In this document: one piece after another, positions 1 through 64,000 of the stretch
How positions within the stretch are numbered: position 1 is the first letter of the stretch
Layout of the letters: each line of letters begins with the position of its first letter
Source of the DNA: Escherichia phage Ec_Makalu_003
Length of the DNA stretch: 64,000 nt
Strand: one strand, 5' to 3'
Sequence record: MN882349.1
The notes under the pieces: model-generated
Database searches by the model: none
Told to the model about the DNA's origin: nothing
What the model saw: only the letters and a program-made list of their open reading frames with translations
Translations under genes and position numbers: made by a program

Positions 1-269
1 GCTGGTTTAACTTCCCATAAATGCTCCTTGCCATCATCAAACTTAACGTAAAAATCCATAAAGTATCTGTGTCTTTTTCCATCTGTTGATGACTCATAAG
101 GAATTACTACGGTCTCAGATCCCCATTTTGCAACTCTAGGATTGCGGTCTAGCCACTGCATGATCCATCTTTCCCAGCTTGAACGGTATGTGATTTTCCG
201 TATATCCCCTTTATACTTTTCCTTATTCTCAGGAACATACTTGCCCTTATAAGTGTTAGATCCTCCCAT
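1..269 (-). CDS. head completion protein gp4-like, partial (3' end beyond window start)
   Basis: Open minus-strand frame from ATG (267-269) to the window edge, translation MGGSNTYKGKYVPENKEKYKGDIRKITYRSSWERW...; divergent from gene 53 as in T4. Absent from ORF track because no stop lies in the window. Confidence 0.4.
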   Translation of the reverse strand, partial: MGGSNTYKGKYVPENKEKYKGDIRKITYRSSWERWIMQWLDRNPRVAKWGSETVVIPYESSTDGKRHRYFMDFYVKFDDGKEHLWEVKP

Positions 270-284
270 TTTAGCACCCTTTAT

Positions 285-292
285 TATAAATA
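285..292 (+). promoter_or_regulatory. T4-type late promoter TATAAATA upstream of gene 53
   Basis: Exact TATAAATA 33 nt upstream of the gene 53 ATG. Confidence 0.55.
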
Positions 293-324
293 CATAATAC
301 TATTTATCAATTGAGGGTGCTAAA

Positions 325-879
325 ATGCTCTTTTCTTTCTTCCCTGCCATAGAATACAACGGCAAGATGATTACTGACATTGTGCGCAATTACCGCGCAT
401 ATTTCAACGCAATAATTTCTGATTATAACATACAAACATATTACATTCAAGGTAGTCCACGACCGGAACAAGTTGCATATGAAGTATACGGAAACCAGCA
501 ACTTTATTGGATCTTGCTGATGCTTAATGACGTATACGATCCGTTTCATGACTGGATCACCGATCAAGAGACAGCATATGAATCAGCCGAACAACGATAT
601 GCAAATGTAGGAGGAAATCAAGTATTATATCACGTTGATATTGACGGAAACAAGTATTGGAATCTTACCGAATATCCGAAAGGGTCAAGCAATTGGTACG
701 ACAAAGGGGATATTCATCACCGTCATTTGCAGTTTCATGGTGCACTGTCGGCTGTAGACACACTGGAAGATGCGATCCTCCGCAATGAGGAACGACGCAA
801 GATCAAGATCATAGATCCTACACAAATTAAACAATTTATTAACGCATTCATTCGAGAAATGGAAAAGGCTGATGTGTAA
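325..879 (+). CDS. 53: baseplate wedge protein gp53
   Basis: 184 aa; N-terminus MLFSFFPAIEY and YYIQGSPRPE, LYWILLM, NVGGNQ, KIKII segments match recalled T4 gp53 (196 aa); SD GAGGGTG; position before gene 5. Confidence 0.85.
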   Translation: MLFSFFPAIEYNGKMITDIVRNYRAYFNAIISDYNIQTYYIQGSPRPEQVAYEVYGNQQLYWILLMLNDVYDPFHDWITDQETAYESAEQRYANVGGNQVLYHVDIDGNKYWNLTEYPKGSSNWYDKGDIHHRHLQFHGALSAVDTLEDAILRNEERRKIKIIDPTQIKQFINAFIREMEKADV

Positions 880-890
880 GGTGATTAATT

Positions 891-2690
891 ATGCTAATGT
901 TTAATAACTCCGTTAAATGGTTTACCGGAATTGTGGAAAATAGGGAAGACCCGTTAATGTTAGGCCGAGTTCAGGTCAGGATTCATGGTATACATCCTTC
1001 GCTATCCGCACACGGTGACATTCAAGGTCTTCCAACCGAAGATCTATTATGGATTACGCCAGTACAAGATATTACAAGCGCGGCGATCTCCGGTATAGGT
1101 CAAAGCCCTACTGGTATTGTTGAAGGTTCAATGGTATTTGGTTTGGCCTTAGATGAACGTTATTTAAACTGCGTTATTCTGGGTACTATTGCCGGACAAT
1201 ATACAGAGAAACCACTCACTACAGAAGGTTTTTGCGACCCTTCTGGTGCATACCCGCGCTATATTGGTAATGATGTTAATATTCTTGCCCGTGGCGGTAT
1301 TAACCCAGAAACCGGACAAACAACAAAACCTGATAGTGTCTATATTCGAGATGAAAACACTGGAGTTGCAGTAAATCCAGACGACGAGCCATTAGATCAA
1401 ATTCCGGTTGATGATAATCCTGATTTTACAATAGAAAAAATGCTGCGGGGAGATGAGGGATATCGCGAGAAATGGTATCTTGATTCAGAAGGATACCCGA
1501 CAATAGGCATCGGGCATTTGATCATTTATAAGAAAACCAGTGATCTGGGTATTATCAATAATGAACTTTCTAAGCTGGTAGGGCGTGAAGTTACAAACGG
1601 AAGACTTACCGCCGAAGAAGTTAGTAAGGTATTTGCTGACGATATAGAAAAAACTCGTCGTGATATGCGCAAACATCCACGAATTGCACCTGTCTATAAT
1701 AAATGTAATGCTTCTCGTCGTATGGCATTAGAAAATATGGCGTTTCAAATGGGTGTTGGTGGATTGGGTAAATTTAAGAATAGTCTTGCTGCGATGTTAG
1801 CGGAAGAATGGAAACAAGCCTATGATGGATTACGTCAATCAGTATGGGCTAATCAAACTCCGGGACGCTCCAGCCGTGTTTCTAAAATTATTCTTACTGG
1901 CAACTTAGAATCCTATGGCGTAATTGCTCCTAAGAAAGAGGAATCTGTTTCCGATGATCCGCGAGCACGTTTGAGAAATGCCCGTATTGCTGCCTATAAG
2001 ACGCAGAGAGCAGAAGAAGACCCAGAAGCACCGTTTACCCCACAAGACACACGAATCATGTTTAAAGAGCCTAAGAGTTCGTATTCTGCAAGGTATCCAT
2101 ATAACCATGTGTACGAATCAGAGAGCGGTCATATTATCGAGATTGATGATACTCCTTCTCATGAGCGTTATCATCGCAAACATCCTTCTGGTACATTTGA
2201 AGAAACCAGACCGGACGGAACGAGGGTAGAAAAGATTGAAGGCGATGATTATTTGATCGTTAAGCAAGGCCGCAAAGTCAACGTTAAGGGAAATCTGCAA
2301 GTTGTTGTTGAAGGTGACGCGCAAGTTTATTATATGGGTAATGTGATGCAAACCGTTGATGGTAACGTCACTGAATTTATTCGTGGTAATGTTAATCAAA
2401 CCGTTGAAGGTACAGCTAATATGCATGTTGTAGGTGATGTTACCGCACAACTTGACGCTAATTTGACGGCTAACGTCAAGGGTAATGCTGAATTAATGAT
2501 CGAGGGTAACACTACCGAGACAATTAAAGGAAACTATGATTTAACCGTTGAAGGTAATTTTAATATGACCGTCAATGGCACTAAATCAGATCAGGTTAAT
2601 GGTGACTGGTCCCGTAATTGTGGTGCAAGCGTTAAAGATATTGCATCGGGTACAGTTAAAATTGATGGTAGCCGTATTGATCTTGGGTGA
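891..2690 (+). CDS. 5: baseplate hub subunit and tail lysozyme gp5
   Basis: 599 aa; N-terminal NNSVKWFTGIVEN like T4 gp5; central lysozyme segment (YLDSEGYPTIGIGHLI); C-terminal VxGxxxxx beta-helix repeats (VKGNLQVVVEGDAQV...). Confidence 0.9.
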   Translation: MLMFNNSVKWFTGIVENREDPLMLGRVQVRIHGIHPSLSAHGDIQGLPTEDLLWITPVQDITSAAISGIGQSPTGIVEGSMVFGLALDERYLNCVILGTIAGQYTEKPLTTEGFCDPSGAYPRYIGNDVNILARGGINPETGQTTKPDSVYIRDENTGVAVNPDDEPLDQIPVDDNPDFTIEKMLRGDEGYREKWYLDSEGYPTIGIGHLIIYKKTSDLGIINNELSKLVGREVTNGRLTAEEVSKVFADDIEKTRRDMRKHPRIAPVYNKCNASRRMALENMAFQMGVGGLGKFKNSLAAMLAEEWKQAYDGLRQSVWANQTPGRSSRVSKIILTGNLESYGVIAPKKEESVSDDPRARLRNARIAAYKTQRAEEDPEAPFTPQDTRIMFKEPKSSYSARYPYNHVYESESGHIIEIDDTPSHERYHRKHPSGTFEETRPDGTRVEKIEGDDYLIVKQGRKVNVKGNLQVVVEGDAQVYYMGNVMQTVDGNVTEFIRGNVNQTVEGTANMHVVGDVTAQLDANLTANVKGNAELMIEGNTTETIKGNYDLTVEGNFNMTVNGTKSDQVNGDWSRNCGASVKDIASGTVKIDGSRIDLG

Positions 2691-2698
2691 GGTAATTG

Positions 2699-3268
2699 AT
2701 GGTTGAAATTCTTCCTATGAGTTCAAAATTGGAGGATATCAGCGAGCGAGAAATCTTTGAGGTGGTGTTCTCTTATAAGGCAACGCCACCTGATGAAAAT
2801 ACCACATACACGATTAAAGAGTTTAAGATCAGCGAGTATCGCCCTAATAAGGGCGTTACCGTTGAAGAAACTAAAATATCTGGTGAGTATCGGGATAGTT
2901 TTTCGCTTGGCGCGGATTCTCTTAAATATATAACGAAAGATCGAATTAAAAAATCTGCCGGAAGTTTTGATGATTTACCAGATCCAACTACAGCAGATCT
3001 ATATTATTTTAACGCTCCTACACGTCTACAGGAGGTTTATACTTATAAAGTAACCCTAACCTATATCCAATCTGTTTCAGAGTCTTCTGGTGGTTCAGGT
3101 GAAGGAAATAGTGGTGGTTCTAACAGTCGAGAGGGTGCTGGTGAAACTAATCCGCCTCCGGTAGTAACCGAACACACAATAGAGAAAGTTTATACTCAAA
3201 CTGTTTTTGGAAATTGGGATGTGTGGAGTAAACAGTTAAGAGATTATGTTAGAAGAAGTGAGGGATAA
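2699..3268 (+). CDS. hypothetical protein at the T4 gene 5.1 position
   Basis: ATG at 2699 with SD TGAGGT; track ORF begins at an in-frame TTG 2696. Gly/Ser-rich C-terminal segment; no recognisable domain. Confidence 0.6.
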   Translation: MVEILPMSSKLEDISEREIFEVVFSYKATPPDENTTYTIKEFKISEYRPNKGVTVEETKISGEYRDSFSLGADSLKYITKDRIKKSAGSFDDLPDPTTADLYYFNAPTRLQEVYTYKVTLTYIQSVSESSGGSGEGNSGGSNSREGAGETNPPPVVTEHTIEKVYTQTVFGNWDVWSKQLRDYVRRSEG

Positions 3269-3269
3269 T

Positions 3270-3809
3270 ATGATTGAAGTAATTCATTACACCAAAGAAG
3301 ATGAAATTTTATATAATAGACTACATGAACTATTTTATGAAGTTGATGGAAAGGTTTATAGAAGGTTCTCTCGTGGGCGTTCTAAAGCAGGAAGTCTAGT
3401 TGGTGGATTGAAGATAAATCCGTGTGGATATAGATATTGGAGACTTGCTGTTGATGGTAAAGAGTTTCAGAGGTCTCATGTTGTTTATCATATGCATCAC
3501 GGACACACTCCAAGAAAACCACTACAAATAGATCATATTAACACAAACTCCCTTGACGACCGAGTTAGCAATTTAAGACCAGCAACCGTTACTCAACAAA
3601 TGTACAACCAAAATAAACAATCCGATTGCACATCTTCATATATTGGTGTTAATTGGAATAAAAACTCCAAAAAATGGGAAGCTAGAATTAGAGTTAATGG
3701 AAAACGAATCCGTTTAGGTCTATTTGATAATGAAATTGACGCTGCGATTGCCTATAACACCGCTGCATTATCTAGAGATTCAAAAGTTAACAAATTAAAC
3801 GATGTATGA
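3270..3809 (+). CDS. HNH homing endonuclease with AP2-type DNA-binding domain
   Basis: HNH segment HMHHGHTPRKPLQIDHINTNSLDDRVSNLRP; AP2-like YIGVNWNKNSKKWEARIRVNGKRIRLGLFDNEIDAAIAYN. Start 3270 chosen (SD GAGGGA); in-frame ATG 3246 also possible. Free-standing between 5.1 and 5.4. Confidence 0.75.
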   Translation: MIEVIHYTKEDEILYNRLHELFYEVDGKVYRRFSRGRSKAGSLVGGLKINPCGYRYWRLAVDGKEFQRSHVVYHMHHGHTPRKPLQIDHINTNSLDDRVSNLRPATVTQQMYNQNKQSDCTSSYIGVNWNKNSKKWEARIRVNGKRIRLGLFDNEIDAAIAYNTAALSRDSKVNKLNDV

Positions 3810-3824
3810 ATATGGGGGTGTTTA

Positions 3825-4118
3825 ATGGCTGGATTATCCTACGATAAAGCTAAAACTACAGGGCACGGAAACTACCCACCTACGGTAATTAATGCAACTC
3901 AATCTAAGGTATTTGTTGAGGGTATCCCTGTATTAGTCGAAGGAGACCCAATTACACCACATACAAAAACAACAAAACCTTATGATACACACGGGGGAAC
4001 TACGGTCGCCAGTACCCCGAAAGTATTTGTTACCGGAAAGAAAGCAATTCAAATGGCAGATCGTATTAGCTGTGGCGATACCGTCGCTATGGCATCACCG
4101 AAGGTATTCATAAAATGA
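3825..4118 (+). CDS. 5.4: PAAR-repeat baseplate spike tip protein gp5.4
   Basis: 97 aa, same size as T4 gp5.4; PAAR-like segments ([27 protein letters not shown]); directly precedes gene 6. Confidence 0.75.
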
Positions 4119-6019
4119 CAAAGCAAAAGATTACACAAATTCCTGATATTTTTAATGCTGCTACATTCGATGAAATTAAAAGCGCATTAACCGACTGGAT
4201 GAGAAACCAGGAAGAATTTAAAGATTTTGATTTTAATGGTGCTGGTATTAACGTATTGATGGACTTGCTCGCATATAACACTCTGTATATTCAGCAATTC
4301 GCCAACGCCGCGCTATATGAATCTTTTATCAGAACGGCAATTAAGCGTAGTTCAGTTGTTCAAGCCGCGCAAGATTTAGGATATTTGCCAGCGAGTAAAA
4401 CTAGTGCATCGACTACAATTATGTTGCATGTTTCCCATCCACGAAATCCGGCAAGTATTCGAATCCCACGAGGGACTAAATTTATTGCAAGTGTGGATCG
4501 CCAGACTTCTTACCCATTTGTTACTACAGAAGACGTTGTGAGCGTTTTAGGTTCAAATGGTTTATATACGCCTATGCTTAAAGTCGCACAAGGTCGTATT
4601 GTTCGTACAGAAATGTTATTTGATCCGAAGAAACAAATTCTGATCCGTGACCCTGATATTGACCGCGCTCAGGTTAAATTGTGGGTGGACGGTGCTGAAT
4701 GGAAAGACTGGACACGAGAAAGTATTGTTAATGCAACTGGCGCAAGCAATATTTTCTATATGCGTGAAACCGTAGACGGACATACAGAAATTTTCTTTGG
4801 TGAAGGTGAATCAACCTTATCTGCGGCTGGCGGGGCGCTGGAAGCAAATTATATTGGTGGACTTAAGCCGTCAACTGGCGCTAATATTGTTATCGAATAT
4901 ATCAGCACTAAGGGCGCGGAAGCAAACGGTTCAGTTAATTTCACATACGCGGATACCCTTGCATCTATCTCTATTGTTAAAATTATTGAGAATCCGACAA
5001 ATGATCGTGATTATGTCGGTGCAGATGGTGGTGGTGATCCTGAATCAATCGAACGTATCCGTGAACTTGCTCCGGTAATGCGTGAATCTCAGCGTCGTTG
5101 TGTAACTGCTTCCGACTACGAGGCTTTTGTTTCTAGCCGTTTTGGTAGTATTGTTCAGGCGGTACAATGTTTCACCGACCGAGAGAAACCGGGTTATGCT
5201 TTTGTTGCTGTTAAGCCTAAATCTGGATTGCGCTTGACAACTGTTCAAAAAGAAGATATGCGCGATTATCTGGCAAAATATAATCTTGCCCCTATCACAC
5301 CGAGCATCATTGACCCTAACTATCTGTATATTAAACAGAATATTAAAGTTTCCTATTCAATCAACGACTTGTCAGAATCAGAGCAGTGGTTGCGTGGTGC
5401 GGTCATTGATCAGATTGATGCATATTACACCGACGAAGTGGAAATTTTTAACCAGACCTTTAGTAAGTCTAAAATGCTTGCGCGCATCGACAAAGCTGAT
5501 GTATCTGTGATAGGTTCTAGTGCAGAAATCGAGATGGTGCGAGAGATCGACAACTTCTATAAAGCACCGATGGCTGGAATCAAGTTTTTAAACCAGTATA
5601 AGAGCGGAATCAAGTCTAGTTCATTCAACTTCGAAAAGGACGACAAGCAATATCCGATCCATTATGTAAGTACAGAAATGAACAAAGAATCCGGTTTAGC
5701 TAAATTGCTGGTTGGACCTTTCCCTGTTGGTTCTGCAATCGCTTTACCGCACTATTCCGGCACTGATTTTGATAAAGAGGTTATCGACGGTGCGGACCTA
5801 TACTTTGAGGTTGGAGAGGTTCAGCATTATGACGACCTTATTTCATGGGATCTGGGTAAACTGAATATCAATAGCGATCGCTTTACTGGTTCATATATTG
5901 AGTTGACAGCTAAACCGATTGCTGATAACATCTTTACTAAAGACGGTTCTTTGATCGTGTTTGAAAACGATCTCCGTCCTCAGTACACAACTATTAGTCT
6001 GGAGGCAATTGCTCAATGA
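4115..6019 (+). CDS. 6: baseplate wedge subunit gp6
   Basis: 634 aa (T4 gp6 660 aa); start overlaps gene 5.4 stop; gene order. Confidence 0.85.
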
Positions 6020-9000
6020 TTAAAGCGCCTAGTGTAACTAGCTTGACAATAGAAAAATTGTCTGCTAATCAGGCGTATATCACATGGGATGACGTAGGCG
6101 AAAACTTCTTTTATTTTGTAGAGTTAGCCGAAACCAGAACACGAGACGGGGAGATCATCCCCGTCGATGAGTTAAGCTGGGTAAACCTGGGATATACTGC
6201 CGATCAAAACTGGTTTGAGGATAAAAACCTTTTTCCAGAATATTATTACAAGTTTCGTGTAGCAGTAGCCGCAGAAGGATTCGAACAAAGTAAATGGATT
6301 GAAACCGAAGAGTTTCAGACATTTAAGACAAACGCATATAATTTTTCTATGATGCGAGAGTTCAACCTTGCAAACGAGTTTATAAAGGAAAAATTTACAT
6401 ACGATAATAGAGAGTATGTCAAGTTTAATACTGACCTGATTCAAGCATCATTGATGAAGGAAGATTTTGTCTTTAGTCCTGAATATGCAAACATGACCAA
6501 TATCTCAAACTACATTGTAGTTGATGAGAACTTTCATGAAATACAGGACCACATAGAAAAAGTTTGTACTGATATAAACCGCACGATGTTAGCGGAAATG
6601 AACGGTGTTTTGTACCTTTTCGAACGGTTCCAGCCGATCGTGAAAGTGTCAAATGATAAAGGTCAATCATGGAAAGCATACAAGGCTTTTAATGACCGTG
6701 TAGGCAATCCGGTTTCCCGTACATGCGTTTATCAGTCTAAAACCACTACTTACGTTTTAGGATATGACCGAATCTTTTACGGACGACAAGCGAGCGATAC
6801 TAGATGGAGCGCGGACGATGTTCGATTTAGTGATGATACGATCACTTTTGCAAAGGTTGGTGACGAAAACGACTTAGGGTTTGATGTTGAGGTCTTTGGT
6901 GTATTTTCCAGATTAACAGGTGATACCACAAAATACGCCGAAGCTATGGCGTGCAGTGATGACTATTTGTGGGTTGGTGCTAAGGATGTTATTCGCCGGA
7001 TTCGTCTTAAGAATACTCCAGTTGATACCGTTCAGGGTTCGCCTACATTTGGGGAAAAGATATTTGACCCTGATATTATCCGAGTAACAGGAAATGACAA
7101 AGCTGTTATTCAGAAAATGGATGTTGTTGACGGAAAATTACTGGTATTTGTTACGGGTGAAGTTAAACAGCGTTATCAAGATCCGACCAAACCAGAAAAC
7201 GTTGTACCGTCAGATGATGCTGGTGTATACTTAATAGGGAGTGATGGTCTGTCTTTTCAGAGAGTATTTGGCAACACTCCGCAGGAAAGGGAATATATTC
7301 AGCACGGGTTCAGTAATATGTCAACCAATGGTGATGAGGTGTTCATAAGCCATTATAATCATCACTTCGAAAGCATTTTACCTGATCCAGAAACTGCCGC
7401 AAAATATGAATTAGGCGAAGCTGTGAAATATTCTCAGGAGCCAACTTATCTAACTGATAAGAAAATACATCAAACGACTTTCAGAGCAAGTTATGATGAT
7501 TTGCGTATTTGGGAGTTAGGACCGCAAGCGTATTATAATGAGGCTGATTATACATGGATGCGTCGAAACGGTGTCCGTGTGTGGATCACAAATGATAATC
7601 GCCCGTTGGTTGTTTATCCAGAGGTTATCTATACCCAAGAAGTTGATACATCTGGCATTCTTGACCAAAATAGGGTCAACCGAGAAGTTTATGATAAAGG
7701 GACCGTGACCTGTTATCTTAACAATGTTAAATTTGAAGGGTTCAAACAATATGCATCCGGTGTAATGTTCCATAAAAACACGGGAGAGATCATTGGATTC
7801 TATCAATTTAATTATCGTGTTCGTGACCAAGTTGGTGTATATTGGAAACCTACAAATGTAGCATTTGTTGCTGAATTACAAAATCAGGTTCGAGAGGTTC
7901 CCTGGGTTCCTGTTCATTATGACAGAGAGCAAGACCCAGATTTACGGCCTTTACTGAATAAGATGACCCCGGATAGCTTTTTGCTTGAGAACGAAAATTT
8001 CAGAAAATTCTCTGAATATTATCTGCAATTCTTAAGTGATGGTTCAGGAACATATTATAATAAACTAAAAAATCTGATTAAAAACAAATACCCACGCGAG
8101 CAAGATGCATATGAGTATCTTTGGTCAGAGATGAACAAACGAAACATCTATGCAGATAAAAACAAGCGAGATGCGGTAGTAAGATTCTTCGAATCCCGCA
8201 AATCAGATTTTTATTCCACTAAGGGCGTGGAGGCTTCTTATAAGTTCTTGTTTAAGTTACTTTATAATGAAGATGTGGAAATTGAGGTTGAATCGCAAGC
8301 CGGACTAGAGTATGATATTGTTGTTAGTTCAACGAACATTGACGAGGATATCGTAGGTCGCACGATCTATACTCCAACCGGACGGGCTAACGTGACGTAT
8401 CTTGAAAGGGAATATGAAGGTGGTCGCCTACGCTGGCGAGTAACCATTCATAACCTGATCGGGCGGTTCGAAGAAGGTCAAGTGATCAAATCAGAGAAAA
8501 CAGCGTTTGAAGGGATGATCCTTGTTGGTGTACGTGGTAAAGAGTTGTTGAGTAGTTCAATCGACTATATCAACCGCTCACGAAGCCAATACACCATGAA
8601 GATTAAAAGTGCATTACCAGTTTCGCGCTATGCAAATGATGTAATGCGATTCGTTCATCCTGTCGGCTTTGGGTTTATCGGTGTTACCCTGCTTACGATG
8701 TTCATTAACAGCGGGTTGAGCATGAAGCACACCGAGACTATAATTCAATCTCTGAAAAATTATAAGTTTGACAGCGGATTGCCTAGCGTGTATCCTGATC
8801 GGGTGGCAGACCTTGACGTTGACGGAAACATTAAGAAAGACCCGCTTACCGGAAAAGCATTATATTTGACTTCACCTTTAATCGGTGAAGAATTTCCGGT
8901 TCCTCCTGAATATGATCAGGAGAACAGCGAATTGTTCCACGGACTTAAAGCAAGCGAACGAAGATTTGCAATGAGTCCACTGTTTGACCAGTCGGCGGTA

Positions 9001-9102
9001 TCATTCTCTATGTTCCGTGAACTTGTAGATAAACGGTTGAAGGATAATATAGGGAATCCACGCGATCCGAAGAATCCGACACAGAGGAAAATTAATGGCT
9101 AA
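6016..9102 (+). CDS. 7: baseplate wedge subunit gp7
   Basis: 1028 aa (T4 gp7 1032 aa); overlapping start/stop with genes 6 and 8. Confidence 0.85.
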   Translation: MIKAPSVTSLTIEKLSANQAYITWDDVGENFFYFVELAETRTRDGEIIPVDELSWVNLGYTADQNWFEDKNLFPEYYYKFRVAVAAEGFEQSKWIETEEFQTFKTNAYNFSMMREFNLANEFIKEKFTYDNREYVKFNTDLIQASLMKEDFVFSPEYANMTNISNYIVVDENFHEIQDHIEKVCTDINRTMLAEMNGVLYLFERFQPIVKVSNDKGQSWKAYKAFNDRVGNPVSRTCVYQSKTTTYVLGYDRIFYGRQASDTRWSADDVRFSDDTITFAKVGDENDLGFDVEVFGVFSRLTGDTTKYAEAMACSDDYLWVGAKDVIRRIRLKNTPVDTVQGSPTFGEKIFDPDIIRVTGNDKAVIQKMDVVDGKLLVFVTGEVKQRYQDPTKPENVVPSDDAGVYLIGSDGLSFQRVFGNTPQEREYIQHGFSNMSTNGDEVFISHYNHHFESILPDPETAAKYELGEAVKYSQEPTYLTDKKIHQTTFRASYDDLRIWELGPQAYYNEADYTWMRRNGVRVWITNDNRPLVVYPEVIYTQEVDTSGILDQNRVNREVYDKGTVTCYLNNVKFEGFKQYASGVMFHKNTGEIIGFYQFNYRVRDQVGVYWKPTNVAFVAELQNQVREVPWVPVHYDREQDPDLRPLLNKMTPDSFLLENENFRKFSEYYLQFLSDGSGTYYNKLKNLIKNKYPREQDAYEYLWSEMNKRNIYADKNKRDAVVRFFESRKSDFYSTKGVEASYKFLFKLLYNEDVEIEVESQAGLEYDIVVSSTNIDEDIVGRTIYTPTGRANVTYLEREYEGGRLRWRVTIHNLIGRFEEGQVIKSEKTAFEGMILVGVRGKELLSSSIDYINRSRSQYTMKIKSALPVSRYANDVMRFVHPVGFGFIGVTLLTMFINSGLSMKHTETIIQSLKNYKFDSGLPSVYPDRVADLDVDGNIKKDPLTGKALYLTSPLIGEEFPVPPEYDQENSELFHGLKASERRFAMSPLFDQSAVSFSMFRELVDKRLKDNIGNPRDPKNPTQRKING

Positions 9103-10090
9103 TGAAAATAGTGTGATCTATCGCTCAATCATTACTAGTAAATTCAGAACGGAAAAACTTCTGAATTTCTATAATTCTGTAGGCGATGGGGCAAATCAAA
9201 TTACAATTTATGGAACGTTTGGACGTTCGGAGCCGTGGTCAGAAAACGAAAAAGAGGTGGGCTTTGCCCCACCTTATCCGACCGATTCAACGGCTGGTGT
9301 TGTTGACATGTGGACCCATATGATGGGGGCGGTTAAGATTAATAAATCACTTCTTGATGCGGTTATCCCTCGTAAAGATTGGGGTGATACCGGACAGGAT
9401 AACCCGCGCACATTCTTTATCAATGACATTGTTGTTGTCAACTCAGCACCATATAACCGAACTGATGTTGGTAGCGGCTGGATGGTGTATCGCGTAACCG
9501 ATGTTCCTGATCGCGGTTACTGCTCGATTTCAAGCATTGACGCTAAAGTCGAGTGTTTGAAGTTGGGCGGAAAGTGGACACCTACTCATGAATCAATCGC
9601 GCCACCTGTAGGAAAGGGCGATTCTATTGATATGGGTGATGGGTATCGTTGGGAATATCTGTACACAATTCCACCTGATGCGGCGATCAACCGTTGCACC
9701 AATGAACATATTGTTGTACCGTTCCCCGATGAACTGCGACAAGATCCGGCGCGCTGGGGCTACGACAATGTGATCACATGGTATAATGACTATAATCTGC
9801 TTTATCGGCTGAAAGTAGTAACTTTGCGTTTTCAGGCTTATATGGACTCTGCGCAATTCCCAACTACCGCGTTAGTGGGTAATACTGGTTTCCGTCAGTT
9901 AAGCATTATCCTTAACCCATTGGAAAAGAAAGCACGCCCTAGCGATCCAGACGTTAAAGCGGTTCAAGATAAGTACCGTCCGCAAGACTTAGAGCCACAC
10001 TCAGGCGAAATGATCTACATGGAAAACCGACAACCTATCGTTCGGTCATTAGATCAAACAGAACTTGTTTCTGTACTGTTTGAGTTCTAA
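9095..10090 (+). CDS. 8: baseplate wedge subunit gp8
   Basis: 331 aa (T4 gp8 334 aa); gene order. Confidence 0.8.
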   Translation: MANENSVIYRSIITSKFRTEKLLNFYNSVGDGANQITIYGTFGRSEPWSENEKEVGFAPPYPTDSTAGVVDMWTHMMGAVKINKSLLDAVIPRKDWGDTGQDNPRTFFINDIVVVNSAPYNRTDVGSGWMVYRVTDVPDRGYCSISSIDAKVECLKLGGKWTPTHESIAPPVGKGDSIDMGDGYRWEYLYTIPPDAAINRCTNEHIVVPFPDELRQDPARWGYDNVITWYNDYNLLYRLKVVTLRFQAYMDSAQFPTTALVGNTGFRQLSIILNPLEKKARPSDPDVKAVQDKYRPQDLEPHSGEMIYMENRQPIVRSLDQTELVSVLFEF

Positions 10091-10102
10091 GTGTATGATT
10101 TA

Positions 10103-10131
10103 AAAGCCAATTCGAGAGAGTTGGCTTTTTC
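10103..10131 (+). terminator. rho-independent terminator after gene 8
   Basis: Hairpin AAAGCCAATTCGAGAGAGTTGGCTTT followed by TTTTT. Confidence 0.7.
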
Positions 10132-10142
10132 TATTTTGGGTG

Positions 10143-10170
10143 TTGACAATCTTGTCTGATAAGGTATAAT
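10143..10170 (+). promoter_or_regulatory. sigma70-type early promoter (TTGACA-16-TATAAT)
   Basis: TTGACA 10143-10148 and TATAAT 10165-10170, 30 nt upstream of the ATG at 10200 with SD GGAGGA. Confidence 0.65.
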
Positions 10171-10199
10171 GCTCACATCTAAACAACGGAGGATAAATT

Positions 10200-10457
10200 A
10201 TGGCACGTCGTAAATTTACAGATAATTGTGAAGCAATTCAGGTATCCCCTTGCGGTTGGGATGTGATCGCGAAAGGTGAAAAGATCGGAGAGATCATCGA
10301 TCATACTCATTCATCACTAGCCGATTACACCGATGAACTGTGGGAGGGTATCAACTTCATGAATGACACTAAACGATTCAAGACTATCGACGAAGCTATC
10401 TATTTTGTGTATAATCCAACTTTCGGTATGTGGACTGATAGAAAATGGCACGCGTAA
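10200..10457 (+). CDS. hypothetical protein (early cassette ORF 1)
   Basis: 85 aa; strong SD GGAGGA; first gene after the early promoter. Confidence 0.6.
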   Translation: MARRKFTDNCEAIQVSPCGWDVIAKGEKIGEIIDHTHSSLADYTDELWEGINFMNDTKRFKTIDEAIYFVYNPTFGMWTDRKWHA

Positions 10458-10774
10458 ATATTAAACGGCATTATACAATGGGTAAACCAAAACATCCAAT
10501 GCATAAAGTGTTTTGGGGCTTACATCTTCAAGAAAAATGGCATGATAACTATTGGTTTTGTGACCATGATAAGAAGTGGCATTCTCAAGATGAAGTTAAT
10601 GCGATGATGGAACAGGGTATAAAGTTTAATTACTCTAATTATGACCATAGCATTACTTGTATTCGAAAATTGAAACGGTTTATTCGAAAGAATCCACAAT
10701 TTAAAAACTTTGTGTTCTTTATGTCTCATGTTTATTTGGGGCATAGCGTTACCGTAACAGCAAAGGTTAAATAA
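10445..10774 (+). CDS. hypothetical protein (early cassette ORF 2)
   Basis: 109 aa, His/Trp-rich; start overlaps upstream stop (translational coupling). Confidence 0.55.
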   Translation: MARVNIKRHYTMGKPKHPMHKVFWGLHLQEKWHDNYWFCDHDKKWHSQDEVNAMMEQGIKFNYSNYDHSITCIRKLKRFIRKNPQFKNFVFFMSHVYLGHSVTVTAKVK

Positions 10775-11613
10775 TGGCACGACTTTCCAAACAAGAACAA
10801 AAATTACACGATCGGGCAATGGAGCTAATCAATTCAGACCGCCCATTGACATATGAAGAAAAGGAGTTTTGCTATAATAACTATCATGGAGATGGTCTAG
10901 GTGGTTCCGGTGCATTCTTTACCCCAGAGGGGCTTGCGTGGGATTTTACCATTGACGCACACTGCACCGGAAAAGTATTAGATTTGTGTGCTGGGATCGG
11001 TCGCTTATCTTTCTGTATGTTACATCGATGCAGACCAGAAAAGATCGTATGCGTCGAACTCAATCCAGAATTTTCGCGGATTGGCAAGCGACTATTACCG
11101 GAGGCAGAATGGATCACCAGCGATATATTCGAATTTGAGTCAAACGAAAAATTCGATGTGGTGATCAGCAATCCACCTTTCGGTAAAATCAATACAACCG
11201 ACACAAAGGATGTATTTGAATACACAGGCGGCGAATTTGAATTTAAGGTTATGACGTTAGGCCAGAAGTTTTCCGATGTAGGTTATTTTATTGTTCCTTC
11301 TGGTTCCGCTGGGTTTGCGTATTCTGGTAGACCTTATTATGATGGATCAGTGAAGTCTAATAAATATCTAAAGTGGAGCAAACAAACTGGCCTTGTGACT
11401 TATGCCGGATGTGGGATCGATACATCAATTTATCGCGATGAATGGCACTGCACCAACGTTTTAACAGAAGTGGTTGAGGTTCGGTATTACGAGAAAGAAG
11501 CCGTAGAAGCGCCTAAATCGCGTCCTAACGAACAAATAGAAGAAAGTAAGGAGATTACCTTACCAGAACAGGAAAGCGAGTCTGGGACGCTCTCAGACTT
11601 GTTTGACATTTAA
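10774..11613 (+). CDS. putative N6-adenine DNA methyltransferase (gamma-class motif order)
   Basis: 279 aa; motif X-like GAFFTPEGLA, motif I VLDLCAGIGRLS, motif IV VVISNPPFG in that order; TAATG overlap with upstream ORF. DNA versus RNA/protein substrate not decidable from sequence. Confidence 0.6.
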   Translation: MARLSKQEQKLHDRAMELINSDRPLTYEEKEFCYNNYHGDGLGGSGAFFTPEGLAWDFTIDAHCTGKVLDLCAGIGRLSFCMLHRCRPEKIVCVELNPEFSRIGKRLLPEAEWITSDIFEFESNEKFDVVISNPPFGKINTTDTKDVFEYTGGEFEFKVMTLGQKFSDVGYFIVPSGSAGFAYSGRPYYDGSVKSNKYLKWSKQTGLVTYAGCGIDTSIYRDEWHCTNVLTEVVEVRYYEKEAVEAPKSRPNEQIEESKEITLPEQESESGTLSDLFDI

Positions 11614-11616
11614 TTA

Positions 11617-11645
11617 AAAGCCGTCCTTGTGGGCGGCTTTTTTGT
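11617..11645 (+). terminator. rho-independent terminator after methyltransferase cassette
   Basis: Hairpin AGCCGTCCTTGTGGGCGGCT followed by TTTTTT. Confidence 0.7.
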
Positions 11646-11653
11646 ATGTATTT

Positions 11654-11661
11654 TATAAATA
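11654..11661 (+). promoter_or_regulatory. T4-type late promoter TATAAATA upstream of gene 9
   Basis: Exact TATAAATA 28 nt upstream of the gene 9 ATG. Confidence 0.6.
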
Positions 11662-11688
11662 ATACATCATAACATGAGGAATTAAACA

Positions 11689-12543
11689 ATGGCACAAGTT
11701 CCAAAGAAAAGAATAGACACAGGTACTGTCGGCAATCCATCGACTGGCGATATCTTATATGATGGCGGTAATAAAATTAACGATAACTTTGATTCAATAT
11801 ATGACGCATTTGCTGATCAGCGGTTTAAAGACGTAGACCACGGCGTGGGAAGAATGGTTATTCATGCAACCGGATACTATCAGAAGCATCCACGTCAAAG
11901 CTACGCTGGTTCCGCTGTTGAGATTGGGAGTCTACACGATATCGATACAACTCAAGGCGCACTTATTGCTATTCTACCTAAAGCAAAGGTCGGCGAGGGT
12001 GTTGTATTCATAAATAGTAACGGTAGCCTTTCAACGACTACACCGCTCAATATTCGAACTCAAGCAGGTGATTCTATTAGCGGGTATTCTGGTGATGCTA
12101 CAATAACACAACCATTTTCAAAAGTCACTGTTTGGTGTACTGCCGTTGAAGGTAGTCGCGTAACGTGGCGATTGGGTATCGAAAGTATGTTTACCGATAC
12201 AACAACGCCATTGGATAAAACAGTTAACGTAACTGGAGTAGCAACAAACGTTGCTATTGCCGCAAAAACAGAATACGTTTCCATCAAATTATTAACTACC
12301 GCTAGCAATACATCCGGTTCAAAAATGCGTTCAAGTGAAACGCTACTGATGATTGATTCTAAAGCCGGAAAAGTTTATGCGACGGAATATGCAGTTTTGC
12401 AGAAGACAGAAGATGAACTATACACGGTTCGTTATTTCATCGGTTCCGGCGATAAAGTATATGCAGAGTATAAGGCTACTGGCGAAAATATTCGTTTAGC
12501 AGTTAAAGCCGTAGACACTATTAAAATCGGGGTTGCTACATGA
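11689..12543 (+). CDS. 9: baseplate wedge / long tail fiber socket protein gp9
   Basis: 284 aa (T4 gp9 288 aa); gene order; own late promoter. Confidence 0.8.
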   Translation: MAQVPKKRIDTGTVGNPSTGDILYDGGNKINDNFDSIYDAFADQRFKDVDHGVGRMVIHATGYYQKHPRQSYAGSAVEIGSLHDIDTTQGALIAILPKAKVGEGVVFINSNGSLSTTTPLNIRTQAGDSISGYSGDATITQPFSKVTVWCTAVEGSRVTWRLGIESMFTDTTTPLDKTVNVTGVATNVAIAAKTEYVSIKLLTTASNTSGSKMRSSETLLMIDSKAGKVYATEYAVLQKTEDELYTVRYFIGSGDKVYAEYKATGENIRLAVKAVDTIKIGVAT

Positions 12544-14342
12544 AACAATTAATTAATATCGGTAACGTTGTTGATGACGGTACAGGTGATTATCTAAGAA
12601 AAGGTGGTCAAAAGATTAATGACAACTTTTCTGAACTTTATACTAAGCTGGGGGATGGTGATATCCCTCATGCATCCGGCGCGTGGAAAACTCACACACA
12701 ACCAGTATTAAAACCAAATTTTGGTGATGCATGGGCGATTAATACAACGAACAACGCTGTTTCTGTTGAATTGCCTAAAGGAAGCGCGAGTGATTATAAT
12801 AAAACAATTAAACTTCGTGATGTTTGGCGCTCATGGGCTGCACATAACGTAACGTTGAAGCCAGCACAAGGTGATACCATTAAGGGATCTCCAATCGACC
12901 GTGAGTTGTATAAAGATTTCATGGATGTTGAATTGGTTTATTGTGCGCCTGGACGTTGGGAATATGTCGAAAATAAACGAGTAGATACTATCACCACTTC
13001 CGATTTAAGCACAGTTGCCAAAGAAGTTTATATTGCAACCGAAGGACAAACAGACTTCCCTAATGTTTTTGGTTCCAATACTTACAATATTCGAAATGTT
13101 GAAGTGTATTATCGCGGTAACTTGCTTTATTATGGCAAGGATTTAACCGATGATTCTAACTATGGTTCAATCGGTGAAAACGGTGATATTGTTCCGCTGG
13201 ACGGTAAAAGCATTAAATTACGCTTCCCTTGTTCGGCTGGTGATACCATTCAAATCATAACTTATATGGACGGTATCGCATCCTTCCGGTCAAGCTATAT
13301 TACTCATACAATCCGCGTTTATGAAACAGGAATGACCACTTTGGAATCCATCCCCGGTGAAGTTTGGGTTGGTGAACTAGCTAATAAGAAAGAATTTACT
13401 AATGCTGAATTAGGCGTAAGTAAGCGAGATCTTATTAATCCAAATTCATTTGAATTGCTGATCAACGGCACACAAATGATTAAAGCGGGTGATGCGGATT
13501 TACCTTCCTTTATTTGTGAAGGCGCTGACGGTGAAACGGAAGAAACCTGCGTACTTGCTGGCGGTCAATGGGTGGAATCTGGGGAAGATTATTCATTGAT
13601 GTTCGACGAAAACAGCGTGGTGACTGGTATTAAATTATCTAAAGCACTAGATAACCGAGATACTATCACAATTCGCTGGTTTAATAATGATATCGGAACA
13701 TTAATGGAATGGGACGGTGTAGGCGGTATTAAAGAAAAAGCAGATAAAATCTATCTTAATAACGAAGATGAAGTTACTCTGACAAATCGAATTGAATATA
13801 CCGATTTCCAAAATCCAAGCCAAGCAACTAAACGCCCAATGGAAGATTATACAGGTCGTGTGATGGATATCTATTCCATATTCGATATTTTCTATCCTAT
13901 AGGCACAATTTATGAAAATGCGCATAACCCAGCTAACCCAGCGACATATATGGGATTTGGTACATGGGTACGTTATGCAGAAAAAGAATTTTTAGTTGGT
14001 TGGTCTTCTGACGCAAGCGATCAAAACTTCGCACTAAACAACAACGATCTTGATACACATGGTCAACCTACACACACCGCAGGTGGTAACGGTGGTGATG
14101 TTGCATACCAGATCAAGAAAAATATGATTCCTGAATTACAGAGCGACGTTCGGGTTCTTGTAAAAGATGATAACGGAAATATTATCATTGGTGGTTGTCA
14201 GGTAGACCCTGATGCAGTAGGTCCAGCGTTTACCAAATATCGAGAAGATAATGTTAAAGTTAATCAGGGAAATACCGACCCATCAATGATTGGTATTCTT
14301 CCTCCATACAGAACTGTCTATCGTTGGCTAAGGGTAGGTTAA
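12540..14342 (+). CDS. 10: baseplate wedge subunit and tail pin gp10
   Basis: 600 aa (T4 gp10 602 aa); overlaps gene 9 stop. Confidence 0.8.
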   Translation: MKQLINIGNVVDDGTGDYLRKGGQKINDNFSELYTKLGDGDIPHASGAWKTHTQPVLKPNFGDAWAINTTNNAVSVELPKGSASDYNKTIKLRDVWRSWAAHNVTLKPAQGDTIKGSPIDRELYKDFMDVELVYCAPGRWEYVENKRVDTITTSDLSTVAKEVYIATEGQTDFPNVFGSNTYNIRNVEVYYRGNLLYYGKDLTDDSNYGSIGENGDIVPLDGKSIKLRFPCSAGDTIQIITYMDGIASFRSSYITHTIRVYETGMTTLESIPGEVWVGELANKKEFTNAELGVSKRDLINPNSFELLINGTQMIKAGDADLPSFICEGADGETEETCVLAGGQWVESGEDYSLMFDENSVVTGIKLSKALDNRDTITIRWFNNDIGTLMEWDGVGGIKEKADKIYLNNEDEVTLTNRIEYTDFQNPSQATKRPMEDYTGRVMDIYSIFDIFYPIGTIYENAHNPANPATYMGFGTWVRYAEKEFLVGWSSDASDQNFALNNNDLDTHGQPTHTAGGNGGDVAYQIKKNMIPELQSDVRVLVKDDNGNIIIGGCQVDPDAVGPAFTKYREDNVKVNQGNTDPSMIGILPPYRTVYRWLRVG

Positions 14343-14343
14343 T

Positions 14344-14988
14344 ATGATTTCGAAAACACGTTCAAAAGCTAGTGTATTTTCCAGCGATGCGGCGTTTATT
14401 TCATACGATCCAGGATCGAAAGATCCTGTTATCGGTGGTTCTCGTCCAATTGGTGGCGTTAATGTCGATCAATCAAGAAAAGGTTCCTATGTAAGCAACG
14501 TTCAATCTGCAATTGATGACCTTTATTCATTGTCAATGATCCGAATTGGTGATGTGTTGGTTACAACCAACTCAACTCCACCACAAGCCGCAGGACAGAT
14601 TGAAACTCTGTCATTTTCTGGTTCTGTTAACAATCAGCATAATCCAGACGCAAACAAAGTATTAATTGATGTTTTGGGTTATCCATTTATTGTTGATGTT
14701 GGTTCTTCCGGCGTTTCTCTATGTGAGAAAGTAACGGAAAAATTTACCGAACTAATGAATAAAAACATTATGTTCAAAGAAGTAAAAAGAAAAGGAAGTA
14801 GCAACGACCAATTAGAAATTCATTATATCGATTCTCTTGAACACCCACCAACCGATATTAACAAGTACGGAATTACAATCACAGGAAATGTTGATTCCCC
14901 TTCCCGTGTTGGTTATGGTTCATGGTCTCGCATGGGTACAGAAGAGAAATTTGGAACTACCCTATATTATTTCAAACGTATTGCATAA
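14344..14988 (+). CDS. 11: baseplate wedge subunit and tail pin gp11
   Basis: 214 aa (T4 gp11 219 aa); gene order. Confidence 0.8.
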   Translation: MISKTRSKASVFSSDAAFISYDPGSKDPVIGGSRPIGGVNVDQSRKGSYVSNVQSAIDDLYSLSMIRIGDVLVTTNSTPPQAAGQIETLSFSGSVNNQHNPDANKVLIDVLGYPFIVDVGSSGVSLCEKVTEKFTELMNKNIMFKEVKRKGSSNDQLEIHYIDSLEHPPTDINKYGITITGNVDSPSRVGYGSWSRMGTEEKFGTTLYYFKRIA

Positions 14989-14999
14989 GGTGATGTATA

Positions 15000-16400
15000 A
15001 TGTCAAACAATACTATTAACCATGTAAAAGACGATGCTCAATACGTCAAGTTTAACCCTGTAAATGATTGGCCTCAAAGCATTACCAACGTACAAGCGGC
15101 TTTAGCCGCTATTAATGGCTTTGCCGTAAATGGATTACCGGACGCTACGGAAGATACAGCCGGGATCGCTGCAATCGCAACTCAGGAAGAAGTAAACGAC
15201 GGGGTAGTAGACAATAAGATCGTGACTCCAAAAACACTGGCTGTTAAAATGTCACGTCCAGATGCTACAAAAGAAGTAAAAGGCATTACCCGATTTGCCA
15301 CAATGGAAGAATCGCTGCAAGAGAGCAACGAGAACATGGCAATCGGTCCAGACACACTAAACCATTACTTCACCACTAAAAAGGCGTCAGAGAGCGTTCA
15401 GGGGACTATTAAGATATGTTCTCTTGAGGCGGCAAAGATTGGCAGTGATGACACAATGGCAGTAACACCGAAAAAGATGCACACTGCCATTGCACAGATT
15501 GTACCGGGATTAATTCCAGATCAAAACACAGCAACCGAAAGCGCACAGGGTTTAGTTCAGTTAGCAACCAGTGCGCAGGTTTTACAAGGCCAGATTCGAG
15601 AAGGTTTTGCAATTAGTCCTTATGCATTTGCAAATGCTCGCGCCAATGAGAATCAGGCGGGTACTGTTAAGATCGCCAGTCAGTCACAGATGAATGCTGG
15701 TTCAGATGATACTGTAGTTGTTTCTGCTAAGAAGTTTGCAAGCACTAAGGCAACAACGTCTCAATACGGTATTGTTAAACTACGAGACACCGTAGGAAGT
15801 GAGGCTAATGCTGCACTATCAGCAAATGCTAAGGTTCTTCCTAGCACTGGCGGTACGGTAAGCGGAAACGTCTATAAAGGTTCAAACTCAGACGGCAACC
15901 AGTTTGTTACTAAAAATGAATTAGCGAATCACGCAATGCCAATTGGTGGTATTATCCTTTCTGGATTCAATGCCGACCGAGGTGACTTTCTGATCTGTAA
16001 TGGTCGTTCACTGAATAAAAATCAATATCCGCAATTATTTTCTGCGATTGGTTATACCTTTGGTGGTTCAGGTGACAATTTTAACATTCCTGATATGCGC
16101 GGTTTAGTTGCTCGTGGTTGCGATCATGGAAGAAACCTTGATCCAGGTCGTCGATTTGGTTCTTATCAAGAAGACGCAATGCAGAGAATTACTGGTAAAT
16201 TCCCTGTAGCTGACCGCTGGCGCGGTTGGTATGGTGGCGCATTTACTGCACAGCGCGGTCAATGGAGCACGAACTATAAAAATGGTGGGGGTGATGATTG
16301 GGGTTCTACTGTTAACTTTGACTCAGGAAGATCCGTAAGAACGGCTAACGAGACTCGCGTCAAGAGTCTGGCATTAAACTATATCATAAGGGTGCGCTAA
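15000..16400 (+). CDS. 12: short tail fiber protein gp12
   Basis: 466 aa; internal fiber repeats (IGSDDTMAVTPKKM / AGSDDTVVVSAKKF); position between gene 11 and wac. Confidence 0.8.
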   Translation: MSNNTINHVKDDAQYVKFNPVNDWPQSITNVQAALAAINGFAVNGLPDATEDTAGIAAIATQEEVNDGVVDNKIVTPKTLAVKMSRPDATKEVKGITRFATMEESLQESNENMAIGPDTLNHYFTTKKASESVQGTIKICSLEAAKIGSDDTMAVTPKKMHTAIAQIVPGLIPDQNTATESAQGLVQLATSAQVLQGQIREGFAISPYAFANARANENQAGTVKIASQSQMNAGSDDTVVVSAKKFASTKATTSQYGIVKLRDTVGSEANAALSANAKVLPSTGGTVSGNVYKGSNSDGNQFVTKNELANHAMPIGGIILSGFNADRGDFLICNGRSLNKNQYPQLFSAIGYTFGGSGDNFNIPDMRGLVARGCDHGRNLDPGRRFGSYQEDAMQRITGKFPVADRWRGWYGGAFTAQRGQWSTNYKNGGGDDWGSTVNFDSGRSVRTANETRVKSLALNYIIRVR

Positions 16401-18169
16401 TGATTGAACAATTAAACATCCACGAGATCCCACATGTTGACGGTGTACCAAGCGAAGGACAGCACCGTATTAATTGGATCAAGAATGGCGAATGTTTAAG
16501 CGCAGCAACGACACAGACTGGCAATGACGGGACGCTTAACCGCGCCCCGGTTGCAATTCAAGAAAACGTTGCACGCGTAAACGAAAACGCAAAATCAACC
16601 GTCTCTAAAGTTAACGAGGTTGTAACGGCGGTTAACGATATTAAAACAACTTTAGGGGTAATTTCTGACGGAAGTATCATTGATGTGGTTAACCAGACTG
16701 TCGCAAAAGTTGAATCCGTCGAAGAGAACTTAGGAGAAACAGCAAGAACTCTGCAAACAACGGTAGACGCTGTATCAGAACTTAACATCAAGATTGGTGA
16801 TCGCCCCGCTGCCGATCCGAGCACAAGAACAATCTATGATGACATTTCTTTCATCAAACAAGAAATGGGTTCTTATCCTAACTTTAATATCAATGGTTCC
16901 CCTGATGCTGGCAGTTCCGGTTCTGGCATCAAATACCGAGTTATTCAGAATACCGCAGCATTAAATGACCACGGTCGCCGAATCGTTCAGCTTGAAAACG
17001 ACTGGCAAGATTCTGACGTAGGCGAGTTAACAAGACAAGTTAACAAAATGCGCAGTGAGATCGGCGACACGTCTCTTGCCACACAAGAAAATGTGTATGT
17101 TCGTCTCCGCACCAACGCAAGAAACATTGCTAACCTATCAAACGAAGTTCTAGAAGTCAAGAAAGCAATTTTGTTTGATTCAATCCCTGATATCGGGACT
17201 AAAGTCACTACGCTGGGCACTAATTATGAACTTCTAAACAATGATGTTAATGGTGTAGATTCCGGTATTCGTCCTCGTCTTCTGGCTGTCGAGAATAAGA
17301 TCGGAACGCCTCAATCGGCTGGAAGCATTGATTATCGATTAACCAACACAGAGCGAGAATTTTTAGATCTTAAACAGGTTGTTGGTGTAAGCGGTGCTGA
17401 CGGTTTGCGCGGTGAAGTTGTTCGACTTTCCAATGAGATTGGCACTGACAGCGATCGACATACTCTAGCCGGACGTATTAAAGTTGTAGAAAACACTCAG
17501 GGTCGGTTAGAAGCAAGCGTACAGGACATGGAGCAGATTGTAGGTGATCGCGAATCAGGTTTGACCGCTGGCGTCATTAAACTATCAAGTGATATCTATG
17601 GTGATGATGGTTCAGAAGATCCATTTACTCAGAAAGGCGTGATTAAAATCGTCAAAGAGCTACAAACATCTAACGGAAACAAAGTAGATGATGTACCTGA
17701 TGACGGTTTCCATTATCTGCGTAAGCGCGGAGAATGGGTGCAAGTTGCATATGCTGCTGGATCATTTAAAAATACCGCAGATATTACGGTTGAACTTGAC
17801 GAACAGGATGTTTATAAACAGATTCCACTTAACGACATGGCGGCAGAAGTTAATGCTCGTCAAATGGTGAAAAGTGAATCTGTTGTCACCGTTCAGGACA
17901 AAGGTTTATTCCGTTGTGTATTCCGTTGTGCTGTACAAGCTCAACATAATGCAACATTCACTGTTGCGATTTTCAAAAATGGACAGATGGTATATGAAGC
18001 GAAAAATGGTCATTACGGCACAGACGAATTGATCAGCTATTCTACCAGTGCTTTCCTAAATATTGAAAAGGGAGATCAGATTAACATCCGTATTAAGGGT
18101 GTATCTGCCGAAGCAGTAGCACAGCCAGTACAAATTAAAGAGTTCCTCTTTGGGATTTCTCCGGTATAA
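16400..18169 (+). CDS. wac: fibritin (whisker) Wac with foldon-like segment and C-terminal extension
   Basis: 589 aa; N-terminus PHVDGVPSEGQHRINWIKNGE matches recalled T4 fibritin; foldon-like DGFHYLRKRGEWVQV followed by about 130 extra residues. Confidence 0.85.
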   Translation: MIEQLNIHEIPHVDGVPSEGQHRINWIKNGECLSAATTQTGNDGTLNRAPVAIQENVARVNENAKSTVSKVNEVVTAVNDIKTTLGVISDGSIIDVVNQTVAKVESVEENLGETARTLQTTVDAVSELNIKIGDRPAADPSTRTIYDDISFIKQEMGSYPNFNINGSPDAGSSGSGIKYRVIQNTAALNDHGRRIVQLENDWQDSDVGELTRQVNKMRSEIGDTSLATQENVYVRLRTNARNIANLSNEVLEVKKAILFDSIPDIGTKVTTLGTNYELLNNDVNGVDSGIRPRLLAVENKIGTPQSAGSIDYRLTNTEREFLDLKQVVGVSGADGLRGEVVRLSNEIGTDSDRHTLAGRIKVVENTQGRLEASVQDMEQIVGDRESGLTAGVIKLSSDIYGDDGSEDPFTQKGVIKIVKELQTSNGNKVDDVPDDGFHYLRKRGEWVQVAYAAGSFKNTADITVELDEQDVYKQIPLNDMAAEVNARQMVKSESVVTVQDKGLFRCVFRCAVQAQHNATFTVAIFKNGQMVYEAKNGHYGTDELISYSTSAFLNIEKGDQINIRIKGVSAEAVAQPVQIKEFLFGISPV

Positions 18170-18175
18170 GAAATT

Positions 18176-18199
18176 AAAGGGGCGTTAAGCCCCTTTTTC
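18176..18199 (+). terminator. rho-independent terminator after wac
   Basis: Hairpin AAAGGGGCGTTAAGCCCCTTT followed by a T-run. Confidence 0.7.
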
Positions 18200-18215
18200 G
18201 TTTATAGGTGATATT

Positions 18216-19148
18216 ATGTCAGGATATGTAACCAATAACCCAAGAGAATTAAAAGACGCTATTCTGCGTCGTTTAGGCGCACCAGTGATTAACGTAGAAG
18301 TAACAGAAGACCAGATTTACGATTGTATTCAGAGAGCACTAGAACTCTATGGGGAATATCATTTCGATGGTGTGAATAAAGGATATAAAGTATTTCGTGT
18401 TAGCGCAGAGCAAGCACAACACGGGGTATTTGATTTAAGCGATTCTGGGGTATTCGCAGTAACTAAAATTATTCGAACAAACGTAGGTAGCGCGGCTACG
18501 ATGGATGGCACTGCCGTTTATCCGTGGTTTACCGACTTTCTGTTGGGTTTAGCGGGTGTAAATGGCGGTCTAGGATCTGGATGTAGTAAATTTTATGGTC
18601 CAAATGCAATGGGCGGTGATCTAGGATATTTCGAACAGCTTATGAGCTATCGAGCCACTATGCAAAATATGCTCAATCCGCTGCCAGATTATTGGTATAA
18701 CAGCGCAAACGGACAACTTAAGATAACAGGAAACTTCCGAGAAGGTGATCTCATTGTTGTTGAATTATATGTTAAAAGCTATGTAGACGTTCCTGATATG
18801 ATCGGCGCGGTTGCTGGTTATGCTCATGCGGGAGGATGTTCTACCGCTGGAGGAATTAGTGCCGTTTATGATAATCCAACTGCTGGTTTAAGCGGGATTG
18901 TTGCTGGCATGGGACCGATCAGTGAGAACAAGCAGGGCGCATATAATAACCGTTGGGTTAAAGACATGGCAACCGCTTTCACTAAGGAGGTGTGGGGGTC
19001 CATCATGGCTAAACATCAAGGTCTGCAATTACCCGGCGGTGTCACTGTTGATGGTATCCGAATCATTGAAGAAGCACGCGCCGACATTGAGAAATTGCGA
19101 CAAGAACTAGAATTATTAGATCCTCCGTTCGGCATCCTCATGATTTGA
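18216..19148 (+). CDS. 13: neck protein gp13
   Basis: 310 aa (T4 gp13 309 aa); SD AGGTGA; gene order. Confidence 0.8.
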
Positions 19149-19184
19149 TTTATTGGGGGAGTATTCCCCCATTTGGAGTAACAT

Positions 19185-19925
19185 ATGTTTAACAACACTC
19201 TTTTTGCTCGCCTTGAATCGCAAAAGGATTATGAGAATACACGACAAACCGAGATTCTCAATCCTTATGTGAACTTCAATAGGCATACTAATACCCAGAC
19301 GTTAGCCGACGTTATGGTCGCTGAAGCTATTCAGATGCGAGGTGTAGAATTATATTACATCCCTCGTGAATTTGTCAAACCAGACATGATCTTTGGCGAG
19401 GATGTTCAAAGCAAATTTACTAAAGCATGGAAATTTGCGGCTTATATTAACTCATTTGATGGGTATGAAGGAGCGGGGAATTTCTTCTCTAGTTTCGGTT
19501 ATCAAGCCAATGATGAACTAACTTTTACGGTTAACCCCAACCTATTCAAGCATCAAGTAGATGATCAAGAGCCAAAATCAGGTGACTTGATTTATATTCC
19601 AATGAGTAATGATTTATTTGAAATTAATTACGTTGAGCCATATCAGCCGTTTTTTCAGGCTGGCAAAAATGCTATGCGTAAAATTATTGCAGAGAAATTC
19701 GTGTATAGCGGTGAGGAATTGCGACCAGAATTACAACGCAACGAGGGAATTAATGTTGATGAGTTTGCGGATCTGGATCTTGCACCGATCACTAATCTGG
19801 ACGGGTTAACAGATATCAACTTAGATCAGTACAAAGAAGATAAGCAATTCAGAAGCGAAGGACAAGATTTTATTGATCCGTTTGATCCTATTAATGGCAA
19901 GGGTTCACCTTTCGCCGATTTTTGA
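19185..19925 (+). CDS. 14: neck protein gp14
   Basis: 246 aa (T4 gp14 256 aa); SD GGAGTA; gene order. Confidence 0.8.
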
Positions 19926-19953
19926 TAAATACTCATAAACAAGGGGGGGTCAA

Positions 19954-20787
19954 ATGTTCGGTTGGCACTATAATTCGTCAATTAGACGGTATATTGTATT
20001 GCTGGGTAATTTATTCTCCGGCGTACAAATTAAAAGGGTGCGTAGCGACGGTGAGCGTTTTATTAAAGTTCCTATCACCTACGCAAAGAAAGAAAAATTC
20101 ATGATGAGTCTGGACAAATATAACAATATCTCAAGTGAGGAAGACGTAGCAAAGGTAGAAACTATTTTACCGCGTATGTGTCTTTCTTTGATTGATATGA
20201 CATACGCCCAGAACTTTAAAACAAATATTGCAAATAAGACAGTACCAAAATATACGGCTGATGGAATCAGGAGCGTAACACAATATAATCCTGTACCATA
20301 TAAGTTTACTTTCGAGTTAGGGATTTATACGCGTAACGAAGATGATATGTTTCAGATAATTGAACAGATTCTTCCTTACTTCCAGCCTCATTTTAACTGT
20401 AAGATTAAAGAACTACACGGTAATGATGTATGGATTGATCGAGATATTCAGGTCACAATTAGTTCTATTACTCCAGATGAACAGGTAGGCGAAGATAAGT
20501 TTTCTCGTCGTCGTCTTGAGTGGACCATTATGTTCGAATTTATCGGATTTATATATCCTCCAGCTACCGACGTTAAAGGGGAAATTCGAACGATTTATCT
20601 TGATTTTCATGCCAATTCTCGTGAATTGAATCCTAGCGGTAATTTTGAATCAGTGGATCACGAGGTCGTTAAACGTGACGTCGAGCAAGAAGATTGGGAC
20701 GGAACTATCAAAGAATCATATTCTAGTGATATTCCAATACCAGTTGCACCGACTCCACCGGGTCCACGTAGTGTAAGAGAATTTTAA
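19954..20787 (+). CDS. 15: tail sheath stabiliser / completion protein gp15
   Basis: 277 aa; N-terminus MFGWHYNSSIRRY and segments VAKVETILPR, MFQIIEQILPYFQPHFN match recalled T4 gp15. Confidence 0.9.
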   Translation: MFGWHYNSSIRRYIVLLGNLFSGVQIKRVRSDGERFIKVPITYAKKEKFMMSLDKYNNISSEEDVAKVETILPRMCLSLIDMTYAQNFKTNIANKTVPKYTADGIRSVTQYNPVPYKFTFELGIYTRNEDDMFQIIEQILPYFQPHFNCKIKELHGNDVWIDRDIQVTISSITPDEQVGEDKFSRRRLEWTIMFEFIGFIYPPATDVKGEIRTIYLDFHANSRELNPSGNFESVDHEVVKRDVEQEDWDGTIKESYSSDIPIPVAPTPPGPRSVREF

Positions 20788-20800
20788 GAGGTAATTTATT

Positions 20801-24114
<3,314 letters not shown>

Positions 24115-24145
24115 CGATAATGCATAAAAAGATGAGGAAATTCTA

Positions 24146-26146
24146 ATGACTCTATTATCACCGGGTTTCGAAACGAAAGAAACTACTCTCTCCACTACCA
24201 TTGTGCAATCTGCGACTGGTCGCGCGGCACTGGTAGGTAAATTCCAATGGGGTCCAGCTTTCCAGATTATTCAAGTAACTAATGAAGTTGAATTAGTTAA
24301 TAAATTTGGTCAGCCGGATAATAACACCGCAGACTATTTCATGAGCGGGGCTAACTTCCTCCAGTACGGTAATGATCTGCGTGTTGTTCGTGTATTGAAT
24401 AAAGAAAAAGCGAAAAACGCAACCGCACTGGCTGGTAACATCGAGTTTGAAATCACAAACGAAGGTTCAAACTATGAAGTAGGCGATACCATCAAGATTA
24501 AACATAACCGTCAAGATATTGAAACGGCAGGTAAAGTAACTAAAGTTGATGGTGATGGTAAAGTTAAGGGCGTATTTATCCCAACTGGTAAAATTATCGC
24601 TCACGCTAAAGCAATCGGTGTATATCCAGAACTTGATGGCGGTTGGACGGCAGAGTTCACTTCTTCGTCAGGTAACGGTAGTGCGGCGCTGTCAGTAACT
24701 AAAATTGTTACTGATTCCGGTCTTCTGTTAACGGATCTGGAAACTTCCCGCGCCAATATCACAAATCAAACTTTCTTGACTAAACTCCAGAAGTATGATA
24801 TGCCAGCGGTAAGCGCGATCTATGCTGGTGAGATTGGCAACTCGCTGGAAGTTGAAATTCTGGCACGTAGTGCGTTTAAGAACACTGCACCGGATCTGAC
24901 CATGTATCCTTATGGTGGCGAGCGCACCGCAGCACGCAACCTGATTCCATATGCACCGCAGAATGATAATCAATATGCATTTATTGTTCGTCGCGATGGT
25001 GTTGTGGTAGAATCCTATGTACTGTCTACTCTGAAAGGGGATAAAGACGTATACGGCAATTCTATCTACATGGACGACTTCTTTGCTCGTGGTTCTAGCC
25101 AGTACATCTATGCAACCGCTCAAGGGTGGGTAGATGGTTTCAGTGGTATTATCTCTCTTGCTGGTGGTGTTTCTGCTAACGAAGCAACGACTGGTGGAGT
25201 TGGTGCTGATCCGTTCATCGGTGCGATGATGCAAGGTTGGGATCTGTTTGCTGAACGTGAATCTATTCACGTAAACCTTCTGATCGCTGGTGCATGTGCT
25301 GGCGAAGGCGATGCGTTCTCTACCGTACAGAAACATGCTGTTTCCATCGGTGATGAGCGTCAGGATTGCTTAGTAATGGTTTCTCCGCCGCGTAGCACTG
25401 TTGTTAATATTCCGGTGACTACTGCAATTGATAATCTGATTGCATGGCGCGAAGGTTCAGGAAACTATAATGAAAACAACATGAACATTAATACCACTTA
25501 CGCGGTTATTGATGGTAACTACAAATATCAGTATGACAAATACAACGACGTAAACCGTTGGGTTCCGTTGGCTGCTGATATTGCTGGTTTGTGCGCTCGT
25601 ACTGATGCTGTATCCCAGCCGTGGATGAGTCCGGCAGGTTATAACCGTGGTCAGATCATGAACGTGGTTAAACTGGCAATTGAGCCTCGCAAGGCGCACC
25701 GCGATCGTCTGTATCAGGCCGCAATCAACCCGGTGATCGGTGCTGGTGGTGAAGGGTTTATCCTGATGGGTGATAAAACCGCTACGACTGTTCCCAGCCC
25801 GTTTGACCGCATTAACGTTCGTCGTCTGTTTAACATGCTGAAAAAGAATATCGGCGATTCAAGCAAATACAAACTGTTTGAAAACAACGATAACTTTACT
25901 CGCGCTTCCTTCCGTATGGAGGTTTCGCAATATCTCAGCACGATTCGCTCTCTGGGCGGCATTTATGACTTCCGAGTACAATGCGACACCACGAATAACA
26001 CGCCGGATGTAATTGATCGTAACGAATTTGTTGCTAGTATGTTCATCAAACCAGCAAAATCGATCAACTATATCATGCTCAATTTCACTGCTGTTGCAAC
26101 GGGTTCTGATTTTGACGAAATTATCGGTCCAGCTAATCAGGCATAA
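24146..26146 (+). CDS. 18: tail sheath protein gp18
   Basis: 666 aa (T4 gp18 659 aa); gene order. Confidence 0.9.
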   Translation: MTLLSPGFETKETTLSTTIVQSATGRAALVGKFQWGPAFQIIQVTNEVELVNKFGQPDNNTADYFMSGANFLQYGNDLRVVRVLNKEKAKNATALAGNIEFEITNEGSNYEVGDTIKIKHNRQDIETAGKVTKVDGDGKVKGVFIPTGKIIAHAKAIGVYPELDGGWTAEFTSSSGNGSAALSVTKIVTDSGLLLTDLETSRANITNQTFLTKLQKYDMPAVSAIYAGEIGNSLEVEILARSAFKNTAPDLTMYPYGGERTAARNLIPYAPQNDNQYAFIVRRDGVVVESYVLSTLKGDKDVYGNSIYMDDFFARGSSQYIYATAQGWVDGFSGIISLAGGVSANEATTGGVGADPFIGAMMQGWDLFAERESIHVNLLIAGACAGEGDAFSTVQKHAVSIGDERQDCLVMVSPPRSTVVNIPVTTAIDNLIAWREGSGNYNENNMNINTTYAVIDGNYKYQYDKYNDVNRWVPLAADIAGLCARTDAVSQPWMSPAGYNRGQIMNVVKLAIEPRKAHRDRLYQAAINPVIGAGGEGFILMGDKTATTVPSPFDRINVRRLFNMLKKNIGDSSKYKLFENNDNFTRASFRMEVSQYLSTIRSLGGIYDFRVQCDTTNNTPDVIDRNEFVASMFIKPAKSINYIMLNFTAVATGSDFDEIIGPANQA

Positions 26147-26180
26147 TCAGTAAATTAGCATAGATTAAAAGTTAAATCAA

Positions 26181-26199
26181 GCGGGGAGAAAATCCCCGC
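26181..26199 (+). other. stem-loop GCGGGGAG-AAAA-TCCCCGC upstream of gene 19
   Basis: Perfect 7-bp stem; no downstream T-run; near-identical hairpin at 26727-26745. Confidence 0.5.
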
Positions 26200-26219
26200 T
26201 CTATTAAGGAATATCAATT

Positions 26220-26714
26220 ATGGCACTCGATTTGAATGATATTACACGCGGTTTCGAGTCTGGCGATTTTGCTCGTCCTAACCTGTTTGAAGTTGAGATC
26301 CCGTATCTGGGGCAAAACTTTAAGCTGATGTGTAAGGCTGCTACTGTCCCGGCTGCTACCGTAGAAAAAATTGCTGTAGGCTATCAAAACCGTAAAATTA
26401 ACATCGCTGGCGACCGTGTATACGACGACTGGACCATCACTGTATTCAACGATGACGCACACAAGATCCGTGATGCTATCGTTGCATGGAGCGATCAGAC
26501 ACATGGCACTGGTTCGGCGATCACGGGTGCAACTCCTGCACAATATAAGAAACAAGCTATTGTTCGTCAACTTAACCGTAACACCGAATCAACTAGCGAA
26601 AAAACATTGTACGGTATTTTCCCTACCAACGTTGGTGAAGTAACCCTCGATTGGGAACAAAACAACGAAGTTGAAACGTTTGAAGTTACTTTTGCTATCG
26701 ATTGGGTAGAATAA
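26220..26714 (+). CDS. 19: tail tube protein gp19
   Basis: 164 aa; segments FESGDFARPNLFEVEI, NRKINIAGDR, YKKQAIVRQ, ETFEVTFAIDW match recalled T4 gp19. Confidence 0.9.
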   Translation: MALDLNDITRGFESGDFARPNLFEVEIPYLGQNFKLMCKAATVPAATVEKIAVGYQNRKINIAGDRVYDDWTITVFNDDAHKIRDAIVAWSDQTHGTGSAITGATPAQYKKQAIVRQLNRNTESTSEKTLYGIFPTNVGEVTLDWEQNNEVETFEVTFAIDWVE

Positions 26715-26726
26715 ATATATTATCAT

Positions 26727-26745
26727 GCGGGGAGAAGTTCCCCGC
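26727..26745 (+). other. stem-loop GCGGGGAG-AAGT-TCCCCGC downstream of gene 19
   Basis: Same stem as the hairpin at 26181-26199; lies between genes 19 and 20. Confidence 0.5.
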
Positions 26746-26769
26746 CTAATTTCTCCCAATTCGAGGTGA

Positions 26770-28338
26770 ATGATGTTTAGTAGATTAAAAATGCTTGCGC
26801 GTTGGGCTGATTTTGACAACGACAAATACGAAGAACAAATTAAAGATAAAGCAGAGTCTATCGCCGCACCTAAAAACAATGATGGTGCTACGGAAGTAGA
26901 AATTAACGATAATTCACCTGCTAGCTCGTGGAACTCTCTTACCCAGCAATTTTACAGCACCGACCAGAAAATCAGCACAACTAAGCAATTAGTTAACACA
27001 TATCGCGGTTTGATGAATAACCATGAAGTCGAAAACGCTGTACAAAATATCGTTAACGATGCGATTGTATTTGAAGAAGGTCATGAAGTTGTTTCATTAA
27101 ATCTTGAGGCGACTGGCTTTAGTGAATCTGTAAAAGAGCGCATTCATGAAGAATTTAAAGATCTTTTAAACACTATCCAGTTTGATAGGCGCGGTCAGGA
27201 TATGTTCCGTCGCTGGTATGTCGATTCGCGTATTTTCTTCCATAAAATCATCGGCAAAAATCCAAAAGATGGTATCATAGAATTACGCCAGCTTGATCCA
27301 CGAAATCTTGAATATGTTCGCGAGATCATTACAGAAGACACACCGGAAGGTAAAATTTATAAAGCAACGAAAGAATATTTCATTTACACTGTAGGTAATA
27401 GCTCTTATTGCGCAGGTGGTCAAGTATTCTCTCCTAACAGTCGCGTTAAAATCCCGCGTAGTGCTATTACATACGCTCACAGCGGCTTGATGGATTGCGA
27501 TGATAAATATATCATTGGTTATTTGCATCGGGCTGTTAAGCCAGCAAACCAGCTTAAATTGTTGGAAGACGCGATGGTCGTTTATCGTATCACGCGTGCA
27601 CCGGAACGCCGAGTGTTCTTTATTGATACCGGAAACATGAACAACCGCAAGGCTGCACAGCACATGAACTCAGTGGCACAGTCTTTTAAAAACCGCGTTG
27701 TTTATGATGCATCGACTGGTAAACTTAAAAACCAGCAAGCAAATCTATCAATGACAGAGGACTACTGGTTACAGCGTCGAGATGGTAAAGCAATAACCGA
27801 CGTTACTACTTTACCTGGTGCATCCGGTATGAGTGATATCGATGATATTCGCTACTTTAACCGTAAATTGTATGAAGCGTTGCGTGTACCATTGTCACGC
27901 AGTAATCTCTCCGATGCTAATATGGTGATCGGTGGTGACGGTTCAGAAATTACTCGCGATGAGTTGGAATTTTCGAAATTCATTAGAACTCTGCAATCAC
28001 AGTTTTCGGAAGTATTGCGCGATCCTCTGAAATATAATCTGATTCTCAAAAATGTAATTACTGAAGATGATTGGGATCGTGAAATAAATAATATCAAGGT
28101 GGTTTTCCATCGGGACTCTTATTATACAGAAGTTAAAGACGCGGAAATTTTAGAACGTCGAATCGGTCTAATCGAACGTATTACACCTTACATTGGTAAA
28201 TATTTCTCTAACCAGACAGTGATGCGTGACATTCTGAAATATACCGATGACCAGATGGACACCGAGAAGAAACAGATCGAAGAAGAAGCGAACGATCCGC
28301 GCTTTAAACAAACTCCCGATGAAATAGAGGATTTTTAA
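26770..28338 (+). CDS. 20: portal vertex protein gp20
   Basis: 522 aa (T4 gp20 524 aa); gene order. Confidence 0.85.
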   Translation: MMFSRLKMLARWADFDNDKYEEQIKDKAESIAAPKNNDGATEVEINDNSPASSWNSLTQQFYSTDQKISTTKQLVNTYRGLMNNHEVENAVQNIVNDAIVFEEGHEVVSLNLEATGFSESVKERIHEEFKDLLNTIQFDRRGQDMFRRWYVDSRIFFHKIIGKNPKDGIIELRQLDPRNLEYVREIITEDTPEGKIYKATKEYFIYTVGNSSYCAGGQVFSPNSRVKIPRSAITYAHSGLMDCDDKYIIGYLHRAVKPANQLKLLEDAMVVYRITRAPERRVFFIDTGNMNNRKAAQHMNSVAQSFKNRVVYDASTGKLKNQQANLSMTEDYWLQRRDGKAITDVTTLPGASGMSDIDDIRYFNRKLYEALRVPLSRSNLSDANMVIGGDGSEITRDELEFSKFIRTLQSQFSEVLRDPLKYNLILKNVITEDDWDREINNIKVVFHRDSYYTEVKDAEILERRIGLIERITPYIGKYFSNQTVMRDILKYTDDQMDTEKKQIEEEANDPRFKQTPDEIEDF

Positions 28339-28578
28339 ATGAAACAATTTATCGAAGCAATTAAAACTCGCGATCTAACGCTGATCGAAAAAGAATTTGA
28401 TAAGATCATGGAGGCTAAAAAAGCCCAGATCATCGAATCCCAGCGTGTCGAAATCGCATCCAGTATCATGATCGAAGGTGAAGAAGAAAAAGACCGCGAT
28501 GATGAAGAAGATATGGAAGATGAGGACGACGAAGACGAAGATCGCAAAGACGATAAAAAAGACAAAGAAGACGAATAA
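28339..28578 (+). CDS. 67: prohead core protein gp67
   Basis: 79 aa with highly acidic C-terminus (EEEKDRDDEEDMEDEDDEDEDRKDD); position after gene 20. Confidence 0.75.
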   Translation: MKQFIEAIKTRDLTLIEKEFDKIMEAKKAQIIESQRVEIASSIMIEGEEEKDRDDEEDMEDEDDEDEDRKDDKKDKEDE

Positions 28579-28590
28579 TAGGAAGCCAAC

Positions 28591-28998
28591 ATGATTAAAG
28601 ATTTTACTCCTAAAGCTGACTTAGAAACTTTTCTGCCGGAAGCACAGGAAAAATTGGACATGTTGGCTATGTTTGAGTCAGAAGAACTGTTGAAAATCGT
28701 TGAAGGTATCGCCGAAGATGAGCCAGAATTGGCTGTAGCAATGTTGTCTATTATCGACGGAATTACTGTAAACGAAGCAATGGTTAAACATGTAAACGCA
28801 CGCGGGGAAGTTGCACGCAAGAAAGATCGCAAAACCCGTGAGCGTAATGCTTACATGACTACTGGCCTAAGCAAAGCTAAACGCCGTCAAATTGCCCGTC
28901 GTGCTGCAAAAACCAAACGCGCAAATCCATCTATCGAACGTCATGCGGAACGTAAGCGCAAAAAAGCAATGCGTAAACGTAAGGCGTTAGGATTATAA
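28591..28998 (+). CDS. 68: prohead core protein gp68
   Basis: 135 aa with basic C-terminal tail; position between 67 and 21. Confidence 0.7.
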   Translation: MIKDFTPKADLETFLPEAQEKLDMLAMFESEELLKIVEGIAEDEPELAVAMLSIIDGITVNEAMVKHVNARGEVARKKDRKTRERNAYMTTGLSKAKRRQIARRAAKTKRANPSIERHAERKRKKAMRKRKALGL

Positions 28999-29009
28999 CA
29001 GGAAACAAC

Positions 29010-29705
29010 ATGGAAAAGAACGAATTACTGATCGAACAATGGGGCGTTCCTTGTGCTCGCGGTAGTTCGTCATTGCTTGAATCATTTGATGATAAGGCTA
29101 CAGGAAATCTCTATATTCAAGGGATTTTCCTGCAAGCCGAAACGGTAAACCGCAATAAACGCTGGTATCCTCGCAGTGTTCTAGAAAATGCGGTTACTAA
29201 ATACATACATGAACAAGTTGAGACACATCAAGCTCTAGGCGAACTTAATCACCCAGCAAGAGCAATGCCAGATCCATCTAATGCTTGCATCATAATTGAA
29301 AAATTATGGTGGGAAGGTAATAACGTGATGGGTAAAGCCCGTGTTATTGAAGGGGATAAAGGCGCAGGTGATAAACTTGCTGCACTGATTCGCGCTGGCT
29401 GGATTCCTGGCGTTTCCTCCCGTGGGTTGGGTCGGTTGAAAGACTCTGGTCGCGGATACAATATTGTACAGGAAGGTTTTGTGTTGACGGTTGGTGTTGA
29501 TGTTGTTTGGGGTCCAAGCGCACCAGATGCGTGGGTAACTCCTGTGGTTGAGTCAACGGATAGCGATTCTAGCGCGTCAGACGCACCAGAAAGTGATAAA
29601 ACCGAAAAAGTGACTAACCCTACAGCCTCACAACAAAACATCGTAGAATTGAATAATAGCGCGTTTATGGCGCTCGCAGAAGCGTTATCTAAACGTTATA
29701 AATAA
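29010..29705 (+). CDS. 21: prohead core scaffold protein and protease gp21
   Basis: 231 aa; segments HQALGELNHP, ARVIEGDKGAGDKLAALIRAGWIPGVSSRGLG, GVDVVWGPSAPDAWVTP match recalled T4 gp21. Confidence 0.9.
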   Translation: MEKNELLIEQWGVPCARGSSSLLESFDDKATGNLYIQGIFLQAETVNRNKRWYPRSVLENAVTKYIHEQVETHQALGELNHPARAMPDPSNACIIIEKLWWEGNNVMGKARVIEGDKGAGDKLAALIRAGWIPGVSSRGLGRLKDSGRGYNIVQEGFVLTVGVDVVWGPSAPDAWVTPVVESTDSDSSASDAPESDKTEKVTNPTASQQNIVELNNSAFMALAEALSKRYK

Positions 29706-29736
29706 TAACGTCGTTATCAACAAGAAGGTTATAACC

Positions 29737-30531
29737 ATGCTTAAAGAAATGCTGCTCGAAGAAGCAAAACAGATCACCGTAGACGTTGCTCTCGATGACC
29801 TGTTTGAATCCGTCGAACTGTCGCCGGAAGTAAAAGAAAATTTTGGTACTATCTACGCTCAGGCGGTAAAAGCTAATGCTGTTGCTCTGGCAGAAAGCCA
29901 CATTGAAAAAATCGCCGCTAAAGCCGATGAACTGGTAGAATCAAAGGTCGAAGAAGCACGTACCGAGATTGAAACCAAACTATACGAAGATGCAGATAAA
30001 TTCCTGAATCACTTAGGCGCTAAATGGCTGGCAGAAAATAAAGAAGCCGTCACCCGTAATATTAAAGCGGATCTGTGCGAATCCCTGATTGGTTCTCTGA
30101 AAGATGTTTTCGTTACTCACAATGTTGTAGTACCGGAAGAATCTGTAGACGTTGTTGCTGAACTTGACGAAGCACTCAAAGAAGAAAAAGAAAAAACCTC
30201 TGAACTCTTTGATGCCAAACTGCAACTTGAAAGCGAAATTCGTGGCATGAAGCGCGAACAAGCGATCAATGAAAGCACTCGTGATCTTTCCGATACTCAG
30301 AAAGAAAAAGTAACCGCGCTGATTGAAGGTCTGGAATATAGCGAAACTTTCGATAAGAAATTAACTGCAATTGTCGAAATGGTTGCTAAGAAAGAAGACA
30401 AACCAGCGAAGATTGAAGAATCACTAAATACTGATGCCGACAAGCTGAATGTTATTGCAGAAGCTGTCGAAGAATCAGAGAAAAAGGCAACTGTAGATTC
30501 CGGCGTATCCCGCTACCTGAATTTCATCTAA
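29737..30531 (+). CDS. 22: prohead core scaffold protein gp22
   Basis: 264 aa; segments HNVVVPEESVDVVAE and KLTAIVEMV match recalled T4 gp22. Confidence 0.9.
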   Translation: MLKEMLLEEAKQITVDVALDDLFESVELSPEVKENFGTIYAQAVKANAVALAESHIEKIAAKADELVESKVEEARTEIETKLYEDADKFLNHLGAKWLAENKEAVTRNIKADLCESLIGSLKDVFVTHNVVVPEESVDVVAELDEALKEEKEKTSELFDAKLQLESEIRGMKREQAINESTRDLSDTQKEKVTALIEGLEYSETFDKKLTAIVEMVAKKEDKPAKIEESLNTDADKLNVIAEAVEESEKKATVDSGVSRYLNFI

Positions 30532-30549
30532 TGTAATTCAAATCTACTT

Positions 30550-30557
30550 TATAAATA
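30550..30557 (+). promoter_or_regulatory. T4-type late promoter TATAAATA upstream of gene 23
   Basis: Exact TATAAATA 34 nt upstream of the gene 23 ATG. Confidence 0.6.
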
Positions 30558-30590
30558 CTTTAGGTTAACAACAAACAAGGTTTAAAGAAC

Positions 30591-32177
30591 ATGAAAACTA
30601 CCAAAGAACTGATGGAAAAATGGTCCCCGCTGCTGGAGAACGAAAAACTGCCGGAAATCGCAACTGCGTCTAAGCAGAAACTGGTTGCTAAAATTCTGGA
30701 ATCTCAGGAAGCGGATTTTGCTGTAGACCCGATCTATAAGGATGAAAAAGTTGTTGAAGCATTCGGTGGCTTTATCGCAGAAGCCGAAGTTGCTGGCGAC
30801 CACGGTTATGATGCATCTCACATCGCGGCTGGTCAGACTACTGGCGCAATCACTAACGTAGGTCCGGCTGTTATCGGTATGGTTCGCCGTGCTATCCCTA
30901 ACCTGATCGCATTTGATATTTGTGGCGTTCAGCCGATGAGCACTCCGACTAGCCAGATCTTTGCAATCCGTTCTGTATATGGTGCTGATCCGCTGAAATC
31001 CGGTGCTCGCGAAGCATTCCATCCGATGTATGCACCTGATGCGTTCCATAGCTCTCTTGCTGCTAAAGGTGCAACGACTGTTTCTCCTACTGGTACTGCA
31101 TTCGCTAAACTAACTCTCAGTACTCCGATTGAAGCAGGTGATATTGTACACCACACATTCGCAGAAACTGGCATTGCATATCTGCAAAACGTAACCGCAG
31201 GACAAGTAACCCCGACTCAAGCTGGCAGCGAGTCAGATGATGAAGTTGTCATGAAGCTGATGGAAGAAGGTAAACTGGCTGAAATCGCTTTCGGTATGGC
31301 GACTTCCATTGCCGAAATTCAGGAAGGCTTTAACGGTTCCAGCAATAACCCGTGGGCTGAAATGTCAATGCGTATTGACAAACAGGTTGTTGAAGCGAAA
31401 TCTCGCCAACTGAAAGCCCGTTACTCTATCGAAGTTGCGCAGGATCTGCGTGCTGTACACGGTATGGATGCTGACGCTGAACTGAATGCTATCCTGGCTA
31501 ACGAAGTTCTGCTGGAAATCAACCGTGAAATCGTTGACGTTATCAACTTTACCGCACAGGTTGGTAAGACTGGTATGACTCAGACCGTTGGTTCTAAAGC
31601 TGGTGTATTTGACCTGCAAGACCCGATCGATACTCGCGGTGCTCGTTGGGCTGGTGAATCCTTCAAATCTCTGATCTACCAGATCGACAAAGAAGCTGCT
31701 GAAATCGCTCGTCAGACTGGTCGCGGTGCTGGTAACTTTGTTATCGCTTCCCGTAACGTTGTAAACATTCTGGCTTCTGCTGATCAGGGTATTAGTCTTG
31801 CTATGCAGGGTGCTGCAAAAGGTCTGAATACCGACACCACTAAAGCTGTTTTCGCTGGTGTTCTGGCTGGTAAGTACAAAGTATTCATCGACCAGTATGC
31901 TCGTCAGGACTACTTCACCGTAGGTTACAAAGGCGACAACGAAATGGATGCTGGTATCTACTATGCTCCGTATGTTGCTCTGACTCCGCTGCGTGCAACT
32001 GATCCGCAGTCTTTCCACCCGGTTCTGGGCTTCAAGACTCGCTACGGCATCGGTATTAACCCGTTTGCAGACAGCAAATCCCAGGCGCCGTCCGCTCGCA
32101 TCACCTCCGGTATGTTGAGCAAAGACAGTGTAGGTAAAAACGCATACTTCCGTCGTGTATGGGTTAAAGGTTGCTAA
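30591..32177 (+). CDS. 23: major capsid protein gp23
   Basis: 528 aa; long segments (MVRRAIPNLIAFDICGVQPM, RGARWAGESFKSLIYQIDKEA, DYFTVGYKG, NAYFRRVWVKG) match recalled T4 gp23. Confidence 0.95.
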   Translation: MKTTKELMEKWSPLLENEKLPEIATASKQKLVAKILESQEADFAVDPIYKDEKVVEAFGGFIAEAEVAGDHGYDASHIAAGQTTGAITNVGPAVIGMVRRAIPNLIAFDICGVQPMSTPTSQIFAIRSVYGADPLKSGAREAFHPMYAPDAFHSSLAAKGATTVSPTGTAFAKLTLSTPIEAGDIVHHTFAETGIAYLQNVTAGQVTPTQAGSESDDEVVMKLMEEGKLAEIAFGMATSIAEIQEGFNGSSNNPWAEMSMRIDKQVVEAKSRQLKARYSIEVAQDLRAVHGMDADAELNAILANEVLLEINREIVDVINFTAQVGKTGMTQTVGSKAGVFDLQDPIDTRGARWAGESFKSLIYQIDKEAAEIARQTGRGAGNFVIASRNVVNILASADQGISLAMQGAAKGLNTDTTKAVFAGVLAGKYKVFIDQYARQDYFTVGYKGDNEMDAGIYYAPYVALTPLRATDPQSFHPVLGFKTRYGIGINPFADSKSQAPSARITSGMLSKDSVGKNAYFRRVWVKGC

Positions 32178-32262
32178 TATAAGCCATTCCTGAAAAACTC
32201 CTGTCGGGTGCAATGCCCGACTTATCATAAACCTTATGACAGTGTAAAGTGTTAATTCCAAA

Positions 32263-32291
32263 GGGAAGACTCGAAAGGGTCTTCCCTTTTT
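32263..32291 (+). terminator. rho-independent terminator after gene 23
   Basis: Hairpin GGGAAGAC-TCGAAAGG-GTCTTCCC followed by TTTTT; a second hairpin without T-run sits at 32202-32221. Confidence 0.7.
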
Positions 32292-32307
32292 GCGTATCAT
32301 ACCCCGT

Positions 32308-32315
32308 TATAAATA
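32308..32315 (+). promoter_or_regulatory. T4-type late promoter TATAAATA in the 23-24 intergenic region
   Basis: Exact TATAAATA; nearest well-supported ORF starts about 265 nt downstream (32581). Confidence 0.45.
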
Positions 32316-32580
32316 AGGTTGCAAGCCTATATTCTATTGGGAGCGAAAATAGATACACACAACAAAAAATTCCACCAATTTTCGTAGTAACTGCATGGCA
32401 AAGGGACCAATGAATGAAATGAGCGTTCATGTTGATATTGGGTCGGATATATTTGGTAGATATACAGATCTGGTGTATGCCGACCTTGTTATGACATTCC
32501 AGCGTGACGCTAGCGGTAATTTTTGGTTTTGGTACGCTGTTACCTGAATTAACCCAAAATTCTCCATAAGGAGGAAATGC

Positions 32581-32733
32581 ATGAGTAAGAAAGAAAACAG
32601 CTATGTTATGAGTCGTAAGGAATACAACGAATTGATGTTAGCATTAGCTTATGCAATTATTCGTTCTGATCATGCAATTAATCTGGTAAACAAAGTTAAC
32701 CGTAGCGTTGATAATGTTTCTAGGAAGAAGTAA
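32581..32733 (+). CDS. hypothetical small protein (50 aa)
   Basis: ATG preceded by strong SD AAGGAGGA; MSKKENSYVMSRKEYNELMLALAYAIIRSDHAINLVNKVNRSVDNVSRKK; followed by a terminator. Below the size cut-off of the ORF track. Confidence 0.55.
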   Translation: MSKKENSYVMSRKEYNELMLALAYAIIRSDHAINLVNKVNRSVDNVSRKK

Positions 32734-32742
32734 GTTTATTTT

Positions 32743-32770
32743 GGAATCCTTCGGATTCCTTTTTCTTTTT
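32743..32770 (+). terminator. rho-independent terminator
   Basis: Hairpin GGAATCC-TTCG-GGATTCC followed by TTTTTCTTTTT. Confidence 0.7.
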
Positions 32771-32771
32771 G

Positions 32772-32779
32772 TATAAATA
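32772..32779 (+). promoter_or_regulatory. T4-type late promoter TATAAATA upstream of gene 24
   Basis: Exact TATAAATA 37 nt upstream of the ATG at 32817. Confidence 0.6.
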
Positions 32780-32816
32780 TGATATATCCATTAAGGCAAA
32801 TACAGGATTCATAAAC

Positions 32817-34058
32817 ATGACTCATATTTTTACTGAACTGTTGCGGGAATCTACTTCCTCAGTAGCTAACCAGACAGCGCGACCGCAACTATTATCATTA
32901 ACTCGCGCGGTAAACAACCTGATTTTCTCTGATCTGGTAGCAATCCAGCCAACGGATCAACCAGTATCTGCATTGTACGGACTACGTTATCTTAATCATG
33001 ATGGTCAGATGACTTTCCGAACTGCTGCAACCTACGGTGGCGCGGTTGGTGATCGCACAGAGATTGAAGAGTTTTCAAAAGAAAAATCTTATGAAGAAGG
33101 CGCACTATTCAAATCAGGCGATGTTGTATACGAAGTTGTGACCGCTGGTACAGTCGGTGAAGATGCCGCAACTCCAGAAGCTGCGATCTTTAAAGGCGTA
33201 ATGACAAACAAAATTCGTTTCTATAGCGATTGTGCATCGGTAGAATACTTTGAAGATAAAAACACCGAAATTGCGTCTACCTCTATGCAGTTTGACAAGT
33301 GGCAAGTTAATGTAGGTTCTCGTAAACTGAAAACCTCGTTCACCACTGAATTAATGCAGGATCTTGAGGCAAGCCAAATCAACTCTGAAAACTCTGTAAT
33401 TGATCTTCTGGCTACTGTTGCTTCCGAAGAGATCAACAAAGATATTATTCAGAAGTTGATCACTGTATCATCTCGCTATAAAATTAAAGGGATCACCCCT
33501 GATGGCGTACTTTCTCTCGTTAGCGTTCAGGATGCACCAACACAAGCGCGTGAACTTTACCGCTATGCTTGCGAGATGAGCAATCAAATGTTGCGGACTT
33601 CCTCCTTTGCTGGTACATACGTTTTGGCGTCTTCTCGCGTGGTTGGCCTCCTGCAATCTTCCGGTTGGATGGAAGAAACCGACAATGCTCTAAGCGAAGG
33701 TCGTCTACGTTGCGGTCTGGAAGTTTACGCAGACACGACAACACCTTTCGATTATATGCTCGTTGGTTGCAAGCACATGATCGGTGATATGGAGAGTGTC
33801 GGTTCTCTGTTCTACTCCCCATACACAGAAGCCGACGGCGCTGGCGCGTATAAGAGCGTAATTGACCCTAATAGCTTCCAGCATCATGTAGCTATTATGA
33901 ATCGTTATTCACTCTCTGTCAACCCATACACATCAAAAGTTGATCAGGAAGAACACCAGGTCATCAAGGGTGACGATTGGGGTAAAATGGCTGGACGTTC
34001 AGAAATGTCCTACATTTTAGGAATCGAACTGCCACCACTTGAGATTGACAACGCTTAA
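32817..34058 (+). CDS. 24: head vertex protein gp24
   Basis: 413 aa from ATG 32817 (MTHIFTELLRESTSS...LTRAVNNLIFSDLVAIQPTDQPVSALYG), matching the recalled T4 gp24 N-terminus; the track start 32769 is an upstream TTG that includes the promoter. Confidence 0.9.
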   Translation: MTHIFTELLRESTSSVANQTARPQLLSLTRAVNNLIFSDLVAIQPTDQPVSALYGLRYLNHDGQMTFRTAATYGGAVGDRTEIEEFSKEKSYEEGALFKSGDVVYEVVTAGTVGEDAATPEAAIFKGVMTNKIRFYSDCASVEYFEDKNTEIASTSMQFDKWQVNVGSRKLKTSFTTELMQDLEASQINSENSVIDLLATVASEEINKDIIQKLITVSSRYKIKGITPDGVLSLVSVQDAPTQARELYRYACEMSNQMLRTSSFAGTYVLASSRVVGLLQSSGWMEETDNALSEGRLRCGLEVYADTTTPFDYMLVGCKHMIGDMESVGSLFYSPYTEADGAGAYKSVIDPNSFQHHVAIMNRYSLSVNPYTSKVDQEEHQVIKGDDWGKMAGRSEMSYILGIELPPLEIDNA

Positions 34059-34646
34059 CTAAATATCTAACCAAGACAAGTCAGATCCGCCCAAGATTTT
34101 TTCGACGGCGGATCTATTTTCTTGATGATATAAGTTAAAACATGGTATCCCATGTCTACGGGCAACATAAACAGCAATTCGAGTTCCTCCCGAAACGATT
34201 CCATTAACTTCTTTCGCCCAGAATATCACACAATCTACAGGGTCATCAAGTGTCTCACCTAAGACTTGAGCAACATTTCTAGAAAACAGATTTTGCATGT
34301 ATAACGGTATAGATCGAGGATTATCATAAACGTGTTCTAATTCATCCATCGCCAGATTTTTTTGTTCTAAGGTTTGCCATGCAATCACATCATGACCGTT
34401 ATGCTTATGGTCGTAAAACTTCCAATTTGGAATGAAAATTTTTCTATAATCTGGATCGTAATACTTCATGAAAGCATTGTCCATACCGTAAGCCCCTCCA
34501 GAATGCGCTACAACGCGATTTTCTGACAATACCCTCCCAATGGTACTAGCCATTATCAAAATGTCGCTAGGCGCTTTTCTAGAGCCTATTAAAGCACATC
34601 TACGAAGTGGTTTTACTCCAAATAGATCTTGTAACTGGTCAAACAT
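34059..34646 (-). CDS. DprA/Smf-like (SLOG superfamily) Rossmann-fold protein
   Basis: 195 aa; strong SD GGAGGAAA; motifs CALIGSRKAP, VVAHSGGAYGMD, FSRNVAQVLG, IVSGGTRIAVYVARRHGIPCF resemble the DprA core. Confidence 0.6.
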   Translation of the reverse strand: MFDQLQDLFGVKPLRRCALIGSRKAPSDILIMASTIGRVLSENRVVAHSGGAYGMDNAFMKYYDPDYRKIFIPNWKFYDHKHNGHDVIAWQTLEQKNLAMDELEHVYDNPRSIPLYMQNLFSRNVAQVLGETLDDPVDCVIFWAKEVNGIVSGGTRIAVYVARRHGIPCFNLYHQENRSAVEKILGGSDLSWLDI

Positions 34647-34798
34647 AATATTTCCTCCATAGAAAGCAATATCATACTACAAGTTAATAACAAATACAAG
34701 TATCCGCGTAGCGGAAGCGAGCACAGCGAGCAATAAAACACTTCCAGTAATTGATTAATAAATGTTCGAAACAAATTTTTATTATTCTATAAGATAAG

Positions 34799-34824
34799 TC
34801 TTCGTTTTGATCATAATTTAATCA
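34799..34824. repeat. 26-bp perfect direct repeat, copy 1
   Basis: TCTTCGTTTTGATCATAATTTAATCA; identical copy at 34948-34973 within a 415-bp non-coding stretch. Confidence 0.8.
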
Positions 34825-34947
34825 TACATGTAAAAACGACACAAAAGGATATCGCTTCGCGAACTCCTACGGAGTATAACATTTGTGTTACATTATGTGG
34901 TGATTAATAATTAATCAAAGATACATTTTCTATGTTCTAAAGATCTT

Positions 34948-34973
34948 TCTTCGTTTTGATCATAATTTAATCA
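34948..34973. repeat. 26-bp perfect direct repeat, copy 2
   Basis: TCTTCGTTTTGATCATAATTTAATCA; identical to copy 1. Confidence 0.8.
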
Positions 34974-35024
34974 AACAGTATTAATATTGTCCATATGTAA
35001 ACTAAAATTATGTCAGTAATAGAT

Positions 35025-35052
35025 ACAAAAAAAGCCGCCCCGAAGGACGGCT
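35025..35052 (-). terminator. rho-independent terminator (minus strand)
   Basis: Hairpin AGCCGTCCTTCGGGGCGGCT followed by a T-run on the minus strand, downstream of the ORF at 35061-35498. Confidence 0.65.
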
Positions 35053-35060
35053 AATGTTAA

Positions 35061-35498
35061 TTATTTGTTGATAACGATCTGATTTCGGCGAATGGTGACA
35101 TTGCTCTTAGAGATGACCAGATCATCCGGCACTACGTTAGTTTTGTATGGTTGGAAGCGAACAAGCATCTGATTGCGTTTAGACCCTTCCTTAATCTTGA
35201 TTTCCATCTGGATATTGTTGCCTACGTGAGCAACCGCAATTTCACCTTTATTCTCATAGACCCACTTGCTGGTAACGTCTCCCGCAAAAGCCTTAATAAC
35301 TTGCAATGCTTCGTCGTATGCGGTAGAGCTGTGAACTTTCAGAAGGCCAGCCGTAGCAAGACGGGAGCAGGTGATCGCCGGAGATTGCCAAACATCAACA
35401 TTAATTTGCTCAATCAGAGTAACACCGCCCTGATCAACTGCTTTGAATGCTTCGAACATTGCCTTTTTCATTGCTACGTGGTTTTTACGGAATTTCAT
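35061..35498 (-). CDS. hypothetical protein
   Basis: 145 aa minus-strand ORF, last gene of a three-gene early cassette; no recognisable motif. Confidence 0.6.
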   Translation of the reverse strand: MKFRKNHVAMKKAMFEAFKAVDQGGVTLIEQINVDVWQSPAITCSRLATAGLLKVHSSTAYDEALQVIKAFAGDVTSKWVYENKGEIAVAHVGNNIQMEIKIKEGSKRNQMLVRFQPYKTNVVPDDLVISKSNVTIRRNQIVINK

Positions 35499-35544
35499 AA
35501 TTAGTCACCTCTATTGATTAGTTATTCAGAATATTAATTACAAA

Positions 35545-35820
35545 TCAGGACATTGCCCGTTTGAATGCGTCCATTATAACAGTGTTATTTGGCTTGTCAA
35601 CACGTTTTTGAACTTTATTTTTAAATTTTTTGTTTATGTGGTGTTTACGATAAACAACCTTTTCACGGCTGGCGTAAGCCTCGCGTGCATCTTTTACCAT
35701 CAACCATGCCTTAGCCGCATCTTGTCCGCTGATCCCGCCAATCTTCTTAGCAATATCAACAAAATTAAGACCGTGATCTTCGCGTAGCATGTAAACCATT
35801 AACGCTGTTTTCTTGTCCAT
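35545..35820 (-). CDS. hypothetical protein with putative helix-turn-helix
   Basis: 91 aa; segment LNFVDIAKKIGGISGQDAAKAW resembles an HTH; basic C-terminus. Confidence 0.5.
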   Translation of the reverse strand: MDKKTALMVYMLREDHGLNFVDIAKKIGGISGQDAAKAWLMVKDAREAYASREKVVYRKHHINKKFKNKVQKRVDKPNNTVIMDAFKRAMS

Positions 35821-36017
35821 TACTTCGCCTCATTGACGATTAACAGGATAGTGATCAGTACCGGAAACTGGATCATGACAGTACCAATAAACCGGATAAA
35901 CGCATTTTCTGACTTCCACACATGACATGCGACTAGCTGATAGACCATTGTTGCAACCAAAGCCAGAAAATACATCTCGATTGGCGTTTCTTTGATCAAT
36001 CGTACAATCTCATTCAT
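35820..36017 (-). CDS. hypothetical small membrane protein
   Basis: 65 aa with two hydrophobic stretches (YFLALVATMVYQLVA; VMIQFPVLITILLIV). Confidence 0.5.
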   Translation of the reverse strand: MNEIVRLIKETPIEMYFLALVATMVYQLVACHVWKSENAFIRFIGTVMIQFPVLITILLIVNEAK

Positions 36018-36143
36018 ACTTCACCTCATACATTCATAAACACAACAACGAATAGGACAGTAACAGTTATTAAAGCCATTTTCAACCCCATATTCATAAT
36101 ATTTTCTTCGCCTCACGATGACAGTAGCATGTCGATGCGTGCC

Positions 36144-36171
36144 ATTATAGGCATCTAAATCGCTCTGTCAA
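36144..36171 (-). promoter_or_regulatory. sigma70-type early promoter (TTGACA-16-TATAAT, minus strand)
   Basis: Minus-strand TTGACA (36166-36171) and TATAAT (36144-36149), just downstream of the hoc terminator; drives the 36017-35061 cassette. Confidence 0.55.
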
Positions 36172-36180
36172 GCACAAAAA

Positions 36181-36207
36181 CAAAAAAGCCACCCCGAAGG
36201 ATGGCTG
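36181..36207 (-). terminator. rho-independent terminator after hoc (minus strand)
   Basis: Hairpin AGCCATCCTTCGGGGTGGCT followed by TTTTTT on the minus strand. Confidence 0.7.
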
Positions 36208-36217
36208 ATAGATTTCA

Positions 36218-37420
36218 TTAATCACGAATGCGTAGAACTCGCTCTAACGTCTCTCGGTCCAGTTTATGTAACTCTTTGGAATGATACATGAAACCATTGC
36301 GAGATTCCATGCAAGTGCAATCACTATATTTTTCTTCCGCTGCCGCGATTGTCTCCAGATCTTTGGCGTACTTGCTGGTTGAATAAACTTCTCGGTTACG
36401 CCACTCTAAACCAGCCTCATTGAATTTAACAATCTCGTCAAATACCCACCATCCAATGTAGATAAATGAAGTTTTGCGCCACGGGATCGGGTGTACGTAA
36501 CGAAACATTTTAACAACTTCCATTGAACATTTTCTACTTGTACTTGTTGCAACTTCTACTGTTTCATCTTCGATCTGTTGATATAGTTTAGCAACACACC
36601 AGAATTTGGCTGTGTCATCGTAAGTAGCACTCTCTTTGAACAGATGACCGTCTGGCATGATAGAAAATCCTTCCAGTGCTTCGCCGACCTCACTACCGAT
36701 TAGAGTCGGTGACATTTGCCCTTCGCGCTGCAAATACCAGTTATATTTGATCGTCAAATTAGGCATACCGCTAGAATCGCCTACAATGTTCTCTGACACA
36801 ACATAATTAAGTAAGATCTCATTACCTAGTGCCACGGTCTTTGATTCCACCACATCCTGATCTACGTTCATTGTTGCCAGCATGATTTTAGTCGATGCGC
36901 TATCGGCTGAATCTTCCGACTCACCCCACACTTTTACAGTATACACGCCGTTTTTATCTGCTGTAAATTTTTGGATCGTAATATCCTGTGTTGTGTCTAT
37001 AACTTCTTCGCCCTTACTCCAACTATAATGTAGTTCATAGTTGTCTGCTGGAGTCTTCCCACCCGAAAATTTTACTGTTGCATGTAATTCTACGTTTGTT
37101 TGTGATGATACGTAGAATTGCTGCGGTTCGGTGATATTTACGATTAATTCAGCTTCTTCCATGAGGAAAACTTCAGATTCTACTGATTCCATCGTATCGG
37201 TATCTTGTACCGTTACTTTATAGCTACCCGCATTTTCACTTGTTGCGTCTGCTACAGTTAGCGTAGCTGTGCTATTTTCATGCGGTTGGTCGTCTTTTGT
37301 CCATGTATATGTCAAATTGCTGGGTAATGGTTCGTCACCCGCTACAGTCGCCGTTAAGGTGAAACCATCTCCAGCAAGAAAACATCTTTTGTTAGATTGT
37401 ATTGATACTGTGAAAGCCAT
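36218..37420 (-). CDS. hoc: head outer capsid protein Hoc
   Basis: 400 aa; Ig-like repeats; C-terminus YVHPIPWRKTSFIYIGWWVFDEI...ESRNGFMYHSKEL matches the recalled T4 Hoc C-terminus. Confidence 0.9.
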   Translation of the reverse strand: MAFTVSIQSNKRCFLAGDGFTLTATVAGDEPLPSNLTYTWTKDDQPHENSTATLTVADATSENAGSYKVTVQDTDTMESVESEVFLMEEAELIVNITEPQQFYVSSQTNVELHATVKFSGGKTPADNYELHYSWSKGEEVIDTTQDITIQKFTADKNGVYTVKVWGESEDSADSASTKIMLATMNVDQDVVESKTVALGNEILLNYVVSENIVGDSSGMPNLTIKYNWYLQREGQMSPTLIGSEVGEALEGFSIMPDGHLFKESATYDDTAKFWCVAKLYQQIEDETVEVATSTSRKCSMEVVKMFRYVHPIPWRKTSFIYIGWWVFDEIVKFNEAGLEWRNREVYSTSKYAKDLETIAAAEEKYSDCTCMESRNGFMYHSKELHKLDRETLERVLRIRD

Positions 37421-37515
37421 ATAAAGCCACTCCCATAGAAAATCCGAATTTAATTAATTGAAATAGTTGATTGCTATCAACCAGATAACCATTGCGAGAT
37501 TCCAATACATGAGTA

Positions 37516-37680
37516 TTAGAATAGTGATGTAACGAGGCCGAAATAGTATCGATCTCGTCTTGGTATTTGTTCTGTTATAAAGTCTGCTGTACTAACAACA
37601 ATCTTTAACAGAAGTGGATGACCAACGGAGCCATAAACCGGACCTTCTGTTTGATGTAATACATTGATTTTGTTAGACAT
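37516..37680 (-). CDS. hypothetical small protein (54 aa)
   Basis: Minus-strand ORF with SD AGAGGA; MSNKINVLHQTEGPVYGSVGHPLLLKIVVSTADFITEQIPRRDRYYFGLVTSLF. Below the size cut-off of the ORF track. Confidence 0.45.
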   Translation of the reverse strand: MSNKINVLHQTEGPVYGSVGHPLLLKIVVSTADFITEQIPRRDRYYFGLVTSLF

Positions 37681-37758
37681 GTAGTATCCTCTTTTAATTG
37701 CATAACGGAACTACAATTAAAATTATAACAAATATTTCACAACTTTTATCACCCAAAA

Positions 37759-38475
37759 TTACTTGAGTGTGTGGAATTGGCTATGTTTAGTCTCTCTCAC
37801 CTTGACAGACCCATCGCGTTTGATATAATAGATCAGTGACTTGAGGGTGTCGTGTACATACGCGTGCGGGAAACGCTCTGGATACTTCTTCCAATCTGGA
37901 GTATTAACGATCCAGTCGAAAATCCACCACGGGCAGGAGTAGTAACCACGACCGCCACCGATCAAGCAAATGGTCGGACGGAAACCAGTAAGATCACAAA
38001 ATGAATCAGTGTCATGTGCAGGAGAACGATGCTCTGCTTCGTCAGAGAAAATGTTTGCTACCGGAGATTCCACTTTAACTTCCGGTACAACCACAATTTC
38101 AACTGGTACTGTGTGTGGTTTGGCTTCTTCTACAACTGTAACTGGTTCTTCTTTTTGTTCTGGTTCTTTCATTGCTTCAACCAGAGACGGATCAACTTCG
38201 TCGAATACCACTTTATCATCTGCGGTGTCTGCTGCCAGAATAAGATCGTTAATACTGGTTCCTTCTGCCGGAGTTTCTTCTTCCATTTCGGAAGCCAGTT
38301 TAGTTAATTCGGTTTCTACGAACTCGATCATGTTCTCTAGTGATAAAGTCTTTTTGACCTTAATATCAAATTGTTTTGCGTAGTCAGCTAATTCTGTTTT
38401 AGCTGTTTTCTGTGCTTCTTTGTCGTCGGACGCCGCAATAGCGCGGAGTTCTTCGAAATATTCTTTATCAAACAT
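37759..38475 (-). CDS. inh: inhibitor of prohead protease Inh
   Basis: 238 aa (T4 Inh 226 aa); acidic central region; C-terminal CPWWIFDWI motif shared with Hoc; position next to hoc. Confidence 0.75.
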   Translation of the reverse strand: MFDKEYFEELRAIAASDDKEAQKTAKTELADYAKQFDIKVKKTLSLENMIEFVETELTKLASEMEEETPAEGTSINDLILAADTADDKVVFDEVDPSLVEAMKEPEQKEEPVTVVEEAKPHTVPVEIVVVPEVKVESPVANIFSDEAEHRSPAHDTDSFCDLTGFRPTICLIGGGRGYYSCPWWIFDWIVNTPDWKKYPERFPHAYVHDTLKSLIYYIKRDGSVKVRETKHSQFHTLK

Positions 38476-38501
38476 GCTATTCTCCTGATTGGGGGTGTTT
38501 G

Positions 38502-38509
38502 TATAAATA
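38502..38509 (+). promoter_or_regulatory. T4-type late promoter TATAAATA upstream of uvsW
   Basis: Exact TATAAATA 36 nt upstream of the uvsW ATG at 38546. Confidence 0.55.
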
Positions 38510-38545
38510 TTTGTATACTGTATTTATTGAGTGAGGCTATTCGCT

Positions 38546-40048
38546 ATGCAAGATATTAAAATTCACTTTCTGAACTACTCCCATGTTCAAATTGAATGTA
38601 GCGATTCAATTTTATTAGAAATGCGAGATTATTTTAGTTTTGAAGTCGAGGGAGCGCGGTTTCAAAAAAGATTTAAGTATGGCGGATGGGATGGGCGTAT
38701 TCGTCTATTAGATTACAATGGAAAGTTGCCAATCGGCCTAACTAAAACCGTTGGCATCTTCGCTAAAAATATGGGTTATTCTGTTTGGGTAGACCCTCGC
38801 TTATTCGAGAAAGAACAGGTTACAGAAGAAGAGATCACAAAATGGTGTAACGACTTAGAATTATATTCCGGTGCTAACAGGATCACCCCGCATTGGTATC
38901 AATCAAAGGCTGTCTTTGAAGGTATTCATCATAAACGCCGTATGTTAGTTTTGCCTACGTCCGCTGGTAAATCTGCGATTGCTTGTATGTTGTCTCGCTG
39001 GTACTTAGAGAACTACGAAGGGAAAGTGCTGATCATCGTTCCTACCACGTCGCTAGTGCTGCAAATGCGTGATGATTTTGTTGATTATCGCCAGTTTCCA
39101 TATGAAGCAATTCATACTATCATGAGCGGTACTAGTAAACACGTAGGTGATCGCCTGATCGTTGTTAGTACGTGGCAATCAGCATGTAAACAGCCTCGTG
39201 AGTGGTTCCAACAATTCGGGATGGTTATTGTTGACGAATGTCACAAGGCCACGGCTAAAAACCTGCTAAACATCGTTACTGATATGGATCATTGCCAATT
39301 TAAGATCGGTATGACTGGTTCCCCTCGTGACGGGAAAGCTAACATGATGCAGTATGTCGGGCTTTTCGGTGATATTTCTAAGATCGTGAGTATTGACCGC
39401 CTGATGGAAGAAGGGCAGGTGACAAAACTGAAAATTAACTGTCTTTTTCTTCGTTATACCGATGAGGAATGTAGCGCGGTTAAGGGGAGAGAATATGCGG
39501 AAGAGATCAAGTATATTACATCTAACCCACGACGTAATAAGTTTGCTTGCAATTTGGCGCTAAAACTCGCTAAGAAGGGCGAAAACGTATTCCTGATGTT
39601 CCGCAACACTAAGCACGGAAAACTTATGTATGATGCGTTACAGAAGGTACACGACAAGGTTTATTATATTGACGGTGGAGTTAAGACAGAAGAACGTGAT
39701 GAATTTAAGAAAATGGCGGAAGGTGACACTGGCTTAATCTGTGTTGCGTCTTATGGTGTGTTCTCTACTGGTGTTTCCATCAAGAACTTGCATCATGTTA
39801 TTTTCGGTCATCCAGTGAAGGAATCAACTATCGTTCGTCAGAGTATCGGTCGTGCATTGCGTAAACATGGTTCTAAGGATATTGCTACCGTTTGGGATCT
39901 TATCGATCATTTGGCGGTGAAGACAAAGAGCAAGAATGCTAAGAAACAGTTTAGCCACCTTAATTATGCTCTTAAACATGCCCTTGAAAGAATAAAAATT
40001 TACAACACCGATCGATTCGAATATGTCACGAAAACAATCGAGATTTAA
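38546..40048 (+). CDS. uvsW: UvsW DNA/RNA helicase
   Basis: 500 aa from ATG 38546 (MQDIKIHFLNYSHVQIE); Walker A LPTSAGKSAI, motif II DECH; segments match recalled T4 UvsW (LIIVPTT, GKANMMQYVG, ASYGVFSTG, IATVWDLID). Confidence 0.9.
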   Translation: MQDIKIHFLNYSHVQIECSDSILLEMRDYFSFEVEGARFQKRFKYGGWDGRIRLLDYNGKLPIGLTKTVGIFAKNMGYSVWVDPRLFEKEQVTEEEITKWCNDLELYSGANRITPHWYQSKAVFEGIHHKRRMLVLPTSAGKSAIACMLSRWYLENYEGKVLIIVPTTSLVLQMRDDFVDYRQFPYEAIHTIMSGTSKHVGDRLIVVSTWQSACKQPREWFQQFGMVIVDECHKATAKNLLNIVTDMDHCQFKIGMTGSPRDGKANMMQYVGLFGDISKIVSIDRLMEEGQVTKLKINCLFLRYTDEECSAVKGREYAEEIKYITSNPRRNKFACNLALKLAKKGENVFLMFRNTKHGKLMYDALQKVHDKVYYIDGGVKTEERDEFKKMAEGDTGLICVASYGVFSTGVSIKNLHHVIFGHPVKESTIVRQSIGRALRKHGSKDIATVWDLIDHLAVKTKSKNAKKQFSHLNYALKHALERIKIYNTDRFEYVTKTIEI

Positions 40049-40053
40049 TAAAT

Positions 40054-40077
40054 AGGGGCTTTAATGCCCCTTTATTC
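40054..40077 (+). terminator. terminator-like hairpin after uvsW
   Basis: Hairpin AGGGGC-TTTAAT-GCCCCT followed by TTTATT. Confidence 0.55.
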
Positions 40078-40091
40078 TACGGAGATTAAAA

Positions 40092-40328
40092 ATGATTAGC
40101 TTTAAACGTTTTTTGGTTGAGGCCGCTATTGACGGTTTTATGAGTAAGATTTATTCTTGTAATACTATCGAGGGATTGAATGAACTTGAGGCATATTATG
40201 AGAAGCGCAAGAAAGAAACAGAATTGAAACCTGCTGATGATATTTCGATTCGTGATGCCATCGCTGGACGCCGTAAGCAATTGGAGGCCGACAACGAGCC
40301 AGAAGAGGAGCCGGAAGAGGATTTTTAA
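40092..40328 (+). CDS. uvsW.1: UvsW.1-like small protein
   Basis: 78 aa (T4 UvsW.1 76 aa); acidic C-terminus; position after uvsW. Confidence 0.6.
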   Translation: MISFKRFLVEAAIDGFMSKIYSCNTIEGLNELEAYYEKRKKETELKPADDISIRDAIAGRRKQLEADNEPEEEPEEDF

Positions 40329-40332
40329 GATA

Positions 40333-40359
40333 TAAAAAAGCCCCATCATTGATGGGGCA
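40333..40359 (-). terminator. rho-independent terminator (minus strand) after the uvsY operon
   Basis: Hairpin GCCCCATCAATGATGGGGC followed by TTTTTT on the minus strand. Confidence 0.65.
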
Positions 40360-40391
40360 AAATAAACCAATTAAAATCGGTTATCAACAAA

Positions 40392-40568
40392 TTACATTAA
40401 CAGCATTGTTTGCTCTACGAGTTGTTCTTGTTCTTCGCCGTTCGCATCTTCACTGATCGAACGTTCTGTTACTAGCTGTAAGCAGTAGCCAGTGTGAACA
40501 ACGCCGTTTTCTGTCTGGACGGCTAACGCATCCTCGACAGGTTGTTTACAACAAATACAGATTTTCAT
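40392..40568 (-). CDS. small Cys-rich protein at the uvsY.-2 position (58 aa)
   Basis: Minus-strand ORF with SD GGAGG; MKICICCKQPVEDALAVQTENGVVHTGYCLQ...; immediately downstream of uvsY. Below the size cut-off of the ORF track. Confidence 0.5.
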   Translation of the reverse strand: MKICICCKQPVEDALAVQTENGVVHTGYCLQLVTERSISEDANGEEQEQLVEQTMLLM

Positions 40569-40589
40569 AAAAATTCCTCCTGCATGTAT

Positions 40590-40997
40590 TTAGCGACCAG
40601 ATTCCAGCATACGCAATTCTATTGCATTCTTGATCGCAAAGCCACGAGATTTAACGATATCAAGTGCGCGACCAGCGAAATCCATTACCATCTGGTAATA
40701 TGCAATTTTCGTATCAAGTGGTAAGATCTCGTCGTCTGCTGCCATGACAACTTTCAATTCTGATTTCTCATACTCAGCGCGACACCAGTCATCACTACGG
40801 TTAGTGTAAAAGTCAAGACGATTTTTCATAGCCTTTTTCTTTTTAGCCTCAAGTGCAATCGTCTCTCGCTTCGCCTCGCTGTAAATCCTTAACCACTTTG
40901 AGTATACTACCGGATTATTCAGCGCCTCCCATTGCAACTTAGTCGCATCGATCTTCATGTCAGCTTCTAATTGTTCTTTCAAATCGTTTAGGTCCAT
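40590..40997 (-). CDS. uvsY: recombination mediator UvsY
   Basis: 135 aa; segments TKLQWEALNN, YSKWL, YEKSELK, DIVKSRGFAIKN match recalled T4 UvsY. Confidence 0.9.
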   Translation of the reverse strand: MDLNDLKEQLEADMKIDATKLQWEALNNPVVYSKWLRIYSEAKRETIALEAKKKKAMKNRLDFYTNRSDDWCRAEYEKSELKVVMAADDEILPLDTKIAYYQMVMDFAGRALDIVKSRGFAIKNAIELRMLESGR

Positions 40998-41044
40998 AAT
41001 ATCCCCTTATTCACACTAAGACCTATATCATATCACCCACAAAA

Positions 41045-41443
41045 TCACTTTGCAAGTCTTATGCGTAGTTGTTCAAGATCATCTGGGTTATCTATTACTG
41101 AAAAGTAGATTGATACTATGATTGAGTTATCGTCGTACTGCGGAGTTACTTCTACTGTCAGGTTTCGGACCCGTGGTTCATAGTTTCGGATCGCCTCATT
41201 AATGTTTTTTGATAAGGTATCCACTGTCAGTGGGTTCATGTTCTCAAACAGTGATTTATTGAGATCACATCCAAACAGTGGATCAAATGGACGAGATCCC
41301 TTGCGAGTAGTCACGATCAGTAGAATCGAATCCTTAACCGCTTTAATTCCTATGTTCTTTTTAACGTCGTTATTCCATGACCTGGATATATTGAGATCCA
41401 AATCAGTATACATCTGATTAATAGTTGCCATGTTATACCTCAA
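41045..41443 (-). CDS. 25: baseplate wedge subunit gp25
   Basis: 132 aa, same length as T4 gp25; TTRKGSRPFDPLFGCDL, IRNYEPRV, FSVIDNPDDLEQ match recalled T4 gp25. Confidence 0.9.
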   Translation of the reverse strand: MRYNMATINQMYTDLDLNISRSWNNDVKKNIGIKAVKDSILLIVTTRKGSRPFDPLFGCDLNKSLFENMNPLTVDTLSKNINEAIRNYEPRVRNLTVEVTPQYDDNSIIVSIYFSVIDNPDDLEQLRIRLAK

Positions 41444-42069
41444 AGAATTTTAAGGAAACTGGATAGACCTGATAATGAATATACACCAGATTCCCCGCAT
41501 TCGCATTTGATCGGTACTGCCAGCGTGATTTGATTTCTTGTTAGCTCGTCGATCACTTCTTCCACTTTATCCGTGGTAAGCATATCCAGCACGCGGTCAA
41601 AGTCCTGTGCGTTCAGGTCGTCTATATTGAATTGCTGATCGCCGATCACGATATATTCGATACATGCAATTACCATCTGCATAATATCAACATCTTCTGT
41701 AAACTTAGGTTGACGAAACTTGATTTTTACTTGTCCTAAGTCCAGAATATACGGTTCAACTTCTGGTATCTGTGTGCGTGAAACATCAAGAGAATATACT
41801 TTCTCTTTATTACATACACCACACACCCAAGTAGCATCAATTTTCATCTTATTGAGGCTGTGACACCATAAGAGAAGAAAAATATATTCTGCTTCGCATT
41901 TCTCTAGCTCTAATGCATTGATTCCCGTACATTCGTATATAATCTCTATAACAACATCTGACAGCTTGCCAGTCTCTTTTGCTGCTACCAGTTTTTGAAA
42001 TTCGCCGAAGGTGAAAGCACGGGCGTGTATCAACTTTTCGCCTATTTGGATCTTGAAAAAGTATTGCAT
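41440..42069 (-). CDS. 26: baseplate hub subunit gp26
   Basis: 209 aa (T4 gp26 208 aa); overlaps gene 25 start; gene order. Confidence 0.8.
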   Translation of the reverse strand: MQYFFKIQIGEKLIHARAFTFGEFQKLVAAKETGKLSDVVIEIIYECTGINALELEKCEAEYIFLLLWCHSLNKMKIDATWVCGVCNKEKVYSLDVSRTQIPEVEPYILDLGQVKIKFRQPKFTEDVDIMQMVIACIEYIVIGDQQFNIDDLNAQDFDRVLDMLTTDKVEEVIDELTRNQITLAVPIKCECGESGVYSLSGLSSFLKIL

Positions 42070-42111
42070 AATAAAACACCCTTTATAAACACATAGAATT
42101 ATTTAGTATTT

Positions 42112-42119
42112 TATAAATA
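42112..42119 (+). promoter_or_regulatory. T4-type late promoter TATAAATA upstream of gene 51
   Basis: Exact TATAAATA 20 nt upstream of the gene 51 ATG. Confidence 0.55.
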
Positions 42120-42139
42120 CCCGAAAGGGGGATTATACC

Positions 42140-42910
42140 ATGAATATTATCCGAATAAAACTACCGGAAGGTGTACAGCGATTTAAACCTTTCACGGTTA
42201 AAGATTACAGAGATTTCCTTCTGGTGTCAACTGAAATTAAGATGAATCCAGAAGAAGAACAAACTATCCTGGATGAGCTACTAGAAGAAATATACCCAGA
42301 CGTAGACCCTGCATTTCGTGAATATATTTTCCTGAACGTTTTTACTAGCTCAATAGGTAAAACAAAGATACCGCTTTGCTTTACTTGCCCGACTTGCAAC
42401 AAAGAAAGAAAAATGTTGCTCAACTTACAGGTCGAAGCACTAAAACCAATCGTTCTGGAGGCCGCAGGGCTTAAAATAACTTTCCGGTATGTGAAACCAT
42501 CAACCGACTATGCAAAAACGTTTCTAGATGCGATAGAGCGTGTATCTGATGGTGTTAATGATTATCTGTGGACTGAATTGCCGGAAGACGTTCGAGATCA
42601 GGTTATTGATTCAATCTCATTTGCTGAATTTGAAGAAGTTGTTAAGCAGATGCACACGATCAAGATCGAACAAAAGATATCTTGTTGTGAAAGTCATGAC
42701 CTAAAATACATAGGTCTTCTTCCATTATTCAAATTGTTGTTGAATCCAGATGAGTTATTCATCTTTTATCGAATAAACCATCTATTGGCAAAATCAAATT
42801 ATTCTATCAGTGATCTTATGGACATGTTACCCGTCGAGAGAAACATTGCACTGACACTGGTCGAGAAAGACGTAAAAGAGGCAAACAATGCAAAGAACGG
42901 GGTTTCCTAA
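42140..42910 (+). CDS. 51: baseplate hub assembly catalyst gp51
   Basis: 256 aa (T4 gp51 249 aa); divergent from 25/26 as in T4. Confidence 0.75.
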   Translation: MNIIRIKLPEGVQRFKPFTVKDYRDFLLVSTEIKMNPEEEQTILDELLEEIYPDVDPAFREYIFLNVFTSSIGKTKIPLCFTCPTCNKERKMLLNLQVEALKPIVLEAAGLKITFRYVKPSTDYAKTFLDAIERVSDGVNDYLWTELPEDVRDQVIDSISFAEFEEVVKQMHTIKIEQKISCCESHDLKYIGLLPLFKLLLNPDELFIFYRINHLLAKSNYSISDLMDMLPVERNIALTLVEKDVKEANNAKNGVS

Positions 42911-43997
42911 TGTCTCAATAAAACTTTATCAGGATTATGAGGCGTTTCTAAATCATCGCTTTATAGAATTGGGTGCTACCTTTGTTACAATGACTCTGCG
43001 TGATTCGATTCGTGGGGTGAACGAAGGATTGTTGCAATTCTATGATAATAAAGCGATGCATACAAAATTAAACGGGCGGGAGATCATTCAGATTTCGTTA
43101 TCTACTGCCAACACAGATGAAGTGTTCAACCGAATCTATGGGATCTCTCATAGTAATGTAACGCTTGACCAAAAATCTGACAACATTTTAACATTCCAGT
43201 TAAAGAGCTATCACGAAACACTAAACCTTAAATTTTCTCGCGCATTGACAAATAACGCTGTTAATAACGTAACCAGCATGATTGACGCTATCTATAAAGA
43301 AGTTCCTTTATGGAAACCAACCATAAAAGGTGATAACGTGGTTATTCCTCGTTGTCCGTGGGTTAGTACCATAAATGACTATATGGATTTTGTGAGGGCA
43401 TACGGGCAAAGCGTAGAAACCGAGTCTTTCGTGTATTGCTGGGAAGATTTTGATGGTATAACGATCGCTGGACATGATACAATATTAAAAAATGAGCCAA
43501 TACCAGCTATAATCTGTGAGCCTAGACTCATTGGGCAATTTATTGATATGTCGCCTAATCTGATGGTTTTTAATTTCGAGTGGAAGACTAAGAGCAATGC
43601 TAAAGTTAAAAATTCATTTAGCAATGTGACATACACAACTATTGATTTTGTTACTAAGCAGTATAATAAAATTATTGTTGGTAATGGGGATAATATTGCA
43701 CACTTTGCTCATGGTGGCGCTTATGGCGATTTAACTTATAAGAATGCGTTTTTGGAAGGTTCTAAACTTGCCACAATAGAACAATATGATTCATATGCTA
43801 CCGCCGTGTGTCACGGTAATTTTTCGTTGCGCCCCGGTATGGTTATTCGATTCTTTGATGAGAAGCAACAAGCACGCAATGATTTTATTGTTGACGAAGT
43901 GGTGCATGAAATTAGCCGAGAGCAATCATTAACTCACCTGTATATGATCGGTAACAGCGAAGAATTGCAGGAAGTCAAATTTGAAGGTAAGATATAA
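42888..43997 (+). CDS. 27: baseplate hub subunit gp27
   Basis: 369 aa (T4 gp27 391 aa); gene order. Confidence 0.8.
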   Translation: MQRTGFPNVSIKLYQDYEAFLNHRFIELGATFVTMTLRDSIRGVNEGLLQFYDNKAMHTKLNGREIIQISLSTANTDEVFNRIYGISHSNVTLDQKSDNILTFQLKSYHETLNLKFSRALTNNAVNNVTSMIDAIYKEVPLWKPTIKGDNVVIPRCPWVSTINDYMDFVRAYGQSVETESFVYCWEDFDGITIAGHDTILKNEPIPAIICEPRLIGQFIDMSPNLMVFNFEWKTKSNAKVKNSFSNVTYTTIDFVTKQYNKIIVGNGDNIAHFAHGGAYGDLTYKNAFLEGSKLATIEQYDSYATAVCHGNFSLRPGMVIRFFDEKQQARNDFIVDEVVHEISREQSLTHLYMIGNSEELQEVKFEGKI

Positions 43998-44515
43998 TGA
44001 CAGAAACTAAACCTATGTTAAAATTTGTTGTTCCTGTAAAAAAATTAGAGATAAACGGGAAACATATCAAGATCCCAAAAATGGGGATTAAGCAACATCG
44101 ATTATTAAAAGATGTTCGTAGCTGTGATGAAACATTAAAGATTCTTCTTGATTCAATCTGTCCTGGGTTAAACGCTGCCGAGTCTGAATTGGTTATGCTT
44201 AACCTTTGTGCGTTTAACGGTAAGTGTCTGGAAGAAAAAGATGGTCTTAAGCTGTCTGATGTGTATATTTGTACAGAGACTGAATTTACTTTAAATGGTA
44301 AAGTCTTTAAATTTAAAAATCCAATGTATACTTCTGACCCCATTATCGATGACGCTGATTTCTTGAGTCATCATTATCACGATCCTAGTGTAGACTTCCA
44401 TGATTTCCCAGCTTTTATTATGGATTGGGCTACAGGATTAAGAAAAACTATTGCGCTGGATACACCGGAAGGTACTATCTATGGTGGAATTAACATATTG
44501 GATCGCCTATCATGA
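43997..44515 (+). CDS. 28: baseplate hub distal subunit gp28
   Basis: 172 aa (T4 gp28 177 aa); gene order. Confidence 0.75.
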   Translation: MTETKPMLKFVVPVKKLEINGKHIKIPKMGIKQHRLLKDVRSCDETLKILLDSICPGLNAAESELVMLNLCAFNGKCLEEKDGLKLSDVYICTETEFTLNGKVFKFKNPMYTSDPIIDDADFLSHHYHDPSVDFHDFPAFIMDWATGLRKTIALDTPEGTIYGGINILDRLS

Positions 44516-46245
44516 ATGACGCATTAACATCATTTCGCGGGATGCGCAAGGAAGCGGAAGAAAACCCGATTGATAAACTTAACAAATTAGATAAACTTGA
44601 TTCTATTGATAATTTGCAAGCCGCGACCGAATTGGTAGCGGAGACAGTAGAACAAAAATCTAATGAAGTTGTTGGTGCGGTAGAGGATAACACCGCAGCC
44701 AACGAATTGACGGCAGAAAATACACAATCTACCGCTGGCAATACCCAAAAAACTTATGAAGAATTGCAAAAACTCAATAATTTCTCTTCTCAGATGAATG
44801 AGAAATTACGTGGTTTTGGTGTTATGATGGAACGTAGATTTGGTGTTGTCAGTAAAATGGCTAGTGGTATTGGTGCGATTGAAGAAGCACTGAAAAAACC
44901 GGAACAACCGCAAACAATGCCATCACCTCAGCCAGTTTTGCCTACTGTACCTGAACAGCCTAATAATGACAACTATCAAGGTCTTCCAAAGAAAAAACCA
45001 GATGTTGATGACCGAAAGAAAAAGAACGCCACAGATAAGCGTAATGCGGATTCTATGGAAAATCTTCTTAAAGTTGTTCGTGGAGGATTTAAAGAAACCA
45101 TAGGTATCTCTAATAAGGTCTTAGGGATGTTATTTAAGATCACTTTGACCGCTATGGCAGAAGCCGCAAAATGGGGTGCTATTTTGATGGGTATTGTTTT
45201 TGTCATTGATACCCTGATGGTTCATTTCAGATATTGGAGCGATTTATTCGAGACAAAATTCAGTGAATTTATGGATAAGGCCGGAGATTGGGCTGGTCCT
45301 ATTAGCGATATTTTAACTACTGTTCGTCAGGTTAGAGATTATTGGTCTAAAGGAGAATATAAAGAATTAATTAAATCGCTGGTTATGGGTATTGGTGATG
45401 CATTCTATAAAACCTTTATCCAACTTGATCGAATTATCACTACTGGTATTGCTAAAATTCTTCGCATGATCCCTGGTATGGGTGATTATGCCGATAATTT
45501 AGAATACGGTGCTTTAAAGTCTGCTGTTGCTAAAGGCTATAAGCCAAATGACCGAGAACTCGAATTAATGGATAAGATCGAGTCTGAACACGAAGAAGAC
45601 AAATATGGAGAGCGCACAGGATGGACAGGAAAAGCCCGTGATATTGGCGAGGCCATAGGCGAATCTATTAAAGATAAATTTAATGAAGGTCTTGTTAGTC
45701 TGGGCTGGAGAGATCAAAAGGATGTTGACGCAGAGAAACGACAAGAAGAATTAAAACGCGGGGAATACAAGTCTGTTTCTGCTGAACAACGATCTGCTAG
45801 TCGTAAACTTAAAATTAAAAGCGAGGGAGCGATCAATAATATTAATGAAGTTATGGAGAATTTGAGCGGTGACTATGACAAAGAAAGAATGGAAGAGTTG
45901 AAAAAGGATATTGATGTTTACCGTGAGCAAGTTCAAGATCCTACATTAGTTGAAAGTGATCGTTCTCAGTTAGAGCGTCTTATTGAAAAATTTGATGAGA
46001 TGTATGCTGATAAAACTAAGGGTGTGGTTCCAACTAATCCTGTTCCTGCAACTGAAACGGAAACAGCAAAACAAGCGGAACGTACTGAACAAATGCAGAA
46101 ACAAGCTGCAATCCAGCAACAAACGACAAATCAGACCTCAAACGTAAATAATACACAAATTGTAACAAACAATAGAACTATTAAACAGGGTGCACCAACA
46201 ACTAGAATTGATGCCCCCGGTACAATTAATATGGGGAACTTTTAA
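44512..46245 (+). CDS. 29: baseplate hub subunit / tail length determinator gp29
   Basis: 577 aa (T4 gp29 590 aa); one internal hydrophobic segment (AILMGIVFVIDTLMV); Gln/Thr-rich C-terminus. Confidence 0.8.
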   Translation: MNDALTSFRGMRKEAEENPIDKLNKLDKLDSIDNLQAATELVAETVEQKSNEVVGAVEDNTAANELTAENTQSTAGNTQKTYEELQKLNNFSSQMNEKLRGFGVMMERRFGVVSKMASGIGAIEEALKKPEQPQTMPSPQPVLPTVPEQPNNDNYQGLPKKKPDVDDRKKKNATDKRNADSMENLLKVVRGGFKETIGISNKVLGMLFKITLTAMAEAAKWGAILMGIVFVIDTLMVHFRYWSDLFETKFSEFMDKAGDWAGPISDILTTVRQVRDYWSKGEYKELIKSLVMGIGDAFYKTFIQLDRIITTGIAKILRMIPGMGDYADNLEYGALKSAVAKGYKPNDRELELMDKIESEHEEDKYGERTGWTGKARDIGEAIGESIKDKFNEGLVSLGWRDQKDVDAEKRQEELKRGEYKSVSAEQRSASRKLKIKSEGAINNINEVMENLSGDYDKERMEELKKDIDVYREQVQDPTLVESDRSQLERLIEKFDEMYADKTKGVVPTNPVPATETETAKQAERTEQMQKQAAIQQQTTNQTSNVNNTQIVTNNRTIKQGAPTTRIDAPGTINMGNF

Positions 46246-47303
46246 TGAAAATTAGTGTTATCAATGATGCCGTTGATAGCTTTAAAGCGGGGGTTAAAAC
46301 CTCCGCTGGTTTTACCTCAAAAAATAAAGGGAAAACATTAACCGCTCAATTCCCCGCTGAACGTGCTAGCGGTAATGATGCTAGCGGTTATTATATCAAC
46401 GACTTATATAATAATGGTCTGTTATTCACTGCATACGATTATACATCTCGTACTACCGGATCGTTGCGTGATTTCAGGAAAAAGAAAAATGTTGCTAGTG
46501 GTTTTGGTGGTAGCGTTAATATCGCTGGTTTTGATTTAAATTTGGGTGGAAGAAATGCTGCATTTGACCGAGAGGCAATTGCTAATATTCTTCTTCCTCG
46601 TAGTCAATCTGACGTTGACGCTGCTAGCCATAAGTTTAATGATGTTGGTGAATCTGTTATTTCTCGCGGTGGTGGTACTTTAGGGGGTGCTCTTTCTAAT
46701 ATGGCATCTACTGCCGTTTTTGGTGGTATCGAAAGTATTACTGGTGGATATCTTGCCGATCACGGTGAACAGATTTATAATACTGCTCGAAGCATGTATG
46801 CTGGTGCTGACGCACGAACTAAAAACTACGTATGGCATCTAACCCCACGTAGTATTGAAGACCTTCGCAATATTCTAATCATATACGAAACGTTTTTAGA
46901 ATTGTCTTATGGTTCTAGTGGTATTTCCAGCACCGCAAAAGAATTAAAAGCGGAAGTTGATGCGTGGTATAAAAATACACTATTGAGAAAATCCACCCCA
47001 GAGGAAGCGAAGAGAAATGATACTCTGTTTGAAGGGATCACCGATTTTCTATCAAACGTAATTACTGTATCTAACCCGACAATATGGATGATCTCTAACT
47101 TCGGCAAGCGTACATCGTTTGAAGGGCGTAGCGATGCATTTGGTCCCGCTCAGATCTCAAGTGTACGTCTGGACAAGTCGCCTGATGGTAAGTTTAATGG
47201 CCTTGCTATTTCTCCTAACTTGCCGAGTACCTTTGTTCTGGAAGTATCATTTAGAGAGATCTTGACACTTTCCCGTGGTACTATATTTGGGAGTGCGGCA
47301 TAA
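46245..47303 (+). CDS. 48: baseplate tail tube cap gp48
   Basis: 352 aa (T4 gp48 364 aa); gene order. Confidence 0.8.
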   Translation: MKISVINDAVDSFKAGVKTSAGFTSKNKGKTLTAQFPAERASGNDASGYYINDLYNNGLLFTAYDYTSRTTGSLRDFRKKKNVASGFGGSVNIAGFDLNLGGRNAAFDREAIANILLPRSQSDVDAASHKFNDVGESVISRGGGTLGGALSNMASTAVFGGIESITGGYLADHGEQIYNTARSMYAGADARTKNYVWHLTPRSIEDLRNILIIYETFLELSYGSSGISSTAKELKAEVDAWYKNTLLRKSTPEEAKRNDTLFEGITDFLSNVITVSNPTIWMISNFGKRTSFEGRSDAFGPAQISSVRLDKSPDGKFNGLAISPNLPSTFVLEVSFREILTLSRGTIFGSAA

Positions 47304-48235
47304 TGTTTGATTTAAATGACTTTAACGAACAAGCCGCTAACCTTGACTTTCAGCGATCTAACTTATTCAGCGTGGCATTTGCCACCACTCCAAGTAATAA
47401 GACACAAGCGATCCTAGAAAGTATGGGCGGTGCGGTATATGATATTATACCAAATGCATTAAATGACTATTTCGGGATTACTCGTGGTGATTATACTGAC
47501 GCATTAACAAATCTTGCTGTACAGGGTGTTAGGCGTGCTGTTGATTCATCCGGTGTCAAAAAGTATCTTTTAGGTGCAATGTCATCCCGCGTAGTTCAAT
47601 CTCTTCTGGGGCAATTTGATGTTGGTACATATGCGCTTGACTGGTTCAATATGGCATATAAGACAAGCGGTCTTCTGGTGTATGCTGTTAAGGTTCCAGA
47701 AAACAGATTGAATTATGAAATAGACCGCAACCACAATGCGCCAAACATTCGAATTACGGGACGTGATTTTGATCCGCTTGTATTGAGCTTTAGAATGGAC
47801 TCTAGCGCATCAAACTATAGAGCAATGCAGGATTGGGTTAACTCAGTAGAAGACCCCGTTACAGGGCTTCGTGCGCTTCCTGTTGACGTTGAAGCAGATA
47901 TTCAGGTTAACTTACATAACCGAATGGGAGTTCCTCACACGATCATGATGTTTAATGGTTGTGTTCCTGTTGGTGTGAGTGCACCGGAATTAACCTATGA
48001 AAATAACAACGAAATTACAACATTCGATGTTACTTTTGCGTATAGGACTATGCAAACTGGTGCTGTAGGAGAGCAAGCCGCGCGAGAATGGATTGAGGAT
48101 AAGGCAATAAACGCAATAACAAACACTTTCGGCAACAATTTACTTGATAGTGGGTTATCTGCTGCTGGTAATGCTTTATCGCGTCTAAATGGCGTCGGTG
48201 GGCGTGTGGTGAATACTGTCACTAACTGGTTCTGA
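47303..48235 (+). CDS. 54: baseplate tail tube initiator gp54
   Basis: 310 aa (T4 gp54 320 aa); gene order. Confidence 0.8.
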   Translation: MFDLNDFNEQAANLDFQRSNLFSVAFATTPSNKTQAILESMGGAVYDIIPNALNDYFGITRGDYTDALTNLAVQGVRRAVDSSGVKKYLLGAMSSRVVQSLLGQFDVGTYALDWFNMAYKTSGLLVYAVKVPENRLNYEIDRNHNAPNIRITGRDFDPLVLSFRMDSSASNYRAMQDWVNSVEDPVTGLRALPVDVEADIQVNLHNRMGVPHTIMMFNGCVPVGVSAPELTYENNNEITTFDVTFAYRTMQTGAVGEQAAREWIEDKAINAITNTFGNNLLDSGLSAAGNALSRLNGVGGRVVNTVTNWF

Positions 48236-48242
48236 TAAGCGA

Positions 48243-48274
48243 AAGGCGGGGGACAATCCCCCGCCTTTTTATTT
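48243..48274 (+). terminator. rho-independent terminator after gene 54
   Basis: Hairpin GGCGGGGG-ACAA-TCCCCCGCC followed by TTTTTATTTT; sits between convergent genes. Confidence 0.75.
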
Positions 48275-48754
48275 TGCTAAATCATTGCAATATTTTAGTG
48301 CCTTAGTTTGAAACTCTGCGCTGTTAAGTTCTTCATAACGGTCATAATCACCGTTTAATGCTGCCTTTCTTGCTTCTTGTTCTATCTGCATGTCAGACAT
48401 GATAATACAACGATCCCGCGATTTCATCTTCTCAAGTTGTATAGACTCTTCTTGTTGCTTGCGCAATTCTTCTTGATGCTTCTTTTCTTCTCGTGCTTTC
48501 TCTTCCCGCGCTTCTTTGATTGCATCTTTGAACATCTGCGTTTGTGGTGCTAAACCAACTTTAACGCGATCCACGTCTCGACGTTCCATTTTAGAAATAA
48601 AACATGATTCGATCTGGTCATCGCTTGCATATGCTGCTTTACATTCACGAAGCAAGAAAACCGGATCTGATTTAGCATTCATCATAGCTTCCATGTTAGT
48701 ACAACCAGTAAGCATGAATGCAGCCGCAAGACCAATCAGTTTAATCATTTTCAT
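48269..48754 (-). CDS. putative lipoprotein
   Basis: 161 aa; signal peptide with lipobox LTGC (MKMIKLIGLAAAFMLTGC); charged coiled-coil-like segment; SD GAGGTG. Confidence 0.65.
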   Translation of the reverse strand: MKMIKLIGLAAAFMLTGCTNMEAMMNAKSDPVFLLRECKAAYASDDQIESCFISKMERRDVDRVKVGLAPQTQMFKDAIKEAREEKAREEKKHQEELRKQQEESIQLEKMKSRDRCIIMSDMQIEQEARKAALNGDYDRYEELNSAEFQTKALKYCNDLAK

Positions 48755-49575
48755 TTAGTCACCTCACCGAAAATTGTAAATTGTCTACGATTCTCATCGC
48801 CGAAAGATTCTACTACGTCGTTTACCTTGATGCAAGTCCCGCGCGGTAAAATTACTTCACATTCGCAAGGATTCCATGCAATAGACCCAACAACAAAACC
48901 TTTATGATCTTTTACGTCAATTACCCATGATACATTACAAGAATGTTGCATCTTTCCGGTCATTGATTCATATCGATTCTCACAATAAAGGCTAGTGCTG
49001 TTTGAAAGCCATCCTCCAAAGATGATCGGTGTCATGCTGGTCGATACAAAGTTTTTAAAGGTAAATTCCTTATCTTCAATAATACGCTCTATTGTCTGAA
49101 TGTCAAGATGTTGACCGCGATAAAGAGTACCGTTTAACTTTTCGGTTTTATCCATGACACAATCCATCAAATCGACAATCTCTGATATCTCATCGGTCAT
49201 GTCTTCTTCCCCTAAGAGAGCACCATTTACCCATTCGTATTGTTCAGACACATAATCGCAGATTGCATTATATTCTGCTGGGGTTATGTTGTTATGTTTG
49301 TAATGTTTGAATACATTATCTCCAAAATCTTCGGAATGTACTTCATACATCACATTAATGATTTTCTTGACAAATCCATAATCTTGCGTTTCTCGCTCAA
49401 GGAAACGGATAACTTTCACGTAATCATCAAAGTTAATATGATCGCTGATCATTTCAGTGATCATGTAACCATTAATCCCCTCAATGCCATATGTTTCGAT
49501 GTAATTATCCATACGTTCCATCATTGATTCGCGTGATTCTTCGGAAAGGCGAAAATCCTGTAATTTCTTGAACAT
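48751..49575 (-). CDS. ADP-ribosyltransferase, Alt-like paralog
   Basis: 274 aa; R-S-E motifs (LYRGQ, FVSTSMTPIIFGGW, ECEVILPRG) parallel those in the Alt C-terminus. Confidence 0.7.
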   Translation of the reverse strand: MFKKLQDFRLSEESRESMMERMDNYIETYGIEGINGYMITEMISDHINFDDYVKVIRFLERETQDYGFVKKIINVMYEVHSEDFGDNVFKHYKHNNITPAEYNAICDYVSEQYEWVNGALLGEEDMTDEISEIVDLMDCVMDKTEKLNGTLYRGQHLDIQTIERIIEDKEFTFKNFVSTSMTPIIFGGWLSNSTSLYCENRYESMTGKMQHSCNVSWVIDVKDHKGFVVGSIAWNPCECEVILPRGTCIKVNDVVESFGDENRRQFTIFGEVTK

Positions 49576-49593
49576 TTTAAATCTCCCATATAA

Positions 49594-49628
49594 CAGAAAA
49601 CGGGGCTAGTATAAAACTAGTCCCCGTT
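49594..49628 (-). terminator. terminator-like hairpin after alt (minus strand)
   Basis: Imperfect hairpin AACGGGGACTAGTTTTATACTAGCCCCGTT followed by TTTTCTG on the minus strand. Confidence 0.5.
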
Positions 49629-49653
49629 TGAGTCAACCATTATTTCTTAAAAA

Positions 49654-51705
49654 TTACATTTTAAATTTATCCGGCATAGCGTCTACAGACACAAGATCAG
49701 CGATAAGCTGACGTAGAGTTGCCTTATCTGCTTTCTTACGTTCGGTTTTAGCTTCGGTAATGAAGCTGGAGAAAGACAGGTCAGAAGCAGGTTTAACAAC
49801 ACCTTCACGGATGAATGCATCACCGTCCGCGATCATCTCACCAGATTCTTGTAATGCTGCCAGTTCATTTTTGTTCATAATATGTGCCTCAATGTAATAA
49901 GTTTCTTGTGAATCCGTCGATGCCGTAGCACGAGTTACCGTATCAAAGGATAACACAACACCGCGAGGAAGTAAAATCTCGCATTCTTTGTAAGCAAATG
50001 CTTTGTTACCTACTGGCAATACAGGGATGTTTTCCGCGCCAGCAATGGAGAAAGCAACATTAGCGCCACCTTCACCGCGAGATCCAGCCATAGAATCAAC
50101 ACCAGCAACGGCACTAGCCACGTTTGCATTCCATCCACCAAAAATATTAGGTGCAAGGGAAGTGCTCACATAGTTTTTAAAGTAAAACGCTTTTTGCTTA
50201 CGTGCAGTTTCCCACATTTGAGAACGGAAGTCCATACCACGATACAAGATAGTACCTGGATCAAGTTTAACACCATAGTTAGCAAATGCGTTATCCAGTG
50301 CATCACACATCTTGACCAATTCTTCTGGGTCTGCGATGCCTTCAAACTCTTCCAGCTTACGGTCGGTTAGGAAGTTGTTCATATTGATGTATGCTGCATC
50401 CGCATATTCGCTCAACACAAAACCTTCCGCGCCAGGCAGATCAAGATCAATATCTGCCATCATTTCACCCATGTTGCTAGCAATTGCTTCAAACATACCG
50501 GAAGCAACATTACGCAGGGCATCGGTTTTAATCTGCGTGATGTGACTACGCAGCATTTCAGCTTTTACATCTGCTGGCATAGACTGGTCGACGCGATCCA
50601 TTGCCAGGGCGGTGATCTTGTTTTCGAATACTTCCTCGCTCATGATTTCTTTTAAGCGTTTGATTGATGCTGCGATAACTTCCGCAGACAACGGATCATA
50701 TTGATCCTGAACTTTTACCAGTTCGCTTACTGCATATTTTGCATCGGCTTCGCTTTCAAAAATAGTACGCATGAAACCATAGCGAGTGATAATATCACTT
50801 GTCCAGTCATTCAGAGAACGGGCGGTTGAACGTTCTAAGGCTTGACGGTCAATCAGAGTATTAAACTGTTTCTTAGGTTCTGCTTCGGTGATATCTTCTT
50901 CCGGTTTAAGATTAATTTTTTCTGGATGATTCACATAGTCGCTGTTATAGGTCGCTTGAGTTTTCAGCATTTCTTCTTTAGTCAAACGAGATTTAGCCGC
51001 TACGCGTTGTTCTGCTTCCGCGTTTCGTTCTTCTTCCGACACAAGACTAGCCGCATACGCCTCATCTTTAGTCAGAGATTCACCAGTAGCCTTAGATACC
51101 CAGCGATCACCTAAATCACTTTCTACTTTAGTGAACAGGGATTCATCGAGTTTAATCCCTTTAATCTTATCAATCGCCATCCCGCGACGTTTGACAACAA
51201 CTAAAGCGATCTTTTTGCTGGTCATTACTTCCTGCTGGAATACTTCAAACTTCGGTGTACGACGCACCAAACGCTCTATAACGCGCTTAACCAGTTCGGT
51301 CTTACCTTTCATGCGGGATACGTTAAAACGGAACATAACAGCGTCTAATTGCGCTTTACGGGCTGTTTCCATGACCACATCAAAAGCACTTGACATAACT
51401 GCAATCGGGTTATCTCCTAGACCATTTTTAAGCTGTACAATACGACCGCTTTTGTTCATTTCGCACAGTACAACATGTGCGGTCTTGTCACCCATACGAA
51501 TGATTTTAGGTGTTTTGTTGGTGAAGTTACAAAGACGGACAATCACATCTTTATCGCGTGTCTGTACTGCAAAAAGCTGTTTAGGATTCTGCTTAGGCTT
51601 TAAGCACTGTACCGGAGCAATACTGCCAAAGTTTTCTTCCTCTTCCGTCAACAGCCATTTCTCGAAAGATTCAATCATTAGATCGTCGATTTCTAAGTTA
51701 AACAT
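49654..51705 (-). CDS. alt: ADP-ribosyltransferase Alt
   Basis: 683 aa (T4 Alt 682 aa); C-terminal domain with ILYRGMD, NYVSTSLAPNIFGGW, ECEILLPRG. Confidence 0.85.
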   Translation of the reverse strand: MFNLEIDDLMIESFEKWLLTEEEENFGSIAPVQCLKPKQNPKQLFAVQTRDKDVIVRLCNFTNKTPKIIRMGDKTAHVVLCEMNKSGRIVQLKNGLGDNPIAVMSSAFDVVMETARKAQLDAVMFRFNVSRMKGKTELVKRVIERLVRRTPKFEVFQQEVMTSKKIALVVVKRRGMAIDKIKGIKLDESLFTKVESDLGDRWVSKATGESLTKDEAYAASLVSEEERNAEAEQRVAAKSRLTKEEMLKTQATYNSDYVNHPEKINLKPEEDITEAEPKKQFNTLIDRQALERSTARSLNDWTSDIITRYGFMRTIFESEADAKYAVSELVKVQDQYDPLSAEVIAASIKRLKEIMSEEVFENKITALAMDRVDQSMPADVKAEMLRSHITQIKTDALRNVASGMFEAIASNMGEMMADIDLDLPGAEGFVLSEYADAAYINMNNFLTDRKLEEFEGIADPEELVKMCDALDNAFANYGVKLDPGTILYRGMDFRSQMWETARKQKAFYFKNYVSTSLAPNIFGGWNANVASAVAGVDSMAGSRGEGGANVAFSIAGAENIPVLPVGNKAFAYKECEILLPRGVVLSFDTVTRATASTDSQETYYIEAHIMNKNELAALQESGEMIADGDAFIREGVVKPASDLSFSSFITEAKTERKKADKATLRQLIADLVSVDAMPDKFKM

Positions 51706-51746
51706 TTTATATCCTCTAGTTGATAACCTATAAACCTATATTTATG

Positions 51747-51771
51747 AAAAAGGGGCTTAACACCCCCATTT
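51747..51771 (-). terminator. rho-independent terminator (minus strand)
   Basis: Hairpin GGGGGTGTTAAGCCCC followed by TTTTT on the minus strand. Confidence 0.6.
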
Positions 51772-51772
51772 A

Positions 51773-51985
51773 TTATAATGCACCATCGAGCAATTGCTCT
51801 AAGGTGTATCCTGAATAGTCTTTTTCAATCAGGATATATTTTCCTACTCGTTTAATACAACCGCGCATTTCAACGTATTCTGCGTAGTTGATGGTGCGAG
51901 TTGTTCCATCTTCTAGTAAAGCAGTACCGATTTCGTTAATGCGGTCATAAGTTACGTCGGTAATGATGATTTCGATGTTAGCCAT
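51773..51985 (-). CDS. hypothetical protein
   Basis: 70 aa; starts MANIE, sharing its first 15 nt with the ORF at 54109-54360; preceded by promoter cassette C1. Confidence 0.55.
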   Translation of the reverse strand: MANIEIIITDVTYDRINEIGTALLEDGTTRTINYAEYVEMRGCIKRVGKYILIEKDYSGYTLEQLLDGAL

Positions 51986-52021
51986 TTGATACTCCTTAGT
52001 AGTTCGTTTCGGTATGGGTGT

Positions 52022-52050
52022 ATTATGATATACACCCTCTGTTATGTCAA
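52022..52050 (-). promoter_or_regulatory. repeated early promoter cassette C1 (TTGACA-17-CATAAT)
   Basis: Minus-strand -35 TTGACA, 17-nt spacer, -10 CATAAT; inverted repeat GGGTGTAT/ATACACCC spans the -10; conserved leader and AGGAG SD. Confidence 0.6.
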
Positions 52051-52056
52051 CAACTT

Positions 52057-52236
52057 TTAGAACATTTTTGAAATTAATTCTGCTTTGATTTCGCAGAGAA
52101 CATCTAAAGATTTCTCGTCACCCGCTTTTGCTGCTTCTGCTTGCATTTTTGAAATGGCTTCAATGTCAGTGCAATTATAAGCCGCTTGAACTTTAGCGAT
52201 TGCGATGATTGCCGATTCGATGGTTAAGTGTTTCAT
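52057..52236 (-). CDS. hypothetical small protein (59 aa)
   Basis: Minus-strand ORF preceded by cassette C2 with SD AGGAG; below track cut-off. Confidence 0.5.
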   Translation of the reverse strand: MKHLTIESAIIAIAKVQAAYNCTDIEAISKMQAEAAKAGDEKSLDVLCEIKAELISKMF

Positions 52237-52268
52237 GTTTGATTCTCCTTTCGTTTCGGTATGTGTGC

Positions 52269-52297
52269 AGTATAGGGGATCGCCGATCCCCTGTCAA
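52269..52297 (-). promoter_or_regulatory. repeated early promoter cassette C2 (TTGACA-17-TATACT)
   Basis: The 17-nt spacer is the perfect palindrome GGGGATCGGCGATCCCC; same cassette as C10. Confidence 0.6.
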
Positions 52298-52304
52298 CAA
52301 CTTT

Positions 52305-52823
52305 TTAGTTATTTTTTAATTGCTCATCTTGCAATAATGCAATCACATGCTGGCGATGTTCTTCCGATTGAGGAACACCGAAAAAGTTTGTTTTGTAGAA
52401 ATACTCTAATCGGTCTTCTCGTGTGCTCTCTTCCATCATGATCGCGGGTAGTCCAAGATTTCGGAAACGTCGCTTTTCTGCTGGCGTAAAATCACTGTAA
52501 TACAACATAGAATCATCATTACCAGCAATGCTAAACTCATCCTTCATAAAGGAGAATATTGCGTTTAAACGCTGTTTACCGTCCACGATTTCGATCTCAT
52601 AGCGAGAGCCATCATCAATCTTAGCCATTGCGATAGCACCAACCGGAAAATCATTAATCAGGTTTTCGATAAACATACGTTTGTTTTCGGTGTCCCATAC
52701 CAAAGGACGCTGATAATCTGGGTTCATGTTGATATAGCCATCTTCTAACCACGCCTCATAAACAGAGATGACAAAGTTTTTAGTATTGGTATAGTAACGG
52801 CGTTTAGGCGTTAAACGGTTCAT
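52305..52823 (-). CDS. DUF262-like (ParB/Srx-fold) protein
   Basis: 172 aa from ATG 52823 (SD AGGAG); DYQRPLVW and VDGKQRL resemble the DUF262 N-terminal motifs (DGQQR type); last gene of a five-gene operon. Confidence 0.55.
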   Translation of the reverse strand: MNRLTPKRRYYTNTKNFVISVYEAWLEDGYINMNPDYQRPLVWDTENKRMFIENLINDFPVGAIAMAKIDDGSRYEIEIVDGKQRLNAIFSFMKDEFSIAGNDDSMLYYSDFTPAEKRRFRNLGLPAIMMEESTREDRLEYFYKTNFFGVPQSEEHRQHVIALLQDEQLKNN

Positions 52824-52824
52824 G

Positions 52825-53157
52825 TTATAGTCTCCTGAATGGATCATCACGTAAATCAATATCTTTTAAGAACTCATCCCATGAATGGCGGATAATGTTC
52901 TTAATTCTCCAGATAAGCGCAGGGATTGAACGCTCTCCCATCTGGAAGTAAGGATCATATGATCCATATGCCCAATATGCTACTACAATTCCACAATCGG
53001 CGCAATAATATTCTATTTCACTTGCTGGCGACCAAAGTCCATCAATATGATCACGGATCTTGCTTTCGATGTTATGGCTATGGCAATCAGGGCAACGGAT
53101 GCAATGACCTTGTTTATCGTAATTTGACGTTAGCGAATACTTAAACAATCTCATCAT
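52825..53157 (-). CDS. zinc-ribbon protein
   Basis: 110 aa; CIRCPDC ... CADCG (CxxC...CxxC); start overlaps upstream stop. Confidence 0.55.
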   Translation of the reverse strand: MMRLFKYSLTSNYDKQGHCIRCPDCHSHNIESKIRDHIDGLWSPASEIEYYCADCGIVVAYWAYGSYDPYFQMGERSIPALIWRIKNIIRHSWDEFLKDIDLRDDPFRRL

Positions 53158-53870
53158 AGATCCTTATTGGCTTCAAATACTGCCTTTGCGAATCCTCGCG
53201 GGGTAAGTGACCTGATAGTCTTTGTTCTGGTTCCTTTCCCGCCTAGCTTAGAATGCTGTTTACTGTACCCTTTATTAATCTGCAACGGTTTCTTTTCTGG
53301 CATTATAAAGCCTTGTCCGGTCCATAAGCAAGTCTTTTTCGGGTACATATCACGGGCGGCAATATACTCAGGAAACGTAGGATGCTTATCATCTTCCGGC
53401 AAATAACCGCCATATTCCCACGGATGGAACATGTAATCAGGCTTACGCCACATGCTAGAGATAACGCTTACAGGATTCTCTATCATGTAGGGAACTCCTA
53501 GCCATTCACCCAAATAAGCGGTTATTTTAGCTGCCCTTACATCATGAACTTGAATTAATGGTCCTTGTTCTCGTTTCTTTCGTTCAAAGTGCGCAGCGCC
53601 ACTAACAGCTAAATTGGTGCATGGTGGGAATGCAAAGATAATATCCGGTTTCCCCCATTCAAGGTCCATTGCTCTTTCCAGCCAATTTAAATCAATCCAT
53701 GTGTTTACATATGTAATGTTTGGATGTTCAAATCTGGTATTATATTTTTTGTATGTACCGTGGTCGCCATCGTCAGCATTAAAGCAGATCACCTTATGAC
53801 CTGCTTTAGCCCATTCTAACCCCATTATCCCCGATCCGTCAAAGTTGCAGAATATTAATTTTTGTTTCAT
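53154..53870 (-). CDS. C5-cytosine DNA methyltransferase-like protein (compact)
   Basis: 238 aa; motif I-like LIFCNFDGSGIMGLEWAKAGHKVICFNADD, motif IV-like IIFAFPPCTNLAVSG (Pro-Cys), motif VI-like MIENP; region after motif VI too short for a typical target-recognition domain. Confidence 0.55.
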   Translation of the reverse strand: MKQKLIFCNFDGSGIMGLEWAKAGHKVICFNADDGDHGTYKKYNTRFEHPNITYVNTWIDLNWLERAMDLEWGKPDIIFAFPPCTNLAVSGAAHFERKKREQGPLIQVHDVRAAKITAYLGEWLGVPYMIENPVSVISSMWRKPDYMFHPWEYGGYLPEDDKHPTFPEYIAARDMYPKKTCLWTGQGFIMPEKKPLQINKGYSKQHSKLGGKGTRTKTIRSLTPRGFAKAVFEANKDL

Positions 53871-54112
53871 ATACGCCCCTTTAACCCAACACAGATTTTA
53901 GAAGGTTCTTTGCCGTGCCACATTAAGTAAATTCCGTTAATGCGTCCTTGTTTTGTATATGATTCTTTTCTGATCTTCTTATAGTGTCGTGCTTCCTCAG
54001 CCGATTGTTTAGAATGTCGATCATAAAGGAAGAGGAACAAAGGCCAACCATTAGCGGCCTTAATGCAGTTATTCAAAAATTCCTTATTTCGTTTAATTAA
54101 TTTTCTTTTCAC
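53867..54112 (-). CDS. hypothetical basic protein
   Basis: 81 aa; GTG start overlapping the upstream stop; Lys/Arg-rich. Confidence 0.45.
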   Translation of the reverse strand: MKRKLIKRNKEFLNNCIKAANGWPLFLFLYDRHSKQSAEEARHYKKIRKESYTKQGRINGIYLMWHGKEPSKICVGLKGRI

Positions 54113-54360
54113 GCTGCCCCCATTGGTTTGATAGTAACAGAATCTAAAAGACCTTTGTTAGCCAGTTCGCGGCAAGTTTTCAGATCCGCAACTTCCCAGC
54201 CAGCCGCAATAAGGTTATCAATGAGGCTGTTAGCAACTTCTTCGCTCATGAAAGAGCACTGTTTGCCGATGGTGTAGCGTACACGCTGTAATTTCAGTTT
54301 ACGGAAGCCTTTAACGTTCAGGTCTTTAGCGATTTTCTTTGCGGTTTCGATGTTAGCCAT
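54109..54360 (-). CDS. hypothetical protein
   Basis: 83 aa; starts MANIE; first gene after cassette C3. Confidence 0.55.
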   Translation of the reverse strand: MANIETAKKIAKDLNVKGFRKLKLQRVRYTIGKQCSFMSEEVANSLIDNLIAAGWEVADLKTCRELANKGLLDSVTIKPMGAA

Positions 54361-54400
54361 TGTTTGATTCTCCTAAGTGGTATCTCGTCTTGATGGTTGT

Positions 54401-54429
54401 ATTGTAGGGGAGTTATCCTCCCCTGTCAA
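54401..54429 (-). promoter_or_regulatory. repeated early promoter cassette C3 (TTGACA-17-TACAAT)
   Basis: Spacer is the palindrome GGGGAGGATAACTCCCC; SD AGGAG downstream. Confidence 0.6.
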
Positions 54430-54443
54430 CACTTTTTATAAAA

Positions 54444-54611
54444 TTATTTGTTAATTTCTGGTGCGTTGCTAGGATAGTAACCTTCTTTAACTCCGAGGTA
54501 TTTTGCAACCATCCCTACAATCTTCTGTGCTACTACAATGTCAAATTTCAGATAATCTTCGCCGTGGGTTTCAATGATATATGCTTCACATGCTGCTTTA
54601 GTCTCGAACAT
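54444..54611 (-). CDS. hypothetical small protein (55 aa), paralog of 57726-57893
   Basis: MFETKAACEAYIIETHGEDYLKFDIVVAQKIVGMVAKYLGVKEGYYPSNAPEINK; near-identical to the ORF at 57726-57893. Confidence 0.55.
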   Translation of the reverse strand: MFETKAACEAYIIETHGEDYLKFDIVVAQKIVGMVAKYLGVKEGYYPSNAPEINK

Positions 54612-54644
54612 TTTGATTCTCCTATTTCGTTTCGGTATGTGTGT

Positions 54645-54673
54645 ATTATAGGGGATCTCCCGATCCCCGTCAA
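54645..54673 (-). promoter_or_regulatory. repeated early promoter cassette C4 (TTGACG-17-TATAAT)
   Basis: Palindromic spacer GGGATCGGGAGATCCCC; SD AGGAG downstream. Confidence 0.6.
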
Positions 54674-54687
54674 CAACTTTTTTAAAA

Positions 54688-54969
54688 TTATTCGTGATTA
54701 GTTTCGATATTGTGCATTTTGCACCAGTTCAGCCAATCGCCAAGATCTTGATAGTTGATGCTTTTATCTGCTGCCATCGTTTTTGTCTTGATACCCATAT
54801 GTGCGTTATGAGTAAGCATTTTTACAGTGAACTCAATTTTATCGCCTTTAGCTTTAACATCAACCAGTTTGGTCCACTGGCTACCAGCACCGCGAATGTT
54901 CATACCAACGATGTTTCCGATGTATGCTTCTTTGTTGTTCAGGATTTCGGTTGCTTTGATGAATTTCAT
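54688..54969 (-). CDS. hypothetical protein
   Basis: 93 aa; preceded by cassette C5. Confidence 0.55.
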   Translation of the reverse strand: MKFIKATEILNNKEAYIGNIVGMNIRGAGSQWTKLVDVKAKGDKIEFTVKMLTHNAHMGIKTKTMAADKSINYQDLGDWLNWCKMHNIETNHE

Positions 54970-55002
54970 TTTTGATTCTCCAGTTCGTTTCGGTATGGGT
55001 GT

Positions 55003-55031
55003 ATTATGCTATGTTCTTACTTTGGTGTCAA
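55003..55031 (-). promoter_or_regulatory. repeated early promoter cassette C5 (TTGACA-17-CATAAT)
   Basis: Same -35/-10/leader/SD architecture as C1; no palindrome in the spacer. Confidence 0.55.
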
Positions 55032-55039
55032 CAACTTTT

Positions 55040-55309
55040 TTAGATATTTTCAGAAATAAATTTTAAAACTTGACGTAAATGTTTCTCATCTTTGATAGTC
55101 GCCGGAAGTTCTTCTTTTACTTCCTGTGCAAGATAGATATTTCCGTTCCAAGTGAAAGACCCGTCTTCGTTTACGCGATAGCTGAACATCCATTCGCAAT
55201 CATTTTCGATTTCATATACACACAGAAGGGTGTAATCTTCAAAGCTATTGATTTCAAGGTCGAAGCCGTGGCGTTTTGCAAAGTTGGTAGTGGTTTTAGT
55301 CAGTGCCAT
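55040..55309 (-). CDS. hypothetical protein
   Basis: 89 aa; preceded by cassette C6. Confidence 0.55.
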   Translation of the reverse strand: MALTKTTTNFAKRHGFDLEINSFEDYTLLCVYEIENDCEWMFSYRVNEDGSFTWNGNIYLAQEVKEELPATIKDEKHLRQVLKFISENI

Positions 55310-55348
55310 TGTTTGATTCTCCTAAGTGGTATCTCGTTTCGATGGGTG

Positions 55349-55377
55349 TATTATGCTATAGGCGTGATCAGGTGTCA
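55349..55377 (-). promoter_or_regulatory. repeated early promoter cassette C6 (TTGACA-17-CATAAT)
   Basis: Same architecture; immediately downstream of the terminator at 55403-55428. Confidence 0.55.
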
Positions 55378-55402
55378 ATGCCTTTTTTAAAATTTTATGC
55401 AA

Positions 55403-55428
55403 TAAAAAAGCCGACACTAAGGTCGGCT
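55403..55428 (-). terminator. rho-independent terminator (minus strand)
   Basis: Hairpin AGCCGACCTTAGTGTCGGCT followed by TTTTTT on the minus strand. Confidence 0.65.
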
Positions 55429-55435
55429 AATAAAA

Positions 55436-55744
55436 TCATTTAGACAAATAATCATTCAGTGCAATCCGGTCGGCATGTTCCGGCGTTACATCAATCGCAA
55501 TCACTTTAACGCGTGCTTTCTTGCGACCTGGGTTTTCTCGTAACCAGTGCTCATGACCGTGAACATTTTTATACTGCGATGCTTCTTCGAAGGTACGGAT
55601 CGGACCAGGGTAATCAGCGTAAAGGATCTCTAGGTCATCGGTGATGTAAAAATATACGTTGTAATTACTGTTCTCTAGCTTAAGCAGAGACTTTCGGAAC
55701 ATTGGGAGATTTTCGCGGGTAAATTCAAAAGTAATATCTTTCAT
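55436..55744 (-). CDS. HxHW-motif small protein family member
   Basis: 102 aa from ATG 55744 (SD GAGGAT); YFYITDDLEILYADY ... HGHEHWL ... VKVIAIDV. Confidence 0.55.
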   Translation of the reverse strand: MKDITFEFTRENLPMFRKSLLKLENSNYNVYFYITDDLEILYADYPGPIRTFEEASQYKNVHGHEHWLRENPGRKKARVKVIAIDVTPEHADRIALNDYLSK

Positions 55745-55766
55745 AGTATTATCCTCAATAGTTGGA

Positions 55767-55788
55767 TGAAAAGGGGGCTTAACGCCCC
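55767..55788 (-). terminator. terminator-like hairpin (minus strand)
   Basis: Hairpin GGGGCGTTAAGCCCCC followed by TTTTC on the minus strand. Confidence 0.5.
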
Positions 55789-55793
55789 ATATA

Positions 55794-56081
55794 TTAAAAC
55801 AGTCCTTCCTGTACACCGTAGTAGAGTTCGTCGCTGATAATTTCATTAATGCGACGGTGTGCATATTCCTGATTTGCGAAGTTGTCAGCAAGTTCTACTT
55901 TAGTTTCACCGTCATGAGTCCATTTAGTGATAACTTTACCATCTGCAAATTTGAAGTTGAACTCTTTAGCTACTGCATCGCGTACCAGACGTGCGAACTT
56001 GTTGTTACGGATTGCATTATCGGTTTCGTGTGCAGCGTGAGCAAATTTGTTAACTTTCAGAGTGATAGTGATGTATGCCAT
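55794..56081 (-). CDS. hypothetical protein
   Basis: 95 aa; preceded by cassette C7. Confidence 0.55.
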   Translation of the reverse strand: MAYITITLKVNKFAHAAHETDNAIRNNKFARLVRDAVAKEFNFKFADGKVITKWTHDGETKVELADNFANQEYAHRRINEIISDELYYGVQEGLF

Positions 56082-56127
56082 AATTTGATTCTCCTAGTTA
56101 GAAAGTGTATCTCGTTTCGATGGGTGT

Positions 56128-56156
56128 ATTATGCTATACACCCGATCTTATGTCAA
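56128..56156 (-). promoter_or_regulatory. repeated early promoter cassette C7 (TTGACA-17-CATAAT)
   Basis: Inverted repeat GGGTGTAT/ATACACCC spans the -10, as in C1. Confidence 0.6.
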
Positions 56157-56163
56157 CACTTTT

Positions 56164-56442
56164 TTATAAAATAATTTTTTGATATTTTTCTATGATGTTT
56201 GTGTAATCCACATCAACCGCTATCACCGTTGCTTCGAATCCACCGTTTAGCCAATGGCTATGGTCATGATCGTGAAAGAAACCAAGACCAGTACGAAGAC
56301 CTTCTTTATATTCGGCGCGTACATTTAGATCATCATCGATAAACAGATAAAACCATGAATTTTTACTAGGATTGATGATACAACCTTTCAGATTAGGGAG
56401 AATATCACGACTAAGAATAAACTTATCACCTACTTTGAACAT
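56164..56442 (-). CDS. HxHW-motif small protein family member
   Basis: 92 aa from ATG 56442 (SD GAGGA); WFYLFIDDDLNVRAEY ... HDHDHSHWL ... VIAVDV. Confidence 0.55.
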   Translation of the reverse strand: MFKVGDKFILSRDILPNLKGCIINPSKNSWFYLFIDDDLNVRAEYKEGLRTGLGFFHDHDHSHWLNGGFEATVIAVDVDYTNIIEKYQKIIL

Positions 56443-56446
56443 AATA

Positions 56447-56767
56447 TTAGTCCTCACTTATAAGGTCAAACCAATTGTTTTTCGCATAATGCTTAATGCG
56501 TGCTTGATCTGCTTCCGCTGGTGATAGATTCCATGCAACCACTACAACTTCTGACGCGTCGTCATCCGTTTCTGATACCCAATGATTGTGATTCATACAG
56601 TTATTTGCGATCGAGTGAGCAAATGATTTCATCACTGGAGACGTATAATCATAGTAACGGATTTTCAGATTTTCATCAACATACAAGTAGATCGTATAAG
56701 GTTTATATTCAGTAACCAGTAACAGACAGTTACGCAATTCTGGGAAAATCTTTTTAGTTAATTTCAT
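56447..56767 (-). CDS. HxHW-motif small protein family member
   Basis: 106 aa from ATG 56767; YTIYLYVDENLKIRYYDY ... HNHW ... VVVVAW. Confidence 0.5.
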   Translation of the reverse strand: MKLTKKIFPELRNCLLLVTEYKPYTIYLYVDENLKIRYYDYTSPVMKSFAHSIANNCMNHNHWVSETDDDASEVVVVAWNLSPAEADQARIKHYAKNNWFDLISED

Positions 56768-56768
56768 T

Positions 56769-56987
56769 TTATAATCCTCGGTCGCGGCTATAGTACACGG
56801 TACGCCATACAATTTCATGTTTCGTGTCGCTCCAGCACACGATCTCATTTACTCTTAAATCTTTGTTATCAACAAAAGATGAACATTGTGACGCTTCTTT
56901 CATCATTTTATCTGCTGTTTTCTCATCAAATACAGCACAGATTTCTTTATACACTCGATAATCTTTGAATTGACTCTGGATACCCAT
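56769..56987 (-). CDS. hypothetical protein, tandem paralog of 56947-57204
   Basis: About 72 aa; SQFKDYRVYKEICAVFDEKTADKMMKEASQCSSF parallels the upstream ORF; start uncertain (56987 or 56999). Confidence 0.45.
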   Translation of the reverse strand: MGIQSQFKDYRVYKEICAVFDEKTADKMMKEASQCSSFVDNKDLRVNEIVCWSDTKHEIVWRTVYYSRDRGL

Positions 56988-57204
56988 AATTAACACCATT
57001 CCAACCAATTGTTTTTGAGAAAACGTTTATCCACTGTTGAGTGTAGCATGTTTCTTTCCATGATACAATACGAGTAGAATAATGGTTTTTGTTTCCAGAA
57101 AAGGACGGGCATTTTGATGCATCTTCCATCATCTTTTCGGCGAACTCCGCGTCATATACCCGCAGGATCTGTTGATATGCTTTATAATCTTTAAATTTGC
57201 TCAT
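56947..57204 (-). CDS. hypothetical protein, tandem paralog of 56769-56987
   Basis: 85 aa; MSKFKDYKAYQQILRVYDAEFAEKMMEDASKCPSF. Confidence 0.5.
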   Translation of the reverse strand: MSKFKDYKAYQQILRVYDAEFAEKMMEDASKCPSFSGNKNHYSTRIVSWKETCYTQQWINVFSKTIGWNGVNYGYPESIQRLSSV

Positions 57205-57469
57205 AATTGTTAACTACCTTATCAGCTTCTTTTATTGTTTTTACATCAACTGCGATAATCCGTAAAGGTTCGTCGAAGGTCCACCAGTGGTCATGAATAT
57301 CAGCTTGTGATTTATCACCAAAGGAATCACGAATATCATTTTTACATTTATAGCTAATATGGCCTTCATAGTCAACATAAAGGTAATTATCGAAAATCGG
57401 AGTTTTTAAGATCATACCGAAAAATCTTTCTTTGTGTGTCTTATCAAGTGTTGCAGTAATTCGCATCAT
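57191..57469 (-). CDS. HxHW-motif small protein family member
   Basis: 92 aa; SD GAGGA; NYLYVDYEGHISY ... HDHWW ... RIIAVDV. Confidence 0.55.
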   Translation of the reverse strand: MMRITATLDKTHKERFFGMILKTPIFDNYLYVDYEGHISYKCKNDIRDSFGDKSQADIHDHWWTFDEPLRIIAVDVKTIKEADKVVNNYEQI

Positions 57470-57481
57470 AATATATTCCTC

Positions 57482-57661
57482 TTAGAAAGGGATGGTCATT
57501 TCTTGAGCTTGTACATTCTCGTTAGGATTAAACTTCATCCAACCGATATTGTCTACCAGCATATGTACATTTTTATCATATCCTACGTGAGTAGTCAACA
57601 CTAAATGTGCTTTACCTTCAACGATGATTTCCATGTACTTCTGAACTTCGATAGCTTTCAT
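57482..57661 (-). CDS. hypothetical small protein (59 aa)
   Basis: Minus-strand ORF directly downstream of cassette C8; below track cut-off. Confidence 0.45.
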   Translation of the reverse strand: MKAIEVQKYMEIIVEGKAHLVLTTHVGYDKNVHMLVDNIGWMKFNPNENVQAQEMTIPF

Positions 57662-57693
57662 TTTGATTCTCCGTTTGTTGTCTTGATGGGAGT

Positions 57694-57722
57694 ATCTTAC
57701 TACTCCCTTTAATCATTGTCAA
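57694..57722 (-). promoter_or_regulatory. repeated early promoter cassette C8 (TTGACA-17-TAAGAT, weak -10)
   Basis: Inverted repeat GGGAGTA/TACTCCC overlaps the -10 region. Confidence 0.45.
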
Positions 57723-57725
57723 CTA

Positions 57726-57893
57726 TTATTTGTTAATTTCTGGTGCGTTGCTCGGATAGTAACCTTCTTTAACACCCAGATATTTTGCAACCATTCCGGT
57801 GATCTTCTGTGCTACTACGATATCGAATTTCAGGTAGTCTTCACCGTGGTTTGCTACAATGTATGCTTCGCATTCTGCTTTAGTCTGGAACAT
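57726..57893 (-). CDS. hypothetical small protein (55 aa), paralog of 54444-54611
   Basis: MFQTKAECEAYIVANHGEDYLKFDIVVAQKITGMVAKYLGVKEGYYPSNAPEINK; the track start at 57929 extends into the promoter cassette. Confidence 0.55.
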   Translation of the reverse strand: MFQTKAECEAYIVANHGEDYLKFDIVVAQKITGMVAKYLGVKEGYYPSNAPEINK

Positions 57894-57927
57894 TTTTGAT
57901 TCTCCTATATCTCGTTGGTATGTGTGC

Positions 57928-57956
57928 ATTATAGGGGATCACCGATCCCCTGTCAA
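57928..57956 (-). promoter_or_regulatory. repeated early promoter cassette C9 (TTGACA-17-TATAAT)
   Basis: Palindromic spacer GGGGATCGGTGATCCCC. Confidence 0.6.
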
Positions 57957-57961
57957 CAACT

Positions 57962-58255
57962 TTATAATGCTTTATACGCGTATTTCATAAATTTGTCTGC
58001 CACTTCATTGGCATGTTCAGATTCTACGCCTGATTCGAGAACAATAGCTAGGTCGGTTTCGTCATTCCCGCCGTACCAATGATTTGATGTTCGATTTTTT
58101 TCAATTGGAAATTGGTCACTTTTATCTGTGCGACAAAATACATCTAAATGCTCGTCGATGTAAAAGATCCAATCTTCATAAAGAATAACGGTATTAGCAA
58201 GATTTTTATTGCCTTCAACGAAAGGTTCCGCGACAAATAGCTTAGTTTGTTCCAT
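57962..58255 (-). CDS. HxHW-motif small protein family member (divergent)
   Basis: 97 aa from ATG 58255 (SD GAGGAA); ILYEDWIFYIDEHLDVF ... SNHWYGG ... LAIVLESG. Confidence 0.5.
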   Translation of the reverse strand: MEQTKLFVAEPFVEGNKNLANTVILYEDWIFYIDEHLDVFCRTDKSDQFPIEKNRTSNHWYGGNDETDLAIVLESGVESEHANEVADKFMKYAYKAL

Positions 58256-58271
58256 AGTAATTTCCTCAAAA

Positions 58272-58463
58272 TTATACAGTTTCGTAAACTTCCCAATGTT
58301 CAGCGCCAACACGCTTAACGAAAAGGTTTTCTTTGATGTTATTCATAAACGTCTGGATGGATTTAATGCGGTTTGAAGGTTTCCATTCTTCGTTGGCATT
58401 GCGTCGATACATCATAACATTACCAGTTCGCTTATATTCAGCAACCATTTTAAGACCACACAT
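58272..58463 (-). CDS. hypothetical protein
   Basis: 63 aa; SD GAGGA. Confidence 0.5.
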   Translation of the reverse strand: MCGLKMVAEYKRTGNVMMYRRNANEEWKPSNRIKSIQTFMNNIKENLFVKRVGAEHWEVYETV

Positions 58464-58520
58464 AATATTATCCTCAATTTGTGGGAGAGTATTACCCCTC
58501 CCAATGATTGTTATGTTATA

Positions 58521-58841
58521 TCACACAAAATGGCGTGTCAATGCTTCTTTTGCGGTTCCGCTAAGACTTTCAATCTCGCCTGGCATAACATCAACCGCCA
58601 GAACTTCTACAACATCTTCGGACCCTAACCAGTGAGTATGGCCTTTGTAGAACTTGATAACCAGACCACCTTCCTCGTCCCATTTAACGCTATCGCTAGC
58701 CCACCACACATCACCGTCGATAAAGTTGATGTAAAGCACACTACGCCACATTGAATTAATTACTTTCAATACTGCGCCTTTCATCTCTTCCACGGTATGG
58801 TCTTCCATTTTGAAGACCTCACCTACCTGAACTTTTGCCAT
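58521..58841 (-). CDS. HxHW-motif small protein family member
   Basis: 106 aa; VLYINFIDGDVWWASD ... HTHWL ... VLAVDV. Confidence 0.55.
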   Translation of the reverse strand: MAKVQVGEVFKMEDHTVEEMKGAVLKVINSMWRSVLYINFIDGDVWWASDSVKWDEEGGLVIKFYKGHTHWLGSEDVVEVLAVDVMPGEIESLSGTAKEALTRHFV

Positions 58842-58858
58842 TTAGTCACCTCTCTTTA

Positions 58859-59038
58859 TTACATAACAATCACGCCAGCCGTTGAAAGTTGATGTTTCAA
58901 CTGAGCATTTTCTGCTACTGTCAAATCAATGATTTCTTGTGACGCTGCAATCATATAACCATTGGTGATATTGTTTTGCATCAGTTCAATGGTTTCTTCG
59001 TTGTAGCGGATTTTAGCGATGATTTCGTTGAAGTTCAT
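58859..59038 (-). CDS. hypothetical small protein (59 aa)
   Basis: MNFNEIIAKIRYNEETIELMQNN...; preceded by cassette C10; the track start at 59104 extends into the promoter. Confidence 0.5.
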   Translation of the reverse strand: MNFNEIIAKIRYNEETIELMQNNITNGYMIAASQEIIDLTVAENAQLKHQLSTAGVIVM

Positions 59039-59072
59039 AATTGATTCTCCTAGTTCGTTTCGGTATGTGTGC

Positions 59073-59101
59073 AGTATAGGGGATCGCCGATCCCCTGTCA
59101 A
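59073..59101 (-). promoter_or_regulatory. repeated early promoter cassette C10 (TTGACA-17-TATACT)
   Basis: Spacer GGGGATCGGCGATCCCC identical to C2; begins right after the HNH gene stop. Confidence 0.6.
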
Positions 59102-59114
59102 CAACTTTTTTGAA

Positions 59115-59591
59115 TTATTTTTCTTGATGCTCGCGCTCGTACTTTTCGAAATAAAATTCTACTGGCTGATCGTGGATTGAAAGCAAGCCAAAGCGTTTAG
59201 CCGCACGTAATCCCATGTTACGTTGAATGTACTTCTGGAAGTTCTCGCGTATACACTTACGCCAGTATTCTAAGCCCATACAGCTTTTGTAAAGATTGCA
59301 TTGCACACAAGCCGGATTCATGTTGTCAAGTATATCGTGCTCCGGTTTATGCATTCCTACAACCTTATACTTCCACGATCCATCATCATTACGGGCAATT
59401 CGTCCATTTTCATCATAGACTACTTTTGAGCGTCGCAATACTGGTTTGATGTGGTCTGCGTGCCAGCGATCCCCTAGTTCCTCGCCACAATAGGCACAAC
59501 GCCCACCGTATTTCATTTTCAGGATCTGGCGTTGCTCTTTCTTTGACAATTTTTTAGGTTTAGGGGCTTTCGCCCCTTCATTATCACACAT
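59115..59591 (-). CDS. HNH endonuclease
   Basis: 158 aa; CAYCGEEL ... WHADHIKPV ... NMNPACVQCN; start overlaps the 3' end of DNA ligase gene 30. Confidence 0.75.
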   Translation of the reverse strand: MCDNEGAKAPKPKKLSKKEQRQILKMKYGGRCAYCGEELGDRWHADHIKPVLRRSKVVYDENGRIARNDDGSWKYKVVGMHKPEHDILDNMNPACVQCNLYKSCMGLEYWRKCIRENFQKYIQRNMGLRAAKRFGLLSIHDQPVEFYFEKYEREHQEK

Positions 59592-61080
59592 CGAATACCT
59601 CTTTTACTGTATTTGCAGTGGTCTTGTCGTAGCGAATACGTTTGATGATTGGGAGAAATAAAGAGAACTCCGGTTCATCTTCTTTACGTGATTTGCTGCG
59701 GATATATCCGTTGCATGTCATCTCAATGACTTTTCCGATCAGGTTATGACGGTCAGCCCATAACATTTCTCGGTCGAGTTCATTTCGACGATCGAACGGA
59801 ATTACACGTTCAATACCATCATCATCTTTTTCGGTTGTGGTGTCGGTCAATCCCGATCCGGTGTTAGTCGTCATTCGTCCGCACGCACTACGGACAGTAA
59901 AACCGCCTACCTTGTTAGGATCTTTACTATGCGGATATACATCAACAATTTCCGCGTCGAAGTCAATCACTTCTTTAAATTTAACCTGATCTTTACTGCG
60001 ACGATCTTCAAATACACCATGTAAATTTTTAAGGATAATACCTTCTAATCCCATGTTGACATAACGATGATATACTTCGCGAGCTTCATCGATATTGTTA
60101 ACTACAGTGTTTTCGATTATCTGAACACGAGGATCGTTAAGTTCTTCAACAATCTGTTTTAGTTCTTCGAATCGATCTTTATATTGCTTCGTTGCTTTCT
60201 CGTTTCCGTAATACACATCACGGTCGATAACATCCCAGACAGTGTAAACAATACATTGGGCTTCTTCTTTTGGAATAGTTCCTTTCAGTGATTTGTTGAG
60301 GATACCATTTCCGGTCTGACGGTCTGCAACAACGGATTCTTTCACTGCTTCCGCTACTGGCGTTAATGGCATTTCCTCTTCTTCAAATATCCATGATAGA
60401 GTACCATCATAAACGCTCTCAACGAAGTTCTGCGCTGGTGTTTGAGAAAGGGTAGGCATATATACCAACTCACCATCTAAAACAATTCCACGGCCTCGTA
60501 GACGCTCTAAAACAGCAAACAAATCATCCAGCCCCTGATAGGTATTACCTGAACGGGTATAGATTGCTAATGTTTCTCCGTCAATATCAGCCATACCACG
60601 AGCGCCATCGCTTTTAAGTTGTGCATACGCCGGATATTTGATATTGGCAATAGTCTTATCAGAACATGACGATGCAAGGTGGCACGGCTGCTGAGGAATC
60701 AGCTTCTTCCATACCTTGTTTGCGGTGGTAGCGGAACAACCGCATTCCAGATCACGATTCAGGACCATCATTGCAACTTTAGCATCATCTTCTGACAAGC
60801 AAGTCAGAGTATCGGTAACTAGCTGTAATGCAGCATTACCAGTTACTTGACGCGTGGCAAGTTTATTTTTAAAGACCTGTAATGCACCGGATAAAGACAA
60901 TACAGACGAATAGCGAGACGGTTTATCGTATTTCTTTACGCCAAACGTAACCTGCTTGCAATATGCCAGATAAAAGCATTCTTTCAGCGTTTCATTGCTT
61001 GCAGATTCTTTCAGGATCTTTTCTTTCAGCGATGTTTTGTCAGTGGCTGCAAGCTGATTAATGATATTAAGAATTGACAT
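59584..61080 (-). CDS. 30: ATP-dependent DNA ligase gp30
   Basis: 498 aa from ATG 61080 (track uses upstream GTG 61086); motif I KYPAYAQLKSDGARG; TGNAA, MVLNRDLECG, ANKVWKKLIPQQP match recalled T4 DNA ligase. Confidence 0.9.
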   Translation of the reverse strand: MSILNIINQLAATDKTSLKEKILKESASNETLKECFYLAYCKQVTFGVKKYDKPSRYSSVLSLSGALQVFKNKLATRQVTGNAALQLVTDTLTCLSEDDAKVAMMVLNRDLECGCSATTANKVWKKLIPQQPCHLASSCSDKTIANIKYPAYAQLKSDGARGMADIDGETLAIYTRSGNTYQGLDDLFAVLERLRGRGIVLDGELVYMPTLSQTPAQNFVESVYDGTLSWIFEEEEMPLTPVAEAVKESVVADRQTGNGILNKSLKGTIPKEEAQCIVYTVWDVIDRDVYYGNEKATKQYKDRFEELKQIVEELNDPRVQIIENTVVNNIDEAREVYHRYVNMGLEGIILKNLHGVFEDRRSKDQVKFKEVIDFDAEIVDVYPHSKDPNKVGGFTVRSACGRMTTNTGSGLTDTTTEKDDDGIERVIPFDRRNELDREMLWADRHNLIGKVIEMTCNGYIRSKSRKEDEPEFSLFLPIIKRIRYDKTTANTVKEVFDV

Positions 61081-61546
61081 TTTCACCTCGTTTTGTTAAA
61101 CGTTCACGAATATCATTTAGGATACTACAAAATTCCGATTCGGTCAATATGGTCTTTAACGGATCAGTTCCACCTATGCTATGACGCAATTTCTTATTTC
61201 CGGTAGCGAGCAATGCTTTACAAAAATCTGGGTTATTTCGTGCCATCGTAACAAATGCCAGATGTACCAGTCTGTAATAATGCTCACTCATTCGATGAAT
61301 CGGGCGACCCTGAAAATATAGCATGTGATTCTCTATCTTTTCAGTCCTTCCGGTTCTTTTTGCTTTGCAGCCGTGCATCAAAAAGATTTCTCTTTGTCTC
61401 TGAGGGTTCTTAAATCTTAGCCCCTGTAAAAATCCTTCTGTGCTGTTAATATCGCAACCAAATAGACGGAATGGCCTTTTATTGAAATTACTCAACTCGC
61501 CAGATGGATAAGGTCCACCCGCATAGATATCAATTTCAGAAGTCAT
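61067..61546 (-). CDS. NADAR (YbiA-like) domain protein
   Basis: 159 aa; LSNF, INSTEGFLQGLRF, AKRTGR, CKALLATGNKKL...ILNDIRERL parallel the YbiA/NADAR pattern (FSNF, TSEHYFQAQKF, GR, ALLLAT...). Confidence 0.6.
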   Translation of the reverse strand: MTSEIDIYAGGPYPSGELSNFNKRPFRLFGCDINSTEGFLQGLRFKNPQRQREIFLMHGCKAKRTGRTEKIENHMLYFQGRPIHRMSEHYYRLVHLAFVTMARNNPDFCKALLATGNKKLRHSIGGTDPLKTILTESEFCSILNDIRERLTKRGENVNS

Positions 61547-61700
61547 TGAAACTAATCTCGCTAATCAGAGAGAACGGATCATAATCGTCATGAGGAATAT
61601 CGATAGTAATCGAGTGAGGATTTACCCATACACCAAACTGGTCTTCTTCGGTGAATACTTCGGTATGGATTTCGTGGATGTTTACATTCATAGTTTTCAT
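61536..61700 (-). CDS. hypothetical small protein (54 aa)
   Basis: Minus-strand ORF between gene 31 and the NADAR gene, stop overlapping the NADAR start; below track cut-off. Confidence 0.4.
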   Translation of the reverse strand: MKTMNVNIHEIHTEVFTEEDQFGVWVNPHSITIDIPHDDYDPFSLISEISFNDF

Positions 61701-61743
61701 AATAAAAATTCCTTAATAATCAATAACTTACAAAATCATATAG

Positions 61744-61772
61744 CCAAAATATAGGCGGGATTATTTCCCGCC
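61744..61772 (-). terminator. terminator-like hairpin after gene 31 (minus strand)
   Basis: Hairpin GGCGGGAAATAATCCCGCC followed by a T-rich run on the minus strand. Confidence 0.5.
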
Positions 61773-61783
61773 GTTTAAACTCA

Positions 61784-62107
61784 TTAACCGTAAACTACCA
61801 CAATATTCTGTTTGTGTGTTACAGTCCATTTCAGGTCGATCTCTTCTTCCTTCTTAACGCCGTTAATAACGTCTGGATGAGGAACTTTATTCATCTTGCC
61901 GTGTGGCAGTAGAACAGTTTTACCCAGCAATTCTTTATCTACAGTTTCACCAATATCAATAATCTTACCTACCAGCGGAATCTCGCCCATAGTGCGCTTT
62001 TGCTCAATAATGATCCCCATAGAGCTTTTTACTTCGGTTCCTGCGCTTTCTGCTTTAGCTTCGATAATTACATAATCACCAAGTGCTTTAGGAGTTTTAA
62101 CGGTCAT
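61784..62107 (-). CDS. 31: co-chaperonin gp31 (GroES-like)
   Basis: 107 aa (T4 gp31 111 aa); GDYVIIEA and KMNKVPHP resemble T4 gp31 and the GroES fold; SD GAGGTAA. Confidence 0.8.
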   Translation of the reverse strand: MTVKTPKALGDYVIIEAKAESAGTEVKSSMGIIIEQKRTMGEIPLVGKIIDIGETVDKELLGKTVLLPHGKMNKVPHPDVINGVKKEEEIDLKWTVTHKQNIVVVYG

Positions 62108-62147
62108 AATTTCTTACCTCTTCAAATCAATACAGTTTAATGATGAA

Positions 62148-62462
62148 TTATTTATAAATTTCGACGATCTGCGCTGGAGTCAGCCCGTCTACATTAATCA
62201 GACTATCAAGCCCAAAACTACGGAAACCTTCAACTGCAATTTCATATACTGGCAAAGATGTTTCTGATTCTTTACGCGGTTTTTCTACATTAGGAACTAA
62301 CCATTTTTCGTATGTTTCAAAAGGCATCAGTGCCGGATCTCGCGTGGCGATCATCTCGCGGACAGTACCATCTTTCTTAGTAAACTGCAAAGAGTGAGTA
62401 CCGACCGAAAACATTTTCTTTAGTGCTTCACGAAGTGCGATAATATCAATTTGTTCAGTCAT
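62148..62462 (-). CDS. hypothetical protein
   Basis: 104 aa from ATG 62462 (track uses upstream TTG 62468); sits between cd and gene 31. Confidence 0.55.
   Translation of the reverse strand: MTEQIDIIALREALKKMFSVGTHSLQFTKKDGTVREMIATRDPALMPFETYEKWLVPNVEKPRKESETSLPVYEIAVEGFRSFGLDSLINVDGLTPAQIVEIYK
62149..62156 (-). promoter_or_regulatory. T4-type late promoter TATAAATA upstream of gene 31 (minus strand)
   Basis: Minus-strand TATAAATA about 41 nt upstream of the gene 31 ATG, inside the 3' end of the upstream ORF. Confidence 0.45.
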
Positions 62463-62961
62463 TATCAATACCCTTCAAATCAGTCAGTAATGCTTTTGGA
62501 ATACGCGTAACCGTAATGTCAGCTTTATCCAAAATATCAGCCCAATCACGCCCACCATTTCGATCATATGTGTCGCAATAGTATAGATGTTTAATTCCAC
62601 TGTTTGCAATTGCTTTAGCGCAATCTGGACACGGTGAAGCCGTACACCACATACTAGCTCCTTCAATCGATACACCGCTACGGGCAGCAAACAAAATAGC
62701 ATTTAATTCAGCATGGATCTCGTTTTTCTGTGACCATGCACTATGCTCTGGTCGTTTTTCTGGGATCATTTTACCTTCATCATCCAGCCAACCGCTTTTA
62801 TGTGCATGACAGCTACAGTTTTCTTGTCCTGCTGGAGTACCATTAAATCCAGTAGAAATGATTCGCCCGTCTTTTTCAATTAGTGCGCCTACCTTCCACG
62901 AAACACATTTAGAGTTCTTTGCGATCAGGTAGGCGATCTGCATGTAAGTTTGTGATAACAT
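62455..62961 (-). CDS. cd: dCMP deaminase
   Basis: 168 aa from ATG 62961 (SD GAGGA); HAELNAI and PCPDCAKAI zinc-binding motifs; QIAYLIAKNSKCVSWKVGALIEKDGRIISTGFNG matches recalled T4 Cd. Confidence 0.9.
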   Translation of the reverse strand: MLSQTYMQIAYLIAKNSKCVSWKVGALIEKDGRIISTGFNGTPAGQENCSCHAHKSGWLDDEGKMIPEKRPEHSAWSQKNEIHAELNAILFAARSGVSIEGASMWCTASPCPDCAKAIANSGIKHLYYCDTYDRNGGRDWADILDKADITVTRIPKALLTDLKGIDND

Positions 62962-62982
62962 AATATAATCCTCACATATCAA

Positions 62983-63186
62983 TTAACCGTATACGCGAAA
63001 GTATTCTACTGACCCGTCGCTATACTGTTTTACATTGAATGTATTCACACCATGATTATTTCTCATGATGACATATAAACTACGACGTTCATCGCTAAAC
63101 GGCATAACTGGTGCTGGTTCAATGTCAACATTAAAACCACGTTTAGCAAGTGCTTCGCCTAATTTCTTGATTTTATCGGTAAACAT
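62983..63186 (-). CDS. hypothetical protein
   Basis: 67 aa; sits between pseT and cd. Confidence 0.5.
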   Translation of the reverse strand: MFTDKIKKLGEALAKRGFNVDIEPAPVMPFSDERRSLYVIMRNNHGVNTFNVKQYSDGSVEYFRVYG

Positions 63187-64000
63187 TAAAAGTCTCCGTA
63201 GTTAACCTGAAAACATTCTACACCGATTGTGCGGTACATGTCAACCACTTGGTCACGGTCATCCACTGCCAAAACAACATGATAACGTGGTGCAATTTCC
63301 GAGAAAAAGATCTCTTTCTTCACTTCATGATCTGGACGTCGATCATTAGTTTCACGTTGAAAGTGATCGCTAGGTTCAATACCCTGTTCACGCAACCATT
63401 GCAGAGTATCTTCTTCGCAAACATCCTCACGCCCTGAGCATGTAATGATACGATAACCATTATCACGATACAGTTTAAGCATTTCGATCACTTGCGGACG
63501 CGGTTTATCTTCTTTGACCTTTGTCCAGTCAAACGGATGACGACCGCCCTTATCCGCTAATGTTCCATCAATATCAAAGATCACTGCCTTTGGCAGCATG
63601 GTATTCGGTTTGTATACTTCTTGACCCATATATTCTTGCATCAGATAAAATTGGTTACGTAAATGAGATAGCGGAATTGCTTTCTCGCCGCGATAGAAAT
63701 TACGTTTCTTTAGTGTCTCAAACGGTTCATTGAACACTTGTTCAGTATACACCGCGTTAAATTCTTTTGCAAGTTCTTTGTAGAATACACGATGTTTTTC
63801 TTTCAGGTTGGTATCAGAGATAATTATACTCAATCCGCGTGATAGAGTCTCGCGAGCAATCATTCTCTGAACAGACTCTACCAGCTTTTCCTTTTCCTTA
63901 GTATATTTGTATTTCAAAGGTGAGTCAACACCAAACAACATAAGACGAAGATCATCACGATTCACATTACGATAATTACTAAACCGTTTACACGTTTCCA
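63186..64000 (-). CDS. pseT: polynucleotide kinase / 3'-phosphatase PseT, partial (5' end beyond window)
   Basis: HAD phosphatase motif VIFDIDGTL; NRDD, KYKYTKEKE, IISDTNL, GVECFQVNYGDF match recalled T4 Pnk; the frame stays open upstream of the track GTG start, so the Walker A part lies outside the window. Confidence 0.85.
   Translation of the reverse strand, partial: ETCKRFSNYRNVNRDDLRLMLFGVDSPLKYKYTKEKEKLVESVQRMIARETLSRGLSIIISDTNLKEKHRVFYKELAKEFNAVYTEQVFNEPFETLKKRNFYRGEKAIPLSHLRNQFYLMQEYMGQEVYKPNTMLPKAVIFDIDGTLADKGGRHPFDWTKVKEDKPRPQVIEMLKLYRDNGYRIITCSGREDVCEEDTLQWLREQGIEPSDHFQRETNDRRPDHEVKKEIFFSEIAPRYHVVLAVDDRDQVVDMYRTIGVECFQVNYGDF

Follow-up and report, generated by a model that had tools for sequence, protein, structure and literature searches.

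The question raised by this locus is whether genes that are transcribed together also act together. In Escherichia phage Ec_Makalu_003 (record MN882349.1), a Krischvirus, i.e., an RB49-like T4-type coliphage, five tightly packed open reading frames (ORFs) occupy the minus strand from 54360 to 52305 of the window, by which we mean the whole 64,000-nt stretch of DNA that was analyzed. A sequence-only reading had interpreted the methyltransferase-like, zinc-ribbon and DUF262 genes among them as parts of a single DNA modification or anti-restriction module. We consider it probable that the block is an early accessory cassette, in which five independent acquisitions, including a short Dcm and a standalone DUF262 protein, lie on one transcript. 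The value of this result is corrective, as the apparent module of a minimal methyltransferase and a modified-DNA sensor would dissolve into independent accessory genes. Two questions extend beyond the Ec_Makalu_003 locus, namely the role of nuclease-less DUF262 proteins, which are common and strongly conserved in phages, and the recognition of a DNA motif by an enzyme with almost no recognition domain.

Gene organization and promoter cassettes

All five ORFs claimed by the sequence-only reading are present on the minus strand at the coordinates it gave. The first gene, g1 (54109-54360), encodes a basic protein of 83 aa (pI 9.5; phrog_14908, E 5e-59), for which the Pfam and NCBIfam searches returned no family. 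It is followed by g2 (53867-54112; 81 aa, pI 10.3, 20 Lys/Arg residues; phrog_7065, E 1.5e-37), g3 (53154-53870), which encodes a predicted short Dcm-like DNA C5-cytosine methyltransferase of 238 aa (phrog_757, E 2e-90), g4 (52825-53157), encoding a four-cysteine zinc-ribbon protein of 110 aa (phrog_2993, E 1e-33), and g5 (52305-52823), encoding a standalone DUF262 protein of 172 aa with the ParB/sulfiredoxin fold. Each of the five proteins matched a PHROG family (E 1e-33 to 1e-90), demonstrating that the genes are real and conserved and ruling out chance ORFs; none of them had a significant match in the NCBIfam search. The block is conserved in 55 of 63 Krischvirus-type records, and the g3-g4-g5 order is maintained in about 56 Krischvirus genomes.

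The start-to-stop overlap that had been described for the whole block holds for three junctions, g1/g2 (GTGA at 54112-54109, with GTG as the g2 start overlapping the g1 stop), g2/g3 (ATGA at 53870-53867) and g3/g4 (ATGA at 53157-53154), but not for g4/g5, where one spacer base separates the g4 stop codon TAA (52827-52825) from the g5 ATG at 52823, which is preceded by AGGAG. The mechanical ORF of g5 extends upstream to a TTG at 52859; the annotated relatives start at the ATG at 52823.

The presence of a single promoter cassette ahead of the operon was confirmed by a promoter scan and by the curated annotation of phage GEC-3S, which places promoters at both positions homologous to the cassettes described here and none within the block. 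A PeSL-type early promoter cassette, which would drive the block, precedes g1 on the minus strand (54401-54429; TTGACA-N17-TACAAT, 11/12 consensus positions), and its 17-nt spacer contains a G+C stem-loop, GGGGAG...CTCCCC. The next PeSL cassette on the same strand (52269-52297; TTGACA, stem-loop, TATACT, 11/12 consensus positions) directly follows g5; it delimits the block at its 3' end and starts the next small gene. A single transcript of the block would run from 54400 to the stem-loop at 52290 or to the terminator at 51767-51751. With a sigma-70-like promoter and a G+C stem-loop on both sides, the block is a PeSL-bounded accessory cassette of the kind described in RB49 and phi1 (Arbiol et al., 2010, PMC2839356), which belong to the same phage group and share the composite elements and the hyperplastic region. 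The PeSL elements of RB49/phi1 act as a promoter plus terminator/attenuator, and the cassettes they bound contain non-essential early genes, single ORFans, whereas the Ec_Makalu_003 cassette contains five genes. Since accessory genes of RB49-like phages are ordinarily co-transcribed in PeSL-bounded units (PMC2839356), co-transcription within such a cassette is no evidence of shared function. The start/stop coupling and the g3-g4-g5 order across Krischvirus are still compatible with some functional link.

A short phage Dcm-like methyltransferase

The C5-methyltransferase motifs I, IV and VI that had been recognized in g3 are present in the right order, and the corresponding residues, F10-x-G12-S13-G14, P82-P83-C84 and E131-N132-P133, are invariant in 30 diverse homologs. 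The protein also carries K178-K179; C84, E131 and K178 are invariant among the homologs, and K179 is nearly so. What had been viewed as an enigmatic minimal enzyme is, judged by its sequence, a typical member of the short phage Dcm family, for which a characterized enzyme already exists. The 7,317 clusters of this family (phrog_757) are found in 1,524 phage records, and among the clusters listed the members are uniformly short (219-259 aa, about 230 aa).

Over its full length g3 is homologous to the 236-aa Dcm of phage KarlJaspers (Bas06) (56% identity, E 4e-92), sharing its motifs, and residues C82/E128/K175/K176 of that protein align with C84/E131/K178/K179 of g3. Phage K42 is 95% identical to KarlJaspers genome-wide. 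When expressed alone in E. coli, the K42 Dcm was active; it raised 5mC on msDNA as measured by LC-MS and triggered retron Ec86, and a quadruple mutant was inactive (bioRxiv 10.1101/2023.08.16.553469). The residues mutated in K42 Dcm map exactly onto g3. KarlJaspers is a Drexlerviridae siphovirus, in contrast to the T4-type myovirus that carries g3, and g3 and the K42/KarlJaspers Dcm represent different subtypes in the loop at about residues 190-207 (..DNPGWAK.. vs ..KGYSKQHSK..), so that they may recognize different motifs.

Structure prediction, which had been suggested as a check, yielded a confident C5-methyltransferase fold for g3 with hardly any target-recognition domain. The best structural match was DNMT3B, and the closest folds overall were DNMT3B/3A, in agreement with the superposition of K42/KarlJaspers Dcm on DNMT3A by its authors. 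Residues 140-220 form just short loops and helices, with the loop at about 190-207 modeled at lower confidence, and neither the length of g3 nor its predicted structure gave any indication of a target-recognition domain as a distinct unit between motifs VIII and IX. The remark that g3 is too short for a normal domain of this type proved correct, with 238 aa against 327-388 aa in the matched bacterial enzymes. Among the C5-methyltransferases, DNMT3B has the smallest known recognition domain. The identity of g3 to the catalytic domain of DNMT3A/DNMT3B is just 13-16%, and the DNMT3 enzymes are DNMT3L-assisted oligomers with chromatin-reading domains.

Like the canonical C5-methyltransferases of PF00145 (M.HhaI, M.HaeIII and E. 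coli Dcm), g3 has a class I methyltransferase fold with motifs I (FxGxG), IV (PC) and VI (ENV) following one another in this order. It differs from them in being almost without a target-recognition domain; it is shorter than M.HhaI (327 aa) and M.HaeIII (328 aa) by roughly 90 residues or more. The profile searches proposed for both proteins had a divided outcome, as g5 passed the GmrSD_N/DUF262 profile (PF03235; 73.2 bits, cut-off 33.2), but g3 scored 13.9 bits against PF00145, below the cut-off of 22, in a match limited to its N-terminal 91 residues and to profile positions 7-87. Searches with g3 alone or with the family profile gave no sequence-level match to solved C5-methyltransferases.

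Zinc-ribbon and DUF262 proteins

The g4 protein contains the cysteine pairs C22-x2-C25 and C52-x2-C55 together with W-A-x-G-x-Y-x-P. Its assignment as a zinc ribbon was strengthened by the homologs from three other phage groups (Nonagvirus, Felixounavirus and Autographivirales), in which the four cysteines are invariant; the zinc-ribbon Pfam matches were weak and below the cut-off. We also considered a conserved g4-g5 pair in RB43 and Matisse, where a gene of about 110 aa overlaps the start of the g5 homolog. This candidate was rejected as unrelated to g4: its product has no cysteine pairs and a hydrophobic C-terminus, and BLASTP against g4 gave an E-value of 0.078.

The DUF262 signature reported for the last gene (DYQRPLVW and VDGKQRL) is indeed present in g5. 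In addition to its profile score and the ParB/sulfiredoxin fold, the protein has all three motifs of the DUF262 definition (QR, DGQQR, FxxxN; PMC11411939) as Q38-R39, D81-G-K-Q-R85 and F142-x3-N146, which are invariant in 30 homologs, although motif 2 reads DGKQR rather than DGQQR. The fold and the motifs QR, DG(Q/K)QR and FxxxN are shared with the GmrSD-family Type IV enzymes BrxU, SspE and Eco94GmrSD. In contrast to these, g5 is encoded by a phage and has a length of just 172 aa; it spans positions 5-105 of the 199 in the Pfam profile, roughly the first half, and then continues into a short helical tail. As had been noted, a DUF1524/HNH partner is missing: g5 ends without a DUF1524/His-Me finger nuclease domain, and family searches of the genes immediately on either side of the block found no nuclease partner. 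TgvA and GmrS1, which are partners of GmrSD-family Type IV restriction enzymes, are likewise nuclease-less, and in the known host systems nuclease-less DUF262 proteins act jointly with a DUF262-nuclease partner. Relatives of g5 number roughly 2,800 and occur in T4-type, P22-like and lambdoid phages.

Modification of phage DNA and target motif

The operon is also present in Krischvirus TB34, with 97.9% identity. In published work its DNA, from phage propagated on DH5-alpha, showed no modified nucleosides by HPLC/MS, and it resists in vitro the enzyme BrxU, which the authors report to cleave 5mC-containing DNA. Together, these results point to sparse rather than bulk modification. We rejected the use of the HPLC result as proof of an inactive g3, since the assay rules out bulk but not sparse modification, and since host methylation of CCWGG is likewise unreported for phage grown on DH5-alpha, a dcm+ strain.

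In the window, CCWGG is strongly avoided (observed/expected 0.28). Its deamination products are depleted too, so the sequence bears no trace of long-term methylation at this site, and the avoidance would be unexpected if g3 reliably protected CCWGG. The CCWGG specificity was also not carried over to g3, because its putative recognition loop, at about residues 190-207 and of lower model confidence, differs from that of the characterized Dcm subtype. The BASEL data revealed no simple link between methyltransferase genes of the g3 type and resistance to restriction. The target motif of these very short DNMT3-like methyltransferases matters for the success of RB49-like therapeutic phages in the face of restriction systems and retron Ec86.

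Gene neighborhoods and alternative explanations

If g3, g4 and g5 jointly constituted a DNA-modification or anti-restriction module, the zinc ribbon could, for example, provide target recognition in trans, with the DUF262 protein acting as a sensor or shield of modified DNA. Consistent with this are the co-transcription and start-to-stop packing of the genes, their retained order in Krischvirus genomes and the very small recognition domain of g3 itself. Split C5-methyltransferases exist, as exemplified by M.AquI and M.EcoHK31I. Moreover, ParB-type proteins are often found beside or fused with phage DNA methyltransferases (PMC12783734). However, searches by tblastn and profile HMM found no relatives of g1, g2, g4 or g5 within 6 kb in 82 of the 83 loci encoding g3 relatives, and the sole locus with other block genes nearby was that of Krischvirus. 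The g4 homologs adjoin DNA polymerase, frd/td or small ORFs, and the g5 homologs adjoin unrelated genes in RB43, Matisse, prophages and metagenomic phages. The g3, g4 and g5 families are distributed over different phage groups, and the genomes with one family without the others include two that are complete and one that is 97% complete. Neither g4 nor g5 was found in the 50 kb that were examined of the 51.5-kb KarlJaspers genome, and the near-identical K42 Dcm is active by itself. Even within Krischvirus an extra gene lies between g4 and g5 in phage kaaroe. A module of these three genes, as the sequence-only reading had proposed, is therefore unlikely.

It is most improbable that g3 uses the C5-methyltransferase fold for another chemistry or substrate, such as carboxymethylation (CmoX), another C5 adduct, or RNA/tRNA (Dnmt2). 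CmoX was among the structural matches of g3, CmoA of E. coli provides carboxy-SAM, Lys229 in the C-terminal G-F-A-K-A-V may occupy the place of the carboxylate-binding Arg of CmoX-type enzymes, and the retron study measured 5mC alone. However, the K42 Dcm, a close relative of the 56%-identical KarlJaspers Dcm, produced clear 5mC on DNA in a manner dependent on its catalytic residues, and HPLC/MS detected nothing unusual among the nucleosides of TB34 DNA. Unlike a conserved cofactor-selecting residue, position 229 differs between family members (K/R/A/L/E/N), and family searches of the neighbors found no cmoA- or ligase-type gene. The carboxymethyltransferase idea was thus abandoned, as there was no residue-level alignment to CmoX, the g3 family profile aligns to no solved C5-methyltransferase, and the candidate residue lacks conservation. 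We also regard as very unlikely a mainly host-directed or regulatory role, in which g3 would, for instance, methylate host or phage regulatory sites early. Its early promoter would suit such a role, as would the BASEL result and the independent avoidance of the candidate site CCWGG, which leaves little to protect; but the family is spread over phages with very different regulatory circuits, and orphan phage methyltransferases are classically protective.

Proposed function of the cassette

The reading that we favor is that of an early-transcribed accessory cassette in a hyperplastic region, delimited by two PeSL elements, whose five genes were probably acquired independently and share one transcript by chance. 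By analogy with its characterized relative, g3 would be an orphan SAM-dependent DNA C5-cytosine methyltransferase that flips the target cytosine, with Cys84 attacking C6, Glu131 protonating N3 and the methyl group being transferred to C5, and in place of a full target-recognition domain it would employ a DNMT3-like minimal recognition region. As an early product, the enzyme most likely methylates replicating phage DNA at a specific, sparse motif. We infer a protective role, in which these marks would blunt methylation-sensitive restriction in hosts without the matching methylase, at the cost that retron Ec86 and similar sensors might detect the phage. The g5 product would be an effector-less, nucleotide-binding ParB/DUF262 domain, which most likely binds DNA or a host DUF262-containing protein.

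A more specific role for g5 and its relatives, which we think quite unlikely, is phage counter-defense by poisoning of host DUF262 enzymes through mixed oligomers or competition for DNA. The host defenses concerned could be those of the GmrSD/BrxU, SspE, DndI, NsnA and PD-T4-2 types. If true, g5 in Krischvirus would shield g3-methylated DNA from 5mC-reactive Type IV enzymes. The domain is intact, strongly constrained and early-expressed, and some host systems require the joint action of two DUF262 proteins; but outside Krischvirus g5 is unlinked to g3, and the evidence weighs neither for nor against counter-defense.

Two Krischviruses with 99.96% identity, SAP and TB34, were reported in a 2026 Durham paper to differ in cytosine modification. 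We considered the operon as the cause of this difference and rejected it, since an alignment showed that the operon proteins are identical in both phages. The sole difference between SAP and TB34 at the block is a 79-bp tandem PeSL duplication downstream of g5.

Architecture and setting of the cassette

The window belongs to a Krischvirus, an RB49-like T4-type coliphage, and over the 3-kb region around the cassette it shares 99.9% identity with Escherichia phage Ec_Makalu_002 and 97-98% with RB49, GEC-3S, TB34 and about fifty further records. The cassette genes themselves are not new to GenBank, where they date back to RB49 and carry methyltransferase and DUF262 labels in several records. They lie upstream (5') of the alt ADP-ribosyltransferase gene (49654-51705, minus strand), among many small early genes. 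All five predicted minus-strand ORFs are present: g1 (54109-54360), g2 (53867-54112), g3 (53154-53870), g4 (52825-53157) and g5 (52305-52823). The start-to-stop overlap proposed for all of them holds at three junctions, which overlap by four bases (GTGA, ATGA, ATGA), but not between g4 and g5, where a single base separates the g4 stop from the g5 ATG.

A sigma-70-type PeSL promoter whose spacer holds a G+C stem-loop stands at the upstream end of the block (54429-54401, minus strand), the next PeSL cassette follows directly after g5 (52297-52269, minus strand, also sigma-70-type), and further downstream the nearest canonical terminator spans 51767-51751. GEC-3S has curated promoters at the matching two positions and none in between. 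At the sequence level, a single operon behind one promoter cassette, as proposed earlier, is well supported by the two bounding elements and these GEC-3S promoters. PeSL elements of RB49-like phages combine an early promoter with a terminator/attenuator; they border non-essential genes in hyperplastic regions and bring about the shuffling of such genes (PMC2839356).

The minus strand of window 51700-55400 has six near-identical PeSL cassettes inside 3.4 kb (first hexamers at 55378, 55031, 54673, 54429, 52297 and 52050). Most of them stand before a single small gene, and no promoter-free stretch there is longer than the five-gene block. Just upstream of the cassette are two tandem pairs of small paralogous genes (minus strand), one of phrog_9345 (55436-55741 and 56447-56848), sharing an H-x-H-W motif, and one of phrog_8471 (56769-57008 and 56947-57204).

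g3 as a short Dcm-like methyltransferase

The 238-aa protein g3 matched the Pfam C5-methylase model over residues 10-100 only and below the cut-off. NCBIfam gave no matches, nor did g3 or its family profile match solved C5-methyltransferases by sequence. With PHROG 757 ("DNA methyltransferase") g3 gives E 2e-90, and it has 7,317 homologous clusters, the 120 listed all being 219-259 aa. The protein turns up in 1,524 phage records, usually labeled "Dcm-like", from Dhillonvirus, Drexlerviridae, rV5-like and phAPEC8-like phages, Webervirus and others. Across 30 diverse members, motif I (F10/G12/S13/G14), motif IV (P82/P83/C84), motif VI (E131/N132/P133) and further C-terminal motifs are invariant. 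The sequence-only reading of a C5-methyltransferase too short for a normal target-recognition domain is upheld: g3 has hardly any such domain and resembles DNMT3, which has the smallest one known.

A relative has been characterized. Escape mutants of phage K42 (95% identical to KarlJaspers/Bas06) from retron Ec86 all hit a 711-bp "Dcm" gene, whose expression raised 5mC on msDNA by LC-MS; the protein was active when expressed alone, a C82A/E128A/K175A/K176A mutant was inert, and altering the CCTGG motif in msDNA abolished Ec86 defence (bioRxiv 10.1101/2023.08.16.553469). KarlJaspers bas06_0055 (711 bp) is 56% identical to g3 over its full length (E 4e-92), and its C82, E128 and K175/K176 align with g3 C84, E131 and K178/K179. 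Because of this identity and the aligned catalytic residues, g3 belongs to a known, active enzyme family, and by analogy it is very probably an active member of the short phage Dcm family.

Target motif and DNA modification

g3 and the characterized K42/KarlJaspers Dcm differ in a loop at about residues 190-207, which has two subtypes in the family, g3 carrying one and the characterized enzyme the other; in the predicted structure of g3 it is the part modeled with lowest confidence. Few words in the window are avoided as strongly as CCWGG (22 sites vs 53.9 ± 7.2 in shuffles; observed/expected 0.28, maximal-order Markov model, both strands). Its deamination products CTWGG/CCWAG are depleted, not enriched, and the depletion looks like restriction avoidance rather than long-term methylation; it lends CCWGG no support as the g3 target, although CCWGG may still be that target. 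By the same model GGCC (0.40), AGCT (0.62) and CTTGG (0.33) are also low, and GATC (1.08) is not avoided. Such word avoidance is consistent with a phage whose DNA is for the most part unmodified and exposed to Type II restriction.

TB34 has the operon at 97.9% identity, and DH5-alpha is dcm+. When TB34 was grown on DH5-alpha in a 2026 study, HPLC/MS found no modified nucleosides, host Dcm marks likewise went unreported, and the DNA was uncut in vitro by BrxU, stated by the authors to cleave 5mC DNA too (PMC13390438). Because those host marks were also unreported, the assay rules out dense or bulk modification, not sparse site-specific methylation; with sites as dense as CCWGG in the window, the latter would amount to an estimated 0.2% or so of cytosines. 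Phage SAP, 99.96% identical to TB34, has glucosyl-hydroxymethylcytosine without a known pathway (PMC13390438). Over a 4-kb region, SAP (OZ034687) differs from TB34 (OX001802) only by three single-base indels and a 79-bp tandem PeSL duplicate (1039-1117 of the SAP region vs TB34 1038), homologous to window ~52240-52300, just after g5. All five operon proteins are identical, and the cassette does not account for the difference in modification. In the SAP annotation, a 117-nt ORF spans the duplicate.

Independent genes or a module

We consider it likely that g3 is an early-expressed orphan C5-methyltransferase marking a sparsely occurring motif, probably as a way around methylation-sensitive restriction, that this would come at the known cost of setting off retron Ec86-type sensors, and that its neighbors are independent. 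A caveat on the protective role is the BASEL finding that restriction resistance cannot simply be predicted from such methyltransferase genes. A different chemistry or substrate, suggested by structural matches to CmoX (a C5-carboxymethyltransferase type) and Dnmt2, is highly improbable, given that the candidate residue varies in the family, the neighbors include no cmoA or ligase genes, and the g3 homolog yielded 5mC; a host-directed or regulatory role of g3 is very unlikely.

The sequence-only reading had suggested that g3, g4 and g5 form a modification or anti-restriction module. Co-occurrence was tested in both directions. Among 83 viral and metagenomic loci of g3 relatives, searched with flanks of up to 6 kb, g1, g2, g4 or g5 was found by tblastn at the Krischvirus locus only, and profile HMMs gave the same result for g4 and g5; two distant g3 contexts have HNH, SIR2, Lar and NinX-type neighbors instead. 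Homologs of g5 adjoin unrelated genes, and those of g4 adjoin DNA polymerase, frd/td or small ORFs. Complete genomes carry g4 only (Peggy) or g5 only (UPF_BP1), and KarlJaspers (50 of 51.5 kb) g3 only. A ~110-aa gene before the g5 homolog in RB43 and Matisse was considered as g4 and is not. With 82 of the 83 loci lacking the partners and K42 Dcm working alone, the module proposal is not supported, and any functional module of the cassette genes is unlikely. The co-occurrence tests and the known shuffling by PeSL elements are most simply read as showing five accessory genes that are independent of each other but share a transcript. Krischvirus kaaroe (MN850574) has an extra 59-aa ORF between g4 and g5 (1424-1603 of the retrieved segment), which shows that genes have been gained or lost at this junction. 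As a whole the locus is ordinary: one member of the g3 family has been characterized, and g4 and g5 belong to known domain families.

The DUF262 protein and the small proteins

The DUF262 assignment of g5 was confirmed by Pfam GmrSD_N/DUF262 (E 4e-20, above cut-off) and by its counterparts (Q38-R39, D81-G-K-Q-R85, F142...N146), invariant in 30 homologs, of the published motifs QR, DGQQR and FxxxN (PMC11411939). As had been noted, it lacks a DUF1524/HNH partner: g5 has no nuclease domain, and none of the flanking genes encodes a nuclease. An exhaustive search gave 6,168 representative relatives, many of them standalone at 155-190 aa and others, forming a second group (260-290 aa), with the DUF262 domain C-terminal; all 2,838 clusters from the profile search have PF03235. 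Further T4-type genera (RB43, Slopekvirus and Karamvirus), P22-like phages and lambdoid prophages of Salmonella have homologs, always in early accessory regions. Since the host systems TgvAB and GmrS1/GmrSD2 require a nuclease-less DUF262 protein alongside a DUF262-nuclease, DUF262 domains can act via partner proteins. That standalone phage versions are decoys against DUF262-based host defences is an improbable idea.

The short DUF262 gene of Salmonella phage UPF_BP1 (36156-36671) and of a Salmonella prophage (6001-6516 of the retrieved segment) belongs to the early-left region for recombination and anti-host functions of P22-like/lambdoid elements, near abc2 anti-RecBCD, Erf or RecE/RecT, ead/Ea22 and Kil, a position typical of host-takeover or counter-defence genes.

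Pfam zinc-ribbon matches to g4 (110 aa) were all sub-threshold. C22, C25, C52 and C55, together with W-A-x-G-x-Y-x-P, are invariant in its homologs from Nonagvirus SP8, Felixounavirus wV8 and autographivirus Peggy; judged by these conserved cysteines, g4 is a real zinc ribbon, as first proposed. The small basic proteins g1 and g2 matched PHROG families only. PADLOC weakly matched g1 (20.6 bits, E 2.6e-5) to the RT_UG35 (DRT) model, over positions 722-785 out of 938; this may reflect chance or a shared small domain.

Follow-up and report, generated by a model that had tools for sequence, protein, structure and literature searches.

Small genes in the RB49-like hyperplastic region appear to be deleted, inserted and probably duplicated through promoter cassettes of the PeSL (promoter-early stem-loop) type, a reading to which we assign a probability of roughly 0.8. 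We document here the anatomy of the cassettes, the paralogy of the ORFs, and the chimeric cassettes and mosaics found in relatives. A sequence-only reading of the window (the whole 64,000-nucleotide stretch of phage DNA analysed) had proposed cassette-mediated shuffling; its central idea was right, as natural recombinants and the experiments in PMC2839356 attest, but two of its three lines of evidence fail to carry the argument.

Identity of the locus and anatomy of the cassettes

The window comes from a Krischvirus (RB49-like) genome and has 99.5% identity to phage Ec_Makalu_001; approximately 45 Krischvirus genomes match it at 95-97%. Because of these identities and a gene-for-gene match with ORF185-212 of RB49, phi1 and GEC-3S, the flagged stretch is identified by sequence as the ORF185–ORF212 hyperplastic early-gene region of RB49/phi1, a T4-type coliphage. 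All six flagged ORFs were found at the coordinates given, on the minus strand. The definition of PeSLs comes from work on RB49/phi1 (Arbiol et al., 2010, Genome Biol Evol 2:140; PMC2839356), and the finding was later widened to include other T4-like phages (Comeau et al., 2014; PMC4122927). The following cassettes were located:

PeSL212/209, 59039-59114, minus strand: empty site; ORF210, with or without ORF211, lies here in relatives
PeSL206/205, 57894-57961, minus strand: TTGACA-17-TATAAT (promoter 12/12), hairpin GGGGATCGGTGATCCCC filling the spacer, then the SD and ATG of ORF205
PeSL205/204, 57662-57725, minus strand: TTGACA-17-TAAGAT, hairpin GGGAGTAG...ACTCCC overlapping the -10 box
PeSL199/198, 56082-56163, minus strand: TTGACA-17-CATAAT, hairpin GGGTGTAT...ATACACCC over the -10 box (z = -3.95)
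Terminator hairpin and PeSL197/194, 55310-55435, minus strand: empty site
PeSL194/193, 54970-55039, minus strand: promoter TTGACA-17-CATAAT
PeSL193/191, 54612-54687, minus strand: AT-rich tract, TTGACG-17-TATAAT, spacer hairpin GGGGATCGGGAGATCCCC, SD, ATG of ORF191
PeSL191/190, 54361-54443, minus strand: TTGACA-17-TACAAT, spacer hairpin GGGGAGGATAACTCCCC (fold z = -3.7)
PeSL187/186, ORF186 (52057-52236) and PeSL186/185, 51986-52304, minus strand: a single-ORF cassette

The cassettes measure 64-126 bp, separate small minus-strand ORFs, resemble one another at 66-97% and all share one orientation. Their order is stop codon and AT-rich tract, -35 box, G-rich hairpin, -10 box, conserved 5'UTR, SD GGAGAATCAA and ATG. 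The AT-rich tract, which carries the stop of the upstream gene before the -35 box (TAA(T)TTTTAAAAAAGTTGTTGAC and variants), and the terminal SD-start GGAGAATCAA-ATG were present in 10/10. Nine promoters match the TTGACA-17-TATAAT consensus at 11/12 positions or better, every one of them intergenic, on the minus strand and with a 17-nt spacer; the tenth cassette, PeSL205/204, scores 10/12. Hairpins of 7-8 bp, rich in G/C, occur in eight of the ten, located either in the spacer (PeSLs 212/209, 206/205, 193/191, 191/190 and 187/186) or over the -10 box (205/204, 199/198 and 186/185); the fold of PeSL205/204 reaches -15.2 kcal/mol (z = -4.5). PeSL197/194 retains only a hairpin remnant, and no stable hairpin was found in PeSL194/193, whose fold of -3.2 kcal/mol is no better than shuffles. 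The window cassettes display the features of PeSLs: promoter, AT-rich tract, stem-loop, SD/ATG and crossover-linked indels. About 10 of the 24 gene junctions of the region bear one. The upstream diagnostic sites of PeSL206/205 agree with RB49 at 14/14 positions. A Pfam search with the downstream ORFs (185, 190, 191, 193, 194, 198, 204 and 205) returned no match, and these fall only in PHROGs of unknown function.

The shared MANIE start and the tandem pair

One of the earlier arguments was a 15-nt start sequence common to two unrelated ORFs:

ORF190, 54109-54360, minus strand: starts ATGGCTAACATCGAAA (MANIE)
ORF185, 51773-51985, minus strand: starts ATGGCTAACATCGAAA (MANIE)

The prefix is real and in fact longer, as both ORFs open with ATGGCTAACATCGAA and are identical for 16 nt from the ATG and for the 2 nt before it; beyond this start, no sequence similarity was detected between them. 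Only these two matches occur in the window, even allowing two mismatches. The chance of a 16-nt shared prefix is about 2e-4 over the 276 gene pairs formed by the 24 genes of the region, where the runner-up is 8 nt, and rises to about 0.03 when a whole genome of some 275 genes is considered. Although the prefix is statistically unusual, selection on the translation start could equally explain it, and we judge the odds to be even that it reflects convergent selection on translation initiation, or chance, and is no scar of recombination. Highly expressed E. coli genes typically have GCT as the second codon followed by A-rich early codons, and the start of ORF185 and ORF190 fits such convergence. 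The spacers between SD and ATG are unlike (GGAGTATCAAATG vs GGAGAATCAAACAATG), and no recombinant using the prefix was found among the relatives examined. Short islands of identity near start codons are common here, since ORF190 also shares an exact 33-nt match, from the 5'UTR of PeSL191/190 to ATGGC, with PeSL197/194 and ORF194. Weighing on the side of recombination, besides the low probability of the prefix, are the distant Drexlerviridae homologs of ORF185, which have a different, longer N-terminus with homology beginning only after residue 5, and the published crossovers, which map to the interval separating the -10 box from the ATG (PMC2839356).

A second argument concerned two tandem paralogs with overlapping frames:

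ORF202, 56947-57204, minus strand: upstream tandem member, PHROG 8471
ORF201, 56769-56987, minus strand: downstream tandem paralog, PHROG 8471

The paralogy was confirmed (42.6% amino acid identity over 61 aa, E = 4e-15), as was an overlap of 41 nt, which results from a net 5-nt indel before the ancestral stop codon that left this stop out of frame; the final 16 aa of ORF202 are the frameshift-derived tail overlapping ORF201. However, no cassette lies between the two genes, and the pair therefore fails as evidence for cassette shuffling; it is a separate, ordinary tandem duplication within an operon. ORF201 circulates as two divergent alleles (100% vs 62% amino acid identity) and is missing from JSE and KMB43.

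As a side observation, a six-paralog "HxHW" family of 92-106 aa, with an invariant H-W in alignments, occupies 55436-58841 on the minus strand. Matches to it appear limited to Krischvirus-like contigs, and its predicted fold is unmatched. Its members are:

ORF208, 58521-58841, minus strand
ORF206, 57962-58255, minus strand
ORF203, 57191-57469, minus strand
ORF200, 56447-56767, minus strand
ORF199, 56164-56442, minus strand
ORF197, 55436-55744, minus strand

The pair of 55-aa ORFs

ORF205 of RB49/phi1 (copy B), 57726-57893, minus strand: 55 aa, PHROG 8009, ATG preceded by SD GGAGAATC
ORF191 of RB49/phi1 (copy A), 54444-54611, minus strand: 55 aa, PHROG 8009

The description of these ORFs as near-identical was overstated, but they are real paralogs. 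Their gapless alignment gave 144/168 identical nucleotides (85.7%) and 50/55 identical amino acids (blastp E = 9e-35), with 15 synonymous and six non-synonymous codon differences (dS about 0.55–0.84, dN 0.055, dN/dS about 0.07–0.1). Each is flanked, as had been claimed, by promoter cassettes with near-consensus sigma-70 elements (TTGACA, 17 nt, TATAAT-like; 10-12 of 12 positions) and hairpins. Both copies, each with its locus-specific differences, were present in 10 of 14 relatives; ORF205 occurs in 12 of the 14, Cognac and FL04 retaining the ORF191-type copy alone, while ORF191 is missing from JK32 and MIZ4. Match counts suggest two copies in about 51 of 58 Krischvirus records.

Alignment of the duplicated modules with their flanks had been put forward as a means of locating the junctions. 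The upstream cassettes of ORF191 and ORF205 are 91% alike, against a subtype background of 89-97%, and the downstream cassettes just 73%. Compared with cassettes of the same subtype, the flanks showed no similarity above background, so that the specific homology ends with the coding sequence and the original duplication has left no cassette-specific trace in this comparison. The duplication boundaries are therefore compatible with cassette junctions, which is not proof that cassettes were the route. That the duplication itself passed through a cassette or mini-circle intermediate seems to us slightly favored.

We also considered whether the two ORFs were acquired independently from different donor phages, each into a cassette site. 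The lack of duplication-specific similarity in the flanking cassettes would agree with this, as would synonymous divergence near saturation when orthologs across Krischvirus differ by only 0-3 nt, and the family does move between unrelated phages, as Swiduovirus-like siphophages carry homologs with 70-72% amino acid identity. Nevertheless, we regard it as unlikely. Relative to the sole outgroup compared, the Swiduovirus swi2 homolog (36/50 and 34/50 aa), the two sequences appear to be mutual closest relatives, and both have a C-terminal PEINK extension which the outside homolog lacks. A source outside Krischvirus for either type was not found in the homolog search, and independent acquisition would itself rely on the same cassette-mediated insertion. 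ORF191 and ORF205 most likely arose long ago, when a single ORF was duplicated into another cassette site, and purifying selection has maintained both copies since then.

Recombinants and indels in relatives

The proposed comparison of presence and absence, made with 14 relatives, upheld the expectation that crossovers fall inside cassettes, with ORFs gained or lost there. Automatic global alignment mis-aligned MIZ4, FL04, Cognac and phiS, which have large deletions, and their junctions were set by hand. The crossovers map to an interval that opens at the AT-rich/-35 tract and closes at the SD/ATG, and chimeric cassettes were seen in JK32, KFS-EC, MIZ4, Cognac, FL04, phiS and the window itself. 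In JK32, cassette 193/190 joins the left part of PeSL193/191 to the right part of PeSL191/190 with loss of ORF191 (244 nt); cassettes 187/185 of KFS-EC and 193/185 of MIZ4 are chimeric as well, and in phiS a PeSL212/210-type leader is fused to the ATG of ORF205. PeSL212/209 of the window combines the left part of phi1 PeSL212/210 with the right part of PeSL210/209, the phi1 cassettes around ORF210. A 247-nt PeSL-to-PeSL segment at the ORF186 cassette is gone from KFS-EC, JK32, Cognac and phiS, its length being equal to the repeat spacing there. PeSL193/191 is an empty site in which RB49 has an insertion of 541 nt (ORF192) and JSE one of 362 nt (a different ORF), and ORF195-196.1 (about 500 nt) occupies the 197/194 site in RB49, JK32, MIZ4 and KMB43.

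The two 55-aa genes still interact. In Cognac and FL04, the 3.3 kb that separate the copies are gone, and a single mosaic copy remains, flanked by ORF206 and ORF190; the diagnostic sites of Cognac read b...b / a x20, bbbb, and the crossover in FL04 lies at the AT-rich/-35 tract. Gene-conversion patches between the 55-aa modules were observed in FL37, MIZ6, phiS and KMB43.

The cassettes might instead be strong early promoters and terminators maintained by selection, with gene-breaking indels purged and recombination not targeted to them. Approximately 11 indel classes were counted among 13 aligned relatives, six at PeSL intergenic regions and five at PeSL-free gene junctions (ORF189.1, ORF201, the JSE insert in 209/208, the FL04 insert in 188/187 and the phiS replacement in 189.1), in agreement with that explanation; six of 11 is no significant enrichment over any gene boundary, because about 10/24 junctions carry a PeSL anyway. 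Allelic replacements of gene size also occur within cassette-free operons (ORF201, 62%; ORF203, 54%; ORF206, 70-72%; ORF200, 53%). However, the chimeric cassettes keep their register across the join, the deletions are as long as the repeats are spaced (247, 244 and 3282 nt), and PeSL212/209 and PeSL187/186, which lie 6.8 kb apart, share 97% identity, more than the paralogous coding sequences do. Moreover, PeSL-PeSL junctions are present in the sequenced mini-circles of ORFs 191-194, 192-193 and 210 (PMC2839356). We thus consider selection without targeting improbable. Assembly artefact, in the form of collapsed or mis-joined repeats, can be dismissed, as both copies recur at these two positions, with substitutions specific to each locus, in genomes sequenced independently from 2003 to 2025, among them those 10 relatives.

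Published PeSLs, comparable systems and proposed mechanism

The mechanism has already been published, at this same locus, as PeSL-mediated modular shuffling, and the new detail is modest. Promoter activity was reported for PeSL206/205 and PeSL193/192 of phi1/RB49, about 13,000 Miller units for the PeSL206/205 lacZ fusion, and terminator activity was measured for PeSL211/210; mini-circle crossovers fell either in the loop or in the stretch from the -10 box to the ATG, with PeSL191/190 as a crossover partner in the ORF191-194 circle (PMC2839356). The window shares with RB49/phi1 the genus, the ORF185-212 locus, the cassette anatomy (AT-rich tract, TTGACA-N17-TATAAT, G(n)-loop-C(n) hairpin, SD and ATG) and the link to ORFan gain and loss, and has empty sites for ORF192 and ORF210, the two ORFans with sequenced mini-circles. 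What the larger genome set adds is the ORF191/ORF205 paralogy, the inter-copy deletion in Cognac and FL04 and the conversion patches, with no new mechanism. Words beginning "duplicat" or "paralog" do not occur in the main text of PMC2839356 or PMC4122927, nor does "gene conversion" in that of PMC4122927 (2014).

Integron gene cassettes are similar in being small, mostly single-ORF modules that are excised as circles, re-inserted at a repeat and arranged in one-orientation orphan arrays. They differ in that the PeSL system has no integrase or attC/attI, exchange appearing to be general homologous recombination, and in that a promoter and a terminator come with every PeSL cassette, while those of integrons usually lack a promoter. 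Mosaic tailed phages, the lambdoid phages included, have short conserved boundary or linker sequences at gene edges, and modules are exchanged by crossing over at these. Unlike these, the PeSL is a defined functional promoter-terminator unit, present as about 50 direct repeats per genome, and supports intragenomic deletion and duplication besides exchange between genomes.

Since the cassettes are 66-97% alike and in a single orientation, the homologous-recombination machinery of the phage could pair them out of register. Such mispairing would excise the intervening ORF or ORFs, probably as mini-circles, which may be re-inserted at another cassette or exchanged with a co-infecting relative. The evidence supports the intergenic promoter cassettes as the sites at which small ORFs enter or leave the genome or are swapped.

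Locus Identity and Gene Content

Segment 51700-59200 of the window shares 99.5% identity with Escherichia phage Ec_Makalu_001 and 95–97% with about 45 further Krischvirus (RB49-like, Straboviridae) genomes. All genes between alt and the HNH gene are on the minus strand and correspond one-to-one with ORF185–ORF212 of RB49, phi1 and GEC-3S. The features central to the analysis, in RB49/phi1 numbering, are as follows:

49654-51705, alt, one border of the ORF185–ORF212 region
52305-53870 segment, minus strand, ORF187, stand-alone GmrSD_N/DUF262 (ParB-like nuclease) domain protein (Pfam E = 4e-20)
54444-54611, minus strand, ORF191, 55-aa ORF
57726-57893, minus strand, ORF205, 55-aa ORF
59115-59591, HNH gene, the other border

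The sequence-only reading, which proposed cassette-mediated duplication and shuffling of small ORFs, had the coordinates and reading frames of all flagged ORFs correct; its tandem pair is ORF202/ORF201, and its two ORFs starting with MANIE are ORF185 and ORF190. Compared with RB49, four items are missing from the window: ORF192, ORF195–196.1, ORF210 and ORF211. The homologous region was taken from 14 relatives and a gene presence matrix was built, in which ORF186, 189.1, 191, 193–205, 201 and 206–211 are each absent in some relatives; gene content differs broadly between them. A Pfam scan of 20 ORFs of the region matched only GmrSD_N (ORF187), HNH (ORF212) and a sub-threshold zinc ribbon (ORF188), and a PHROGs search of its ORFs returned no family beyond those of unknown function. 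The cytosine methyltransferase ORF189 sits two genes upstream of ORF187, and about 175 nt of it match, at ~80% identity, the DNA methyltransferase region found in Salmonella siphophages of ~48 kb. Adjoining alt, the gene at 48751-49575 is a shorter paralog of the C-terminal ADP-ribosyltransferase part of alt (37% over 109 aa), and relatives annotate it as ADP-ribosyltransferase.

The Promoter Cassettes

Ten intergenic regions of 64–126 nt each have one common layout: an AT-rich tract with a stop codon, then (G)TTGACA, separated by exactly 17 nt from a TATAAT-like hexamer, followed by a conserved leader, GGAGAATCAA and ATG. Promoter matches, all on the coding strand, are at least 11/12 in nine cassettes and 10/12 in one. 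These cassettes fit the published definition of the promoter-early stem-loop (PeSL), first found in RB49 and phi1 (PMC2839356), and each is named after its flanking ORFs. A G/C-rich hairpin of 7–8 bp is present in eight of the ten, filling the spacer in PeSL212/209, 206/205, 193/191, 191/190 and 187/186 and lying over the -10 box in PeSL205/204, 199/198 and 186/185; a search of PeSL194/193 found no hairpin.

The PeSL mechanism was published in 2010 on the basis of two genomes: promoter activity of PeSL206/205 and terminator activity of PeSL211/210 were measured, and encapsidated mini-circles carrying ORFs 191–194, 192–193 and 210 were sequenced, with crossovers located in the loop, close to the AT-rich tract, or between the -10 box and the ATG (PMC2839356). 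PeSL206/205 is the cassette upstream of ORF205, and the window equals RB49 at 14/14 upstream diagnostic sites. A 2014 paper described PeSLs in other T4-like phages (PMC4122927), and when we searched the literature for later studies of these cassettes in Krischvirus, nothing besides these two papers turned up.

ORF190 and ORF194 have in common an exact 33-nt stretch (54356-54388 and 55305-55337) covering the leader, SD, ATG and first two bases of codon 2 (ATGGC); Arbiol et al. (PMC2839356) placed the crossover of the ORF191–194 mini-circle here, in the part of the cassette from the -10 box to the ATG. PeSL212/209 (59039-59114) and PeSL187/186 (52237-52304) are 97% identical at a distance of 6.8 kb, exceeding the 86% of the 55-aa paralog coding sequences; this suggests that the cassettes themselves evolve in concert or were exchanged recently. 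Three promoter-less hairpins with T-runs mark the ends of multi-gene units:

55745-55793, terminator, GGGGCGTTAAGCCCC
51706-51772, terminator, GGGGGTGTTAAGCCCC
55405-55432, terminator, GCCGACCTTAGTGTCGGC

Identity between the first two is 91%, and the third is duplicated in RB49, where it flanks both sides of the ORF195–196.1 insert.

Junctions in Relatives

A greedy blastn HSP chain for breakpoints was discarded because the repeated cassettes confounded it. Pairwise global MAFFT alignments handled small indels well but misplaced the large deletions of MIZ4, FL04, Cognac and phiS, whose junctions were instead placed manually, using the sequences between the genes. Recombination junctions had been predicted to fall at cassette boundaries, and the hand-read junctions are in-register chimeric cassettes. 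In JK32, the 193/190 junction follows PeSL193/191 to the -10 box and then the PeSL191/190 leader, with loss of ORF191 (244 nt). The 187/185 junction of KFS-EC joins PeSL187/186 to the PeSL186/185 leader, the 247-nt loss equalling the repeat spacing, and JK32, Cognac and phiS have this same deletion. At its 193/185 junction MIZ4 has PeSL193/191 fused to PeSL186/185, ORF186–191 being gone, and in phiS a PeSL212/210-type leader is joined straight to the ORF205 ATG. PeSL212/209 of the window consists of the left half of phi1 PeSL212/210 and the right half of PeSL210/209, which is the scar expected after excision of the ORF210 mini-circle.

About 11 indel classes were counted in the region, six in PeSL intergenic regions and five at cassette-free gene junctions. 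Since PeSLs occupy ~10 of the 24 gene junctions, indels are not significantly enriched at them compared with gene boundaries in general. What argues for targeting is the in-register chimeras, the deletion lengths matching repeat spacing and the published mini-circles. The PeSL model is a well-supported interpretation for ORF shuffling.

The 55-aa Pair ORF191/ORF205

The two copies align without gaps (144/168 nt, 50/55 aa), with 15 synonymous and six non-synonymous codon differences (dN 0.055, dS 0.55–0.84, dN/dS about 0.1). They are clear paralogs under purifying selection, but the "near-identical" of the sequence-only reading overstated their likeness. Assembly artefact as the source of the duplicates was ruled out, as the copies recur in relatives, both at the same loci in 10/14; match counts point to two copies in ~51 of 58 Krischvirus records. 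The copies cluster by locus, which dates the duplication before the genus radiation. They are also nearer to each other than to a homolog of 51 aa from Swiduovirus, to which they match at 36/50 and 34/50 and in which their C-terminal PEINK is missing, so duplication within the lineage is favoured. Family homologs 70–72% identical occur in unrelated ~47-kb siphophages (Swiduovirus and relatives), that of Escherichia phage swi2 at 1501–1656 of the compared segment.

Likeness between the two modules starts in the AT-rich/-35 tract and stops just past the stop codon. The upstream cassettes are 91% alike, inside the 89–97% range of that subtype, and the downstream cassettes 73%; hence the homology specific to the pair is the coding sequence alone. 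This coding sequence has a cassette on either side, in agreement with the flanking described earlier, but the cassettes show no duplication-specific likeness. A cassette origin of the pair is accordingly plausible but unproven, while cassette-mediated shuffling in general is upheld by the chimeras and the published model.

Cognac and FL04 carry one 55-aa copy, between ORF206 and ORF190, with a 3.3-kb deletion, which in the Cognac type spans 3,282 bp (ORF193–205); the crossover lies in the leader-to-SD/ATG interval in Cognac and in the AT-rich/-35 tract in FL04. The 3' end of ORF191 has ORF205-type base runs in FL37, MIZ6 and phiS, that of MIZ6 including a private variant of its own ORF205 copy. 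ORF205 of KMB43 contains an internal ORF191-type patch of three sites, and JSE and FL37 have an ORF191-type leader bearing an ORF205-type hairpin. By these patterns, the two copies still recombine.

ORF202/ORF201 and the HxHW Family

ORF201 and ORF202 share 42.6% identity across 61 aa (E = 4e-15) and overlap by 41 nt, which bears out their claimed paralogy and overlap. The cassette explanation fails for them: no cassette lies between the two, and the pair is within the ORF204–199 operon. In phi1, JSE and KMB43, ORF202 ends in ...LEWC* (TGGTGTTAA), with TT-ATG directly after the stop in phi1 and JSE. Just 5' of this stop, the window and RB49 have a net 5-nt indel that carries the frame beyond the stop, giving a 16-aa tail, outside PHROG profile coverage, that overlaps ORF201. 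Two alleles of ORF201 occur, one matching the window protein at 100% and the other at 62%, and the gene is missing in JSE and KMB43. The pair is an ordinary tandem duplication with allelic replacement, independent of cassettes.

ORF197, 199, 200, 203, 206 and 208 form one family of 92–106 aa. Its members share an invariant His-Trp and the conserved core ...HxHW...V(I/L)A(V)DV..P..AD; the first His of the HxHW motif is near-invariant and the second invariant. When 5.8 billion proteins were searched with a family profile, 84 matched, none with a Pfam domain; the named ones are all Krischvirus phages, save a few uncultured Caudoviricetes and three labelled E. coli that lie on contigs of phage size, and the long contigs are 163–176 kb. 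AlphaFold gives a confident model (pLDDT 85.7, pTM 0.80); a PDB sequence search gave nothing meaningful, and Foldseek against BFVD returned Krischvirus paralogs only. Five of the six genes (55436-59038, minus strand) directly follow a small unrelated ORF of 59–95 aa (209→208, 207→206, 204→203, 201→200, 198→197), the exception being ORF199, which comes after ORF200. The arrangement looks like repeated two-gene modules; blastp among the small partner ORFs found no similarity except the ORF201/202 pair.

The MANIE Start of ORF185 and ORF190

The start identity of ORF185 (51773-51985) and ORF190 (54109-54360) extends over 16 nt from the ATG, one more than claimed, the runner-up pair among 24 local genes having 8 nt. 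No further occurrence of the prefix was found in the window with up to two mismatches, and its chance from position-specific base frequencies is ~9e-7 per pair, ~2e-4 for the region and ~0.03 for a whole genome. Read as a recombination scar, the prefix may mark a graft: ORF185 homologs in Drexlerviridae (43–50%) have longer, unrelated N-termini, with homology from about residue 5, which is compatible with a grafted ORF185 N-terminus, though not decisive. No recombinant using the site was seen among the relatives examined, and a search for ORF190 homologs beyond Krischvirus found none. Alternatively, the prefix may reflect selection on the initiation region. It is kept in both genes in every relative having them. 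Their SD-to-ATG spacers are unlike. Together with the siphophage homologs of the 55-aa family, the Drexlerviridae homologs indicate that these tiny ORFans move between distant coliphage lineages.

Significance

The sequence-only observation is confirmed; its interpretation is essentially the published PeSL model, and no concept is changed. What is added is a modest population-scale confirmation in 14 genomes, with precise chimeric cassettes, gene-conversion tracts and a recurrent 3.3-kb deletion between paralogous modules, and the caveat that about half of the region's indel classes fall at cassette-free gene junctions.

A more speculative reading, to which we give a probability of roughly 0.3, is that PeSL mini-circles provide a copy-and-paste as well as a cut-and-paste route. 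ORF191/205 would then be a surviving duplicative re-insertion of a one-ORF cassette, kept by selection in two doses or after sub-functionalisation, with sequence still passing between the copies. If so, local duplication would have produced 10 of the 17 ORFs in the ORF191–ORF209 interval (54.4–59.0 kb), namely ORF191/205, the six Krischvirus-only HxHW genes and ORF201/202, and the region would be a nursery in which paralogs of early proteins for host takeover or anti-defence arise, not merely a landing pad for foreign ORFans. PeSL-type cassettes account for turnover of the accessory early genes of T4-like phages, likely host-takeover and anti-defence functions, while leaving operons unbroken, and this turnover bears on phage-therapy strain stability and on the interpretation of ORFan regions.

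Follow-up and report, generated by a model that had tools for sequence, protein, structure and literature searches.

An HNH endonuclease gene overlapping DNA ligase in a Krischvirus phage: a probable resident ortholog of RB49 ORF212

In Escherichia phage Ec_Makalu_003, the DNA ligase gene ends inside a small gene for an HNH protein. Is this gene a selfish nuclease that jumps between phages, or a resident of the genome that happens to encode a nuclease? The original prediction, made on the window (the whole stretch of 64,000 nucleotides of record MN882349.1 analysed here), took it to be one of three independent selfish nuclease elements, the others being an HNH-AP2 gene and an intein endonuclease. 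The features that bear on the question are collected in Table 1. The best explanation, to which we assign a probability of roughly 0.7, is that the gene is the resident ortholog of RB49 ORF212, acquired once in the distant past and since then inherited vertically, under selection, as a ligase-coupled HNH nuclease.

Table 1. Features of the window discussed in the text, with their positions and the basis for each
Feature	Position	Strand	Basis or remark
HNH_3 + AP2 endonuclease gene	3246-3809	+	between gp5 (891-2690) and gp6 (4115-6019)
Large terminase, 938 aa, with LAGLIDADG insert	21295-24111	+	
ORF209 homolog, 59 aa	58859..59038	-	phrog_14803 = residues 23-81 of a longer TTG-start ORF; 180-nt CDSs in relatives
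PeSL-type cassette	59045..59110	-	directly past the HNH stop codon
PeSL cassette, SD AGGAG	59051-59047	-	
PeSL cassette, -10 TATACT	59078-59073	-	
PeSL cassette, stem-loop GGGGATCGGCGATCCCC	59095-59079	-	
PeSL cassette, -35 TTGACA	59101-59096	-	
HNH endonuclease gene, 158 aa	59115..59591	-	ORF list; ATG start
Ligase/HNH junction	59584..59603	-	read off the sequence; AAGAGG ribosome-binding site 59603-59598 and overlap ATGTGTGA 59591-59584
ATP-dependent DNA ligase, gene 30	59584..61086	-	DNA_ligase_A_M, E 2.8e-22; phrog_114, E 3e-142
gp30.3 homolog	61067..61546	-	Pfam Phage_30_3, E 5e-39; cistron upstream of ligase
ORF215 homolog, 54 aa	61536..61700	-	ORF; annotated in all relatives
Terminator-like hairpin	61772-61754		

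A known gene at the end of the ligase gene

The window comes from a Krischvirus, an RB49/Phi1/GEC-3S-like T4-type coliphage of the Straboviridae, and over the 4 kb surrounding the HNH gene it shares 94-99% identity with 58 complete Krischvirus genomes (RB49, Phi1, JSE, GEC-3S, Ec_Makalu_001 and Ec_Makalu_002 among others). Judged by its sequence, the HNH gene is the ortholog of RB49 ORF212 (RB49p212, NP_891783). RB49 ORF212, Phi1 ORF212, JSE EpJSE_00219 and GEC-3S BN201_0214 are the same gene, with 97.5-100% amino acid identity and with the position and gene 30 overlap seen in the window. The RB49 and JSE copies are a 157-aa variant that is followed directly by ORF211, whereas in the window the C-terminal variant is the 158-aa one and a PeSL cassette comes next. 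These four orthologs are all annotated as 'HNH endonuclease', and RefSeq uses the same label. It is a known gene, present in GenBank from the RB49 genome onwards and routinely annotated. RB49ORF212c appears, as an HNH endonuclease, among the 'putative mobile DNA elements' of Nolan et al. 2006 (PMC1524935), and Table 5 of Petrov et al. 2010 credits RB49 and phi-1 with one 'other HNH' putative homing endonuclease each (PMC2993671). A literature search for Krischvirus and HNH endonuclease in combination found no paper in the library searched. The composition of the gene, checked for signs of foreign origin, is unremarkable (43.8% GC, against 40.8% for the window).

The junction with the ligase gene is as originally described: the ORF and the junction sequence confirm a 158-aa HNH reading frame that shares 8 nt with the 3' end of the ligase gene. 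The ATG of the HNH gene (59591-59589) and the TGA of the ligase gene (59586-59584) lie within this shared stretch, and the minus strand reads ...GTATTCGATGTGTGATAA across the junction. The ribosome-binding site of the HNH gene sits 6 nt 5' of the ATG, inside the ligase gene, and the records of Ec_Makalu_001 and Ec_Makalu_002 have a ribosome-binding site annotated at the equivalent position. The ligase itself, annotated as gene 30 in RB49, Phi1 and JSE, is 498 or 500 aa long, the ATG annotated in relatives corresponding to position 61080 here. Upstream of it, the gp30.3 homolog overlaps the adjoining genes with its start and stop codons, and the ORF215 homolog is the first small cistron past the gene 31 terminator.

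When the 3' part of the ligase gene was scanned for a promoter belonging to the HNH gene, neither the T4-type late-promoter motif TATAAATA nor a sigma-70 site better than chance was found. The HNH gene is the last cistron of a same-strand string consisting of ORF215, 30.3, 30 (ligase) and HNH. Since it lacks a promoter of its own and both its ribosome-binding site and its start codon fall within the last part of the ligase gene, co-transcription and translational coupling with ligase are most likely. On the minus strand of the window the late-promoter motif occurs only once, at 62149-62156, where it precedes the gene 31 homolog (61784-62107) by 42 nt.

The protein and its relatives

The HNH motifs claimed for the protein are borne out by profile searches. 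The residues concerned are C32-x2-C35, H44-A-D-H47-I-K-P, N90 and C95-x2-C98-N99. Pfam HNH (PF01844) matches with 27 bits (E 5e-6), above its curated cut-off of 21.4 bits, and likewise matches 73 of the 76 members of the family; the phrog_2118 profile, 'HNH endonuclease', covers residues 4-157, that is, the full length, at E 7.9e-55. In an alignment of the 76 homologs, C32, C35, D46, H47, N90, C95, C98 and N99 are invariant, and all catalytic and zinc-binding residues are also intact across the four ligase-linked lineages described below. Conservation extends to a C-terminal module (W110, R111, R129, F146, F148 and E149). The protein is a member of the HNH superfamily, including its beta-beta-alpha-metal fold.

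Structural comparison of the protein gave values of 8.0-7.0 with Cas9 HNH domains, 6.3 with McrA, 6.2 with CBASS Cap5, 6.1 with the HNH protein of phage GVE2, 5.9 with the Gme HNH nickase and 3.9 with T4 endonuclease VII, and the Foldseek results agree with these values. Sequence identity to the Cas9/McrA/Gme/GVE2-type nucleases (PDB 7enh, 7mpz, 6ghc, 4h9d and 5h0o) is only 15-26%, and two elements of the window protein are absent from those structures, namely a beta-hairpin of about 25 residues between the DH and N motifs, which is specific to the clade and common to its four ligase-linked lineages, and a conserved C-terminal module of three helices. No Pfam DNA-binding domain (NUMOD, AP2, HTH or similar) was detected in the window protein or in any family member; what it does possess is a basic tail at the N-terminus and, at the C-terminus, the conserved helical module. 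Pfam NinG and Endonuclease_7 give weak matches to a few members of the family. A sequence search of solved structures gave no match below E 0.19, and BFVD yielded uncharacterised phage HNH proteins only. An anti-phage defence protein was also considered and rejected, the PADLOC and NCBIfam matches (PtuB, Cas9, retron HNH) being sub-threshold and generic. We infer that the product is a small HNH nuclease of the Cas9/McrA type, bearing a CCCC zinc finger, which would cut or nick DNA in a metal-dependent manner.

The nearest relatives outside the ligase-linked group are phrog_2118 nucleases of siphophages and prophages, such as Salmonella phage Sasha gp76, Edwardsiella phage eiAU-183 gp20 and Escherichia phage Bas77 gp1, at 36-50% identity. 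They are similar to the window protein over the full length, C-terminal module included, and typically lie within operons with overlapping start and stop codons. They differ from it in lacking the basic N-terminal extension found in the Krischvirus and L006 (see below) members of the ligase-linked clade. Their surroundings are also different: they are encoded by phages and prophages of 30-65 kb, in replication/recombination or early modules, and never beside a T4-type ligase. The eiAU homolog lies between the DNA polymerase and helicase genes, that of Sasha is near primase, methyltransferase and ParB, and others are beside RecT or in prophage early regions. The family context is not uniform, since the Bas77 homolog is just upstream of the large terminase gene.

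Distribution and divergence of the gene and its surroundings

The check proposed for mobility was the presence or absence of the gene at the ligase locus of related phages, and its outcome goes against a mobile element. The HNH gene is found in every full-length Krischvirus record, that is, in 58 of the 58 phage records with a full ligase gene, at the same position, always overlapping ligase, and at 95.7-99.6% nucleotide identity. Ligase is present in 59 records; the 59th, in which HNH is missing, is a 1.5-kb partial RB49 fragment (AJ550428) that ends before the ligase 3' end. A ligase scan of IMG/VR found HNH at both of two Krischvirus loci and at none of four distant T4-like loci, and a scan of metagenomes found it at all three Krischvirus loci and at none of 77 distant loci, where ligase identity was at most 42%. 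An intermediate ligase locus without HNH was encountered in none of the phage database, IMG/VR and metagenome scans, the ligases of HNH-less relatives being at most 44% identical. Outside the RB49-like clade, no other sampled T4-like genus has HNH beside ligase; T4 has alt.1 at the place where RB49-like phages carry it. One metagenomic Krischvirus fragment (MAVA01000210.1, 1029 bp) has three single-base homopolymer deletions in the HNH gene and, past codon ~148, switches to the start of ORF208 in reverse complement; we take it for a probable artefact of sequencing or assembly and did not count it as a pseudogene.

The other two nucleases of the window served as positive controls, with the same database and search mode. 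Both exist as predicted. Only 6 of about 58 Krischvirus records contain the HNH-AP2 gene (five isolates: KFS-EC, G37-3, G5211, MIZ4 and MIZ5), a genuine presence/absence polymorphism; the HNH-AP2 gene of RB49 (ORF040) is at another locus, between genes 47 and a-gt.4. The insert in the large terminase, in which LAGLIDADG_3 matches residues 364-422 ahead of the Terminase_6N domain, looks like an intein from its sequence; of about 58 records, only 11 contain its DNA (21900-22700), and the Ec_Makalu_002 copy is 100% identical. Mobile nucleases are expected to be distributed sporadically in this way. Like the ligase-linked gene, the free-standing HNH homing endonucleases of T-even phages (the Mob family and the HNH-AP2 class) are small stand-alone HNH ORFs beside conserved genes. 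In contrast to the HNH-AP2 protein, which belongs to phrog_99 and carries an AP2 module, the ligase-linked protein belongs to phrog_2118 and has neither an AP2 nor a NUMOD module, and, unlike the mobile T-even HNH endonucleases, it has co-diverged with its neighbour gene. Of the three independent selfish nucleases originally claimed, two stand, and on present evidence the ligase-linked HNH does not.

The substitution patterns agree with those of the flanking genes. Across 13 Krischvirus genomes, dN/dS is 0.047 for HNH (dS 0.14), 0.042 for ligase and 0.030 for gp30.3; the dS of HNH is similar to that of its neighbours, and none of the 13 copies contains a stop codon or frameshift. Deeper comparisons were provided by diverged relatives that are known from metagenomes only. 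In L006 (SRR8048111), both the ligase C-terminus and HNH are 70% identical to the window, the HNH start overlaps the ligase stop (TAATG), and dN from the window is 0.229 for HNH and 0.224 for ligase. In L119, ligase is 60% and HNH 58% identical, and HNH begins 16 nt past ligase. The contigs L115 and L116 (ERZ27275837 and ERZ27275846), T4-like and 168-169 kb long, show 51% identity for ligase, 51% for gp30.3 and 60% for HNH, with a ligase/HNH overlap of 23 nt and the gene order rnlA / spanin / pseT / cd / ... / 30.3 / ligase / HNH / ORFan array. L115/L116 and L119 appear to be uncultured RB49-like T4-type phages with the Krischvirus gene order around genes 31-30. Comparisons of identity, dN and dS revealed no history of HNH discordant with that of the flanking genes. 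What was found is a conserved resident gene with no mobility signatures (universal, with no HNH-less locus in the clade, under purifying selection and co-diverged with ligase), the very outcome that the original prediction had named in advance as contradicting it. On these sequence comparisons, the ligase-linked HNH has the appearance of a resident rather than of a selfish element on the move.

The gene is not untouched by recombination. Among 16 Krischvirus loci, the mean pairwise dS of its 3' half (59115-59350) is 0.29, with a maximum of 0.68, while that of the 5' half (59351-59591) is threefold lower, at 0.10; dN/dS is ~0.02 in each half, and the identity profiles around the gene are mosaic. 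Evidently, recombination tied to the cassette region reaches into the HNH gene with the protein preserved, and the dS of the 3' half suggests older haplotypes linked to the cassette region downstream.

That region opens with the predicted promoter cassette, which does follow HNH directly: TTGACA-17-TATACT at 59101-59073 (-) is the best sigma-70-like site of the 3.9 kb scanned, with 11 of 12 matches, and the stem-loop GGGGATC-GGC-GATCCCC sits within its spacer. A promoter is annotated at the equivalent position after HNH in GEC-3S. Such PeSL (promoter-early stem-loop) elements flank shuffled ORFan cassettes in RB49 and phi1 (Arbiol et al. 2010; PMC2839356). The 29-mer TTGACA-GGGGATCGGCGATCCCC-TATACT at 59073-59101 has an identical copy at 52297-52269 and near copies at 57956-57928 and 54429-54401 (-), and these 29-mers punctuate the small-ORF array downstream of HNH. 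The first cassette ORF of this hyperplastic region is the ORF209 homolog, listed as an 81-aa TTG-start ORF (58859-59104, -) but really a 59-aa ORF that starts at ATG 59038 and is served by the PeSL promoter and by an SD of its own. Neither the ORF210 nor the ORF211 cassette known from other Krischvirus phages is present in the window; most relatives have the ORF210 cassette between HNH and ORF209, a difference of ~394 bp. The order is HNH-209 in the window, SSG23 and Ec_Makalu_002, HNH-210-209 in Phi1, kvi, GEC-3S, W115, FL04 and Ec_Makalu_001, HNH-211-210-209 in RB49 and JSE, and HNH-211-209 in GoldenSnicker. The 158-aa HNH proteins end in '...EREHQEK' and are followed by PeSL, whereas the 157-aa proteins (22 of 58 records) end in '...ERENKE' and are followed after 7 nt by ORF211, without PeSL; ORF211, where present, takes the place of PeSL and the last HNH codons. 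ORF211 has a hydrophobic N-terminus and has been reported to be a homolog of an integron ORF (PMC2839356). The variable part of the locus is the small-ORF cassette array downstream, not HNH.

Origin and role of the nuclease

How might a nuclease gene have come to be fixed at this site? HNH would have been acquired once, from the family of small HNH nucleases found in the replication/recombination modules of siphophages and prophages. A single ancient acquisition is proposed because the gene is absent from ligase loci outside the clade and because the next-best homologs are at most 50% identical and lie elsewhere in their genomes. The acquisition would predate the split of Krischvirus from at least three other RB49-like lineages and the gene would since have passed down vertically together with ligase, strongly constrained by purifying selection. 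Past HNH, transcription may be attenuated and then re-started by the stem-loop and promoter of the PeSL cassette that opens the hyperplastic ORFan region. As to what the protein does for the phage, our preferred guess, held at somewhat under even odds, is the processing of replication, recombination or repair intermediates, with the nicks sealed by ligase; this role is favoured because the distant homologs adjoin genes for such functions. RB49-like phages are already equipped with the gp49 endonuclease VII and with the gp46/47 nuclease, gene 47 being annotated in RB49, so that it is not obvious why they would need another nuclease for recombination. The main alternative role, which we consider possible but clearly less probable, is that of a former homing endonuclease, now fixed, that excludes co-infecting relatives without HNH. 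Universal presence and purifying selection would also fit a homing endonuclease that was fixed and then kept for inter-phage competition, and an ancient homing origin with later fixation is conceivable.

An active free-standing homing endonuclease is a different matter. Such an enzyme would cut the ligase-region alleles of phages without HNH and spread by recombinational repair, and a small protein with an HNH nuclease domain, encoded between a conserved gene and a variable region, at the position of T4 alt.1, is what one might picture. The gene has been counted among putative mobile elements (PMC1524935, PMC2993671), the identity around it is mosaic, and its absence from every other sampled T4-like genus means that it was horizontally acquired at some point. 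We nevertheless regard present-day homing as unlikely: there is no presence/absence polymorphism across the 58 records and all metagenomic Krischvirus loci, HNH has co-diverged with ligase over four lineages at a dN/dS equal to that of ligase, it has no promoter of its own and no detected NUMOD, AP2, HTH or similar module, and the truly mobile nucleases of the same genomes are sporadic. About as unlikely is the proposal that HNH works specifically with gp30, as a nickase that recognises a site or a structure and whose nicks would be sealed by the co-translated ligase for a programmed purpose, be it the start of recombination at PeSL stem-loops or the provision of clamp-loading nicks.

Very unlikely, in our estimation, is a helper nuclease for the PeSL elements, which would nick or cut at or near the GGGG...CCCC stem-loops and so stimulate the insertion, deletion or circularisation of ORFan cassettes. 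HNH does mark the exact point where the conserved 31-30 block gives way to the PeSL-rich hyperplastic region, every observed gain or loss of a cassette begins at its stop codon, and L115 and L006 likewise have a hairpin and a promoter after HNH. Moreover, Arbiol et al. posed the question of a protein that targets the PeSL stem-loop (PMC2839356), and there is a precedent in SegB, a T-even homing endonuclease that drives accessory loci to amplify segmentally (PMC13096335). However, this support is purely positional apart from the SegB precedent, hairpin-promoter cassettes occur at many other sites of the window far from HNH, the distant HNH homologs belong to phages without known PeSLs, and short homologies suffice for T4-type recombination. 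The least probable reading by far is a replacement or duplicate of T4 endonuclease VII, acting as a Holliday-junction resolvase or in packaging debranching, or else a packaging HNH protein of the HK97 gp74 type. The weak matches to 'endonuclease VII' PHROGs (phrog_1035, E 1e-9; phrog_2914, E 6e-7), the comparable length (158 vs 157 aa), the BFVD structural neighbours labelled 'recombination endonuclease VII' and the terminase-adjoining homolog of Bas77 point this way. Yet RB49 has its own gene 49 (RB49p061, 157 aa, phrog_423), the window HNH matches neither phrog_423 nor Pfam Endonuclease_7 (PF02945), and BLASTP against RB49 gp49 aligns 33 residues only (E 0.008). The terminase genes (20801-24111, +) are about 35 kb away on the opposite strand, the neighbours of HNH being ligase and ORFans, and the T4-type terminase has a nuclease of its own. 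Resident gene 49, family membership and gene context together largely refute this reading.

A resident, ligase-coupled HNH gene, which we prefer, has consequences for how RB49-like phages are described. Counts of 'putative homing endonucleases' in these phages include ORF212 and need correction, since a clade-wide core accessory gene locked to ligase is unfit as evidence of mobile-element load. Set against the HNH-AP2 gene and the intein, the ligase-linked HNH offers a clean internal contrast for spotting nucleases that are truly mobile. If HNH were indeed a dedicated partner of gp30, the two would form a domesticated nuclease-ligase module instead of a selfish element, and nicking directed to PeSLs, if it occurs, would bear on cassette shuffling and mini-circles. 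Otherwise, the gene is an ordinary, known one, of little consequence beyond housekeeping. Should the nuclease cooperate with ligase or with the PeSL cassettes, however, it may provide a tractable entry to the remodelling of hyperplastic regions in T4-type phages.

Follow-up and report, generated by a model that had tools for sequence, protein, structure and literature searches.

The window, a 64,000-nt stretch of the genome of Escherichia phage Ec_Makalu_003 (MN882349.1), carries an adfN-like gene of the gp30.3 family of phage NADAR proteins at positions 61067..61546 on the minus strand. The gene begins with ATG and encodes a protein of 159 aa (the span includes the stop codon). It lies in a compact minus-strand block that runs, in order, from gene 31 through an intrinsic terminator, a 54-aa ORF termed 31.-1, the adfN-like gene, and the DNA ligase gene to a gene for an HNH endonuclease. 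The terminator (61754..61772, minus strand), which is also annotated in phage GEC-3S, follows gene 31 and lies upstream of the 31.-1/adfN/ligase block. ORF 31.-1 (61536..61700, minus strand; 'gp31.-1' in RB49; phrog_15277) overlaps the adfN ATG by its last 11 nt, so that translation of adfN is probably coupled to that of 31.-1. Directly downstream of adfN is the gene for an ATP-dependent DNA ligase (gene 30; 59584..61080, minus strand; PF01068 and phrog_114), whose 3′ end is overlapped by 8 nt by the HNH endonuclease gene (59115-59591, minus strand; phrog_2118, E = 8e-55). A promoter scan of the block returned promoter-like sites that were no more numerous than in shuffled sequence.

Over this region, identity is 99.4% to Escherichia phage Ec_Makalu_002 and 96–98% to GEC-3S and further members of Krischvirus (RB49-like phages), and the adfN-like gene is annotated as a 'hypothetical protein' in Ec_Makalu_002, GEC-3S, and the other Krischvirus relatives. 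When a 3.5-kb region was compared, many Krischvirus records matched in two pieces with ~395 extra bases, indicating an insertion/deletion polymorphism near the HNH/ligase region. In the Krischviruses and in a 69%-identical relative (L008), ORF 31.-1 is always directly upstream of adfN and overlaps it. We considered whether this ORF is homologous to T4 30.4 or is a conserved partner, and rejected both ideas, as none of the T4 30.x proteins resembles it. Unexpectedly, clustering of proteins at 90% identity groups the product of this ORF with the 159-aa protein; some fused gene calls probably account for this.

The sequence-only reading had described the gene as lying next to DNA ligase, and the two genes in fact overlap. 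The last 14 nt of adfN (61067..61080, minus strand) cover the ligase ATG at 61080, as is also annotated in GEC-3S, and the ligase ribosome-binding site is supplied by GAGGTGAAAATG within the 3′ end of adfN, with GAGGTG as the Shine–Dalgarno sequence. They adjoin each other because this phage lacks 30.1 and 30.2. One to four ORFs separate 30.3 from gene 30 in T4, JS09, MHG19, LPCS28, and PhaR5, and in Aeromonas phage 31 gene 30.3 is located elsewhere, among tRNA genes. This variation in spacing among T4-like phages indicates that the ligase adjacency reflects an inherited T4-type gene order, and together with the relocated gene it led us to reject functional coupling between adfN and ligase. 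Such coupling is also disfavored by the chemistry, as removal of ADP-ribose leaves no nick that would need sealing.

The best profile match of the window protein was to PF08010, 'Bacteriophage protein GP30.3' ('Phage_30_3'), at E = 5e-39 and 133.6 bits (cut-off 36), with protein residues 13–148 aligned to positions 2–138 of the 138 profile positions; phrog_652 matched at E = 2e-45. By tblastn, homologues were present in 1,509 phage records, nearly all T4-like, and the window protein was 38.4% identical to T4 gp30.3 over T4 residues 2–152. The motifs originally quoted as a NADAR pattern were all present (L18-S-N-F21, S35-T-E-G-F-L-Q-G-L-R-F45, K63-R-T-G-R67, and A111-L-L-A-T-G116). The protein belongs to the NADARs by way of the gp30.3 family and the fold but not by direct profile match: the PF08719 score was below threshold (E = 0.032; 14.9 bits versus a cut-off of 35.1), and the assignment therefore rests on the gp30.3 link and the fold. 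Among 100 members of the gp30.3 family, 62 matched Pfam NADAR (best E = 1e-6). An NCBIfam scan of the window protein gave only a weak match to 'NADAR family anti-phage protein' (E = 0.017), and a PADLOC scan gave no match, including to DarG.

An AlphaFold2 model calculated from a 100-sequence alignment (pLDDT 95, pTM 0.90) and the fold searches showed that the window protein adopts the NADAR (YbiA) fold, and the three structures that it matched are the same three reported for T4 gp30.3. A profile search of PDB sequences returned only YbiA (E = 0.31). A match to a D-alanyl carrier protein ligase (7vhv, E = 4e-4) in a single-sequence PDB search was judged spurious, as neither fold search agreed with it, and weak GidB matches in 42 of the 100 family members were judged to be noise.

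Papers published from 2023 to 2025 described the gp30.3 family, including its fold and chemistry and its role against DarTG1. NADAR proteins hydrolyze the guanine-N2-linked ADP-ribose that is made by DarT1 (Schuller et al. 2023, PMC11543638), and T4 gp30.3 hydrolyzes guanine-ADPr in vitro (Cihlova et al. 2024, PMC11125620). The T4 protein was renamed AdfN, for anti-DarT factor NADAR (Johannesman et al., preprint PMC11257639; Nat Commun 2025, PMC11825919), and is necessary and sufficient for resistance of T4 and T2 to DarTG1 (PMC11825919). A transposon screen described in the HIDEN-SEQ preprint independently identified 30.3/adfN as a gene whose conditional essentiality is confined to DarTG1 hosts. 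T4 AdfN is fully effective only when a T-even phage is infecting, and a T-even factor is possibly needed (PMC11825919). The Methods of PMC11125620 give the T4 construct as 'gp30.3; residues 1-208', yet the T4 30.3 ORF encodes 152 aa; gp61.2/AdfA has 208 aa, and '1-208' may be a typographical error or reflect a different gene model.

The residues expected of an AdfN active site are largely in place. E37 (codon GAA, 61436..61438, minus strand), which corresponds to the catalytic E36 of T4 AdfN, E88 of the E. coli C7 NADAR, and E43 of PnNADAR, was invariant in 133 of 133 aligned homologues. H122 in the last β-strand (codon CAT, 61181..61183, minus strand) was invariant in 134 of 134 and is a hallmark of phage NADARs, in which His stands in place of the Glu of YbiA and the Asp of DarG1 (PMC11543638, PMC11125620). 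The C-terminal α-helix, formed by residues 136–152 in the AlphaFold2 model (61091..61141, minus strand), is intact, and the alignment extends to the last T4 residue (152). Loss of this element inactivates RB69 AdfN: a frameshift causing a 15-aa truncation removes the helix and renders RB69 sensitive to DarTG1 (PMC11257639).

The presence of His122 bears on the subgroup to which the protein belongs. Because the YbiA structure was among the top fold matches, we considered a housekeeping YbiA-type N-glycosidase that removes reactive intermediates of the riboflavin pathway. The window protein differs from YbiA-type NADARs (PF08719; E. coli YbiA, 2B3W; PnNADAR, 8BAU), however, in having only ~20% identity to them, in its sub-threshold score for their profile, and in carrying His in place of the last-strand Glu that defines YbiA; moreover, the family is phage-specific, and the phenotype of its T4 member is specific to defense. 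This explanation is extremely improbable, and the label 'YbiA-like' in the sequence-only reading is better replaced by membership in the phage gp30.3 subfamily. The protein is also unlike the DarG1/DarT1-associated NADAR antitoxins (BC4488 family; E. coli C7, G. lovleyi, PDB 8BAT), as it has His for their catalytic Asp and consists of the core domain only, with no N-terminal extension and no PADLOC match. Its gene neighbors are ORF 31.-1 and ligase, with no adjoining DarT toxin, making it an orphan in a lytic phage with a predicted anti-defense use. In being a phage-encoded orphan NADAR it resembles AdfN-Bas32 and AdfN-Bas60 of T5-like phages and Vequintavirinae, both of which counter DarTG1; those proteins were acquired independently, belong to other NADAR clades, act autonomously, and neutralize DarT1 in uninfected cells.

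The closest counterpart is T4 gp30.3/AdfN. The two proteins are orthologous, with 38% identity over their full length, and share a minimal NADAR core without an N-terminal extension, the active-site Glu and His, the C-terminal helix, a position upstream of gene 30, and an E. coli host. The window protein differs from T4 AdfN in having Arg at the position of K43 and a seven-residue C-terminal tail. At the level of the locus, the window gene, unlike that of T4, overlaps ligase, 30.1 and 30.2 are missing, and an unrelated overlapping 54-aa ORF replaces 30.4 upstream.

We compared the gene with its relatives to assess selection. The dN/dS ratio was 0.045 relative to GEC-3S (16 synonymous and 3 non-synonymous differences) and ~0.09–0.11, with dS saturated, relative to the 69%-identical relative, which has the same gene order. 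Nearly every Krischvirus record has the ORF at full length. Judged from these sequence comparisons, the gene is real, intact, and under purifying selection, far beyond what would be expected of a chance ORF. Our analysis thus established that the protein is orthologous to T4 gp30.3 and has the NADAR fold, that its active-site Glu and His and its C-terminal helix are conserved, and that the gene is under purifying selection.

As judged from the alignment, R44 (codon AGA, 61415..61417, minus strand) is the only feature that keeps the active site from being fully canonical. This residue, seven positions after the catalytic Glu, occupies the site of the phosphate-coordinating Lys (K43 in T4, K95 in E. 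coli C7, and K50 in PnNADAR), which is Lys in 130 of 134 homologues. Among the 134 aligned sequences, Arg was confined to the window protein and the two relatives closest to it. Within the 90%-identity cluster, 10 of 11 full-length members have Arg44 and one has Lys; Arg is also found at 69% identity, in L008, and at 50% identity, in Acinetobacter phage PhaR5, and the codon is AGA in the window, GEC-3S, and L008. In a separate comparison, the proteins of T4, JS09, Yersinia MHG19, Aeromonas 31, and Cronobacter LPCS28 all had Lys. The E36A and K43A variants of T4 AdfN both lose function (PMC11825919). The E. coli C7 K95R variant retains guanine-ADPr hydrolysis in vitro but does not rescue cells from DarT1 in vivo (Schuller et al. 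2023, PMC11543638). R44 is a natural counterpart of this engineered substitution that split activity in vitro from protection in vivo.

These properties of K95R raise the question of whether the Lys-to-Arg change has crippled function in vivo, leaving a weakened or decaying copy in Krischviruses that are sensitive to DarTG1 or are protected in some other way. RB69 provides an example of a natural inactive allele. This explanation is nevertheless quite unlikely given the strong purifying selection (dN/dS of 0.045 and ~0.09, the latter with saturated dS), the full-length ORFs, and the retention of Arg across lineages down to 50% identity. The persistence of Arg44 under long-term purifying selection speaks for its being functional in its subclade, and the Lys in one 90%-identical relative indicates that Lys and Arg interchange within one functional clade. 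A different possibility is that the protein binds ADP-ribose without catalysis and thereby blocks an NAD-consuming defense, with the Lys-to-Arg change marking a shift from turnover to binding. The loss of in vivo antitoxin function in K95R could be read in this way, and, according to the AdfN paper, the Retron-Eco1 study of Carabias et al. 2024 describes a phage NADAR that does not need enzymatic activity. The strict conservation of the catalytic E37 and H122, the hydrolysis that K95R retains in vitro, and the relative with Lys at position 44 all weigh against non-catalytic binding, which we regard as very unlikely. Finally, the Arg44 subclade, comprising Krischvirus and Acinetobacter T4-like phages, might represent a functionally shifted AdfN or one that is independent of the putative T-even cofactor. 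We consider this unlikely; replacement of Lys by Arg could retune substrate preference or binding toward guanine-ADPr in RNA, the product of another ART toxin, or tight binding of ADP-ribose.

The genome background of the window phage differs from that of T4 in that its DNA contains unmodified cytosine and AdfA is absent. RB49 DNA has unmodified cytosine (PMC4041780), and gp42, beta-gt, and AdfA (gp61.2) were absent from GEC-3S by tblastn and by annotation; Krischvirus has no AdfA, 30.1, 30.2, or hmC genes, and several T-even genes are missing. A 2024 preprint reported that T4 AdfN prefers hydroxymethylated DNA (PMC11257639). The published version withdrew the hmC claim, as AdfN is still required by T4-GT7, whose DNA carries no modifications (PMC11825919); we therefore see no conflict between unmodified phage DNA and the substrate preference of AdfN. 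Because there is no AdfA homologue, the AdfN-type gene would be the only known anti-DarT1 factor of this lineage. Elsewhere in the GEC-3S genome, BN201_0092 (L004:405-857, minus strand, outside the window), annotated as a 'phosphatase' near tk, encodes a macrodomain protein (PF01661, E = 6e-7) that is probably the counterpart of T4 Tk.4/AdfM, an anti-DarTG2 factor. If so, the lineage would carry both NADAR and macrodomain de-ADP-ribosylases and no AdfA. Three DNA methyltransferase genes are annotated in GEC-3S (dam, BN201_0144, and BN201_0194), and the window copy of BN201_0194 (53154-53870) had no Pfam match at E ≤ 0.01. A 184-aa ORF at 52305-52859 (minus strand) has an N-terminal GmrSD_N / DUF262 (ParB-like nuclease) domain (E = 5e-20), a domain of type IV restriction enzymes, here in a phage with unmodified DNA.

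The sequence-only reading had also noted two ADP-ribosyltransferases in this genome. Both are in the window and both match PF03496: a 683-aa Alt-like protein (49654-51705, minus strand; E = 5.6e-9) and, directly downstream of alt, a 274-aa protein (48751-49575, minus strand; E = 1e-15). A 161-aa ORF (48269-48754, minus strand) that overlaps and follows the 274-aa gene had no Pfam match. GEC-3S, whose genome is 97% identical, has a third such gene, annotated as modB, at another location. With these genes present, and with an ART gene just beyond ligase at the Acinetobacter phage PhaR5 locus, the NADAR enzyme might be supposed to reverse or edit products of the phage's own ARTs (Alt, the 274-aa protein, and ModB), namely ADP-ribosyl-arginine on host proteins or RNAylated proteins. 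The ART genes in the window, however, are 10–12 kb away in separate transcription units, and the cited papers report NADAR activity only on base-linked ADP-ribose in DNA or RNA (on G, and on C in some families). These ARTs are shared by T4, in which adfN is nonetheless not needed on K-12 and is essential only in the presence of DarTG1. We found no support for the earlier suggestion that the enzyme acts on these products, given that a T4 adfN phenotype is seen only with DarTG1, and we consider such a role highly improbable.

We conclude, with a probability of roughly 78%, that the gene is the Krischvirus orthologue of T4 gp30.3/AdfN and encodes an ADP-ribosylglycohydrolase that counters DarT1-type defense. 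By analogy with T4, the window protein most likely strips ADP-ribose from guanines in phage DNA and thereby defeats such defenses. In the proposed mechanism, host DarT1-type toxins would ADP-ribosylate phage DNA at guanine N2, which would block replication. The window enzyme would then bind the ADP-ribose, with R44 at the diphosphate-binding position and E37 and H122 flanking the distal ribose. Hydrolysis of the N-glycosidic bond would restore unmodified guanine and allow replication to continue, and the target of the enzyme would thus be the damage rather than the toxin. The substrate and chemistry of the window enzyme, like its role against DarTG1, are inferred here from T4 AdfN and from other NADARs. 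Several observations weigh against the assignment: identity to the assayed T4 protein is only 38%, and the Lys that is essential in T4 (K43A is dead) is Arg here; the corresponding E. coli C7 variant failed to rescue cells from DarT1 toxicity in vivo (PMC11543638); T4 AdfN possibly needs a T-even factor, and Krischvirus lacks several T-even genes; and the direct Pfam match to NADAR was sub-threshold, with no PADLOC match to DarG. Our literature search found no paper that pairs Krischvirus with DarTG and a few that mention both RB49 and DarTG without a DarTG test of a Krischvirus.

The suggestion in the sequence-only reading that this gene reverses DarT-mediated ADP-ribosylation of DNA matches the function shown experimentally for the T4 orthologue, and the window protein is full length with a NADAR fold. 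That hypothesis is correct but not new, as it has already been demonstrated for T4 gp30.3/AdfN, and the gene carries little weight as a discovery, being a routine orthologue of a characterized family. The 'hypothetical protein' of Krischvirus genomes can now be re-annotated as an AdfN-family NADAR ADP-ribosylglycohydrolase. Because it has none of AdfA, 30.1, 30.2, and the hmC genes, Krischvirus also offers a leaner background in which to ask why the activity of T4 AdfN is confined to T-even infections. If Arg44 proteins were cofactor-independent, comparison of the gene contents of Krischvirus and the T-even phages would narrow down the cofactor of T4 AdfN.
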